This document shows positions 1 through 64,000 of a stretch of 64,000 bases of DNA, piece after piece. Origin of the DNA: Gammaproteobacteria bacterium (GTDB lineage Bacteria; Pseudomonadota; Gammaproteobacteria; Ga0077536); NCBI GenBank assembly GCA_963662545.2, contig CAXXLL010000003.1:800001-864000 (forward strand), written 5' to 3'. A program made the translations under genes and the position numbers. Positions within the stretch are counted from its first letter, which is position 1. Each line of letters starts with the position of its first letter. The notes under the pieces were generated by a model. The model was given only the letters and a program-made list of their open reading frames with translations, was not told where the DNA came from and did not search any database.

Positions 1-14527: not shown

Positions 14528-15823
14528 ATGACGACAAAATCGGAAATGCTTTTTGCCGCCGCGTGCAAAGTCATGCCCGGAGGAGTCAATTCACCAGTTC
14601 GTGCGTTTAACGCGGTTGGCGGAACCCCCATATTTTTTACGCATGGGAAAGGCGCTTATTTATACGACGTTGATGGTAAGCGGTACGTAGATTACATCGG
14701 CAGCTGGGGGCCCATGATCATAGGGCACTCCGACCCGAGAATAGTCGAAGCTATTTCCAAGCAGCTTTCCTGCGGATTGAGTTTCGGCGCACCCACTGAA
14801 ATCGAAACACGCCTCGCGCAGAAAATTTGTGAGCTCCTGCCAAGCGCTGAGAAGGTCAGAATGGTTAGCTCTGGAACAGAAGCATCGATGAGCGCTATAC
14901 GCCTCGCCCGGGGTTATACCGGGCGCGAGCGCATCGTGAAATTCGAGGGCTGCTATCACGGACACGTCGATTCGCTACTCGTGAAAGCCGGCTCCGGCGC
15001 ATTGACCCTGGGTATACCGACCTCTGCGGGCGTACCTTCGGCTCTGGCCGAACTCACGACGACTTTGAACTATAACGACCCCGAACAACTCAAAGCCATA
15101 TTCGATGAAATCGGCGATGAAATCGCTGCCGTCATCGTCGAGCCCGTCGCCGGCAATATGAATTGCATACCGCCGTCGCACGAGTTTCTGGGTACACTGC
15201 GTGAATCCACGGCCACACACGGTGCGCTGCTCATCTTTGACGAAGTCATGACTGGCTTTCGGGTCCATGTTGGCGGTGCCCAGGCGCTCTACGGTATACA
15301 GCCTGACCTGACTGTGTTGGGAAAGATCATTGGCGGTGGGATGCCGGTCGGTGCCGTTGCGGGACCCGCGCGAATCATGGATTACCTGGCTCCGCTCGGA
15401 CCCGTCTACCAGGCTGGAACCTTGTCGGGAAATCCAATTGCGATGACCAGCGGACTCGCTACACTGCAGATCATTTCCGAACCGGGGTTTCATAAGATAC
15501 TGGAACGTCAAACGAAACGTCTGTGCGAAGGTATTCGAGACGCGGCAAAACGCGTCGAAATTGGCCTCACGACCAATCACGTGTGTGGCATGTTTGGCCT
15601 TTTTTTTACCGACATCGACAAGGTTAGCAAGTTTTCCCAAGTCATGGACTGTGACGCGAACAGGTTCAAGCAGTTCTTCAAACGAATGCTCGATCGCGGA
15701 GTCAATCTGGCGCCGTCCCCGTTCGAGTCCGGTTTCGTATCTGCGGCGCATGGAGACGCGGAGATTGACATGACTATCGATGCGGCAGCCGAATCCTTCG
15801 AGAGGATTGCCGCTGGAGAATGA
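14528..15823 (+). CDS. hemL: Glutamate-1-semialdehyde 2,1-aminomutase
   Basis: [33 protein letters not shown] motifs. Confidence 0.97.
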
Positions 15824-16410
15824 AAACGAACCTCGAATGCGGAATCGCATCACTGTCGCGCGCGCCAGCGATACTTTCGTTGTGCGTCCTCGCTTGGGCG
15901 GGCTTCGCTACAGCCGACCAAACCGATCAAAGACTTGCCGGTATGTTTTCCGAACTGGCGAATGCCGCCAACCCGATAGCGGCCAATAAGATTGAGCAGG
16001 AGATCTGGGCAATCTGGTTGGCAGCCCCGGATCCGCAAGTTAACGAATGGCTAGACGAAGCACGGGCGGCGACGAATTCAGGCGCCATCACCTCCGCCCT
16101 GGAAATATTCGATCGAGTGACAGCAGCATATCCGAATTTCGCGGAGGGATGGAATCAGCGCGCGATCATGCACTTCCTGCTGGGGGATTTCGAAAGCTCC
16201 TTGTCGGATATCGCGAGAACGCTCGAACTCGAACCCCGTCATTTCGGCGCGCTCGCCGGAAGCGGTCAGTGCTATTTGCGCCTGGAATTATTTCAGGAAT
16301 CCTTGATCTCCTTCGAAGCGGCTCTGCAGGTGAATCCCTGGATGTCCGCAGCCAAGCAGCAGGTCGAAATGTTGCGCGCCTACCTGAAGCAACAGGAAAC
16401 GCCCATCTAA
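15820..16410 (+). CDS. Exported TPR-repeat protein
   Basis: Signal-like N-terminus; AEGWNQRA and [16 protein letters not shown] motifs. Confidence 0.85.
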
Positions 16411-16434
16411 GGAACCCTTAAAATTCGAATCGAA

Positions 16435-16998
16435 CTATAACTGGTCTTCGGTAAAAAGCCCGACTCTCAAGTTCTTCGCTTCGTAAATGCGTTCACCGTC
16501 GACTTCCATCACGGCGTTGGCGTAGCCCACCACGAGCGAACGCTGGATGATTCGCTTGATATCTACAATGTAACGAACGAGGTGTTTGTCGGGTGTGACT
16601 TGACCGGAAAACTGGACATCGCCGCCCCCCAACGCACGCCCGCGGCCCAGGCCGCCCTTCCACGCCAGGAAAAAGCCTACGATCTGCCACATTGCATCGA
16701 GGCCAAGGCAGCCCGGCATGACCGGGTCATTATCGAAGTGGCAATCGAAGAACCAAAGGCCGGGATCAATATCGAGCTCTGCTTCTACCCTGCCACGGCC
16801 GTACTGCCCGGTCGTGTCTTCGATGCGTGTGATGCGGTCGAACATCAACATAGGCGGCAGTGGCAACTGCGCATTGCCGGGTCCGAACAGTTCGCCATGG
16901 CCGCAACCGATTAACTCGTCGTAGGCATAGTTCGATTTACGGAGGCCCGCCAGAATGATCGGCGCTTTTTCGTTGATAAGTACGTTGGCAGCGGACAT
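16435..16998 (-). CDS. fabA: 3-hydroxyacyl-ACP dehydratase/isomerase FabA
   Basis: [16 protein letters not shown] and [22 protein letters not shown] motifs. Confidence 0.96.
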
Positions 16999-17099
16999 GA
17001 AAAGAAGGATGGCCGTTTGAATTTCGAAAGTATATTAAAGCAAATCGGTGTGGCCGTAGTAAAAACCACCTTCAGCCACCTTTGATTCCCGTTTCGTCA

Positions 17100-18446
17100 C
17101 TATGCGAAATCTATCTTGACGCGCGCCACGGTGCCTTCATTCGAAGTCTCGAAACCGAGGTGTCCTTGATAAACGTCTTCGACCATTTCGCGGACGATGG
17201 CAAGTCCTATTCCATGTCCTTCGACAGAGTGATCGAGTTTCGCTCCACGCTTTAATAAAACGTCCAATTGACCGTTCGGGATCCCTGGACCGTCATCGGC
17301 CACATCGATCTGGAGTGTGCGAACCGGCAGCGATGACACACGGATTTCGACCCGCTGCCGAGCCCATTTACAGCTGTTGTCGCCGAGGTTGCCGATAATT
17401 TCCATCAGATCGCCCTCGTCGCCCAGGAACAACGCACCAGGGTCGACCGCTACCGTGATTTCAAGCTCACGATGAGCATGAACTTTGCGCAGAGAGTCGG
17501 CGATGCGCTCGACGACGGGTGCAACGGCGAGCGGCGGCGAGAGCAATGACCGGCCAGCCGCGGCGGCCCTATGTAATTGATATTCGACGGTGCGATCTAA
17601 TCGCTCTAGCTGTTCGAGCATAGTATCCGTCGAGCTCTTTTTTTCTTCGCTTTCGAACTGATTGCGCAATATCGCGAGCGGTGTCTTGATCGAATGCGCC
17701 AGATCGCCCAGCGCGTTTCGATAGCGCTGAAGGTTCTCCCGGTTGTGTGCGATCAGCGTGTTGAGGTTACGCGTCAACGAAGTCAATTCGGACGGGTACT
17801 CGCCGACTATCTGATTGCTGCGCCCCTGCTCGATGGCTCTTACCTCGTCTTCCACGCTGCGCAAAGGCCGCAAACCCCAGCTCAAATTGAGCGCCTGCAC
17901 GACCAGCAAAGTAACGCTCAAGGCCGCGAACCATAGCCACAGGCTCCGCCGGAAACGGCCAACCGTATCGAGGTAGAACCGCCGGTTTTCGCATGCCTGG
18001 ATGACGAAGTGAATCGGATGATTAACACCTGCGCCCTCCCAGATAATCGAGTATGCGAGCGAGAATAACTTTTCGCCCGTAGCCGCGCGAATATGGTCGA
18101 GCTGCCACTGACCGGTTTCCACAGGGGGCGGGAAATCAGGCTCGATACCAAGCAAGGATCGGCTCTCCCAGCGGGCATCGCCGTTCCTTGAGACGATTCG
18201 CGCATAATTACCCGATCCGGGAATTGATAGAGAGGGATCGGGCAAGGAGTCGATCAAGGACTGATCGCCGGGCGCATCGAAATCCGCCGCTCCGATCAAC
18301 ATGAAAATCCGGCCACGGAGGCGATCTTCAACGGAATTGAGGGCGCTCTCCCGAAACGCGCGATCGAGCAGCACGCTTGCGCAGCCCAAAAAGGTGACGA
18401 GCACGAGGCTTGCGCTAAACAATATCCTCGTGCGAAGCGAACGCAT
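17100..18446 (-). CDS. Sensor histidine kinase (PhoQ/CarS-like)
   Basis: Two TMs; DLAHSIKTPL H-box; DDGPG and GIGLAI motifs. Confidence 0.9.
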   Translation of the reverse strand: MRSLRTRILFSASLVLVTFLGCASVLLDRAFRESALNSVEDRLRGRIFMLIGAADFDAPGDQSLIDSLPDPSLSIPGSGNYARIVSRNGDARWESRSLLGIEPDFPPPVETGQWQLDHIRAATGEKLFSLAYSIIWEGAGVNHPIHFVIQACENRRFYLDTVGRFRRSLWLWFAALSVTLLVVQALNLSWGLRPLRSVEDEVRAIEQGRSNQIVGEYPSELTSLTRNLNTLIAHNRENLQRYRNALGDLAHSIKTPLAILRNQFESEEKKSSTDTMLEQLERLDRTVEYQLHRAAAAGRSLLSPPLAVAPVVERIADSLRKVHAHRELEITVAVDPGALFLGDEGDLMEIIGNLGDNSCKWARQRVEIRVSSLPVRTLQIDVADDGPGIPNGQLDVLLKRGAKLDHSVEGHGIGLAIVREMVEDVYQGHLGFETSNEGTVARVKIDFA

Positions 18447-18478
18447 GAGAAAGATCCGACCCGTTCGACGAAGGCGGC

Positions 18479-19168
18479 TCAGGCTTCCTCGCTATCACGA
18501 GTAAAGCAAAACCGGTATCCCTGACCGCGGATAGTTTCTATCGGAACCAGCGTACGATCCGGATCGAGCTTTTTGCGCAAACGCCCGATAATTACCTCGA
18601 GCACATTGCTGTCGCGCTCTGCATCGTCTTCGTAGAGGTGTTCCGTCAGCTCGGATTTAGACACGACGTCGTCCGCATGCAGCATCAGGTACTCCAGAAC
18701 CTTGTACTCCAGTGCGGTGAGGTCGAGCTCTTGGTCGTCCACCAGAACGCGTTTGGATCCAAGCTCCATCTTGATGGCGCCGCATCGGATTTCCGATTGA
18801 CTCCATCCCGAGGCGCGCCGTAATAGCGCGCGGAGTCGAGCCAATAATTCTTCGTTGTGAAAGGGCTTGACAAGGTAATCGTCGGCGCCGATTTCGAGCC
18901 CCGCCACCTTGTCTTCCCAACGGCCGCGAGCCGTCAAAATCAAGACGGGGAAATCCCGTTGCTTCTGGCGCCAGGTCTCGATGACGGCATCGCCCGCCTG
19001 ATCCGGTAACCCGAGATCGACGATCGCGGCATCGATTGGATACTCCAAGCCCAGATACTCACCCTCTTTGCCTGATCCTGTCGCGTCGACGGCGTAGCCT
19101 TCCGCACGTAAACGTTCGGCAAGTTGCTCACGCAAGGTATATTCATCCTCGACGATGAGAATGCGCAT
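18479..19168 (-). CDS. OmpR-family response regulator (PhoP/CarR-like)
   Basis: MRILIVED, DLGLPD, GADDYLVKPF, ETIRGQGY. Confidence 0.93.
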   Translation of the reverse strand: MRILIVEDEYTLREQLAERLRAEGYAVDATGSGKEGEYLGLEYPIDAAIVDLGLPDQAGDAVIETWRQKQRDFPVLILTARGRWEDKVAGLEIGADDYLVKPFHNEELLARLRALLRRASGWSQSEIRCGAIKMELGSKRVLVDDQELDLTALEYKVLEYLMLHADDVVSKSELTEHLYEDDAERDSNVLEVIIGRLRKKLDPDRTLVPIETIRGQGYRFCFTRDSEEA

Positions 19169-19467
19169 TATTTATCATTCGAATCGGGGGTATCGGTGGG
19201 TTCCCTGTCTAACTCGATGATCTTGACGCGACCGTCGTCGAGCAACACTTTAACGTGGAAAACCTGTCGCTCTCCTTCTCTCAGAGTCTGTACATCGAGA
19301 ACCCTACCGCCCGATATGGCAGCAGCCTCGCGAGCCGCCGCGCCGGCATCCGTCACGACGTCGGCGGCGAATAATAACGCTGAAAATGCTTCGATCGCGT
19401 AGACCGGTTGGACGTATGCGCCGGAGATCGCAAACAACAGCATCATGGGGAACCAGGATCGGGGCAT
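19168..19467 (-). CDS. PepSY-domain periplasmic protein (start uncertain)
   Basis: GGRVLDV...FHVKVLLDDGRV motif; sits directly upstream of the response regulator. Confidence 0.7.
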   Translation of the reverse strand: MPRSWFPMMLLFAISGAYVQPVYAIEAFSALLFAADVVTDAGAAAREAAAISGGRVLDVQTLREGERQVFHVKVLLDDGRVKIIELDREPTDTPDSNDK

Positions 19468-19697
19468 ACCCAAATCATACCGCAGGCGTCGGGCATGGGA
19501 TATTCGTAGCCGCCAGGCCGCACGTGTCGAGCTAGTGGGGGCCGGTACAGGCGCCTTGCCGACACAGTCGCTGCGATCGTCAGTCAGGTTCTTCATTCGG
19601 TGCCTGTGCGATGCCACGAGTTCCGCGGCAGTCAGCCCTGTCGGGTCTTATCGAGGATCGGGTTCCATTTCGTTTAGGCGATGTTAATTACCCAAGG

Positions 19698-19713
19698 CTG
19701 AACCTGCCCTGAA
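19698..19713 (-). promoter_or_regulatory. Direct-repeat response-regulator box TTCAG-N6-TTCAG
   Basis: TTCAGGGCAGGTTCAG on the minus strand upstream of PepSY-RR-HK; 11-bp periodicity typical of OmpR-family boxes. Confidence 0.55.
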
Positions 19714-19725
19714 TTATCGTTTTTG

Positions 19726-20556
19726 TCATCGCTCAGCCGCTTGTATCGGGCGATCATGCGTCAACGCGGGAATCATGCGGCGCGCCTCTTCGACGCGCGC
19801 GGGATCGATATCGGCAACGATGTAGCCCTCGTGCTCGCCGCCATCTGCCAGGACCGCTCCCCATGGGTCGACAATGAGCGAATGTCCGTAGGTCCGCCGA
19901 CCCCATGGTCGCTGACCCGGTTGATCCGGCGCGAAGATGTAGCACGCATTTTCAATGGCGCGAGCCCGGACGAGTGTGTGCCAGTGGGCTTCTCCAGTTT
20001 TGGCGGTAAATGCCGCCGGAACCGAAATGAAATGGGCGCCCGCCTTCGCCAAAGCTCGGTACAGGTGGGGGAACCGGACGTCGTAGCAGATCGTAAGCCC
20101 CAGTCTACCCCAGGGCAGATCTGCAATTACGGCACGATCGCCGGGAGCAACGCTCGAGGATTCACGGTAGTTCTGCCCGTCCTTGATAGCGACGTCGAAC
20201 AAGTGAAGTTTGTTATAGATTGCCGCAAGCTTCCCGTCCGGCGCGATCAAGTGACTCCGGTTATGGACCTTTCTCTCCTTGAACTTAACCGGTATCGAGC
20301 CCAACAATAACCAACTCTGCAATTCCTTCGCGAGATTTCGAAAATGCGTTAATGCCGGATGCTGATCCGCCTCGAATCCCTTATCGAAATACGCCGTGTC
20401 GCTGCGCTCAAGAATACAGAAATATTCAGGTAAACAGATCAGCGACGCGCCGGCGGAGGCCGCTGCCCTGACGAGTGCTTCCGCGGCGGCTATATTGGCC
20501 TCCATATCGTCGGTGGCGCAGTTCTGGACACAGGCCACCTTGAAGGTTTTGTCCAT
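19726..20556 (-). CDS. Carbon-nitrogen hydrolase (Nit1/deaminated glutathione amidase-like)
   Basis: LPEYF, YNKLHLFD, ICYDVRFP, RARAIEN, YGHSLIVDPWG. Confidence 0.92.
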   Translation of the reverse strand: MDKTFKVACVQNCATDDMEANIAAAEALVRAAASAGASLICLPEYFCILERSDTAYFDKGFEADQHPALTHFRNLAKELQSWLLLGSIPVKFKERKVHNRSHLIAPDGKLAAIYNKLHLFDVAIKDGQNYRESSSVAPGDRAVIADLPWGRLGLTICYDVRFPHLYRALAKAGAHFISVPAAFTAKTGEAHWHTLVRARAIENACYIFAPDQPGQRPWGRRTYGHSLIVDPWGAVLADGGEHEGYIVADIDPARVEEARRMIPALTHDRPIQAAER

Positions 20557-20583
20557 CAGCGTCCTCTCTCTCTCGACGGTAGA

Positions 20584-21066
20584 CTAGGCAAGCGGCGACT
20601 CGGCGACGACGACACCATCTTCGTCGGCGTAAATATAGTCTCCAGGGTGCACGGAAATCTCTGCAAAGTGAACGACGACGTCTCTTTCTCCTTCGCCTTT
20701 TTTGATGCTCTTGCGCGGATTCGTGGCAATAGCCTTCACGCCGATGTCTATACGGGCGATCGGCACAGTGTCGCGAATGCACCCGTAAACCACGATTCCG
20801 GCCCAGCCGTTGTCGTGGCCAATCGTTGCAAGCTGGTCACCCACTAACGCGCAGCGCAGCGAACCGTCGCCGTCAATGACCAGGACACGTCCTTCTCCGC
20901 GCTCTTCGAGCGCTGCGCGTACCAGAGAGTTGTCTTCAAACACCTTAACGGTGCTGACCGGACCCTCGAAACACCGCATCCCTCCGAAATCCCGGAAAAT
21001 GGGCGCCGCTACACGCAGTACTTCGCCATGGGCGTCGTAGAGATCAGCCGTTGCCTTACCACTCAT
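20584..21066 (-). CDS. rraA: RraA family protein (RNase E regulator / HMG aldolase-like)
   Basis: TADLYD, FEDNSLV, VLVIDGDGS, GCIRD, YADEDG. Confidence 0.92.
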   Translation of the reverse strand: MSGKATADLYDAHGEVLRVAAPIFRDFGGMRCFEGPVSTVKVFEDNSLVRAALEERGEGRVLVIDGDGSLRCALVGDQLATIGHDNGWAGIVVYGCIRDTVPIARIDIGVKAIATNPRKSIKKGEGERDVVVHFAEISVHPGDYIYADEDGVVVAESPLA

Positions 21067-21167
21067 ATAATTTTCCTTTTGGCCGGCGTTGAGATCCGAT
21101 CCGCCTTGCGTGCGCGGCAAGCCGTCTACGAATCATGTGTAGAAGCTCCGCGAGCGCGAATTCTCCC

Positions 21168-21394
21168 AGCAGCCTGTCGGACTTAGGGAATCGTAGCGAG
21201 GCGATTGGGAGAGCGGTCTGAGAGGTGTCATGGTTTGAGACGAATAGTGGGGCAGTTTAACGAAAAATTCGTCGGGAACGAATTTTCGCGTAGCCCCGTA
21301 GGGGTGAAGCGCATGGATGCGCTGAACAAAACCATGGCGCATCTGGACCGCTATCCCAACGCCGTAGCAGATTTCCTAAGTCCGACAGGCTGCT
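21168..21394 (+). mobile_element. MITE family A, copy 1 (with a 65-bp internal insertion)
   Basis: Terminal inverted repeats AGCAGCCTGTCGGACTTAGG / CCTAAGTCCGACAGGCTGCT; homologous to the copies at 32334 and 39580. Confidence 0.9.
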
Positions 21395-21404
21395 AGAGCC
21401 TACG

Positions 21405-22772
21405 TCATTTTTTGTTTTTTTGGGGCCGTTTCCAGCCACTGATGGTTTTCTGACGAACCCGGCTGATCACGAGCCGACCTGCCTCGACATCTTCGGTTAC
21501 TGTCGTCCCCGCACCGATCGTGACTCCCCGCCCGACAGTTACCGGCGCGACGAGCTGCGTATCGGAGCCGACGAAAACGTCATCTTCGAGTATCGTTTTG
21601 TGTTTGAAAGCGCCATCGTAATTGCAGGTGATCGTACCGGCGCCGATATTGACGCGTGCTCCGATTTCAGCATCCCCGACGTAACTCAAATGGTTGACCT
21701 TGCTGCCCGTGGCGATATCCGATTTTTTGATTTCGACGAAATTTCCTATGTGAACGTCGTCCGCAAGACGGGACTCCGGACGTATCCTGGAAAATGGCCC
21801 AATGCGCGAGCGCTTCCCAATGCTTGCCGAATCGAGAACGCAATTCGACAGGATTTCGACGTCATCGTCGATTTCGCAATCAGCGATAAAATTGTTCGGT
21901 CCGATACGGACTCCATTGCCAATCCGTACCTGCCCCTCGAATATGACGTTGACGTCGATCACGACGTCTTTCCCGCACTCGACATCACCGCGCACGTCGA
22001 TGCGGGCTGGATCGATTAACGTGACACCTGCGGCCATTAAGGCATCAGCAATCCGATCCTGAAAATGCCGCTCGACTATCGCTAATTGCCGCCGGTCATT
22101 GATGCCCATGGCTTCTTCCGCCTCGTCAATCAGAACCCCGCTGACCTCGACGCCCTCGGCGACTGCCATCGCTACACAATCTGTCAGGTAATACTCGCCC
22201 TGTGCGTTTTCGTCACCGAGTTGCGGAATCCAGGCTTTAAGCCGATCGGCGTAGATCGCCATGATCCCCGTATTGATCTCCCGAATTTCCTGCTCCGCCT
22301 CGCTGGCGTCTTGATGCTCCACAATACGGCTGATGCGGCCCGATGCGTCACGGACGATCCGACCATATCCGCTTGCGTCAGGCATGTTCACGGTGAGGAC
22401 GGCGAATCCCGTATCGATGCCCGCGGCAACCAGGCGTTCCACCGACGACGGCCTCAGTAATGGGACGTCACCGTAAAGAATCAGCACGGTCGAGCCGTCG
22501 GTGATTTTTGGCAGGGCTTGAGCGACCGCGTGACCGGTACCCAGTTGCTCGGATTGTTCGACCCATATGACGTCCGGGCGACCCAGTGCGTCGATCAGTT
22601 TTTGACCCCCGTGCCCATAAACGACGATCGGTTTTCGATCTGAAACTGACCGTGCCACATCGAGCACATGCTCCACCATTGGCCTCCCGGCAACGCGATG
22701 GAGCACCTTCGGCAGATCAGAATGCATGCGCTTGCCCTGGCCAGCGGCAAGAATTACGACGGCTATGGACAT
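21405..22772 (-). CDS. glmU: Bifunctional UDP-GlcNAc pyrophosphorylase / GlcN-1-P acetyltransferase
   Basis: ILAAGQGKRMHSDLPKVLH, GEYYLTD, hexapeptide repeats; start at MSIAVV. Confidence 0.97.
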   Translation of the reverse strand: MSIAVVILAAGQGKRMHSDLPKVLHRVAGRPMVEHVLDVARSVSDRKPIVVYGHGGQKLIDALGRPDVIWVEQSEQLGTGHAVAQALPKITDGSTVLILYGDVPLLRPSSVERLVAAGIDTGFAVLTVNMPDASGYGRIVRDASGRISRIVEHQDASEAEQEIREINTGIMAIYADRLKAWIPQLGDENAQGEYYLTDCVAMAVAEGVEVSGVLIDEAEEAMGINDRRQLAIVERHFQDRIADALMAAGVTLIDPARIDVRGDVECGKDVVIDVNVIFEGQVRIGNGVRIGPNNFIADCEIDDDVEILSNCVLDSASIGKRSRIGPFSRIRPESRLADDVHIGNFVEIKKSDIATGSKVNHLSYVGDAEIGARVNIGAGTITCNYDGAFKHKTILEDDVFVGSDTQLVAPVTVGRGVTIGAGTTVTEDVEAGRLVISRVRQKTISGWKRPQKNKK

Positions 22773-22842
22773 AGGGGCGGCTGAGGTTCTTTGGGGGCTC
22801 GCCAGTCGGCGCCTAACGGAAGGCTTGCAACGAGCTCGACGG

Positions 22843-23268
22843 TCAGCGCCCGGCGCGTCGGCGCAGTCTTTGTATGGTTTGGAGCTGGGCGACTGTTTCG
22901 GCGAGTTCGGCACGCGCCTTCGCATAATCCATTGCGCTGCTCTTCTCGGCGATCGCCCGTTCCGCGGCTTCCTTCGCCTTTATCACGGCGGCTTCGTCGA
23001 GATCCTCAGCCCGCGCTGCGGTGTCGGACAGGATCGTGACCACCCGCGGCTGAACCTCCAGCATGCCGCCCGATATATAAAACGCCTCTTCGGCCCCTTC
23101 GCTGAGCTTCAGGCGGACTTCGCCGGGGCCGAGTTGGGCAAGCATCGGCGTGTGCCCGGGGGCGATGCCGACCTCTCCGAGAATTGCCGGCGCGAAGACC
23201 ATTTCCGCCAGACCTGAAAAAATCTCGCGCTCGGCGCTGACGATATCCACGTGTATGGTCATGGCCAT
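22843..23268 (-). CDS. atpC: ATP synthase epsilon subunit
   Basis: DIVSAE..IFSG, GEVGIAPGH; position in the atp operon. Confidence 0.96.
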   Translation of the reverse strand: MAMTIHVDIVSAEREIFSGLAEMVFAPAILGEVGIAPGHTPMLAQLGPGEVRLKLSEGAEEAFYISGGMLEVQPRVVTILSDTAARAEDLDEAAVIKAKEAAERAIAEKSSAMDYAKARAELAETVAQLQTIQRLRRRAGR

Positions 23269-23283
23269 GCGATTACATCAGTT

Positions 23284-24675
<1,392 letters not shown>

Positions 24676-24727
24676 TTAGTAGCGTAAATCTTCAAATCCA
24701 TTTATTCGGCCAACCATCCACTACGAA

Positions 24728-25588
24728 CTAAACGGCCGCCGCGCCGCTGACAATTTCCGAAAGCTCCTGCGTAATAGCTGCCTGTCTGGCTTTGTTGTAA
24801 ATCAGTTGTAACTCGTCGATCATTTTGCCCGCGTTATCTGACGCCGACTTCATCGCCACCATTCTCGCCGCCTGTTCACAGGCAATGTTCTCTACGACGC
24901 CCTGATACACGAGCGATTCGATGTATCGCGCAAGCAGCTGGTCCATGACTTCGGGCGCTTCCGGCTCGTAGATGTAATCCCAATGATGTTTGAGATCGTC
25001 CGTATCTTCGGGAACGAGCGGCAAGATCTGCTCGAAATTTGGATTCTGTGTCATCGAATTGACGAATTCGTTGAAAACGAGGTAGACGCGGTCCACCGTT
25101 CCCTCATGAAAGGCATCGAGCATGATCTTGATCGTACCGATCAGGTTTTCGAGCGAGGGCGCATCTCCGAGGTGGCTTGCCTGACCGACAATATTGCCGC
25201 CGATACGGGAGAAGAATCCTATGCCTTTGGTGCCGATCACGCATAGATCGAGTTCCTTGCCCTCTTCATCCCAGGTTTGGAACTGGCTCAAGGCACGGCG
25301 GAACAGATTGCCGTTCAATCCTCCGCACAGGCCTCGATCGGTGGTGACGATGATCAATCCGATACGCTTGACGTCACGTTCCATCAAAAATGGATGATGA
25401 TATTCGGTATTGGCGTGCGCAATATGCGCGACGACCTTGCGCATTTTATCTGCATAAGGCCTCGCGGCACGCATCCGGTCTTGTGCCTTGCGCATTTTAC
25501 TGGCCGCGACCATTTCCATGGCCTTGGTGATCTTCTGCGTATTTTTTACGCTTGCGATCTGGGTACGTACTTCTTTGGCTGCTGCCAT
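24728..25588 (-). CDS. atpG: ATP synthase gamma subunit
   Basis: [27 protein letters not shown]. Confidence 0.98.
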
Positions 25589-25609
25589 GTCTGCCGATGT
25601 TCCGTAAAC

Positions 25610-27151
25610 TTACCAGCTGTGATTCGTCTTGAAATCATCGACGGCTGCCTTGAGTTTGGCCTCGATGTTATCGTTGTATTCACCGCTCTCATCGATCTCG
25701 TTCATCAATTCGGCCTGTGATGACGCCATATAGCTGTGCAGTGCTGACTCGAAATCGCCGACTTTGCCGAGTTCGATGTCATCGAGATAGCCGTTTTCTA
25801 CTGCGTAGAGGCTGACGGCCATAGTCGCGACGGACAGGGGCGTATACTGCTTTTGTTTCATCAATTCCATGACACGCTGTCCGCGCTCGAGTTGCTTGCG
25901 TGTTGTTTCGTCGAGGTCGGAGGCAAATTGCGCGAACGCCGCGAGTTCGCGGTACTGCGCCAGTGCCAGGCGAATGCCGCCACCAAGCTTCTTGATCACC
26001 GGCGTCTGTGCGGCGCCGCCGACACGGGATACCGACAATCCCGCATTGATCGCCGGACGGAATCCGGAATTGAACAGATCCGTTTCGAGATAAATCTGGC
26101 CATCCGTGATCGAAATGACGTTTGTCGGTACGAACGCGGAAACGTCACCGGCCTGGGTTTCGATAATGGGCAGCGCCGTGAGCGATCCCGTCTTGCCCTT
26201 GATCGCGCCTCCGGAAATCCGTTCGACCGCTTCGGCGTTGATCCGCGAGGCGCGTTCCAGCAACCGCGAATGAAGATAAAATACATCGCCCGGATAAGCC
26301 TCGCGCCCAGGTGGACGACGCAGCAACAGGGATACCTGGCGGTACGCCCAGGCCTGTTTGGTCAGATCGTCGTAAATGATTAAGGCATCTTCCCCGCGGT
26401 CGCGAAAGTACTCACCCATCGCGCAACCTGAATACGGTGCGATATATTGTTTCGCGGCCGAGTCGGAAGCCGTTGCCGCCACCACGATGGTGTGTTCCAT
26501 CGCGCCGTGCTCTTCGAGTTTCCGAATGACCGTATTGATCGAGGATGCCTTCTGACCAATGGCCACGTATATGCACTTTATGCCTGTGCCTTTCTGATTG
26601 ATGATGGTGTCGATCGCTACAGCGGTTTTCCCGGTCTGCCGGTCGCCGATGATGAGTTCACGCTGACCGCGCCCGATGGGCACCATCGAATCGATGGACT
26701 TCAGCCCGGTCTGCACAGGTTGACTGACAGATTGACGTTCGATAACGCCCGGAGCGATCTTCTCGATCGGCTCGGAATGCTCGGTTGTGATCTCGCCTTT
26801 TCCATCGATCGGGGCGCCGAGCGAATCGACGACGCGGCCGAGCAGCGCTTCTCCCACCGGTACTTCGAGAATACGTCCGGTACAACGGCAGGTGTCACCT
26901 TCGGTAATATGTTCGTAGCTGCCCATAACCACCGCGCCGACCGAATCCCGCTCCAAGTTGAGCGCCAGTCCGAAAACGCCACCGGGAAACTCGATCATTT
27001 CCCCCTGCATAACGTCACTCAACCCGTGAATTCGGGCGATACCGTCACTCAGGCTGACAACCGTTCCCTCGGTGCGGGCTTCCGTATGCAGATTGAGATC
27101 CTCGATCTTCTTTTTAATCAGTTCGCTGATTTCAGTTGCACTGATGGTCAT
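25610..27151 (-). CDS. atpA: ATP synthase alpha subunit
   Basis: GDRQTGKT and [21 protein letters not shown] motifs. Confidence 0.98.
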
Positions 27152-27191
27152 AGCATTCCTCTGCGACAATAAATTCTGTTCGTTCGGTTGA

Positions 27192-27725
27192 CTAAATCAG
27201 GTCTTGTGCCAACTCCGACAACCGCCGGCGAAGCGATAAATCGATCACCGCATCGCCCATCTTGATAACCGCTCCCCCGATTAGCTGCGGGTCCAAGGAA
27301 GTTTCAATTTCGCAAGCCTTGCCGATCCTTGCAGAGATTGCTTCGCTGATGCGGGCGCGTTCTTTTTCGTTGAGAGGAAACGCAGACTTCACATCCACGG
27401 TGACCACACCTGCGGCATCAGCCCTGCGGCGTTCGTAAAGTTCGACGATTTGGGGAGCAAGTACCACACGCTCCGCCTCGACGAGTACCCGGATAAAGTT
27501 CCTGCTTTCGTCGTTTAAACGGTTCCCCAGGATTTCCGACACTAGAGCGACAAGTTGATCGCCGGTAATCTTCGGATGCCCTATGAGTCGAGCCAGATCG
27601 GGATCGGATACGGCGGCGGCCAGCGCGCTCAGCATGGTCGACCACTCGTCGATCTGGCCGTTTTCTTCGGCATAGCTGAATGCAGCCGAAGCGTAAGGGC
27701 GCGCTATGGTCAGTTTTTCTTGCAT
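27192..27725 (-). CDS. atpH: ATP synthase delta subunit
   Basis: TIARPYA and LIGGAVI..GD.VID.S motifs. Confidence 0.95.
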
Positions 27726-27734
27726 GACCGGTCC

Positions 27735-28205
27735 TTAAAGATCAGCTGCGAGCTTGTCGAGGACCTCGCGGTGCGCCTGTTCATCAACTTCACGCATCAA
27801 CACTTGCTCAGCGCCTGCTAGCGCGAGCTGCGCGACCTGGCTGCGAAGTTCGTCACGGGCCCGATTGCGGTTCTGTTCGATTTCCGCGGCGGCGGCGATT
27901 TTGATCCGTTCGGCTTCTTCCTGAGCCGCGAGCTTCGCTGCCTCGATGATCTCGTCGCCACGCTTCTGCGCCTGGCTGACGAACCCCTGCGCCTTTTCTT
28001 TACCCTCGCGTAGTATTTCAGTCGAACGTTGGTCGGCGAGCTCGAGTTCGTGCTTGCCGCGTTCGGCCGCAGCAAGACCATCCGCGATACGAGTTTCGCG
28101 TTCTTCCAAGGCTTTCAGTATCGGCGGCCATACAAACTTTACACAAAACCAGACGAATAGCGCGAACGATATTGCCTGGCCTAGCAATGTCAGGTTCATA
28201 TTCAT
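27735..28205 (-). CDS. atpF: ATP synthase b subunit
   Basis: [14 protein letters not shown]...[15 protein letters not shown]. Confidence 0.96.
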
Positions 28206-28235
28206 GACGAGAGACCCACCAACGCCGCTAGCTGA

Positions 28236-29340
<1,105 letters not shown>

Positions 29341-29367
29341 TTATCCGATCCGTTTTTCGATTGCCAT

Positions 29368-29832
29368 CTAATTACCTTGCAATCCCAGCGGTTGCGTTCC
29401 ATTTCTGCTACGCGGCGATTCACCAAGGTCTACCACGAGCACCGCCACCCAGTTTACCGCCGCCGTTGCGATATAGGTTGCGATGACGATTAGGAAAGCG
29501 ACGTTCAGGAGCATAATCGCCGTCACGAACAAGGCTGCGGTGAAAGCAATCTTGATGTATTCCCCGATATAAATGCCGCGCAACGATTCTTCGGGTGTGG
29601 CTTCCCGCTGACCCCGCAAGATTCGAACCCCCAGATAATAATTCGGCACCACGCCTATCAGCGCGCCGACCAGTGCAGAATAGGCTGCGTATTGCCCTAG
29701 CACGACGGCAAGCGATAAAGCGATCACAATACCGACGCCGAGCTGGCTTGCGATTACCAGAAACACGGTACGTCGCGATCGCTGATGCAGCGATCCACCA
29801 GCGCTTCCCCGGCCCTGAATCTTGTTATGCAC
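29368..29832 (-). CDS. atpI: ATP synthase protein I (start uncertain)
   Basis: Four TMs, Y.GE..K motif, first gene of the atp operon. Confidence 0.85.
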   Translation of the reverse strand: MHNKIQGRGSAGGSLHQRSRRTVFLVIASQLGVGIVIALSLAVVLGQYAAYSALVGALIGVVPNYYLGVRILRGQREATPEESLRGIYIGEYIKIAFTAALFVTAIMLLNVAFLIVIATYIATAAVNWVAVLVVDLGESPRSRNGTQPLGLQGN

Positions 29833-29926
29833 GCCGTTATCTGTCAGTGGGAAACGTTGGATTCTAGCCGCTTATTCCGCGCTGCGGCAAGCTGTTCGTC
29901 ATGCTGCCAACACACCGATTAAAGCG

Positions 29927-30796
29927 CTACTTGATATGTGCAAGAATCCCGTCAAGTTCGTCGAGTGAGCCATAGCGGATCGTCAGTGAGCCTTTACCGG
30001 TCGAACGGTGTTGGATCGATACGTCGGCGCCGAGCCGTTCACCGAGGGATCGTTCCAGCTGGCTGATATTAGGATCGACCTTTTTGGGGGTATGTTCGCG
30101 CTCGTGCTTACGCTCTTTCAGGCGACGAACCAGTGCTTCGGCGGCGCGCACGCTGAGTCCTTCGCTGACGATGCGTCGCGCGGCTTTGACCTGGATCAGC
30201 GCCGATAAGCCCAGCAACGCCCGCGCATGTCCCATTTCAAGTTCACCGCTCTCGAGTAGTTCCCGGGTCGCTGATTCGAGGTCCAACAAGCGCAATAAAT
30301 TGCTGACGGCGGCGCGGGAACGGCCAATCGATTTCGCGACCCGCTCATGGGTCATATCGAACTCGCGGACGAGCCGATCCAGAGCGGCCGCCTCTTCGAT
30401 CGGGTTGAGTTGCTCGCGTTGAATATTTTCAATCAATGCAATGCTCATGGCCTCGGCGCCCGTTACCTGCCGTATGACCGCAGGGATAGTATTCAAGCCT
30501 GCTATCTGTGCGGCCCGCCACCGCCGTTCTCCGGCGACCAATTCATAACGCCCGTCATCACCAACAGGGCGGACCAGCACGGGCTGTACGACACCCTGCG
30601 ACTTGATGGATTCCGCGAGTTCCTGCAGCGATTCCGCCTTGATATCCAAACGAGGTTGAAATTGTCCGCGCTGAATGAGGTCGAGTGGAATCGCCTTGAG
30701 TTGGTCGCCGTTGGCTTCTTCGGTGGCCAACTGTTCTGCACCGATGCCAAGCAGGGCATCGAGTCCACGCCCGAGTCCACGCTTCTTGCTTGCCAT
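29927..30796 (-). CDS. parB: Chromosome partitioning protein ParB
   Basis: GLGRGLDALL, AGERRWRA, ENIQRE, HTH. Confidence 0.96.
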   Translation of the reverse strand: MASKKRGLGRGLDALLGIGAEQLATEEANGDQLKAIPLDLIQRGQFQPRLDIKAESLQELAESIKSQGVVQPVLVRPVGDDGRYELVAGERRWRAAQIAGLNTIPAVIRQVTGAEAMSIALIENIQREQLNPIEEAAALDRLVREFDMTHERVAKSIGRSRAAVSNLLRLLDLESATRELLESGELEMGHARALLGLSALIQVKAARRIVSEGLSVRAAEALVRRLKERKHEREHTPKKVDPNISQLERSLGERLGADVSIQHRSTGKGSLTIRYGSLDELDGILAHIK

Positions 30797-30824
30797 GGTT
30801 CAGCGATACCTCTTCGTCGGCTAG

Positions 30825-31598
30825 CTAAACGGCAGCCGACTCTTTGCGCAGCATCTCTCCTGCTAGCGCAAGATAAGCTACCGCGCCCGTCGAAGATTTG
30901 TCATACATCAATGCCGGCAAGCCATGACTCGGCGCTTCGGCGAGGCGTACGTTTCGGGGAATGATGGTGCGGTAAACCTTGTCACCGAAATGTGCGAGAA
31001 GCTGTTGGGACACTTCGTTCGCAAGATTATTACGAGGGTCGAACATTGTGCGCAGTAAGCCTTCGACTTTGAGCTCCGGATTCAGGAATTTCTTTATCTT
31101 GTCGATCGTTTCGAGCAATGCGGATAAACCTTCGAGCGCGTAGTATTCGCACTGCATGGGAATGACCACGGCATCGGCCGCTACCAACGCATTGACGGTC
31201 AGCATGTTCAACGCCGGCGGGCAGTCGATAATGATGTACTCATAACGTTCGCGCACTAGTTCGAGCGCATGACGCAGCCGGAGTTCTCTTCCCAGTTCTT
31301 CCAGCAGGCCGATTTCGGCGCCGGTCAAATCCCCGTTCGCGGGCAGAAGATGATAGCCGGCATCGATTTCAGTAAGCAGCGACTGCTCGATCGTGGTCTC
31401 ACCCATGAGCACTTCAAAACTCGACGTCGTCAACGCACGCTTGTCGATCCCGCTACCCATGGTCGCATTGCCCTGCGGATCGAGATCGATCAGCAACAAT
31501 CGCCGTTTCGTCGCCGCGAGCGAAGCAGTTAAATTGACACTCGTCGTCGTCTTGCCGACTCCGCCTTTCTGATTAGCAATAGCAAGGACGCGTGACAT
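30825..31598 (-). CDS. parA: Chromosome partitioning ATPase ParA/Soj
   Basis: NQKGGVGKTT, DLDPQGN, DCPP, EAPSHG. Confidence 0.96.
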   Translation of the reverse strand: MSRVLAIANQKGGVGKTTTSVNLTASLAATKRRLLLIDLDPQGNATMGSGIDKRALTTSSFEVLMGETTIEQSLLTEIDAGYHLLPANGDLTGAEIGLLEELGRELRLRHALELVRERYEYIIIDCPPALNMLTVNALVAADAVVIPMQCEYYALEGLSALLETIDKIKKFLNPELKVEGLLRTMFDPRNNLANEVSQQLLAHFGDKVYRTIIPRNVRLAEAPSHGLPALMYDKSSTGAVAYLALAGEMLRKESAAV

Positions 31599-31679
31599 GC
31601 GGATTTCGGGTCCATCGTAGTGGCTCAGGCCGGGACGAGTTCGGTTAAACTGAGATGCGTGGCGCGATTATCGCACAAG

Positions 31680-32321
31680 TCATTTTCTCTCCCCAGCAAA
31701 TTCAACGATGACGAGATTTCGTTCCCTGAACCCCGGAACATCCAAGGGTACGATTCGGAGTAAGCCCGCCGGCACAACGCAATCCAGCGCTTCTTCCGGA
31801 TCGAGTGCGGCTTTCATGGCGATGATTCGCGTGCCCGGGCGCTGTAGCTTTCGAGTTTTTGCCAGCAAATGCGACATTGACCCGAAGGCGCGCGCGATGA
31901 TGTCGTCACATGCCTGCGCCGGGCGATACGCCTCGACCCGCTCGGCTAACACCTCGACGTTCGACAATTCGAGATCGATTCGCGCTTGCGTAAGAAATCT
32001 CATGCGTTTGTTGCGCGGTTCCAATAGAGTGAAGCAAAGGTGCGGCAAGGCGATTGCCAGTACGAGTCCGGGCAAGCCCGCACCGGAGCCGACGTCCACA
32101 ACGCGGGGGCCGTTTACATACGGCTGTACCGATAGACAATCGGCGATATGCTCACTCGCGAAACTCGCGGGCGTCGAGGCCGAAGTCAAGCTGGCAAAGC
32201 GCCGCCACTTACCGACCAATTCTGCATAGCTACAGAGTTGATCGAATTGCTTCTCGGTCAGGGAAATACCGAGTTTGTCAGCGGCATCGCGGATGATCCC
32301 CGCGACCGTATCCGCGCCCAT
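31680..32321 (-). CDS. rsmG: 16S rRNA m7G527 methyltransferase
   Basis: DVGSGAGLPG and RAF motifs; lies between mnmG and parA. Confidence 0.92.
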   Translation of the reverse strand: MGADTVAGIIRDAADKLGISLTEKQFDQLCSYAELVGKWRRFASLTSASTPASFASEHIADCLSVQPYVNGPRVVDVGSGAGLPGLVLAIALPHLCFTLLEPRNKRMRFLTQARIDLELSNVEVLAERVEAYRPAQACDDIIARAFGSMSHLLAKTRKLQRPGTRIIAMKAALDPEEALDCVVPAGLLRIVPLDVPGFRERNLVIVEFAGERK

Positions 32322-32333
32322 TATCGGGGACCT

Positions 32334-32497
32334 AGCAGCCTGTCGGACTTAGGGAATCGTCGCGAGGCGGGGGGGAGAGCGGGCTGAGAGGTGTCATGGT
32401 TTGAGGCGAATAGTGGTGCTATTTAACGAGAACCATGGCGCATCTGGACCGCTATCCCAACGCCGTAGCAGATTCATCCTAAGTCCGACAGGCTGCT
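32334..32497 (+). mobile_element. MITE family A, copy 2
   Basis: 164 bp with the same TIRs, between mnmG and rsmG. Confidence 0.9.
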
Positions 32498-32500
32498 TGT

Positions 32501-34393
32501 TCAGGCGGACTTCGCCAGGGCCACGCCATATTTCTTGAGATAGACCAGCAGCAATGATATTGCAGCGGGGGTCACTCCCGAAATGCGCGCCGCCTGCCCG
32601 ACGGTCACCGGTCGGTGGTCCGACAGCTTTTGCACGGCCTCGTTCGATAGACCGCGCACATCCCGATAATTAACGGCGACGGGAATTCGCATTTGTTCAT
32701 GGGACTGATCGCGTTTCACATCTTCACGCTGACGCTCGATGTAGCCGCTGTAGCGTGCGCTATTCTCGAGTTGCTCGATCACGGCCGCGTCGGTGACACC
32801 CGGACCTGCACCGGGAAGCCGCATGAGCATCGCATAGTCAATTTCGGGGCGCCGCAGTAGTTCAGACAGCCTTTGTTCCTTGCGCAGCGGTTGTCCAATT
32901 ACTTCCGTGGCAAGGTCGGGGGGTATTCGTCCCGGCGTCATCCACACGCCGTCAAGCCGGAGTTGTTCCGTCACGATCGCCTTTCGCTTGGCCTCGAACC
33001 GGCGCCAGCGATCATCGTCGATCAGACCCAGTTTCCTTGCGACGGGCGTGAGACGCTGATCCGCGTTATCTTCACGCAACATCAGGCGGTATTCCGCGCG
33101 ACTCGTGAACATGCGATACGGCTCGTCGGTGCCGCGGGTAACGAGATCGTCGACCAGTACACCGAGGTAGGCCTCGTCACGGCGCGGGTACCATGTGTCC
33201 TCTTCCCTTATTCGCCGCGCGGCGTTGATCCCCGCGAGCAAGCCCTGTGCCGCAGCTTCTTCGTAACCAGTCGTGCCGTTAATCTGGCCGGCGAAGAACA
33301 GACCTTCGATCTGTTTGGTTTCGAGCCAGGGCGTGATATCTCTCGGATCAAAATAATCGTATTCGATCGCATATCCCGGCCGCGTGATAACCGCTCGTTC
33401 GAACCCATTGATCGAACGCACGAAATCGATTTGTACGTTGAATGAAAGGCTGGTCGAAATCCCGTTGGGATAAATTTCGCGCGTATGTAAGCCTTCGGGT
33501 TCGACGAAGATCTGGTGCGAGGATTTGTCCCCAAAGCGAACGACCTTGTCTTCGATCGACGGACAATAGCGTGGACCTGCGCCCTTAATGCTGCCATTGA
33601 ACATGGGCGAGTGCTCGAGCCCGTCGCGAATGATGTCATGCGTTCGTTCGCAGGTGTAGGTGATGTGACACGGGACCTGACGTGGGTGATCTGCGCGTGA
33701 GCCCGTGAATGAAAATACCGGGCGCGGTTCGTCGCCCGGCTGGATTTCCAGCTTGTCGAAATCGACGCTGCGCCCGTCGATGCGTGGCGGCGTACCCGTT
33801 TTGAGTCTCCCCACCCTGATCGGCAGCTCGCGCAGTCTTCGGGCTAGCGCCAGAGATGGCGGATCACCTGCGCGTCCACCGCTGTAATTCGATTCCCCGA
33901 TATGAATGCGGCCGCCGAGAAAAGTACCCACGGTAAGCACGACTACGCGCGCGCGGAATGTGAGCCCAATCTGGGTGACCACACCGACCACCCTCGCGTT
34001 TTCGACAACGAGATCATCAACCCCCTGCTGGAAGAGCGTGAGCTGGGGCTGGTTTTCAAGCACGCCGCGGGCGCAGGTCCGATATAAGCCGCGGTCAATC
34101 TGCGCGCGTGTAGCACGCACCGCCGGCCCCTTACTCGCGTTCAGCGTGCGAAAATGGATTCCGCAAGCGTCGGCACCGCGGGCCATGAAGCCGCCCAGCG
34201 CGTCGATTTCCTTGACGAGATGACTCTTACCAATGCCTCCGATCGCGGGATTACAAGACATTTGTCCGAGCGTTTCGATACTTTGCGTGAGCAGCAGCGT
34301 GTCCACCCCCATGCGTGCCGCCGCGAGTGCCGCTTCGGTCCCGGCATGGCCGCCGCCGACAACGATGACGTCGTAGGTCTCGGGATGTTGCAT
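32501..34393 (-). CDS. mnmG: tRNA uridine-5-carboxymethylaminomethyl modification enzyme
   Basis: [44 protein letters not shown]. Confidence 0.98.
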
Positions 34394-34724
34394 GGAAAGG
34401 CGGCCTCATGAGGTCGGAAACGGGCGCCAAGGATAATCCCGGGTGCCCGAAGATTAAAGTAATAATCCTCGCGAATAACGCGCTGTCGTGAAACTTCGAG
34501 CATCCGTTTGGGTCTTCGAATGGTGTTGACGCCTTTATACGCCGTGTGGAAGACTCTGCGCCGGTCGAAATAGGGCCGCAAGCACCGCGACGGGATAATG
34601 GCCTTGAGGAAACAGAGAATATTTCATCTGCGCTCAATTTCGCGACGCCGTGGCAGACGCCCGTGGTGAATCCCTGCGCCGCAGCCAATCGCCCGAGTTA
34701 ACCTGGGCCAGCTTAGAGGGATCG

Positions 34725-35699
34725 ATGTCGATGGAAGCCTTGATTGAAGTCAACAGTCTGAGCAAAGACTTTGGGAGCCTGCGGGCGGTGAAAGATCTCT
34801 CGCTCAAGGTCTACCGTGGCGAGGTACTTGGTTTCCTCGGACCCAACGGCGCCGGTAAATCGACCACCATGAAAATGATCACCGGATTTCTCACTCCAAC
34901 CAGCGGCAGTGTTTCGATCGCCGGATTCGACATCGAAAAATCGCCGATCGAAGCCAAGGCGCGGATCGGCTATCTGCCCGAAGGCGCGCCGGCATATGGC
35001 GAAATGACGCCCATCGGCTTTCTCGAATTCATCGCGGACATTCGCGGCATATCGCGCTCGCAGCGTAACGCCCGCATCACCGAAGTAGTGTCCAGAATTC
35101 ACCTCGAAAGCGTACTCCACCAACGCATAGAGACGCTGTCCAAGGGATTCAAACGCCGCGTGGGACTGGCGCAGGCGATCCTCCACGACCCTGAAATTTT
35201 GATTATGGATGAACCTACGGATGGTCTCGATCCAAATCAGAAGCACGAAGTGCGGACATTGATCCAGGAAATGGCTGCCAATAAAGCCATCGTAATCTCG
35301 ACTCACATTCTCGAAGAGGTCAACGCTGTTTGCACACGCGCTATCATCATCGGCCGGGGCGAAATCATTTTCAGCGGAACTCCGCGTGAGTTGGCCAGCC
35401 GCTCACGCTATAACAACGCTGCTACCGTCCTCATCGACGCATCGGATATCGAGAGAGTGCGTAGCGCGCTCCGCTCGATGAGTGGTGTGCAAGATGTTGA
35501 AGAATCACGTAGCGGCGACGAGGCCAGGATCACCGTCATTCCGGAAGAAGGGGCCAATCCCGCTGTAGCCGTTCAGCAGTGTCTCGCTGACATAGGTTGC
35601 AGTCCTCATGAGTTTTTCGTCGAACATGGCCGCTTGGACGAAGTGTTTCGCAGCATCACTACAACGGCATCGGACGGCGGGGAGATACACCGGACATGA
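34725..35699 (+). CDS. ABC transporter ATP-binding protein (GldA-like)
   Basis: GPNGAGKST, LSKGFKRRVG, DEPT. Confidence 0.92.
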   Translation: MSMEALIEVNSLSKDFGSLRAVKDLSLKVYRGEVLGFLGPNGAGKSTTMKMITGFLTPTSGSVSIAGFDIEKSPIEAKARIGYLPEGAPAYGEMTPIGFLEFIADIRGISRSQRNARITEVVSRIHLESVLHQRIETLSKGFKRRVGLAQAILHDPEILIMDEPTDGLDPNQKHEVRTLIQEMAANKAIVISTHILEEVNAVCTRAIIIGRGEIIFSGTPRELASRSRYNNAATVLIDASDIERVRSALRSMSGVQDVEESRSGDEARITVIPEEGANPAVAVQQCLADIGCSPHEFFVEHGRLDEVFRSITTTASDGGEIHRT

Positions 35700-36430
35700 C
35701 GGGATTTAGCACGATACTCAAGCGTGAACTGAGTGCATACTTTGCGACACCGGTTGCCTATGTCTTCATCGTTATCTTTCTCGTCTTAACTGGCGTATTC
35801 ACTTTCTACATCGGCGGTTTTTACGAGCGCGGCCAGGCTGACCTCGAACCGTTTTTCCGCTTCCACCCGTGGATCTACATGTTCCTGATACCGGCTATTT
35901 CGATGCGCCTTTGGTCGGAAGAACGCAGCGCAGGAACGCTGGAGCTGCTGCTTACCCTGCCGGTATCGCTGACCGTAACCGTTTTGGGTAAGTTTTTCGC
36001 CGCCTGGTGTTTTACCGCTGTCGCCCTGGCCGGTACTTTGCCGATATGGGCGACGGTCAACTACCTGGGCGAGCCTGATAATACGGTGATCGCCGCCGGC
36101 TATATCGGCAGCCTGTTGATGGCTGGGGGCTTCCTCTCCATCGGATCGTGCATCTCCGCGTTGACTAAAAACCAGGTCATTGCGTTTGTCGTAAGCTTTG
36201 TCATCTGTTTTGCGTTCAATTTGAGCGGGTTTCCCATGGTGCTTGACGTCTTCAGCGCCTGGGCGCCGCGCGCTATCGTCGACGTCATCAGTTCCTTTAG
36301 CTTTCTCACGCATTTTGATTCGATACTCAAGGGCGTAATTGATTTGCGAGATCTCGTTTTCTTCGCGAGCCTCATAGCCTTTTGGCTCTATGCAAACGTT
36401 CTTGCAATTCAGGCCACTAAAAGCAACTGA
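35696..36430 (+). CDS. ABC-2 type permease (GldF-like)
   Basis: RELSAYFATPVAYVF and WSEERSAGTLELLLTLP; about 6 TMs. Confidence 0.9.
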   Translation: MTGFSTILKRELSAYFATPVAYVFIVIFLVLTGVFTFYIGGFYERGQADLEPFFRFHPWIYMFLIPAISMRLWSEERSAGTLELLLTLPVSLTVTVLGKFFAAWCFTAVALAGTLPIWATVNYLGEPDNTVIAAGYIGSLLMAGGFLSIGSCISALTKNQVIAFVVSFVICFAFNLSGFPMVLDVFSAWAPRAIVDVISSFSFLTHFDSILKGVIDLRDLVFFASLIAFWLYANVLAIQATKSN

Positions 36431-36482
36431 GTCGGGCGTTTTACACCGCATCACCGCCTGAACTTTACGGACATCTAGTCGG

Positions 36483-38390
36483 ATGAATAGAAAGATCGAG
36501 ACAGGAACCAGTGTTCTTATCGCCCTGGCGTTGTTTCTTGGGGTCAATATCATTGCGAACCAGACACTGACGGCGGTGCGCCTCGATCTGACCGAAAACA
36601 GTCTCTACACGCTATCCGACGGGACCCAAAATATACTTGCTGGAATCGGCGAGCCAATAACCGTGCGCCTGTATTATTCGGCGAAACAGTTCGCCGACGT
36701 GCCGCAGCTTTTGAACTACGGGAAGCGCGTGCGTGACATGCTGGAGGAATACGTAGCGGTCGGAAACGGCAAACTCAAGCTGTTCGTGATTGACCCCGAG
36801 CCCTTTTCTGAAGCGGAAGACGAGGCGGTCGCGAATGGCGTGCGACAACTGTCCCTGACGGCAACGGGCGAAATGGGTTATCTCGGGCTCGTGGGTACGA
36901 ACGCAACCGGCGACACCGAGGTTCTGGAACTGCTGAGTCCTGAGCGCGAAGACGCGCTCGAATACGAGATCACGAAGATGATCTACACCCTCGCGTATCC
37001 ACAAAGGCGCGTGATCGGCGTGTACTCGGAGCTCCCTGTATTTGCACCACCTCCGGATCCCATGACCGGGCAGTCATCTGGGGAGGACTGGGCTTCCTTC
37101 CAAATGCTGAGAGAACTCTACGAAATTCGCGAACTCGATATTGATGCGACCGAAATCGAGGAGGATATCGATACCTTGATCGTGGTCCATCCCAAGGAAA
37201 TTTCACGGCAGACTACCTACGCGTTCGATCAATTCGTGCTCAGTGGCGGGAAAGCCATGATATTCGTCGATCCGATGGCCGAGCAGGATCGCACGCGCCC
37301 GGATCCCACCAGCCCCGGCGTCATTCCCAAGCTCGATTCCGACCTTGCGCCATTGCTCGAGAAATGGGGCCTACGTCTCGTTCCCGACAAAGTCGTGGGC
37401 AGCGTGGACGCGGCCGTGCGCGTGAATTTTCGCGGCGAGCGGGGGCCACAGGAAGTCGAATATTTGCCATGGCTTCAGCTTCAGGGCGTCGCCTTGAACT
37501 CCGACGATTTCGTGACCAACGAGTTAAAGATCATCAACGTGGGGACGGCCGGATCACTCGAACCAATCGAAGGCCATACCCTCTCTCACATTTCATTGAT
37601 AAAGGTCGGAGGCGATTCCGGATTGTTGGAGCGTGACGCGATCGTGTTTGTCCGCAATCCGGCCGGATTACTCGAGAATTTCGAATCGGACGACCGTGAG
37701 CACGTCGTTGCCATGCGCATATCCGGGACTGCAGAGACCGCTTTTCCGGACGGGCGTCCGCTTTCCGACGAGGAAAAGCGAGCGCCGCAAGATGAAAGCT
37801 TCATGATGAAATCGGAAACTCCGATCAATGTCATCGTGGTTGCGGACACCGATCTTCTAGCGGATCGATTTTGGGTCCGGTTTAGCAATTTCGCTGGAAT
37901 GCGCATACCGGATCCGTTTGGAAACAACGCCGATTTCCTGATCAACGCCATAGACAATCTCGGCGGGAACGACGATCTCATTGGCCTGCGCAGCCGCGGG
38001 CAGTACGCACGCCCCTTCAAGATCGTGCAGGAAATTCAAAGGGAAGCGGAATCACAGTTTCGCGAACGGGAGCAAGCGCTGCAGACAAAACTGAACGAAG
38101 CCGAGCAAAAACTTGCGGAATTACAGAGCCAGGAAAGCGAAAACGAGATGTTTCTGACGCCGGAGCAAAGAGCCGAAATAGACAAATTCAGGCAGGAACA
38201 GCTCCGCACCCGTAAAGAACTCAGAGCCGTCCAACACGACCTGCAGCGGAATATCGAGCGCTTAGGGGCCCAGCTCAAGTTCGTTAATACAGCGCTCGTG
38301 CCGCTGCTCATATCGATATTGGCCGTGGTCGTCAGCGTCTTCACAGCGCGCGCGGCGCGGCAGTTGAGTCAGGCGCGGGAGAAGCCGTAA
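36483..38390 (+). CDS. GldG-family ABC auxiliary protein
   Basis: RLDLTENSLYTLS..T, FVLSGGK..IFVDP, N.DFLINAIDNL; TMs at both termini and a coiled coil. Confidence 0.88.
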   Translation: MNRKIETGTSVLIALALFLGVNIIANQTLTAVRLDLTENSLYTLSDGTQNILAGIGEPITVRLYYSAKQFADVPQLLNYGKRVRDMLEEYVAVGNGKLKLFVIDPEPFSEAEDEAVANGVRQLSLTATGEMGYLGLVGTNATGDTEVLELLSPEREDALEYEITKMIYTLAYPQRRVIGVYSELPVFAPPPDPMTGQSSGEDWASFQMLRELYEIRELDIDATEIEEDIDTLIVVHPKEISRQTTYAFDQFVLSGGKAMIFVDPMAEQDRTRPDPTSPGVIPKLDSDLAPLLEKWGLRLVPDKVVGSVDAAVRVNFRGERGPQEVEYLPWLQLQGVALNSDDFVTNELKIINVGTAGSLEPIEGHTLSHISLIKVGGDSGLLERDAIVFVRNPAGLLENFESDDREHVVAMRISGTAETAFPDGRPLSDEEKRAPQDESFMMKSETPINVIVVADTDLLADRFWVRFSNFAGMRIPDPFGNNADFLINAIDNLGGNDDLIGLRSRGQYARPFKIVQEIQREAESQFREREQALQTKLNEAEQKLAELQSQESENEMFLTPEQRAEIDKFRQEQLRTRKELRAVQHDLQRNIERLGAQLKFVNTALVPLLISILAVVVSVFTARAARQLSQAREKP

Positions 38391-39511
38391 TGAACGCGAA
38401 AACCGTCGGCCTCGCCCTGCTGACTCTTGCCGTCATCGGATTGGCCTGGAAAGTAAGCGAGGACAAGGCGCCTCAAACCGAGATGGTTCGCACATACCTG
38501 CATCCCGGCCTCATTGACCGCTTGAACGACATCGGTCGCGTCCATCTGAAATCCGCTGAACACGAAACGATTCTCGTGCGGGACCACGACGCTTGGAAAG
38601 TTGAAAACCGCGACGGGTTTCCAGCGGAATTTGCCCATGTTAAACGTGCGGTTTTGCAGATGGCCGAGCTCAAGCTCGTTGAGGAAAAAACGACGATTCC
38701 AGAGAATTATCCGCGTATCGGTGTCGCCGATATCGACTCCGACGAAGCCGACGGTACACTCATCGAACTCACCACGGACACCAATGAGGCCATAGCCGCC
38801 TTGGTGATCGGAAATGCGCTAAACACCGGCGCCCGGAAACAGCATTACGTTCGCAAGCTTGGCGGCCAGCAATCATGGCTCGTCGCGGGTGAACTCGACA
38901 TTTCCGCCGAGACATATAAATGGCACGAATCCGATATTACCGACATCGATACGCAGCGAGTGAAACAGGTTTCCATACAAACGCAAGAAGGCGAGACAAT
39001 CCTGGTTGCCAAGTCGGATTCGTCGAAGAACTATTTTGAGCTTGCAAACATTCCGGAAGGGTATGAAGCCAAATCGAAAGCAACGATCTCGAGCATCGGA
39101 GCAATCCTACTATCCCTGAAATTCAACGACGTGGCATCTGCGACACGGGTCGGGCAGCTCACGTCGATTAAGCAAATCGAACTACAGACCTTCGATGGTC
39201 TCGTCGCTACACTCGAAGAGTTCGAGCTCGAGGGTAGATCACTCGTACGATTCGATTTTTCCTTCGACCCCGAACTCCTCGAAGCCGAGGAAGAGGAAGA
39301 GGAAGAAGGGGAGGCAGAAAAGACCGATGGCGAGGACGAGTCGCGAGAGACCGGCGCCGCCGAAGCCGTAGCAGACGAAGCCGCGCGTCTCAAGAAGAGT
39401 ACGGCACAATGGGTATATGAATTACCCGATTACAAAATGCGAACCATCAACAAGCGCTTCGAGGACCTCATCAAGGAGAGCGAAGCTCCCGACGAATCAA
39501 ACGATGAGTGA
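38390..39511 (+). CDS. DUF4340-like membrane-anchored protein
   Basis: N-terminal TM, YVR..G..QSWL motif, acidic Glu run; usual partner of GldG. Confidence 0.75.
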   Translation: MNAKTVGLALLTLAVIGLAWKVSEDKAPQTEMVRTYLHPGLIDRLNDIGRVHLKSAEHETILVRDHDAWKVENRDGFPAEFAHVKRAVLQMAELKLVEEKTTIPENYPRIGVADIDSDEADGTLIELTTDTNEAIAALVIGNALNTGARKQHYVRKLGGQQSWLVAGELDISAETYKWHESDITDIDTQRVKQVSIQTQEGETILVAKSDSSKNYFELANIPEGYEAKSKATISSIGAILLSLKFNDVASATRVGQLTSIKQIELQTFDGLVATLEEFELEGRSLVRFDFSFDPELLEAEEEEEEEGEAEKTDGEDESRETGAAEAVADEAARLKKSTAQWVYELPDYKMRTINKRFEDLIKESEAPDESNDE

Positions 39512-39579
39512 GATAGGATGATTTTCCAGACGGTGCAGGGTGATCACCGGTCCCGAAAGCAACACATGCATTCACGCCT

Positions 39580-39743
39580 AGCAGCCTGTCGGACTTAGGA
39601 TGAATTGACTTGGGCGTTGGGATAGCAGTCCAGATGTGCCATGGTTTTCGTTAAATAGCACCACTATTCGCCTCAAACCATGACACCTCTCAGACCTCTC
39701 TCCCAACCGCCTCGCTACGATTCCCTAAGTCCGACAGGCTGCT
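39580..39743 (-). mobile_element. MITE family A, copy 3 (inverted)
   Basis: 164 bp with CTAG at both ends (39578-39581 and 39742-39745). Confidence 0.9.
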
Positions 39744-39749
39744 AGCCTA

Positions 39750-40313
39750 TCAATGAACGCTGTCACTCGATCCGCAGCTGGCGGGTAGCGCAGCCGTCAA
39801 CTTGCGCAAGACGCGCCAACCGTTCGAGCTTCCGAGATCCCGCCACAAATGATAAGCGTTAAATCCGTCGATGCATGGCTTGCCCGATTGCAAAAGGCGC
39901 ACGGTTTGCAAAGTATCCATCGCGAGGACGAACTCATCACCCAATAATGCGTGAAGGTCCGAACCGTATCTAGAGGCGTACTCGCGATAGGCATTGCGGC
40001 CAACCTGAACGAAATAGGCTACCGGAATTCCCTTGCGGATCGCGTTTTCGGGAAACAGTCCGGCCAGCAATAAGCACTGATCGCCGATAAGCGCCGGATC
40101 CACGGTGTCTGCCATGAGCATTTGGTTGAGACGATCGAGCAGCCCTATTTCCGGATCCATCCCGATCATCTCGACGCCAATCTGTCGGAATAGCATGCTG
40201 ATCATGTATTCCTCGGCCGCCGGAGAAATACGTACACCCCCCGCGATCTGGGCGTGCGTCAGTAATGCGCGCCAGCCGGCGGTTTCGACGATGTGCAGGT
40301 CACAACTCTCCAT
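39750..40313 (-). CDS. Conserved hypothetical protein
   Basis: 187-aa ORF with SD-like GAGG; motif GDQCLLLAGLFP...YFVQVGRNAY; helical. Confidence 0.8.
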   Translation of the reverse strand: MESCDLHIVETAGWRALLTHAQIAGGVRISPAAEEYMISMLFRQIGVEMIGMDPEIGLLDRLNQMLMADTVDPALIGDQCLLLAGLFPENAIRKGIPVAYFVQVGRNAYREYASRYGSDLHALLGDEFVLAMDTLQTVRLLQSGKPCIDGFNAYHLWRDLGSSNGWRVLRKLTAALPASCGSSDSVH

Positions 40314-40366
40314 GGGCGAAATCCTCTTGTGGGATCTGTGTCGGCTCGCCCGCGCCGAACTTTAAC

Positions 40367-40645
40367 CGGCGGGCTAGCTCGCATATTGCATGAAGGACGG
40401 CGGTGCCGGCTGAGGACAGGTGCGTCTGGACGCCGGTCTGGAGCTCGAGTCATAGCGGTTGCTATGGCGAGAGTGAAGACCAAGTCCAGGCGTGCATGGA
40501 CCAGCCGGGGCGTCGTAGGCCGCAAGCGACGGTACCCATTGCGACTGGCTCAAATATCGTCGAATGGCCGAATTGATCTTGTTTGTTAAACAAAGTCTCT
40601 GAGCGCCGCGACCGCCTTTGTGCAATATGCGGGCTGGACCCGCCG
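40367..40645 (+). ncRNA. Candidate structured RNA / long-stem element of unknown class
   Basis: The termini form a ~34-bp interrupted stem whose mismatches are G-U pairs on the + strand; several internal hairpins. Confidence 0.45.
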
Positions 40646-40721
40646 CGGCATACTAAACCTTGAAGTCTACCGCTATACTTTCGCCCCCAAGTTCTCCCGC
40701 CCCTTTTTCGCCGAACTTAGC

Positions 40722-41648
40722 ATGAGCACGCTGCCATCCTCACCCCAAACGTTTCAGGCGCTCATTTTCGAATTGCAGCGATTTTGGAGCGACCTCGACT
40801 GTGTTATCGCCCAACCATACGACATGGAAATGGGCGCTGGGACCTTTCACCCAGCCACGTTTCTGCGCGCCATAGGTCCAGAGCCCTGGCGCGTCGCTTA
40901 CGTACAGGCTTCGCGGCGCCCGACCGACGGGCGCTACGGGGACAATCCGAATCGGCTGCAGCACTATTACCAGTTTCAGGTGCTGCTCAAACCGTCACCG
41001 AACGATATTCAAAATCTGTACCTCGATTCAATGCGCGCGCTCGGCATCGATTTACTCGTGCATGACTTGAGGTTCGTCGAAGATAACTGGGAATCGCCCA
41101 CCCTGGGCGCCTGGGGCTTGGGCTGGGAGGTCTGGTTGAACGGCATGGAGATCACCCAGTTCACCTATTTCCAGCAGGTTGGCGGGCTCGACTGTCGGCC
41201 GGTATCCGGGGAGATCACTTACGGGCTGGAGCGGATCGCAATGGTTCTGCAGGGGGTGGACTCGGTTTATGACGTCATTTGGGCAGCGTCCGACACCCGT
41301 CGGGTCACTTACGGCGACGTTTACTTTCAGAACGAAGTCGAGATGTCCGCCTACAATTTCGAGCACGCAGATACCAAGGCCTTGTTCGCATGGTTCGACC
41401 AATGCGAAGTAGAGGCCAATCGCCTCATCGAGCTCAACCTGCCGCTGCCGGCCTACGAACAAATGGTCAAGGCCTCTCATACTTTCAACCTGCTCGACGC
41501 ACGCCGCGTCATTTCGGTAACCGAGCGCCAACGATACATTCAGCGTGTTCGCAGCCTCGGGCGCGCCATCGCGAAAGCCTATTACGCCGCTCGTGAAGCG
41601 CTCGGCTTTCCAATGGCCGTCCGAGCGACATCGGCTTCCGCCGGATAG
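40722..41648 (+). CDS. glyQ: Glycine--tRNA ligase alpha subunit
   Basis: [39 protein letters not shown]. Confidence 0.98.
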
Positions 41649-41650
41649 CG

Positions 41651-43723
41651 ATGAAAAAAGATCTATTGATCGAGCTCGGAACGGAAGAATTACCACCGAA
41701 ATCTCTGCTTCGCCTGTCGCAAGCTTTCTCCTTGAACGTCGAGGAGGGATTGAAAACAGCCAGATTAGCGTTCGGCGTAATCGAGCCGTATGCGACGCCG
41801 CGGCGGTTGGCGCTGATCGTGAAAGGACTCGCAGCGGAGCAACCGGATCGCATTGAACAACGCCGCGGACCGGCTCTGAACGTCGCTTTTGATCAATCCG
41901 GCCGACCGACGCGGGCAGCCGAAGGATTTGCCCGTTCCTGCGGGGTAGCAGTCACGGATCTCGGCCGCTTGAAAACCGATGACGGCGAGTGGCTCGCCTA
42001 CGATCTTCACATCGACGGTCGTAGTTCCGCTGAGGTGCTGCCGGGCATCGTATCCGAAGCCCTGGCGAGCCTGCCGGTATCCAAACGCATGCGCTGGGGC
42101 GAGCACTCGGTCGAATTCGTACGGCCCGTCCACTGGCTCGTCATGTTGTACGGTGCCGGTGTCGTCGAGTGCGAAATCCTGGGACTTGCGGCCGGACGTG
42201 TTACATACGGGCACCGATTTCATCACCCCACCCCGATCGAACTTCAACATCCCGACGACTATGCCGGCGAGCTGGAAAAAACCGGGTGGGTGATCCCAGG
42301 GTTCGCAAAACGTCGTGATCACATTCGCTCATTGATCGAGGCCTGCGTGGGCGAAAATGACGATACGGTACTGATCGACGCTGATCTCATCGACGAAGTG
42401 ACGGCGCTCGTCGAATGGCCCGTCGCCATAGATGGGAGTTTCGACGAGCACTTTCTCGCGCTTCCCCCAGAGGTGTTGATCGCGTCGATGAAGGATCACC
42501 AGAAGTATTTTCCCGTGCACGATGTCAACGGAAATCTGCGCAATCGTTTCATTGCGATCTGCAATATCGAAAGCCGCGATCCGATGGTCGTGCGCTCGGG
42601 GAACGAACGGGTTATTCGTCCGCGCCTCAGCGACGCCGAATTCTTCTGGAAAACCGATCGCGCCCAGCGTCTGGAGGCGCGCCACGAACTATTGTCCGAT
42701 ATGGTATTCGAAAAACGCCTGGGCTCCCTGCTAGACAAAACCAAGCGTGTCGAGGAAATTTCGAAACGCATCGCCAACACCTTCGGTGCTGATCCGGAAT
42801 CTGTCTCACGCGCGGCTCATCTTTCACGCTGTGACCTGTTGTCGGAGATGGTCGGTGAATTTCCGGAACTACAGGGGACGATGGGTCGCTATTACGCGCT
42901 GGCGGACGGAGAACCGGAAGCCGTGTGCGAAGCTCTGGGAGATTTTTACAGGCCGCGATTCGCGGGCGACGCGATTCCCGGTTCATCTGCCGGACGGTGT
43001 ATTGCGTTGGCTGACAAGCTGGATACGCTGGTCGGCATATTCGGTATTGGATCGATGCCCACGGGCGATAAAGATCCGTACGCATTACGACGCGCCGCGC
43101 TCGGATTACTGCGCATTCTCATTGAAGGCGAAATAGGCCTCGATTTACGCAGCGCGATCTCAACTACAGTTGCGGCTTATGGAGAGATCAACCTGGTCGA
43201 GAATACTTCGAACAAGGTCTACGCTTTCGTTCGTGACCGGATGCGTGGCTATTTCGTGGACCGCGGCGCACCGACGGACGCCTGCGATGCTGTATGGGCC
43301 AACGATCCAGGCTCACCGCTCGAAACGGCCCGTCGTCTCGGCGCCGTTACCGGTTTTCGGGAAATGGATGCGGCGATTGCACTGGCCAGTGCGAACAAGC
43401 GCATCGCCAACATTCTGAAAAAGCTCGAGCGGGAACCGCCACTCATGGTCGACCGAGATCTGCTGGCTGAGCCGGAGGAAAGAACCCTCGCGGATCAATA
43501 CAACGCTCTCGCGAGTGAGGCGGAGGATCTCTTTATTGGACAGGAATACACGCGGTACATGGAACTACTGGCGGGTCTTCGCGATCCGGTTGACGCATTC
43601 TTCGACAACGTTTTGGTGATGTGTGAAGACGAGCGTCTACGCGACAATCGGCTCGCATTATTATCGTCATTGCACGTTTTGTTCACTCGGGTCGCTGACA
43701 TCGGCAAACTGCATAACGGGTGA
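41651..43723 (+). CDS. glyS: Glycine--tRNA ligase beta subunit
   Basis: ELGTEELPP, TPRRL, EFPELQG.MG, DPYALRR. Confidence 0.97.
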   Translation: MKKDLLIELGTEELPPKSLLRLSQAFSLNVEEGLKTARLAFGVIEPYATPRRLALIVKGLAAEQPDRIEQRRGPALNVAFDQSGRPTRAAEGFARSCGVAVTDLGRLKTDDGEWLAYDLHIDGRSSAEVLPGIVSEALASLPVSKRMRWGEHSVEFVRPVHWLVMLYGAGVVECEILGLAAGRVTYGHRFHHPTPIELQHPDDYAGELEKTGWVIPGFAKRRDHIRSLIEACVGENDDTVLIDADLIDEVTALVEWPVAIDGSFDEHFLALPPEVLIASMKDHQKYFPVHDVNGNLRNRFIAICNIESRDPMVVRSGNERVIRPRLSDAEFFWKTDRAQRLEARHELLSDMVFEKRLGSLLDKTKRVEEISKRIANTFGADPESVSRAAHLSRCDLLSEMVGEFPELQGTMGRYYALADGEPEAVCEALGDFYRPRFAGDAIPGSSAGRCIALADKLDTLVGIFGIGSMPTGDKDPYALRRAALGLLRILIEGEIGLDLRSAISTTVAAYGEINLVENTSNKVYAFVRDRMRGYFVDRGAPTDACDAVWANDPGSPLETARRLGAVTGFREMDAAIALASANKRIANILKKLEREPPLMVDRDLLAEPEERTLADQYNALASEAEDLFIGQEYTRYMELLAGLRDPVDAFFDNVLVMCEDERLRDNRLALLSSLHVLFTRVADIGKLHNG

Positions 43724-44274
43724 CTAGCAGGCTTGTGCGTTCGCTAATTCTAGATCGCGACGGCGTCATCAATGAGGACTCGAGGGATTTCATCCGATCT
43801 CCGGCCGATTTTCGTCCGCTTCCAGGCAGTCTTGAAGCAATCGCGCGCGCGCAAAGCGTGGGATTCCGAATAATCGTCGTAAGCAATCAGTCGGGAATCT
43901 CACGTGGCTTGTTCGACATCGCCGCCCTCAATGCAATCCATCGCCGGTTGCTCGACGATCTGGCGCGCTACGGCGCATCGATCGATGCGTTCTTCTTTTG
44001 TCCTCACGGCGCCGACGACAACTGCTTGTGCCGTAAACCGAAACCCGGGCTGCTGAAGGCGATCCAGGATCGCCTGGGAATCGATTTAGCGCAGACGGCG
44101 TTCGTTGGCGATAAAGTCAGCGATCTCACGGCTGCGGTTAAAGTCGGCGCGCGACCCCTATTGGTTCGTACCGGGCTCGACGTAATTGACGTCGAGACAT
44201 TGAGGGCTATTGGCGACATCGAGGTGTTTGACGACCTGATGGGCGCCGTGAGTGCGGTCATCGCACAATCATGA
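43720..44274 (+). CDS. gmhB: D-glycero-D-manno-heptose-1,7-bisphosphate phosphatase
   Basis: LDRDGVIN, SNQSG, CPH...C.CRKPKPG. Confidence 0.92.
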   Translation: MTSRLVRSLILDRDGVINEDSRDFIRSPADFRPLPGSLEAIARAQSVGFRIIVVSNQSGISRGLFDIAALNAIHRRLLDDLARYGASIDAFFFCPHGADDNCLCRKPKPGLLKAIQDRLGIDLAQTAFVGDKVSDLTAAVKVGARPLLVRTGLDVIDVETLRAIGDIEVFDDLMGAVSAVIAQS

Positions 44275-44990
44275 ATCTCGCGACAATGCGTTCGTTGGTC
44301 TTCTACGCCGGGCTCGCGCCGTTGACCGTGGTTTTCAGCTTTATCGGTATTGCGATCCTGCCGCTGCCCCGGACCTGGCGTTACGCCGTCATTACGCGCT
44401 GGTCGGTACTTACCATTGCGTGGCTTCGTGTGTCATGCGGCTTGAGTTGGCACCTGAGCGGCGCACAACACATTCCCGCGGATCCGGGCGTGATCATGTG
44501 CAAGCATCAATCCGCCTGGGAAACGATCGCTTTGCAGCTCATCTTTCCCCGTCAATCCCAGGTTTTGAAACGCGAACTTTTGAGGGTGCCTTTTTTCGGT
44601 TGGGGCCTCGCCAGCCTGAACCCGATCGCCATCGACCGCGGCGCCGGATCGAAAGCCTTGCGCACCGTCCTCGCGCTCGGGAGCGAGCGGATCCAGGACG
44701 GTTGGTGGGTGCTGTTATTCCCGGAGGGAACGCGCATACCGGTGGGCGATAAAGGGCGCTATACGCAAACTGGCGGCGCCCTGGCGCTGCGCTGCGGAAG
44801 GCCTGTCGTTCCTGTCGCGCACAACGCGGGAATTTTCTGGGCGCGAAACGCGCTGACCAAGTACCCCGGTACGATCGAAGTCGTCGTCGGGCCACCTATA
44901 GATACGGACGGCAAATCGACAAAACTCATAACGCAGGAGGTAGAAGCCTGGATTGAAAACACCTGCAGTGAACTGCCCAGTACCCGCTGA
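44271..44990 (+). CDS. plsC: 1-acyl-sn-glycerol-3-phosphate acyltransferase
   Basis: KHQSAWET and FPEGTR motifs. Confidence 0.9.
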   Translation: MNLATMRSLVFYAGLAPLTVVFSFIGIAILPLPRTWRYAVITRWSVLTIAWLRVSCGLSWHLSGAQHIPADPGVIMCKHQSAWETIALQLIFPRQSQVLKRELLRVPFFGWGLASLNPIAIDRGAGSKALRTVLALGSERIQDGWWVLLFPEGTRIPVGDKGRYTQTGGALALRCGRPVVPVAHNAGIFWARNALTKYPGTIEVVVGPPIDTDGKSTKLITQEVEAWIENTCSELPSTR

Positions 44991-45019
44991 TCCGTACGCG
45001 GGCGTATCAAGCCATCTAA

Positions 45020-45182
45020 GCAACCTCTGAATAAGTTATGGCACACCTGCCTTGCCCATGAAATCGCGGAGCCTTAACCGACGAATCTTGCCAATAGTTC
45101 CCGCTATGGCCTGCGATTCGTGCCTTGATCGGCACGATTTCATGCACCATTCACCCGCACCATAAACTTACTCAGAGGTTCC
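45020..45182. mobile_element. MITE family B (IS5-like ends)
   Basis: TIRs GCAACCTCTGAATAAG / CTTACTCAGAGGTTCC flanked by a CTAA direct repeat; palindromic interior. Confidence 0.75.
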
Positions 45183-45370
45183 CTAAGTCGAGCACGCCGC
45201 GTTGCAGTGTGGGAAACGATGGCCGGCGCAGGACAGTGGTGAGAAATTCGCAGTAGACGCGAAGCCCGGCGATGCCTGGCATTGTGATGCCTGTTTCAGC
45301 TACGGGGATGTGGTCAAATAGTACCGCAAGCCCGTCATGGGCCCGGCTCCTTTATTTCGAGGCCGAATGA

Positions 45371-46387
<1,017 letters not shown>

Positions 46388-46414
46388 TCGCCGCATTTGG
46401 AGCTCGGATGGCCC

Positions 46415-47824
46415 CTATACGTCCAACGCCAGTTCCTTAATCTTTCGCGTCAGGGTATTGCGTCCCCAGCCCAGCAACTTCGCTGCCTCCTGACGTCGTC
46501 CGTGCGTCGTATTGAGGGCGACGCGAATCATTGCACTCTCAAAGCGCGGAACGGCTTCGTCGAGTATCGGCGTATCCGTATTTTTGAGCCGCCGCTCCGC
46601 CCACCGTCTTAGTGCGGATTCCCAGTCCTCGCCATCATTGCTACCGGTATGGGACCCCGTCAGTAATTCGTGCGGTAGGTCCTCACGCTCGATCTCACGC
46701 GAGGGTGCCATGATCATGATTCGCCGGCAGACGTTTTCGAGCTCCCGGACGTTTCCCGGCCAGTCGAAATTGCGCATGACTTCCAACGCGCCAGGCGTCA
46801 AACGTTTGGGATCGACATCGAGTTCCGCTGCAGTCGTGCGCAGAAAATGTTCGGCCAGCGCCTCAAGGTCGTCCGTTCGCTGGCGTAAAGCGGGAAGTTC
46901 CAGGCGAATCACGTTTAGGCGGTGAAACAGATCTTCGCGAAATTCGCCGGCGCGAACGCGATCTTCGAGGTACTGGTGGGTCGCTGCGATCACGCGTACA
47001 TCCACGCGTATGGGTTCGTGCCCACCGACCCGGTAAAATTCACCGTCAGCCAGTACACGCAATAGCCGCGTTTGAAGTTCCGCCGGCATATCGCCGATCT
47101 CGTCCAGGAATAAGGTTCCTCCATCGCCCTGTTCGAAACGTCCGATACGCCGCCCGGCCGCCCCGGTAAAAGCACCTTTTTCGTGGCCGAAAAGCTCCGA
47201 TTCCAATAGATCGCGGGGGATCGCGGCCGTATTCAACGCGATGAATGGTTTCATGGCGCGTGGACTGTGTCGATGGAGTGCGCGTGCGACGAGTTCCTTG
47301 CCGCTACCCGATTCACCGGTGAGCAGGACCGTCATGTTCGAATTTGCCAACCGCCCGATCGCACGAAACACTTCCTGCATGGCGGCCGACGAGCCGATGA
47401 TTTCGGGAACTTCAGCGGCCTCCTCCAAGGTCAACGGCGTACCCGGCACCTCCGTCGATTTTCGCAAGGCCCGCTTGACGATCGCGATAACCTCGTCCAC
47501 ATCGAATGGTTTCGGCAGATATTCGAACGCACCACCGCGAAATGACGCCACGGCCCGATCCAAATCGGCGTAGGCCGTCATAATTATCACGGGCAGGTGA
47601 GGATGTTCACTCTGAACGTGCTCCAGCAGGCGCAGACCATCCGTACCGGGCATTCGAATGTCCGTAATGATCACATCCGGTTCGAATTTCCTGAGTCTCG
47701 TCACAACTTTGTCCGCCGTGTCGAAACTGCGGGTCGCGATATGTTCTTTCTCAAGGGCGCGTTCGAGAACCCAGCGAATCGCTTTATCGTCGTCAACGAT
47801 CCACACTTCGTGTTGTCGATTCAC
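46415..47824 (-). CDS. ntrC: Nitrogen regulation response regulator NtrC
   Basis: Receiver domain, GESGSGKE, GAFTGA, HTH LGWGRNTLTRK. Confidence 0.96.
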   Translation of the reverse strand: MNRQHEVWIVDDDKAIRWVLERALEKEHIATRSFDTADKVVTRLRKFEPDVIITDIRMPGTDGLRLLEHVQSEHPHLPVIIMTAYADLDRAVASFRGGAFEYLPKPFDVDEVIAIVKRALRKSTEVPGTPLTLEEAAEVPEIIGSSAAMQEVFRAIGRLANSNMTVLLTGESGSGKELVARALHRHSPRAMKPFIALNTAAIPRDLLESELFGHEKGAFTGAAGRRIGRFEQGDGGTLFLDEIGDMPAELQTRLLRVLADGEFYRVGGHEPIRVDVRVIAATHQYLEDRVRAGEFREDLFHRLNVIRLELPALRQRTDDLEALAEHFLRTTAAELDVDPKRLTPGALEVMRNFDWPGNVRELENVCRRIMIMAPSREIEREDLPHELLTGSHTGSNDGEDWESALRRWAERRLKNTDTPILDEAVPRFESAMIRVALNTTHGRRQEAAKLLGWGRNTLTRKIKELALDV

Positions 47825-48903
47825 TCTGGCACCCCAACCGGTAACCAGACCGAAAATACGGTATAGCCGGGCTCGCTTTCGAAGCCGATCAGACCGCCTT
47901 GCCGGTGTACCAGTGAATGCGCAATGGGAAGTCCCAGACCCGATCCGTCCGCTCTGCCCGATACCAATGGTATGAATATGCTGCTCGCGATCTCGGGGTC
48001 GACACCCGGTCCGAAGTCGATGATCTGCGCCCGTATGACGAGTCGGTGCAGCTTCGAGTCGATCGTAAACTGGCGGTCGACACGCGTTCGCAAAGTGATG
48101 GATTCACCACGACCCTCGACTGCTTGTACAGCATTCCGAACGAGATTGAGGAAAGCCTGGACGAGCTGATCTCGATCCGCGTGAATATCCGGGAGGCTTG
48201 GGTCATAGTCGCGGATGAACTCCACAGATGATTCACGCTCCGCCTCGACGATCTGGCGCACGTGTTCCAGTACGTCGTGAATATTGATCAACTGTTTGAT
48301 CGATTCACCCCGCGGCCCGAGCATGCGATCGACCAGCGTACGCAATCGGTCGGCTTCGCCGATGATTATCTGCGTGTATTCGGCCTGTTTTTGATCTTCG
48401 AGCTCTTTCTCCAACAATTGGGCTGCACCTCGAATGCCACCCAGTGGGTTTTTAATTTCATGGGCCAGACCGCGTAGCAGTGCACTGGTGACGTCGTTCT
48501 GCATGGACATATTGCCCTCGATTTGGGTGCGCTGATGGTGCTCTACATTGGTCATCTCGATCACCACGTAATCGGGTTCGGAATGCTCATGCCACAACGG
48601 GGTGACGGTGTAGCCCACAGTCGCGGTATTGAATCGCGTATTGCGCAGCGCCATGTCCCATTCCGTGAACGATCGACCCTCGTCCAACGCCCGCCGTGCT
48701 GCATCCGCCAGTTCATCGGCGCCCGGCAAGACGTCTTTCAACGATTGCTGTTTGAGCTTGGTTTCGCTGATCGCGAACAGTGACTGCGCAGCGGCGTTGA
48801 CTCTGACCAGGCGCAAATCCCGGTCGAGCAGGATGACTACCGTGATCAGGGCATCGACGAGGTCGAAGTCCGGATTCTGGCAGGCTTCAAGCTGGTCAAT
48901 CAT
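47821..48903 (-). CDS. ntrB: Nitrogen regulation kinase NtrB
   Basis: PAS domain; LAHEIKNPLGGIRGAAQLL. Confidence 0.95.
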   Translation of the reverse strand: MIDQLEACQNPDFDLVDALITVVILLDRDLRLVRVNAAAQSLFAISETKLKQQSLKDVLPGADELADAARRALDEGRSFTEWDMALRNTRFNTATVGYTVTPLWHEHSEPDYVVIEMTNVEHHQRTQIEGNMSMQNDVTSALLRGLAHEIKNPLGGIRGAAQLLEKELEDQKQAEYTQIIIGEADRLRTLVDRMLGPRGESIKQLINIHDVLEHVRQIVEAERESSVEFIRDYDPSLPDIHADRDQLVQAFLNLVRNAVQAVEGRGESITLRTRVDRQFTIDSKLHRLVIRAQIIDFGPGVDPEIASSIFIPLVSGRADGSGLGLPIAHSLVHRQGGLIGFESEPGYTVFSVWLPVGVPE

Positions 48904-48905
48904 TA

Positions 48906-48922
48906 TGCACTATTTTGGTGCG
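48906..48922. promoter_or_regulatory. NtrC binding site at the ntrB promoter
   Basis: TGCACTATTTTGGTGCG matches TGCAC-N7-GTGCA. Confidence 0.8.
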
Positions 48923-49069
48923 AAGGGTCCGCGCGACTCGATTGGCGAACCAACGGCGACAAAATTTGGAACCAATAATCAAACAGTTAAGGGGCGGGTA
49001 GGCCCGCGTCCGAGGGTCACGGCTACGCCTTGCCCCGCTTACCAAGCGCGTTGCAAGAATCGGACCAAA

Positions 49070-49603
49070 TCAGCGCGCTTGCGTGGGGTTCACGATGGAG
49101 TGCTTGTGCAGAAAGAATACGCTGGCGCTGGACCGCTTCAGTTCGCGCCCGGAACGATTAAAAACCGCGGCCTGGAGCTCGTGCGCGCCACGTTCGACTT
49201 CCTCCAGCACGAATTGTGTCGCCTCGCCCGGCTGGCCAAACGGCGCACCGTCGACATAAAGCTGGACTTCATGGCCGAAAGTTGTCTGCAAGCCCGGTGA
49301 AAGAGACACGCTTACGGTGACCGACTGGACATTACGCAGCGTCTCCTCATGCGGTGGACTCGCGATCGCAATGGTCTCGTAAGGCACGGCGGCGGCTTGC
49401 GTATTCGAATACGCATCACTCCACTGCCTCGGCGGCTTGTATGCTGGAACGATCGTCGTTTCGAGGAGCTCGATCGCTTCGGCGCCCTCGCGCGGCGTGT
49501 CGGAGAAGATCACGTTGCCATCCTCGTCGACGTACCGGTAAACCTCGGCGTGGGCGGCCACCGCGGTGGTCAGCAGTAATACAGTAACCATTCGATAGAG
49601 CAT
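49070..49603 (-). CDS. DUF4124-domain exported protein
   Basis: Signal peptide followed by VYRYVDEDGNVIFSDTP; Ig-like C-terminus. Confidence 0.85.
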   Translation of the reverse strand: MLYRMVTVLLLTTAVAAHAEVYRYVDEDGNVIFSDTPREGAEAIELLETTIVPAYKPPRQWSDAYSNTQAAAVPYETIAIASPPHEETLRNVQSVTVSVSLSPGLQTTFGHEVQLYVDGAPFGQPGEATQFVLEEVERGAHELQAAVFNRSGRELKRSSASVFFLHKHSIVNPTQAR

Positions 49604-49670
49604 GATGAAAACCTATCTCAAAATTATCCAAAGTTTATCCCTGCTAGACAGAAAATCCAGTAACCCGTTC

Positions 49671-49699
49671 AAAAAAAAGCCCCCGAAACGGAGGCTTTG
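49671..49699 (-). terminator. Intrinsic terminator after glnA
   Basis: AAAGCCTCCG-TTT-CGGGGGC-TTTTTTTT on the minus strand. Confidence 0.85.
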
Positions 49700-49720
49700 C
49701 GAAAATCACGTGCAGCGCCG

Positions 49721-51130
49721 CTAGACGCTGTAATACATGTCGAATTCGACCGGATGCGTCGTCATACGCAAAGTGTTGACTTCTTCCATCTTGAGATCGA
49801 TGTAGGCATCGATTGTGTCATCTGATAAGACCCCCCCTGCCGTTAGGAATTCCCGATCGCCGTCCAAGGCCTCGAGCGCCTGGTCGAGTGCATAACACAC
49901 GGTCGGAATGCCCTGCTCTTCCTCCGGCGTGAGATCGTAGAAATCCTTGTCGAGCGGCGAGCCGGGATCGATCTTGTTCAAGATCCCGTCGATGCCGGCC
50001 ATCATCATTGATATGAATGTAAAGTAGGGATTGCCTGCAGAGTCGGGGAAACGGACCTCCAAGCGTCGCCCCTTGGGGTTGGAATCCCAGGGAATGCGTA
50101 TCCCGGCCGAGCGATTTCGTGCTGAATAAGCCAGCATTGTCGGCGCCTCGAACCCTGGCACCAGACGCTTGTAGCTGTTCGTCGTAGCATTGGTAAACGC
50201 GTTCAATGCGCGCGCGTGCTTGATGATGCCACCGATGTAATGCAGCGCGGTTTCGGAAATGTCGCCGTACTCGGCGCCGGCGAACAGGTTCTTGCCGCCT
50301 TTGAAAAGCGACTGGTGGACGTGCATGCCGTTGCCGTTGTCGCCGACCAGCGGTTTCGGCATGAAAGTCGCCGTTTTACCGTAGCCATGCGCCACGTTGT
50401 GAATGACGTATTTGAGAATCTGCAAACCGTCTGCGCCGCGGACCAGCGTGTTGAATTTGGTACCAATTTCGCATTGCCCCGCCGTTGCCACCTCGTGATG
50501 ATGGACCTCGGTTTCCAAGCCCATCTCGTCCATGATGAGACACATCGTGGATCGGATGTCCTGCAGGGAATCAACCGGCGGTACGGGGAAGTATCCGCCT
50601 TTGACACCAGGACGGTGGCCGATATTGCCGTCCTCGAATACCTTTCCTGAAGCCCAGGAGCTTTCGTCGGATTCGATCGCATAGAACGCGCCGCTCATCT
50701 CGGCCCCAAAGCGCACGTCGTCAAAGACGAAGAACTCGGGCTCGGGTCCGAAATACGCGGTGTCGCCGACACCCGACGATTTGAGGTAGGCTTCGGCGCG
50801 TTTCGCCGCGGAGCGCGGGCATCGTGCATAACCTTCGCCAGTCGTTGGCTCGACGACATCGCAGCGAATGTTCAGCGTCCGTTCTTCGTAGAACGGATCC
50901 ATGACTGCCGTATCGGGATCCGGCATGAGCATCATGTCGGACTCGTGGATACCTTTCCAACCGGCGATCGATGAACCGTCGAACATCTTGCCGTTTTCGA
51001 AGAAACCCTCGTCAACGACGCGCGCGGGCACGGAGACATGCTGCTCTTTGCCCTTCGTATCGGTAAAGCGGATATCAATAAATTGGACGTCTTCGTCCTT
51101 GATTGTTTTTAGAATATTCTCAACTGACAT
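49721..51130 (-). CDS. glnA: Glutamine synthetase type I
   Basis: [36 protein letters not shown]. Confidence 0.98.
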
Positions 51131-51252
51131 CGGGTAATCCTCCAACCTTCCAAATCCATTAATTCCGGGTCGCTGTCCCCCTGACCGCCTTGCGCTGGCC
51201 GATCTTCGCGCAACCGCCCGTGGCTAATGCGGCCTCCTGTGCGCCATTGGCG

Positions 51253-51269
51253 AGCACAATGCGTGCCAA
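51253..51269 (-). promoter_or_regulatory. sigma54 promoter of glnA
   Basis: TTGGCACGCATTGTGCT = -24 GG / -12 GC with correct spacing. Confidence 0.8.
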
Positions 51270-51317
51270 TGGTAACCTATTGAATCTGCGGGCCGGCGGG
51301 CATTCAAACCCGATGCT

Positions 51318-51365
51318 TGCACCATTTTGCGACGTTACCGGCGCCTGACGCACTTTTTTAGCGCG
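51318..51365. promoter_or_regulatory. Paired NtrC enhancer-like sites
   Basis: TGCACCATTTTGCGACG and CGCACTTTTTTAGCGCG, 31 bp apart, upstream of the sigma54 promoter. Confidence 0.55.
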
Positions 51366-51367
51366 AA

Positions 51368-52618
51368 CTAGCTGATCAGACAATCCTGTTCACTCGCCAG
51401 CATGCCGGATACCGTCTCCCGCGACCGTATGATCTTGAAGCCATCGGTATCGATCAATACCTCAGGTGGCCGCAGTCTTGCATTGTAGTTCGACGTCATG
51501 ACGAAGCCATACGCACCGGTTCCCATGATTGCGAGCAAATCGCCGGGCGCGGCATTAAGCTCTCGTTGTCGGGCAAGCCAATCACCGGTCTCGCAAACCG
51601 GTCCGACGAGGTCGCAGACGAGCGCTTCGTTACCGGCAGATTTTTCGGTCACCGGCAGGATGTCATGCCATGCGTCATAGAGGGCCGGCCGGATGAGGTC
51701 GTTCATCGCAGCATCGACTATGACGAAGTTTTTAGCTTCGGTGCGTTTCAAATATTCGACGCGCGTGAGCAGCAATCCGGCCTCCCCAACGAGCGAACGT
51801 CCCGGTTCAAGCGCTACTGAATAATGCGCCGGGATCTCGGCACAAATCGCTTTCACGAATGCATCGATTTCAGGCGGGCGTTCGTCGCTGTAGCGTATAC
51901 CGAGTCCGCCTCCAACATCGACATGATCGAGTTCGATACCGATAGCCCGAAGATCTTCGGCGAGTTCAACGATCTGGCGCGCAGCATCGACCACCGGACC
52001 GACTGATACCAACTGCGAGCCGATGTGGCTGGCGATACCGACGGGTTCCAACCACGGATCGTCAGCGGCAGCCTGGTAGATATCACGTACTTCGCCCAAG
52101 GGGACGCCAAACTTGTTTTCCCTGAGCCCGGTCGAGATATAGGGATGGGTTCCCGGATCGATATCCGGATTGACCCGGACACTGATGGAGGCGAGCCGAT
52201 CGAATGCCTTCGCGGCACTCGAAATTCGCTCGAGTTCCGCAAGTGACTCCACGTTGATGCAGGCGACACCCACCTCGATCGCCCGGGCGATTTCATCACG
52301 TGTTTTCCCGACCCCGGAAAACACCACGTCTTCGGCACGGGCACCGGCCGCCAGCACACGCTCCAACTCTCCGCCGGAAACGATATCGAAACCGGCGCCC
52401 AAGCGGCTGAGCAGCCGGATGATCGAAAGGTTTCCATTGGCCTTTACCGAATAACAGATCTGGTGGTCGCGGCCACTGAAACCCGCGTCATAGGCGCGCC
52501 AGCGCGCCTCGATCATCGCCCTGGAATATACGTAGCAAGGCGTCCCCACAGCTGCGGCGATCTCGGCCAGGTCCGTACCGTCTACATGGAGACGCCTTTC
52601 ACGATACTCGTGGCGCAT
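51368..52618 (-). CDS. lysA: Diaminopimelate decarboxylase
   Basis: YSVKAN, HIGSQ, EPGRS, GPVCETGD, MTSNYN. Confidence 0.97.
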   Translation of the reverse strand: MRHEYRERRLHVDGTDLAEIAAAVGTPCYVYSRAMIEARWRAYDAGFSGRDHQICYSVKANGNLSIIRLLSRLGAGFDIVSGGELERVLAAGARAEDVVFSGVGKTRDEIARAIEVGVACINVESLAELERISSAAKAFDRLASISVRVNPDIDPGTHPYISTGLRENKFGVPLGEVRDIYQAAADDPWLEPVGIASHIGSQLVSVGPVVDAARQIVELAEDLRAIGIELDHVDVGGGLGIRYSDERPPEIDAFVKAICAEIPAHYSVALEPGRSLVGEAGLLLTRVEYLKRTEAKNFVIVDAAMNDLIRPALYDAWHDILPVTEKSAGNEALVCDLVGPVCETGDWLARQRELNAAPGDLLAIMGTGAYGFVMTSNYNARLRPPEVLIDTDGFKIIRSRETVSGMLASEQDCLIS

Positions 52619-52755
52619 ATTGGAACCTCTGGTTCGTTCCGGATCGGGTTCAGGCGGATGTTTGTCCCCGCAACCGTTGCGGGTGCGCGCAGTGTAGCGG
52701 CAACACCATCAGTGGGCGACAACGATGTGCGTGCGCGGCCCCTCGACTCGGTGCC

Positions 52756-52884
52756 TCAGCGTCGGTATTCCTGGTATTTGTCCGGGTGATACAAGTCACC
52801 CTTTTGTCCGCAGCCAACGAGTCCCACTGTGGATCCAAACACCAGCGCCAGGAAGAGCAGACCTATCAGAACGGACTTACGCAT
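52756..52884 (-). CDS. Small lipoprotein of the LptM/LppL (YifL) family, absent from the ORF track
   Basis: MRKSVLIGLLFLALVFGSTVGLVG-CGQKGDLYHP...; lipobox plus CGQKG.LY.P, upstream of lysA. Confidence 0.85.
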   Translation of the reverse strand: MRKSVLIGLLFLALVFGSTVGLVGCGQKGDLYHPDKYQEYRR

Positions 52885-52947
52885 AGCGGTGAGGTGGTTC
52901 CTGCAAGATCAGGGTCCGGGAATGATAATAAGTTCGACGCGACGCGC

Positions 52948-52989
52948 CTAGCAGCCTGTCGAAAAACGGGGTTTTTCACCAGCCCGCTG
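52948..52989. repeat. Collapsed mini-element related to MITE family A ends
   Basis: CTAGCAGCCTGTCGAAAAAC-GGG-GTTTTTCACCAGCCCG. Confidence 0.55.
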
Positions 52990-53012
52990 CCGCGGAATAT
53001 GAGCTGAGAAGC

Positions 53013-54293
53013 TCAATGCGTCCTTCGTCCCGGCCGGTTTCCCCGGCGCCGCGACGAGCGTCGCCGATTTCCTTCCCGAGGCGGGCGGCCGTCGTCACCC
53101 TTAGGCGGTTGCAAATCGATCAGCAGGTCTTCGCTAACCTGGGCGATCGGAATCTTGTGGCCGAGAAATTCTTCAATACTTTCCAAGGAAAAAACATAAG
53201 CTTCGCACACCAGGCTGATGGCATCGCCGCCTGCACCGGCCCGCGCGGTCCGTCCGATACGGTGTACGTAGTCCTCACCATTCTGAGGAAGATCGAAATT
53301 GACCACGTGGCTCACATCGGGGATGTGCAAGCCGCGGGCGGCGACATCCGTGGCCACGACGATGTCCACTTCCCCCGTCTTGAACTGTTCGATGAGACGC
53401 TGCCGCTTACTCTGAATCACGTCTCCGGACAAAGCGCGAGCGTGAAAACCATTACCCTTGAAATAGGCGACGACGTCGGCCACCGCTCGTTTCGTGTTCA
53501 CGAACACCAGGGAACGGCTTGGGTCGAGATGTTTGAACAAACCGATCAGCAAAGACATCTTTTGCTCGGAACCGACGTGGTACAACGACTGGACGACTTT
53601 ATCCGCTGTACGCTTGTCCGGCGCTATCTCGACAACCTGGGGGTTATTCATGTGCTCGTAGGCGAGTTCATTAACGCGCAAGGATAGTGTCGCCGAGTAC
53701 AACATGCTCAGGCGCTTGGTCGGATGAGGGGTGCGGCGCAGCAGAAAGCGAAGATCCTTGATGAACCCGAGGTCGAACATGCGATCGGCTTCGTCAAGCA
53801 CGAGCGAATTAATCCCTTTTAGTGAGTAGACACCCTGTTTGAAATAATCGATCAAGCGACCTGGCGTTCCGATGAGAATATCGACGCCATCGGTCACCTG
53901 TTCACGTTGCTTTTCGTAGTCGACGCCGCCATAAACGAGCGCCAGCCTCAAATCGGTATGGGCGCCGATCGTCTGCGCGTCTTTGTAAATCTGAATTGCG
54001 AGTTCACGCGTCGGTGCCAGGATCAATGCCGCCGGCGCGGTACGGTCGTCGATAACGCCGCCCGCTCCTTGCTCGCCGAGCAGTCGATTCATGATCGCAA
54101 GCAGGTAAGCGGCGGTCTTTCCAGTGCCCGTCTGCGCCTGACCAGCAACATCCCGTCCTTCCAGCAGCAATGGCAGTGTGCGCGCCTGAATTGGGGTGCA
54201 AAACTGAAACCCCGCGTCATCCAGCCCCTGGATCAGGCGTTTATCAAGTGGGAGATCAGTAAACTGGACTTCTGTGATGAGATCGCCTCTCAC
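53013..54293 (-). CDS. rhlB: DEAD-box RNA helicase RhlB
   Basis: AQTGTGKT, DEADRMFDLGF, SAT, HRIGRTAR; divergent from trxA. Confidence 0.93.
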   Translation of the reverse strand: MRGDLITEVQFTDLPLDKRLIQGLDDAGFQFCTPIQARTLPLLLEGRDVAGQAQTGTGKTAAYLLAIMNRLLGEQGAGGVIDDRTAPAALILAPTRELAIQIYKDAQTIGAHTDLRLALVYGGVDYEKQREQVTDGVDILIGTPGRLIDYFKQGVYSLKGINSLVLDEADRMFDLGFIKDLRFLLRRTPHPTKRLSMLYSATLSLRVNELAYEHMNNPQVVEIAPDKRTADKVVQSLYHVGSEQKMSLLIGLFKHLDPSRSLVFVNTKRAVADVVAYFKGNGFHARALSGDVIQSKRQRLIEQFKTGEVDIVVATDVAARGLHIPDVSHVVNFDLPQNGEDYVHRIGRTARAGAGGDAISLVCEAYVFSLESIEEFLGHKIPIAQVSEDLLIDLQPPKGDDGRPPREGNRRRSSRRRGNRPGRRTH

Positions 54294-54394
54294 CGGGTCT
54301 TCTCCGGTAAGATCGAGCCATTCTCAAGCTTGCATTTGTGTTTCGGTTCGGTCGAAAATGCAGTCGTCACAATATTCGTGAGATAAACCCCTAG

Positions 54395-54721
54395 ATGAGC
54401 GAAAACTTAATCCACGTTACCGATGAATCTTTCGATTCGGACGTATTGCAGTCCGAAACGCCAGTTCTCGTAGACTACTGGGCGGAATGGTGCGGCCCAT
54501 GCAAAATGATAGCGCCAATTCTCGACGAGGTCTCATCGGAATACACCGACAAACTCAGAATTGCCAAGCTCGATGTCGACCAGAATCAGGCCACCTCTAT
54601 GAAGTATGGTATCCGCGGCGTTCCAACTTTGATGCTGTTCAAGGAAGGCAATATCGTGGCAACCCATGTGGGCGCCCTAACGAAATCGCAACTCACGGCA
54701 TTCATAGACGGTAACGTTTAA
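54395..54721 (+). CDS. trxA: Thioredoxin
   Basis: WCGPC motif. Confidence 0.97.
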
Positions 54722-54731
54722 TCGAGATTAT

Positions 54732-54763
54732 CGTATCACCGGCGGCCTGCCGCCGGTGATACG
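54732..54763. repeat. Perfect 15-bp inverted repeat between trxA and rho
   Basis: CGTATCACCGGCGGC-CT-GCCGCCGGTGATACG. Confidence 0.85.
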
Positions 54764-54923
54764 TCTCAAACCGGGGTAGACGCCACTCAAGTTGCGTGCT
54801 ATCTTTTCCAATGTAGATCCAAGCGACCTGCCCGGATCTGATCTCCACTGAATATTTCTTGTTTTTTCCGCTTTCGCGCATCGCGTGGCCAACGCGTGAC
54901 TTACACCACACACCAACTCCAAG

Positions 54924-56180
54924 ATGAATCTGACTGAACTCAAGCAAAAACCCGCGTCCGAACTCGTAAATATAGCGGACGACATGGGCCTCGACGGTGT
55001 CGCCCGTGCACGTAAGCAGGACGTCATATTCGGCATCCTCAAAGCGCACGCCAAGAAAGGGGAAGATATCTCCGGCGACGGCGTGCTCGAAATCCTGCAG
55101 GATGGTTTCGGATTTCTGCGCTCGGCTGATTGTTCCTATCTGGCCGGACCGGACGACATCTACGTGTCGCCGAGCCAGATTCGCAGATTCAGTCTCCGAA
55201 CCGGCGACACAATCTCCGGCAAAATCCGGCCGCCGAAAGACGGCGAGCGGTACTTCGCACTGTTGAAAGTGGGTGAAATCAACTTCGAGCCGCCGGAAAA
55301 CGCAAAGAACAAGGTTTTATTCGAAAATCTAACACCGCTGTTTCCACAGGAGCGTCTTAAGCTCGAACTCGGAAATGGCAGCACTGAGGATTTGACACCC
55401 AGGATCATCGACCTGGCGTCGCCGATCGGAAGAGGCCAGCGCGGTCTGGTGATCTCACCGCCCAAGGCCGGTAAAACGATGATGCTGCAGGGTATTGCCC
55501 ATTCAATCGAGATCAATCATCCCGATTGCTTTCTCATCGTGTTGCTCATCGACGAACGTCCTGAAGAAGTTACGGAAATGCAGCGCTCGGTACGCGGTGA
55601 AGTAGTCTCGAGTACCTTCGACGAACCCGCCAGCCGCCACGTGCAGGTGGCGGAAATGGTCATCGAGAAAGCCAAGCGCCTGGTCGAGCACAAGCGCGAC
55701 GTAGTCATCGTGCTGGATTCGATCACGCGGCTGGCCCGCGCCTACAACACAGTCGTTCCTTCGTCGGGTAAGGTGCTGACGGGCGGTGTCGATGCGAATG
55801 CGCTGCAGCGCCCGAAGCGCTTTTTCGGCGCAGCGAGAAACATTGAGGAAGGCGGCAGCTTGACGATCATGGCCACGGCACTCGTCGATACGGGTTCGCG
55901 CATGGATGACGTCATCTACGAAGAGTTCAAGGGCACGGGCAACATGGAAATTCATCTCGATCGCAAGATCTCCGAGAAGCGAGTATTCCCGGCCGTCAAC
56001 ATCAATCGCTCTGGTACCCGGAAAGAAGAAATCTTAACCAGGCCCGATGAACTTCAGAAAATTTGGATCTTGCGGAAATTGCTCCATCCGATGGAAGAAG
56101 TCACCGCGATGGAATTCCTGATTGAGAGGCTGAAAGCCACCAAAACCAATGCCGAATTCTTCGACGCGATGAAGCGCTGA
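54924..56180 (+). CDS. rho: Transcription termination factor Rho
   Basis: [30 protein letters not shown]. Confidence 0.98.
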
Positions 56181-56203
56181 GCGCGTAGAATCTAGGGAAC
56201 CTT

Positions 56204-57626
56204 CATAGGTTAGTTCTTAAGCGGCCGCATGAACATGCTGAAGGCCGAGCTTGAGTCGTCCCGAAATGCAATCGCGGTCAGGTTTTGCGCGCTGAGCGTT
56301 GCTGGCCAAATAGCGCAACGCGTGTTCGAGCGGTCGGTGTAAAGAGCGGGGCCGATGGATAAGCGTATGGAGAATGGGACCGAGCACGTGATGAATGCAC
56401 TTGGCCGCGGTATGAGTCGAGATGGCGACGTTCAACCAGCGCTCGGTGACATGAGCGCAATAGCGCTGCAGCGTTGCGGCGCATAGTGCGGCCCAGATAA
56501 GCCCTTCGGCGATGTGCGGGTTGGCGGTATCAAAGGCGTGTAGATTGGCGTAAGACTTCCACTCTTTGAATAGCAGCTCGACCTGCCAGCGTAATCGATA
56601 CGCGTCGCTAATATGCTCGGGCGTAAAGGTGGTGGCGTCGAGATTGGTGATGAGATAACGAGGTGCTGCACCTTTTTTAAGGTTGGGGTGCACGACTAAA
56701 CGACAGGTCCAGGGTCCCTGCACGCCGTCGAATTGCACGACCATGTCGAGGCAATCGAAGCGCTTTAAGGTCGATGCCACCGCTTTCAATCGCTGCTTGT
56801 CAAAGCGTTTGACCCGCCGCCCATCGGCGCGACGAGCGGCAACGATCAGCGGATTGATACCTTGACCCGCGCGCACGATGAAATAGCCGCCGGCGGTGTC
56901 GAGCGCTTCAAAGTAAGGCCGCGCGAAGTAGCCACGGTCGGCCAGCAGCAAACCACCAGCGACCTCTTCAACGGCCGGCAAGAACTGCCGCTCTGCTGAG
57001 CTGTCAGGGCTGAGTACGACCTCGTTCAGGGTCTCACTGAGCAGGTCGAGATCGGCATGGAGCTCTACCGCGGCGGGACTCACGGTCGTGAAGCGACCGG
57101 GAAAGCTGTCCTTCAGCGCCGGTTTTAACGCAAACGAGGTGCCGTCCTGGATGCGGATGTGGTCAAACTGCGCAAATGGGCTGTTGGGTTCGAATCGGAG
57201 GACATCGCAGGCCAGGCCATTGAGCAATTCGCTTAGCAGCGCTTGCATAAACATCGGAAACTGTTTTTTGGCGAGCTGATTATGAAACGGTTTGTAGCGC
57301 ACCGTGGTCGAGCACAGCGCATTGAAAGCGCGTTGAATATCAGCGATACAGCTCGCTGAGTGCCCGGCGAAGCTTTCGATTAGGCTTACCGCTAAACGGA
57401 ACGGCGTGACCTCCCTTTCTCGGCGACAGAATCGCGTTGCACGCCCCAAGTCGTTGAGCGTACGCTCGCCTAGCGTGCGTTTTAACTGCCGGCTCACTGT
57501 GCTAATTTCGCTGTGCTTCATCCGATACTCCCAGATCACGAAGTCGATTGGTGTTGATTTCATGATCTGATCGGATGGAGCGCTTTTGGTTCCCTCTTTT
57601 CAACGGCTTATAAGATCCGACCTATG
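56204..57626 (-). mobile_element. IS4-family insertion sequence, 1423 bp
   Basis: TIRs CATAGGTTAGTTCTT / CATAGGTCGGATCTT (reverse complement); 10-bp target duplication AGGGAACCTT at 56194-56203 and 57627-57636. Confidence 0.9.
56217..57563 (-). CDS. IS4-family DDE transposase (start could be 57521)
   Basis: QDGT, LADRGYF, YRLRWQVELLFKEWKS (YREK signature). Confidence 0.93.
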   Translation of the reverse strand: MKSTPIDFVIWEYRMKHSEISTVSRQLKRTLGERTLNDLGRATRFCRREREVTPFRLAVSLIESFAGHSASCIADIQRAFNALCSTTVRYKPFHNQLAKKQFPMFMQALLSELLNGLACDVLRFEPNSPFAQFDHIRIQDGTSFALKPALKDSFPGRFTTVSPAAVELHADLDLLSETLNEVVLSPDSSAERQFLPAVEEVAGGLLLADRGYFARPYFEALDTAGGYFIVRAGQGINPLIVAARRADGRRVKRFDKQRLKAVASTLKRFDCLDMVVQFDGVQGPWTCRLVVHPNLKKGAAPRYLITNLDATTFTPEHISDAYRLRWQVELLFKEWKSYANLHAFDTANPHIAEGLIWAALCAATLQRYCAHVTERWLNVAISTHTAAKCIHHVLGPILHTLIHRPRSLHRPLEHALRYLASNAQRAKPDRDCISGRLKLGLQHVHAAA

Positions 57627-57658
57627 AGGGAACCTTAACTTTATATCTTTTATCTAAA

Positions 57659-58256
57659 CGGCTGCCATCCATGGCGGTACGTTCCCGGCTTCGTTGTGCT
57701 CCAGCCCGACCATCCCTGGTCGGTCGTTCGCTCCTGCCCGAGCAGTGCTCGGGCTCGACGCTTCGCGTCGACCGTCACTCACGGACTTTGATGGGGTCGC
57801 CATCTTAATGGTTCAGCGGCTGCCATCCATGGCGGTACGTTCCCGACTTCGTTGTGCTCCAGCCCGACCATCCCTGGTCGGTCGTTCGCTCCTGCCCGAG
57901 CAGTGCTCGGGCTCGACGCTTCGCGTCGACCGTCGCTCACGGACTTTGATGGGGTCGCCATCCTATTTGTTCAGCGGCTGCCATCCATGGCGGTACGTTC
58001 CCGACTTCGTTGCGCTCCAGCCCGACCATCCCTGGTCGGTCGTTCGCTCCTGCCCGAGCAGTGCTCGGGCTCGACGCTTCGCGTCGACCGTCGCTCACGG
58101 ACTTTGATGGGGTCGCCATCCTATTTGTTCAGCGGCTGCCATCCATGGCGGTACGTTCCCGACTTCGTTGTGCTCCAGCCCGACCATCCCTGGTCGGTCG
58201 TTCGCTCCTGCCCGAGCAGTGCTCGGGCTCGACGCTTCGCGTCGACCGTCGCTCAC
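57659..58256 (-). repeat. Tandem array with 158-bp period (four 124-bp cores and three 34-bp linkers), hairpin-rich
   Basis: Units start at 57659, 57817, 57975 and 58133 and differ by a few substitutions. Confidence 0.95.
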
Positions 58257-58597
58257 CCCGGTGGCCAGCCGAACTTTCTCCCGCCGAGCACGTGGATATG
58301 CAGATGAAACACGCTCTGCCCCACCGCAGCACCATTGTTTACGACCAGACGAAAAGCGTCGGCATACCCTTCAGTCGTCGCAATTTCGCCGCATTTCACC
58401 AGCAAATGGCCCAGCAAACCGGCATCGTCTTCGTCGGCCTCGACTACAGTTGGAATGGGTTTTTTGGGGCACACCAGAATGTGCATGGGTGCTTGCGGGT
58501 TGACGTCCCTGAAGGCGATGCAGCGCTCGTCCTCAAAGAGGATATCGGCCGGTATCTCGCGCGCGATGATCTTTTCAAAGAGCGTCATTTCAGACAT
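58253..58597 (-). CDS. HIT-family nucleotide-binding protein (HinT-like)
   Basis: FEKII.REIPA, GQSVFHLHIHVLGGR...WPPG. Confidence 0.94.
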   Translation of the reverse strand: MSEMTLFEKIIAREIPADILFEDERCIAFRDVNPQAPMHILVCPKKPIPTVVEADEDDAGLLGHLLVKCGEIATTEGYADAFRLVVNNGAAVGQSVFHLHIHVLGGRKFGWPPG

Positions 58598-59174
58598 ACG
58601 AACGGCCTCCTCTATGCGGGATCAGGACCGCCTGTTGTCCTTCGCGCACGATATCGCCGAGATGGAGTCCAAAGTCGTTTTTCTTGCGATCACTAAAAAA
58701 AAACTCGAGGGTGTGCGTAATCGTAGGAAAGGCCAGCTCCGACCATGGGATTTCCTGTTCATGATAGAGCTTGCATTCCAGACTTTCGCTGCCGGGAGAA
58801 AATTCCAGGGTGGGCAAAACCGCGTTAAACATCATATAGACCTGATTGATCTGCGGAAGATTGAAAACCGCGAACAAATCCAGAATTTCGACCTGCGTGG
58901 ACGCCTCCTCCAGAGTTTCACGTGCCGCCGCTTCCACGGTCGTCTCGCCGTTCTCCATGAAGCCGGCCGGGAGAGTCCACCATCCATAACGCGGCTCTAT
59001 CGCGCGCTTACACAACAGCACTTGATCGCCCCAGATGGGGATGCAGCCGGCGACAATTTTCGGATTTTCGTAGAAGATCTCTCCGCATGCTTCGCAAACG
59101 TGGCGCTGACGGTTGTCATCATCCGGAATCCGCCACGCCATGCGATCCGAACCGCACTTACTGCAGAAATTCAA
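58590..59174 (-). CDS. Nudix hydrolase with N-terminal zinc ribbon
   Basis: TTG start (M)NFCSKCG...CEACG; Nudix box GFMENGET..EAAARETLEEA. Confidence 0.9.
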   Translation of the reverse strand: MNFCSKCGSDRMAWRIPDDDNRQRHVCEACGEIFYENPKIVAGCIPIWGDQVLLCKRAIEPRYGWWTLPAGFMENGETTVEAAARETLEEASTQVEILDLFAVFNLPQINQVYMMFNAVLPTLEFSPGSESLECKLYHEQEIPWSELAFPTITHTLEFFFSDRKKNDFGLHLGDIVREGQQAVLIPHRGGRSYV

Positions 59175-59800
59175 AAAAACTCTTCCAACCCGCCGCTGGA
59201 ATCGATCGCTTCGTGGATCGAAGGCCATAAGGTATCGAGGATAAGCGGCTGGAATTCCGCCGTCGGGTGCAGCCCGTCAGCTTGAAACGCATTCTGGTTG
59301 GCCGCAAATTGCTTGAGCATGAATGGTGCATATAGGATTTCTTGATCGGCACCCAGTTGATCGAAGATCTCCTCGAATGCATCCGTGTAACGCGGTCCGT
59401 AATTGGGCGGAATGCGCACCTTGACCAAGACCACTGACGCTCCGACGAGTTTTGCGGCATCGATGGCCTGCGTAAGGTTTTTCTTGATTTCGGCGACCTT
59501 GATGCCGCGCAATCCGTCGTTTGCGCCGAGGGCGATGACTACCGTGCCGGGATTGTGCTTTACGATCAGGCTGCCGAGGCGACGGGCACCGCCCCTGGTT
59601 GTATCACCACTGATACTGGCATTCACGACCTGTTGTCGATAGCCTTCTTCGTGCATTCGTTTCTGCAACAGGCTGGGCCAGCTTTCTTCAATACTGATTC
59701 CGTAACCGGCACTCAAACTGTCACCCAGTATTAATATCGGTTTTTTGTCGGCCGCGGCCGCCGCGAATCCTATTCCCCAGATCAGCAAAAATACAAACAT
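59171..59800 (-). CDS. tesA: Arylesterase / acyl-CoA thioesterase I (SGNH hydrolase; start uncertain)
   Basis: GDSLSAGYG, NASISGDTT, LGANDGLRG, DGLHP; signal peptide. Confidence 0.9.
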   Translation of the reverse strand: MFVFLLIWGIGFAAAAADKKPILILGDSLSAGYGISIEESWPSLLQKRMHEEGYRQQVVNASISGDTTRGGARRLGSLIVKHNPGTVVIALGANDGLRGIKVAEIKKNLTQAIDAAKLVGASVVLVKVRIPPNYGPRYTDAFEEIFDQLGADQEILYAPFMLKQFAANQNAFQADGLHPTAEFQPLILDTLWPSIHEAIDSSGGLEEFF

Positions 59801-59819
59801 GAACGACCTAGGCGACGAT

Positions 59820-60491
59820 ATGGGCCACTTGATCATCGATGCGGCGGGTGTATCCAAGGTGGTCAGCGCTCCAAACGGTAAATTACGCATCCTCGATGAT
59901 ATCAATTTTGCCGTCAGGCCTCGCGAACGAGTTGCCATAACGGGCGTCTCGGGCTCGGGAAAATCGACCATGTTGGGTTTACTGGCGGGCCTCGATATCG
60001 CGTCCGAGGGTTGTGTTCGGGTGCTCGATCATTCGCTGTCGGAAATGAGCGAAGACGAAAGAGCCCTGCTCCGCCGGCACCATATCGGGTTCGTATTCCA
60101 GGCATTTCACCTGATCAGCAGTTTTACGGCGGTCGAAAACGTGATGCTACCGCTCGAACTTAAAGGTGAACCCGACGCTTTAGACAAGGCCCATCGGATG
60201 CTGGAACGCGTTGGGCTCTCCGAACGAGCGCGACACTTTCCCCGGCAAATGTCCGGCGGCGAACAACAACGCGTCGCCCTCGCGCGGGCATTCTGCACGT
60301 TTCCGGACATTTTGTTCGCGGATGAACCGACGGGAAACCTCGATGCAAAAACTGCGAACACGGTGGTGGATCTATTGTTTGATCTCAACGCAGAATTCGG
60401 CACCACATTGATCGTCGTGACGCATGACAGTCATCTCGCCGAGCGCTGCGATTGGCGAATAAGCCTGGCTGGTGGACGGATTCTTGCCTGA
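59820..60491 (+). CDS. ABC transporter ATP-binding protein (YbbA-like; start 59799 or 59820)
   Basis: GVSGSGKST, MSGGEQQRVALARA, ADEPTGNLD. Confidence 0.9.
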   Translation: MGHLIIDAAGVSKVVSAPNGKLRILDDINFAVRPRERVAITGVSGSGKSTMLGLLAGLDIASEGCVRVLDHSLSEMSEDERALLRRHHIGFVFQAFHLISSFTAVENVMLPLELKGEPDALDKAHRMLERVGLSERARHFPRQMSGGEQQRVALARAFCTFPDILFADEPTGNLDAKTANTVVDLLFDLNAEFGTTLIVVTHDSHLAERCDWRISLAGGRILA

Positions 60492-63003
60492 CACTCCCGC
60501 ATTGCCGCAACGCGGCCGCGTTTATATCGCGCAGCTTGCTTGGCGCCTGCTACTGCGAGATCTCGCAAGCGGCCGCCTGTTCATCATGCTACTTGCGAGC
60601 TTGATTGCAGTCGCCAGTACCGTTTCTGTAAATCTCCTGGTCACACGGGTCGAGCAGGTACTGGTAGCCGAATCGAGCGCGCTGCTTGCCGCGGATATCG
60701 CCATCGTGACTAACGATCCGCCTCCGCCGCGCTACGAACAAGATGCACGCGCCCTCGGTCTCGACACAGCCCGTATTGCGAGCATGAGAAGCGTAGTCAC
60801 ACACGAAGATAAATTGGAACTGGTCCGACTCAAAGCGGTTGATTCGAACTATCCGCTACGCGGGCGCCTCGACGTTGCCGAAAAGCCGTTTGCAGCGTCG
60901 ACGCGTGTCGATAGCGGCCCCGAAAGAGGAGAAGCATGGGCCGACACCAAGCTGTTCCAGCTACTCGGCGCCGAAATCGGCGACAAGGTAATGGTAGGCA
61001 GGATGCCGTTGCAACTGTCGAAGCTTGTGGTACTCGAACCTGATCGCGGAGGCGACCTTTTTTCCATCGCGCCGCGCCTGTTGATGCATCAAGACGATCT
61101 CAAGGAGACGGGACTCATTGTTGCAGGAAGCCGCGTACATTACAGAACTCTGATAGCCGGGCCGGCCGCTACGGTTTCGCGCTATCGCGACGGCCTCGAT
61201 CTACCGCCCGGCCACACTGTACTCGATCCCCGTACCGCACGTCCGGAAATGCGCTCGGCGTTCACGCAGGCCGAACGTTTCCTCGCGTTGGCGGCGTTCT
61301 CGGGCGTGCTGCTCGCGACCATAGGCATCGCGCTGGCCGCGTACAGCTATAGCGAACACCATGAAACAACCACCGCGATCGTCAAGACGCTCGGCCTCAC
61401 GCAGCGCGAAGTAAGCACCCTGTTCTTTTTCGAACTCGTTTACCTGGCGCTGCTGGCGACTTCTCTCGGTGACGCGCTTGCGTACTTCGTACATGGATTC
61501 CTGATCGATCAATTCTCGCCCAACATCATTGCGTCCGGCGTCGGCATACCGTTGATTCCGCTTCTGCACGGCGGCCTGATCGCTGTAGTCGCATTGGTCG
61601 GGTTCGGACTGCCGAGCTTGATGCGGCTCAGCGAGATTCCGGTGATGGCCATACTCGCGCGAGATCGAGTCGCGGTAACGCGCCCCGCCCTCGCGACCGC
61701 CGCCGCGATGCTGGGATCGATTCTGCTCATCGCGCCCTGGCATGTCGGGAACCCGAATCTCATCGCGCTGACTCTCTCGGGCATGCTGGGGTCGGCGGTC
61801 GTACTCGCCGCCGGGGCTTACGTCATGGTTCGACTCATGGGCCGCCTGCGCGGGCGCACCAGCATGACTTGGCGCTTCGGCCTGGCAAACATCGCAAGGC
61901 GCGCGCGACTCAGCGTGCTGCAGAGCACCGCCGTGGGCCTTGGCATTGCCATCATTCTGCTTCTGGGGCTCGTCCGTGACGAACTCATGCAGCAATGGTC
62001 CGAACGCCTGCCGCCGGACGCACCCAATCATTTTCTGATCAACGTACAGGGTGACGAAGTTTCATCTTTAACGGCGTTTCTTCGAGGCCGGGGCCTCGGC
62101 GCAACGCGCTTCTACCCAATGGTGCGCGGACGCCTTACCTCGATCAACGGCCGCGCGGTCGATGCTGAAGATTATCCCGAGCCGCGCGCCCGTCGTCTGG
62201 TCGATCGAGAATTCAACTTGTCCTGGGCAGAAACGATGAAACCGGACAACCGGCTGGTCGCCGGGCGATGGTGGAACGACGCGGTCGCCGACGGCGAATT
62301 ATCCGTTGAGGAAGGGATTGCGGAAACCCTGGGTATCGCGCTTGGCGACGTTCTTGTCTTCACAGTTGCGGGAAATCCCGTCAAGGGGCTGGTCGCCAGT
62401 CTCCGCCACGTTGATTGGGACAATTTCGAGGTCAATTTCTTCGTGGTTGCGAATTCCGCCCTTCTACAGGGTGAGCCGGCGACCTACATTACGAGTTTTC
62501 GCCTGCCTCAGGCGCGCCAATCACTCATGGGCGAACTCGTCACCCGCTATCCGAGCGTTACCGTAATAGACGTCGATGCCTTGATGCGGCAGGTGCGGAA
62601 CGTGATGGACCGCGTCTCGGGTGCGCTGATGGGGGTTTTTCTATTCGCTTTGGGCGCCGGCCTCCTGGTCCTTGCGGCCGCGGTACAGGCGAGTCAACGC
62701 GAACGCGCATTGGACACCGTGCTGCTTAAAACCCTGGGGGCCTCACACAGCTTCATTCGTCGCACGATGCTGCTCGAGTTAACCCTGCTCGGATTGCTCG
62801 CCGGCTGCGTCGCGAGCTTCGGTGCGATCGGAACAGGCTGGATACTTGCGCAAACCGTGCTGGATATTCCTTACCATCCTGGCTGGCGCATCCCGGCTCT
62901 CGGCCTTGTAGGGGGTGTCGCCGGCGTCACCCTCGTTGGCATGACGGTGCTCGGCAAGGTGCTGCGACAACCGGTCATGAGCGGCCTGCGCGAGTCCTTT
63001 TGA
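60484..63003 (+). CDS. FtsX-like ABC permease (YbbP-like; start uncertain)
   Basis: Two MacB/FtsX permease halves; LKAVD..YPLRG and PNHFLINVQ motifs. Confidence 0.9.
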   Translation: MPDTPALPQRGRVYIAQLAWRLLLRDLASGRLFIMLLASLIAVASTVSVNLLVTRVEQVLVAESSALLAADIAIVTNDPPPPRYEQDARALGLDTARIASMRSVVTHEDKLELVRLKAVDSNYPLRGRLDVAEKPFAASTRVDSGPERGEAWADTKLFQLLGAEIGDKVMVGRMPLQLSKLVVLEPDRGGDLFSIAPRLLMHQDDLKETGLIVAGSRVHYRTLIAGPAATVSRYRDGLDLPPGHTVLDPRTARPEMRSAFTQAERFLALAAFSGVLLATIGIALAAYSYSEHHETTTAIVKTLGLTQREVSTLFFFELVYLALLATSLGDALAYFVHGFLIDQFSPNIIASGVGIPLIPLLHGGLIAVVALVGFGLPSLMRLSEIPVMAILARDRVAVTRPALATAAAMLGSILLIAPWHVGNPNLIALTLSGMLGSAVVLAAGAYVMVRLMGRLRGRTSMTWRFGLANIARRARLSVLQSTAVGLGIAIILLLGLVRDELMQQWSERLPPDAPNHFLINVQGDEVSSLTAFLRGRGLGATRFYPMVRGRLTSINGRAVDAEDYPEPRARRLVDREFNLSWAETMKPDNRLVAGRWWNDAVADGELSVEEGIAETLGIALGDVLVFTVAGNPVKGLVASLRHVDWDNFEVNFFVVANSALLQGEPATYITSFRLPQARQSLMGELVTRYPSVTVIDVDALMRQVRNVMDRVSGALMGVFLFALGAGLLVLAAAVQASQRERALDTVLLKTLGASHSFIRRTMLLELTLLGLLAGCVASFGAIGTGWILAQTVLDIPYHPGWRIPALGLVGGVAGVTLVGMTVLGKVLRQPVMSGLRESF

Positions 63004-63005
63004 AC

Positions 63006-63371
63006 CTACTCCAGCCTTTCATCATCTTCCGCAGACCACGGGGGACTCACGATTGCGATGAACCGCAGCAGGGTGTCGTCGATATTTTCTATCCACTGCT
63101 CGGCGCCGCTCGGGATCAATACCGCATCACCGCTCGCCAGTTCACGCGTATCCTCCCCGATATGCATGCGCCCACGACCTGCGAGGACGTAGTAGACTTC
63201 GGTCTGTCGCAGGCGGTGGCGGTAACTGCGTTCGCCCGGGTCGACTTCAGCGACGGCGAACGAATACGGCAGTTCGACGGCGTCATTCTTCGCATGCAGC
63301 AGCTCGAAAATCCGGCACCCATCGTTGGCGATCAGAGGCGGACAGGCGGCGAAAGACTTGATCAGCATCAT
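63006..63371 (-). CDS. Cupin-domain protein
   Basis: H......EVYYVLAG.G and GDAVLIP.G cupin motifs. Confidence 0.85.
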   Translation of the reverse strand: MMLIKSFAACPPLIANDGCRIFELLHAKNDAVELPYSFAVAEVDPGERSYRHRLRQTEVYYVLAGRGRMHIGEDTRELASGDAVLIPSGAEQWIENIDDTLLRFIAIVSPPWSAEDDERLE

Positions 63372-63425
63372 CGTTTCCTTGGATTGGACGCACTCCGTCG
63401 ATCATAGCCTCTACGCCGGCACCTG

Positions 63426-64000
63426 ATGTCCCAATTGTCCGCCGCCCCCGCTTTCGAGCACGGCCGCAAACCGCGGATCGGCGTGTTGCTGTGTAACGTC
63501 GGCACGCCAGAGGCGCCGACTAGATCCGCGGTTCGACGTTATCTCGCGGAATTCTTGAGCGATCCCCGCATCGTCGAGCTACCGCGCATACTTTGGCTGC
63601 CGGTACTCTATGGGATCATCCTCAACACGAGACCACGGCGTTCGGCTGCTGCGTACGCGTCCATCTGGGAATCCGAAGGCTCTCCTCTGCTCACTGCCTC
63701 ACGGCGGCTTTGCGCGGCGCTCGAACAACGCGTTAAATCTGATCTGGGGGACGGTGTGGCTTTCGCATTGGGCATGCGCTATGGCCATCCGTCGATAGCC
63801 GCCGGCCTCGAGCAACTGATTGCAGCCGACACCCGGCGCATTCTGATCGTCCCCTTGTACCCGCAATACGCATCGGCGACGACGGGCTCGGTCTACGACG
63901 CTGTGCTGGCTTATTGCCGTGGCCTGCGCTGGGTTCCGGAACTCCGCTTCATCAATGAATATCACACGGACTCGCGATACATCAGCGCCCTTGCCGAGTC
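63426..64000 (+). CDS. hemH: Ferrochelatase (partial; runs off the window)
   Basis: MSQLS...GVLLCNVGTPEAP...VRRYLAEFLSDPRIVE, MRYGHP, PLYPQY. Confidence 0.93.
   Translation, partial: MSQLSAAPAFEHGRKPRIGVLLCNVGTPEAPTRSAVRRYLAEFLSDPRIVELPRILWLPVLYGIILNTRPRRSAAAYASIWESEGSPLLTASRRLCAALEQRVKSDLGDGVAFALGMRYGHPSIAAGLEQLIAADTRRILIVPLYPQYASATTGSVYDAVLAYCRGLRWVPELRFINEYHTDSRYISALAE

What the first reader, a model, noticed from the sequence alone, without database searches (positions are those of the whole stretch)
57659..58256. 158-bp tandem array dense in CsrA/RsmA-type GGA hairpins: possible repeat-built Csr sponge
Seen: four near-identical 124-bp cores separated by 34-bp linkers. On the minus strand (the sense of the upstream tesA-nudix-hit genes) each core has two stem-loops with GGA in the loop, CGACC-AGGGAU-GGUCG and GCC-AUGGAU-GGC. 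Each core also has CAGGAG, CUGGAG and CGGGAA, and two further stable hairpins (GCCCGAGCA/UGCUCGGGC and UCGACGC-GAA-GCGUCGA). Hand count: 22 GGA on the minus strand versus 3 on the plus strand. Established: CsrA/RsmA binds ANGGA in hairpin loops, and CsrB/RsmZ-type sRNAs act by carrying many such sites. Inference: this may be a 3'-UTR or stand-alone sponge whose capacity changes with repeat copy number. It could instead be a mobile structured repeat that recruits CsrA. The units differ by point changes, which argues against a pure assembly artefact.
Basis: partly seen in the sequence, partly recalled or inferred. Interest (0 to 1): 0.8.

Follow-up and report, generated by a model that had tools for sequence, protein, structure and literature searches.

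The report
Tandem-amplified GGA-hairpin mobile repeat
The array is four tandem copies of a small four-hairpin mobile repeat that landed behind the HIT gene and was then amplified; its loops look like binding sites for the regulator CsrA, but binding has not been tested.

Summary
Window 57659-58256 is a 158-bp tandem array of 3.8 copies, 98% alike, with 22 GGA on the minus strand and 3 on the plus strand. Independent short-read contigs support the junctions and about 3-4 copies.

It is not a stand-alone Csr sRNA gene. The 124-bp core belongs to a modular hairpin-repeat family with 22 model hits in this genome.
- A congener has one copy at the same rho/HIT spacer. Three other relatives have an empty spacer of 26-38 nt. 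So the element was inserted and later amplified four-fold here, with a 6-bp direct repeat (TCGCTC) at the junction.
- In other genera the family lies 12-22 nt upstream of tRNA genes (about 100 nt at one tRNA-Ser), always in the GGA sense (8 of 8). It often follows an exact 19-nt copy of the tRNA 5' end. This mirrors E. coli tRNA-linked repeats.
- The hairpins covary and evolve more slowly than neutral sites (1 of 64 against 8 of 60 changes).
- The loops keep GGA in 50 and 42 of 56 copies.

On the HIT-operon strand the array would show eight CsrA-type hairpins. CsrA binding is plausible (about 0.25-0.3) but untested.

This scan has already noted tRNA-linked GGA-hairpin repeats on other DNA.

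The parts
57659..58256 (-). Tandem array. It has three 158-bp units (57659-57816, 57817-57974, 57975-58132) and a fourth 124-bp core (58133-58256). The GGA-rich sense is the minus strand.
57820..57835 (-). Hairpin H1 of unit 2, with loop A-U-GGA-U on the minus strand. The same hairpin is at 57662-57677, 57978-57993 and 58136-58151.
   Evidence: for coordinates. for pairing and one compensatory pair. GGA is kept in 50 of 56 family rows.
57864..57881 (-). Hairpin H2 of unit 2, with loop A-G-GGA-U on the minus strand. The same hairpin is at 57706-57723, 58022-58039 and 58180-58197.
   Evidence: two compensatory pairs. GGA is kept in 42 of 56 family rows.
57894..57929 (-). Hairpins H3 (57894-57912) and H4 (57913-57929) of unit 2. 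They repeat in the other units at 57736-57771, 58052-58087 and 58210-58245. This is the 3' module that defines the 'type B' subfamily.
   Evidence: three compensatory pairs. A diverged mosaic of these modules in G001 is shown.
57941..57974 (.). 34-bp linker (also at 57783-57816 and 58099-58132). It corresponds to the rho-side flank of the single copy in congener G002. It carries a weak terminator-like hairpin on the plus strand.
   Evidence: alignment with G002. (terminator-like sites at 57948-57962 and 58106-58120).
57933..57938 (.). TCGCTC at the end of each core (also at 58091-58096 and 58249-58254, and as TCACTC at 57775-57780). The same hexamer lies in the rho-side flank in G002. It is the likely microhomology that seeded the first duplication.
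   Evidence: The seeding role is inferred.
56202..57628 (-). Insertion sequence (DDE_Tnp_1 transposase ORF 56217-57563) inserted between rho and the array. The genome holds about 10 full copies. The direct repeat GGGAACCT lies at both ends.
54924..56180 (+). rho, convergent with the HIT operon. It was the ancestral neighbour of the array before the IS insertion.
58253..59971 (-). GDSL lipase (59171-59971), NUDIX (58590-59228) and HIT (58253-58597). The array lies directly 3' of HIT in their sense.

Best explanation
The array is a recent four-fold tandem amplification, specific to this lineage, of a mobile structured repeat.

History of the locus:
1. A 124-bp four-hairpin element with a short tail was inserted into the very short convergent spacer between rho and HIT. 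This happened in the common ancestor of this genome and one congener.
2. In this genome a 158-bp segment (core plus 34 bp of flank) was duplicated, probably by slippage between two TCGCTC hexamers. It was then expanded by unequal recombination.
3. An IS later landed beside it.

The family:
- It is modular. Two hairpins with GGA-bearing loops are joined to exchangeable 3' modules.
- In this genus it lies at about 20 intergenic sites, often bracketed by inverted REP palindromes.
- In other genera it lies just upstream of tRNA genes in the tRNA sense, behind a 19-nt copy of the tRNA 5' end. That is the mirror image of E. coli tRNA-linked repeats.

How it most likely works:
- The hairpins are kept by selection, so the element most likely acts as RNA.
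- Here that RNA would be the structured 3' UTR of the tesA-like/nudix/HIT operon.
- As RNA it would show eight A-N-GGA-U loops, which may bind CsrA. That would be a property of the repeat family. The array is not a purpose-built sponge gene.

Shown: the repeat, the family, the insertion, the amplification, the covariation and the slower change in hairpins. Inferred: the slippage mechanism, transcription from the HIT side and any protein binding.
For: Family and history of the locus:
- Unit positions 4-73 match about 20 other sites in the genome at 71-88% identity. nhmmer and a covariance model give 15 full copies and 22 hits.
- Congener G002 has one 124-bp core (93% identical) plus a linker-like flank between HIT and rho, and no IS.
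- G001, G019 and G004 have the same convergent gene pair with spacers of about 26-38 nt and no element.
- G001 has at least 7 type-B cores elsewhere, including a diverged mosaic cluster.
- TCGCTC lies at both borders of the duplicated segment.
- Units are 97-100% identical, while the G000/G002 copies are 93% identical. The amplification is therefore younger than that split.
- REP palindromes bracket many copies. The REP motif occurs 62 times exactly and 174 times within 2 mismatches. The genome has 7 Y1 transposase matches.

tRNA link:
- 8 of 8 tRNA-adjacent copies are in the GGA sense of the tRNA. H1 ends 12-22 nt before the tRNA, or about 100 nt for tRNA-Ser.
- Several of these loci (Phe, Thr, Met, Thr, Lys, and a tRNA-Arg 5' end in G050) carry an identical 19-nt copy of the tRNA 5' end.

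Selection:
- G000 against G002: 1 change in 64 hairpin nucleotides and 8 in 60 outside them.
- Third codon positions of HIT and rho differ at 59 of 415 sites.
- Binomial P = 6e-4; Fisher P = 0.015.
- 7 of 33 pairs show compensatory changes, and 0 of 500 shuffles reach this.
Against: - No raw RNA reads were available, so transcription and its strand are not shown.
- Relatives do without the element at this spacer, so it is not needed for rho or HIT expression.
- The slow change of the hairpins rests on one orthologous pair and 9 substitutions. Gene conversion between copies could mimic it.
- Family copies between co-directional genes show no sense bias: 5 in one orientation and 5 in the other. 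A further 14 lie in convergent spacers, 3 in divergent ones and 7 are unclear, of 34 loci. These come from crude ORF calls. The lack of bias fits a DNA element inserted either way.
- The slippage mechanism is inferred from a 6-bp repeat only.
- The rho-side flank of unit 1 differs from the other linkers and is unexplained.
Confidence: 0.6

Rival explanations
1. A selected CsrA sponge. The array, read from the HIT operon or from its own start, titrates CsrA through its eight hairpin-loop GGA sites and other GGA motifs. The four-fold amplification was kept because it raises that capacity.
For: - The loops read A-N-GGA-U with the N position free. In the plus-strand reading of the family rows N is A 23, C 18, T 6, G 3 in H1 and T 14, C 10, A 9, G 9 in H2. 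From recall, this is the degenerate position of the CsrA consensus (Dubey 2005, SELEX RUACARGGAUGU; not read here).
- GGA is kept while stems covary, even in distant genera.
- The GGA sense is the tRNA sense in 8 of 8 tRNA-linked copies, and the HIT sense here.
- The two GGA loops of a unit are about 45 nt apart. From recall, this is within the range one CsrA dimer can bridge.
- csrA is present. No canonical Csr/Rsm sRNA was found over cut-off.
- The array ranks third to fifth in the genome for GGA in hairpin loops.
- Precedent: E. coli repeats of the tRNA-linked family behind rRNA operons bind CsrA in vitro (PMC8144298, passages read).
- One RNA-library contig lies wholly inside the array at 58016-58172. 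It cannot show strand or exclude DNA.
Against: - No promoter-like site, and no terminator-like site on the minus strand.
- No Rfam Csr/Rsm hit.
- 6 GGA per 158 nt is, from recall, a lower density than in CsrB or RsmZ.
- H1 is weak on the minus strand, because a conserved U.G pair on the plus strand becomes C.A (40 of 55 rows).
- The array is absent from the congener, and the spacer is empty in other relatives.
- Orientation relative to co-directional genes is 5 against 5.
- 7 of the 8 genomes that carry the family have csrA. That is no more than the background of 45 of 61.
- Another repeat of this genome is denser: a 66-bp unit with three GGA hairpins.
Confidence: 0.25
2. A selfish or neutral DNA-level repeat. 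The hairpins matter only as single-stranded DNA or cruciform signals for the machinery that moves or copies the element, for example a REP-associated tyrosine transposase or a tRNA-targeting recombination. The array is a neutral by-product with no RNA role.
For: - Insertion polymorphism between relatives.
- REP brackets and Y1 transposase genes.
- Exact duplicated tRNA 5' ends at element borders.
- Module shuffling and tandem duplication at several loci.
- No sense bias between co-directional genes.
- Wobble pairs inside stems favour neither strand: 7 cells against 10.
- Other micro-elements of this genome also carry GGA-loop hairpins inside terminal inverted repeats.
Against: - Hairpins change more slowly than linkers and third codon positions after insertion, at a locus where the element sits fixed.
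- The six differences between units avoid the hairpins.
- No bias with replication direction: 8 against 10. Such a bias is common for elements moved as single strands.
- The array core has no REP at its ends.
Confidence: 0.13
3. The feature is not real or not non-coding: an assembly artefact, a CRISPR-like array or a repeat protein.
For: Near-identical units can come from mis-assembly. Several ORFs of 53-228 aa cross the array.
Against: - Junction-spanning contigs without differences in two runs from different studies, with depth ratios of 3.3 and 1.7.
- Point differences between units.
- The linkers are near-identical, so they are not CRISPR spacers.
- 158 is not a multiple of 3, so no frame repeats.
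Confidence: 0.02

Closest known systems
E. coli tRNA-linked repeats (TLRs; RtT RNA, Rfam RF00391; RrA/RrB/RrF behind rRNA operons)
   Same: - Small structured repeats attached to stable-RNA genes, one to several in tandem.
- Each carries an exact 18-19 nt copy of an end of the adjacent tRNA.
- They are co-oriented with the tRNA.
- Some members carry GGA loops and bind CsrA in vitro (PMC8144298, passages read).

Here a 19-nt tRNA copy is found at several loci, and 8 of 8 tRNA-adjacent copies are co-oriented with the tRNA.
   Different: - The copied piece is the tRNA 5' end, and the element lies upstream of the tRNA. In E. coli it is the 3' end and downstream.
- No match to RF00391 on the array, the family loci or this genome. 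The only hit is a sub-threshold 33.5-bit match to a separate element behind tRNA-Ser in G050.
- In this genus most copies, including this array, are not in tRNA operons at all.
REP / BIME / REPIN extragenic palindromes moved by RAYT (Y1) transposases
   Same: - Extragenic, mostly at gene 3' ends. 14 of 34 loci are in convergent spacers.
- Hairpin-built and mosaic, prone to local tandem clusters.
- REP palindromes with a GTAGGAG head flank many copies, and Y1 transposase genes are present.
- From recall, REPs stabilise upstream mRNA 3' ends.
   Different: - The unit is a 124-bp four-hairpin module, not a 20-35 nt palindrome.
- The array core has no REP ends.
- Loop sequences, not only stems, are conserved.
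- The tRNA link is not a REP feature.
CsrB/CsrC and RsmX/Y/Z CsrA-sequestering sRNAs
   Same: Many GGA motifs, several in hairpin loops, on one strand. The architecture is repetitive. csrA is in the genome.
   Different: - No own promoter or terminator.
- No Rfam match.
- Lower GGA density.
- Built from a dispersed mobile repeat and not conserved as a gene.
TwoAYGGAY RNA motif (Rfam RF01731)
   Same: From recall, two hairpins whose loops read AYGGAY, proposed to bind CsrA-like proteins. The family's H1 and H2 loops read A-N-GGA-U.
   Different: No match in this genome. That search rang in no control genome either, so it is uninformative. The present family has extra hairpins, a tRNA link and REP brackets.

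Membership tests
CsrB/RsmZ-type CsrA sponge sRNA | Many GGA motifs on one strand, several exposed in hairpin loops | tested here: met
   22 GGA on the minus strand against 3 on the plus. H1 and H2 loops carry GGA in each of the 4 units. 9 GGA-in-loop sites per 600 nt, rank third to fifth in the genome. H1 is weak on this strand.
CsrB/RsmZ-type CsrA sponge sRNA | Independent gene with its own promoter and intrinsic terminator | tested here: not met
   0 promoter-like sites in 55800-59000 (0.9 expected). No terminator-like site on the minus strand within the array. These are consensus scans only.
CsrB/RsmZ-type CsrA sponge sRNA | Similarity to curated Csr/Rsm models | tested here: not met
   No Rfam hit on 57000-58800 at E up to 10 other than two chance-level hits to unrelated families outside the repeat cores. 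RsmZ and RsmY best hits in the genome are 20.1 and 21.9 bits, below cut-offs of 44 and 57, and lie elsewhere.
CsrB/RsmZ-type CsrA sponge sRNA | Binds and titrates CsrA; is transcribed | not testable with these tools
   csrA is present. Only assembled contigs of RNA libraries could be laid.
tRNA-linked repeats (TLR / RtT) | Lies in a tRNA or rRNA operon next to the stable RNA gene | tested here: not met
   The array lies between rho and HIT. Other family members do meet this: 8 tRNA-adjacent copies in 6 genomes.
tRNA-linked repeats (TLR / RtT) | Carries an exact 18-19 nt copy of the end of the adjacent tRNA | tested here: inconclusive
   Several family loci carry an exact 19-nt copy, but of the tRNA 5' end, not the 3' end. 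The array units carry none.
tRNA-linked repeats (TLR / RtT) | Match to Rfam RF00391 | tested here: not met
   The control E. coli genome rang, so the search worked.
REP / BIME / REPIN | Short extragenic palindromes with a conserved GTAG-type head, in many copies, with a RAYT gene in the genome | tested here: inconclusive
   Such REPs exist (62 exact copies) and bracket many family members, and 7 Y1_Tnp matches are present. The array core itself has no REP ends.
REP / BIME / REPIN | Mosaic clusters of modules, with tandem copy-number change | tested here: met
   This array. The mosaic cluster in G001. Module duplications at four other loci of this genome.
CRISPR array | Identical repeats separated by unique spacers | tested here: not met
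   The 34-bp linkers are near-identical to each other: 3 differences in one, none between the other two.
MITE | Terminal inverted repeats and a short target-site duplication | tested here: not met
   The alignments of the type-B core and its flanks show no terminal inverted repeats or short duplication.

The most novel reading that the evidence does not exclude
The hairpin family is a CsrA-binding RNA module that travels on mobile and tRNA-linked repeats.
- Upstream of tRNA genes it would be released from abundant tRNA precursors as a leader-derived decoy, tying free CsrA to growth rate.
- Inserted behind protein genes it would bring them, or the CsrA pool, under new control.
- Tandem amplification, as in this four-unit array behind HIT, would tune the dose.

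This would make mobile repeats a vehicle for rewiring the Csr system, and give the long-unexplained tRNA-linked repeats a function.
Probability: 0.25. Interest if true: 0.8.

Novelty: new variant of a known kind. Interest (0 to 1): 0.5.

Why it matters
tRNA-linked repeats have been known since 1978 without an accepted function. Only the three rRNA-linked ones in E. coli have been tied to CsrA, and only in vitro (PMC8144298).

Four features together make this family a good test case for whether such repeats are RNA decoys for CsrA:
- covarying hairpins,
- loops that keep GGA,
- slower-than-neutral change after insertion,
- a fixed sense relative to tRNA genes.

The locus also gives a dated series of states: empty site, single insertion, four-fold array, then an IS beside it. 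That shows how repeat-built RNA could arise.

If CsrA does not bind, the result is still useful. A GGA-rich hairpin array is then a property of a mobile repeat and should not be annotated as a Csr sRNA.

Tried and rejected
- **Rfam.** Nothing relevant on the array, on dispersed copies or on tRNA-linked copies apart from the tRNAs themselves. The TwoAYGGAY search rang in no control genome, so it says nothing.
- **Strand from wobble pairs.**
  - G.U cells are 56 in the plus-strand sense against 10 in the minus. But 40 are one conserved outer pair of H1 and 9 are loop-closing positions.
  - Inside the stems the count is 7 against 10. No call is possible.
- **A minus-strand-only closing helix.** RNAalifold predicted one. 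On its own it has no covariation support: 320 of 500 shuffles reach it.
- **Orientation relative to genes.** 5 against 5 between co-directional genes. The ORF calls are crude.
- **Replication-strand bias.** 8 against 10, so none.
- **csrA co-occurrence.** 7 of 8 family-bearing genomes against 45 of 61 overall. This is uninformative, and G015, which has no csrA match, is a 670-contig assembly.
- **RNA libraries.**
  - X19 had contigs over the IS end and over HIT/nudix but none over the array.
  - X20 had one 157-nt contig inside the array and none on the flanking genes.
  - Contigs cannot show strand, level or transcription.
- **Type-A 'terminator'.** The dispersed copies of this genus end, in the plus-strand sense, with a hairpin followed by a run of T. 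The consensus scan did not call it. The G019 copy lacks the T run. I do not use it to set the RNA strand.
- **The 34-bp linker as a hidden tRNA 5' fragment.** It shows no D-arm-like sequence. Rejected by eye.
- **GGA-rich windows elsewhere as the 'true' Csr sRNA.** Most lie in long ORFs. C3:344050 (minus strand) has 14 GGA in 160 nt and was left unresolved.
- **Literature searches.** Searches for CsrA with REP elements, CsrA with tRNA leaders and sponges, repeats upstream of tRNA genes, tRNA-linked repeats, and Acidiferrobacterales with sponge symbionts found no description of this family. No supplements were consulted.
Full report
**1. The observation**

Tandem Repeats Finder reports one array at 57659-58256: period 158, 3.8 copies, 98% matches, no indels. 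That is three 158-bp units and a fourth 124-bp core.
- Unit 1 differs from unit 2 at 5 positions and unit 3 at 1. Unit 4 is identical. None of the six differences lies in a hairpin.
- GGA occurs 22 times on the minus strand and 3 times on the plus strand.
- One unit folds equally well on either strand: -64.0 and -64.1 kcal/mol, z -3.0 and -2.3.
- Plain GGA density is raised but not extreme. The array has 6 per 158 nt, against a genome mean of 2.33 (sd 1.55) per 160 nt, and at least 40 windows have 10 or more.
- For GGA inside a hairpin loop the array has 9 per 600 nt against a mean of 1.3. That ranks third to fifth in the genome.
- Contigs of two DNA runs from different studies reproduce the IS/unit-1 junction and the linker junctions without a difference. 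Depth ratios to the single-copy flank are 3.3 for the core and 1.7 for the linker. One of these runs may be the assembly's own source.

**2. The locus and its history**

The array lies between two convergent transcription units:
- rho (54924-56180, plus strand);
- GDSL lipase, NUDIX and HIT (59971-58253, minus strand). The HIT stop codon overlaps the end of the last core.

An insertion sequence lies at 56202-57628, between rho and the array. It has a DDE transposase, about 10 full copies in the genome and an 8-bp duplication at its ends.

Relatives show the order of events:
- In congener G002 the same genes flank a single 124-bp core, 93% identical. On the rho side of that core lies a flank that matches the 34-bp linker. 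There is no IS.
- In congener G001 and in two other genera (G019, G004), rho and HIT are separated by only about 26-38 nt, with no element.

The order was therefore: empty site, insertion of one element in the G000/G002 ancestor, four-fold amplification in this lineage, then an IS insertion. The units are 97-100% identical, which makes the amplification younger than the 93% G000/G002 divergence.

The hexamer TCGCTC lies at the end of the core and, in G002, in the rho-side flank exactly where the duplicated segment begins. I infer slippage or illegitimate recombination at this microhomology, followed by unequal crossing-over. The rho-side flank of unit 1 differs from the other linkers and is unexplained.

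**3. The family**

Unit positions 4-73 (hairpins H1 and H2) match about 20 other sites in this genome at 71-88% identity.
- A profile finds 15 full-length copies. A covariance model of H1-H2 finds 22 hits.
- Most copies in this genome ('type A') carry a different 3' module from the array ('type B': H3 and H4).
- Many are bracketed by inverted REP palindromes with a GTAGGAG head. That REP motif occurs 62 times exactly and 174 times within 2 mismatches. The genome has 7 Y1-transposase matches.
- Modules are duplicated in tandem at other loci as well. G001 has a diverged mosaic cluster of type-B modules.

Distribution:
- The covariance model hits 6 of 61 genomes of the family searched: G000 22, G001 9, G002 6, G015 2, G019 1, G026 2.
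- BLAST also finds copies in G049 and G050, which belong to other families of the class.
- An exact-pattern scan found 6 stretches in MAGs whose titles name Acidiferrobacterales, Sulfurifustaceae or unclassified Gamma-/Pseudomonadota.

**4. The tRNA link**

Outside this genus the copies lie next to tRNA genes. Eight copies lie upstream of a tRNA: G000 Val, G001 Lys, G015 Met, G015 Thr, G019 Thr, G026 Thr, G050 Phe and G050 Ser.
- All eight are in the sense in which the loops read GGA.
- H1 ends 12-22 nt before the mature tRNA 5' end, or about 100 nt for tRNA-Ser.
- At several of these loci the other end of the element abuts an exact 19-nt copy of that tRNA's 5' end, followed by GTGAGC. That hexamer mimics the D-stem sequence TAGAGC of the real tRNA.
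- In G050 four copies are interleaved with tRNA-Ser and tRNA-Arg 5' fragments just downstream of csrA, in the csrA sense. Because csrA lies next to this tRNA cluster, the position may be incidental.

This is the mirror image of the E. coli tRNA-linked repeats, which carry 18-19 bp of the tRNA or rRNA 3' end and lie downstream of it. Three of those repeats, behind rRNA operons, bind Hfq and CsrA in vitro (PMC8144298, passages read).

The present family does not match Rfam RtT.

**5. Structure and selection**

Nine type-B copies aligned in the GGA sense give 33 pairs:
- 98.3% of cells are paired;
- 7 pairs have compensatory changes;
- 0 of 500 shuffles reach this;
- slid controls give 23-40% paired.

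Across 56 distinct family rows the loops keep TCC (GGA on the other strand) in 50 rows for H1 and 42 for H2. The next loop position is free. That alignment was fitted to the model, which favours the structure.

Between G000 and G002 the orthologous core has 1 change in 64 hairpin nucleotides and 8 in 60 outside them. Third codon positions of HIT and rho differ at 59 of 415 sites. The binomial P is 6e-4 and Fisher's P is 0.015.

The hairpins therefore look constrained after insertion. This rests on one pair of genomes and 9 substitutions.

**6. Which strand matters**

I could not settle this from sequence.

For the GGA sense:
- the fixed orientation to tRNA genes (8 of 8);
- the position directly 3' of HIT.

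Neutral:
- wobble pairs inside stems, 7 against 10;
- orientation between co-directional genes, 5 against 5, with 14 of 34 loci in convergent spacers where both senses are 3' of a gene;
- no replication-strand bias.

Against the GGA sense:
- a conserved U.G pair strengthens H1 on the other strand;
- H1 is not formed in the single-unit minus-strand fold.

**7. Is it a CsrA sponge?**

For:
- the loop sequence and its free N position;
- conservation with covarying stems;
- about 45 nt between the two loops;
- csrA in the genome;
- no canonical Csr/Rsm RNA over cut-off;
- the high rank for GGA in loops;
- the E. coli precedent.

Against:
- no promoter or minus-strand terminator;
- no Rfam match;
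- moderate GGA density;
- the array is not conserved, and the site is empty in relatives;
- no sense bias of the family in mRNA contexts;
- csrA presence does not track the family (7 of 8 against 45 of 61).

I put selected sponge function at 0.25.

**8. Most likely mechanism**

This is a mobile, modular hairpin repeat with a tRNA-linked origin, spread in this genus partly inside REP brackets. It was inserted behind HIT and amplified by slippage and unequal recombination.

It most likely acts as RNA, here as a structured 3' UTR of the HIT operon. From recall, REP-type hairpins protect upstream mRNA and, when close to a stop codon, can lower translation.

On that RNA the GGA loops are exposed and may bind CsrA as a property of the family.
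- Shown: the repeat, the family, the insertion, the amplification, the covariation and the hairpin constraint.
- Inferred: the duplication mechanism, transcription and any protein binding.

**9. Novelty**

The kind is known: tRNA-linked repeats, REP/BIME-type mosaics and GGA-hairpin decoys. The variant is new in the following respects, as far as my five literature searches and Rfam show:
- it is linked to the 5' side of the tRNA;
- it is dispersed to protein-gene spacers inside REP brackets;
- it is tandemly amplified behind a protein gene.

Earlier notes of this scan describe tRNA-linked GGA-hairpin repeats in other genomes. I reached the tRNA link independently, and those notes agree with it.

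No supplements were consulted. No raw RNA reads were available.

Noticed in passing
window 21171-21395 (+); also G000 C2:1819557-1819752 and C2:2528583-2528708: A second repeat family with GGA-loop hairpins. Its 66-bp unit carries three hairpins with GGA in or at the loop, and gives 19 BLAST hits at 13 loci. It stands in tandem x3.1 and x2.1 at two loci. The in-window copy sits inside an element of about 225 bp with 23-bp terminal inverted repeats. The x3.1 array gives a weak CsrC hit of 16.7 bits, far below the cut-off. It is denser in GGA hairpins than the array under study. After its last hairpin it shares the CTGAACAAA motif that follows H1 in the array.
   Followed up: partly
L016 (G050:C7:1-1720), L019, L047, L048, L053, L054, L065: Exact 19-nt copies of tRNA 5' ends (Phe, Thr, Met, Lys, Arg), followed by GTGAGC, stand at the upstream border of family copies. 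The intact tRNA follows 12-22 nt after the element. It is not resolved whether this comes from insertion into the D-loop or from duplication.
   Followed up: partly
L016 298-432 (-), G050: A sub-threshold RtT-like element (33.5 bits against a cut-off of 45) lies downstream of tRNA-Ser and ends with the tRNA 3' end. Classical 3'-side tRNA-linked repeats and the 5'-side family therefore coexist at one locus beside csrA.
   Followed up: no
window 56202-57628: An IS with a DDE_Tnp_1 transposase, about 10 full copies at 94-100% identity, each flanked by a duplication of about 7-8 bp. The copies look young.
   Followed up: partly
G000 C3:343930-344330 (minus strand; outside the window): The most GGA-rich 160-nt window of the genome (14 GGA). 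No long ORF lies on that strand, and it follows a run of T. It could be a real Csr-type RNA or a low-complexity coding stretch.
   Followed up: no
G000 C2:471870-472240: A truncated tRNA-like gene that ARAGORN does not call. Around it are two family copies, duplicated H1 modules and repeated 21-nt tRNA 5' fragments.
   Followed up: partly
window 56181-56201 and 57629-57658: With the IS removed, the 45 nt between the rho stop and unit 1 are AT-rich. They match neither the linkers nor the G002 flank, nor anything else in the genome. Their origin is unknown.
   Followed up: partly
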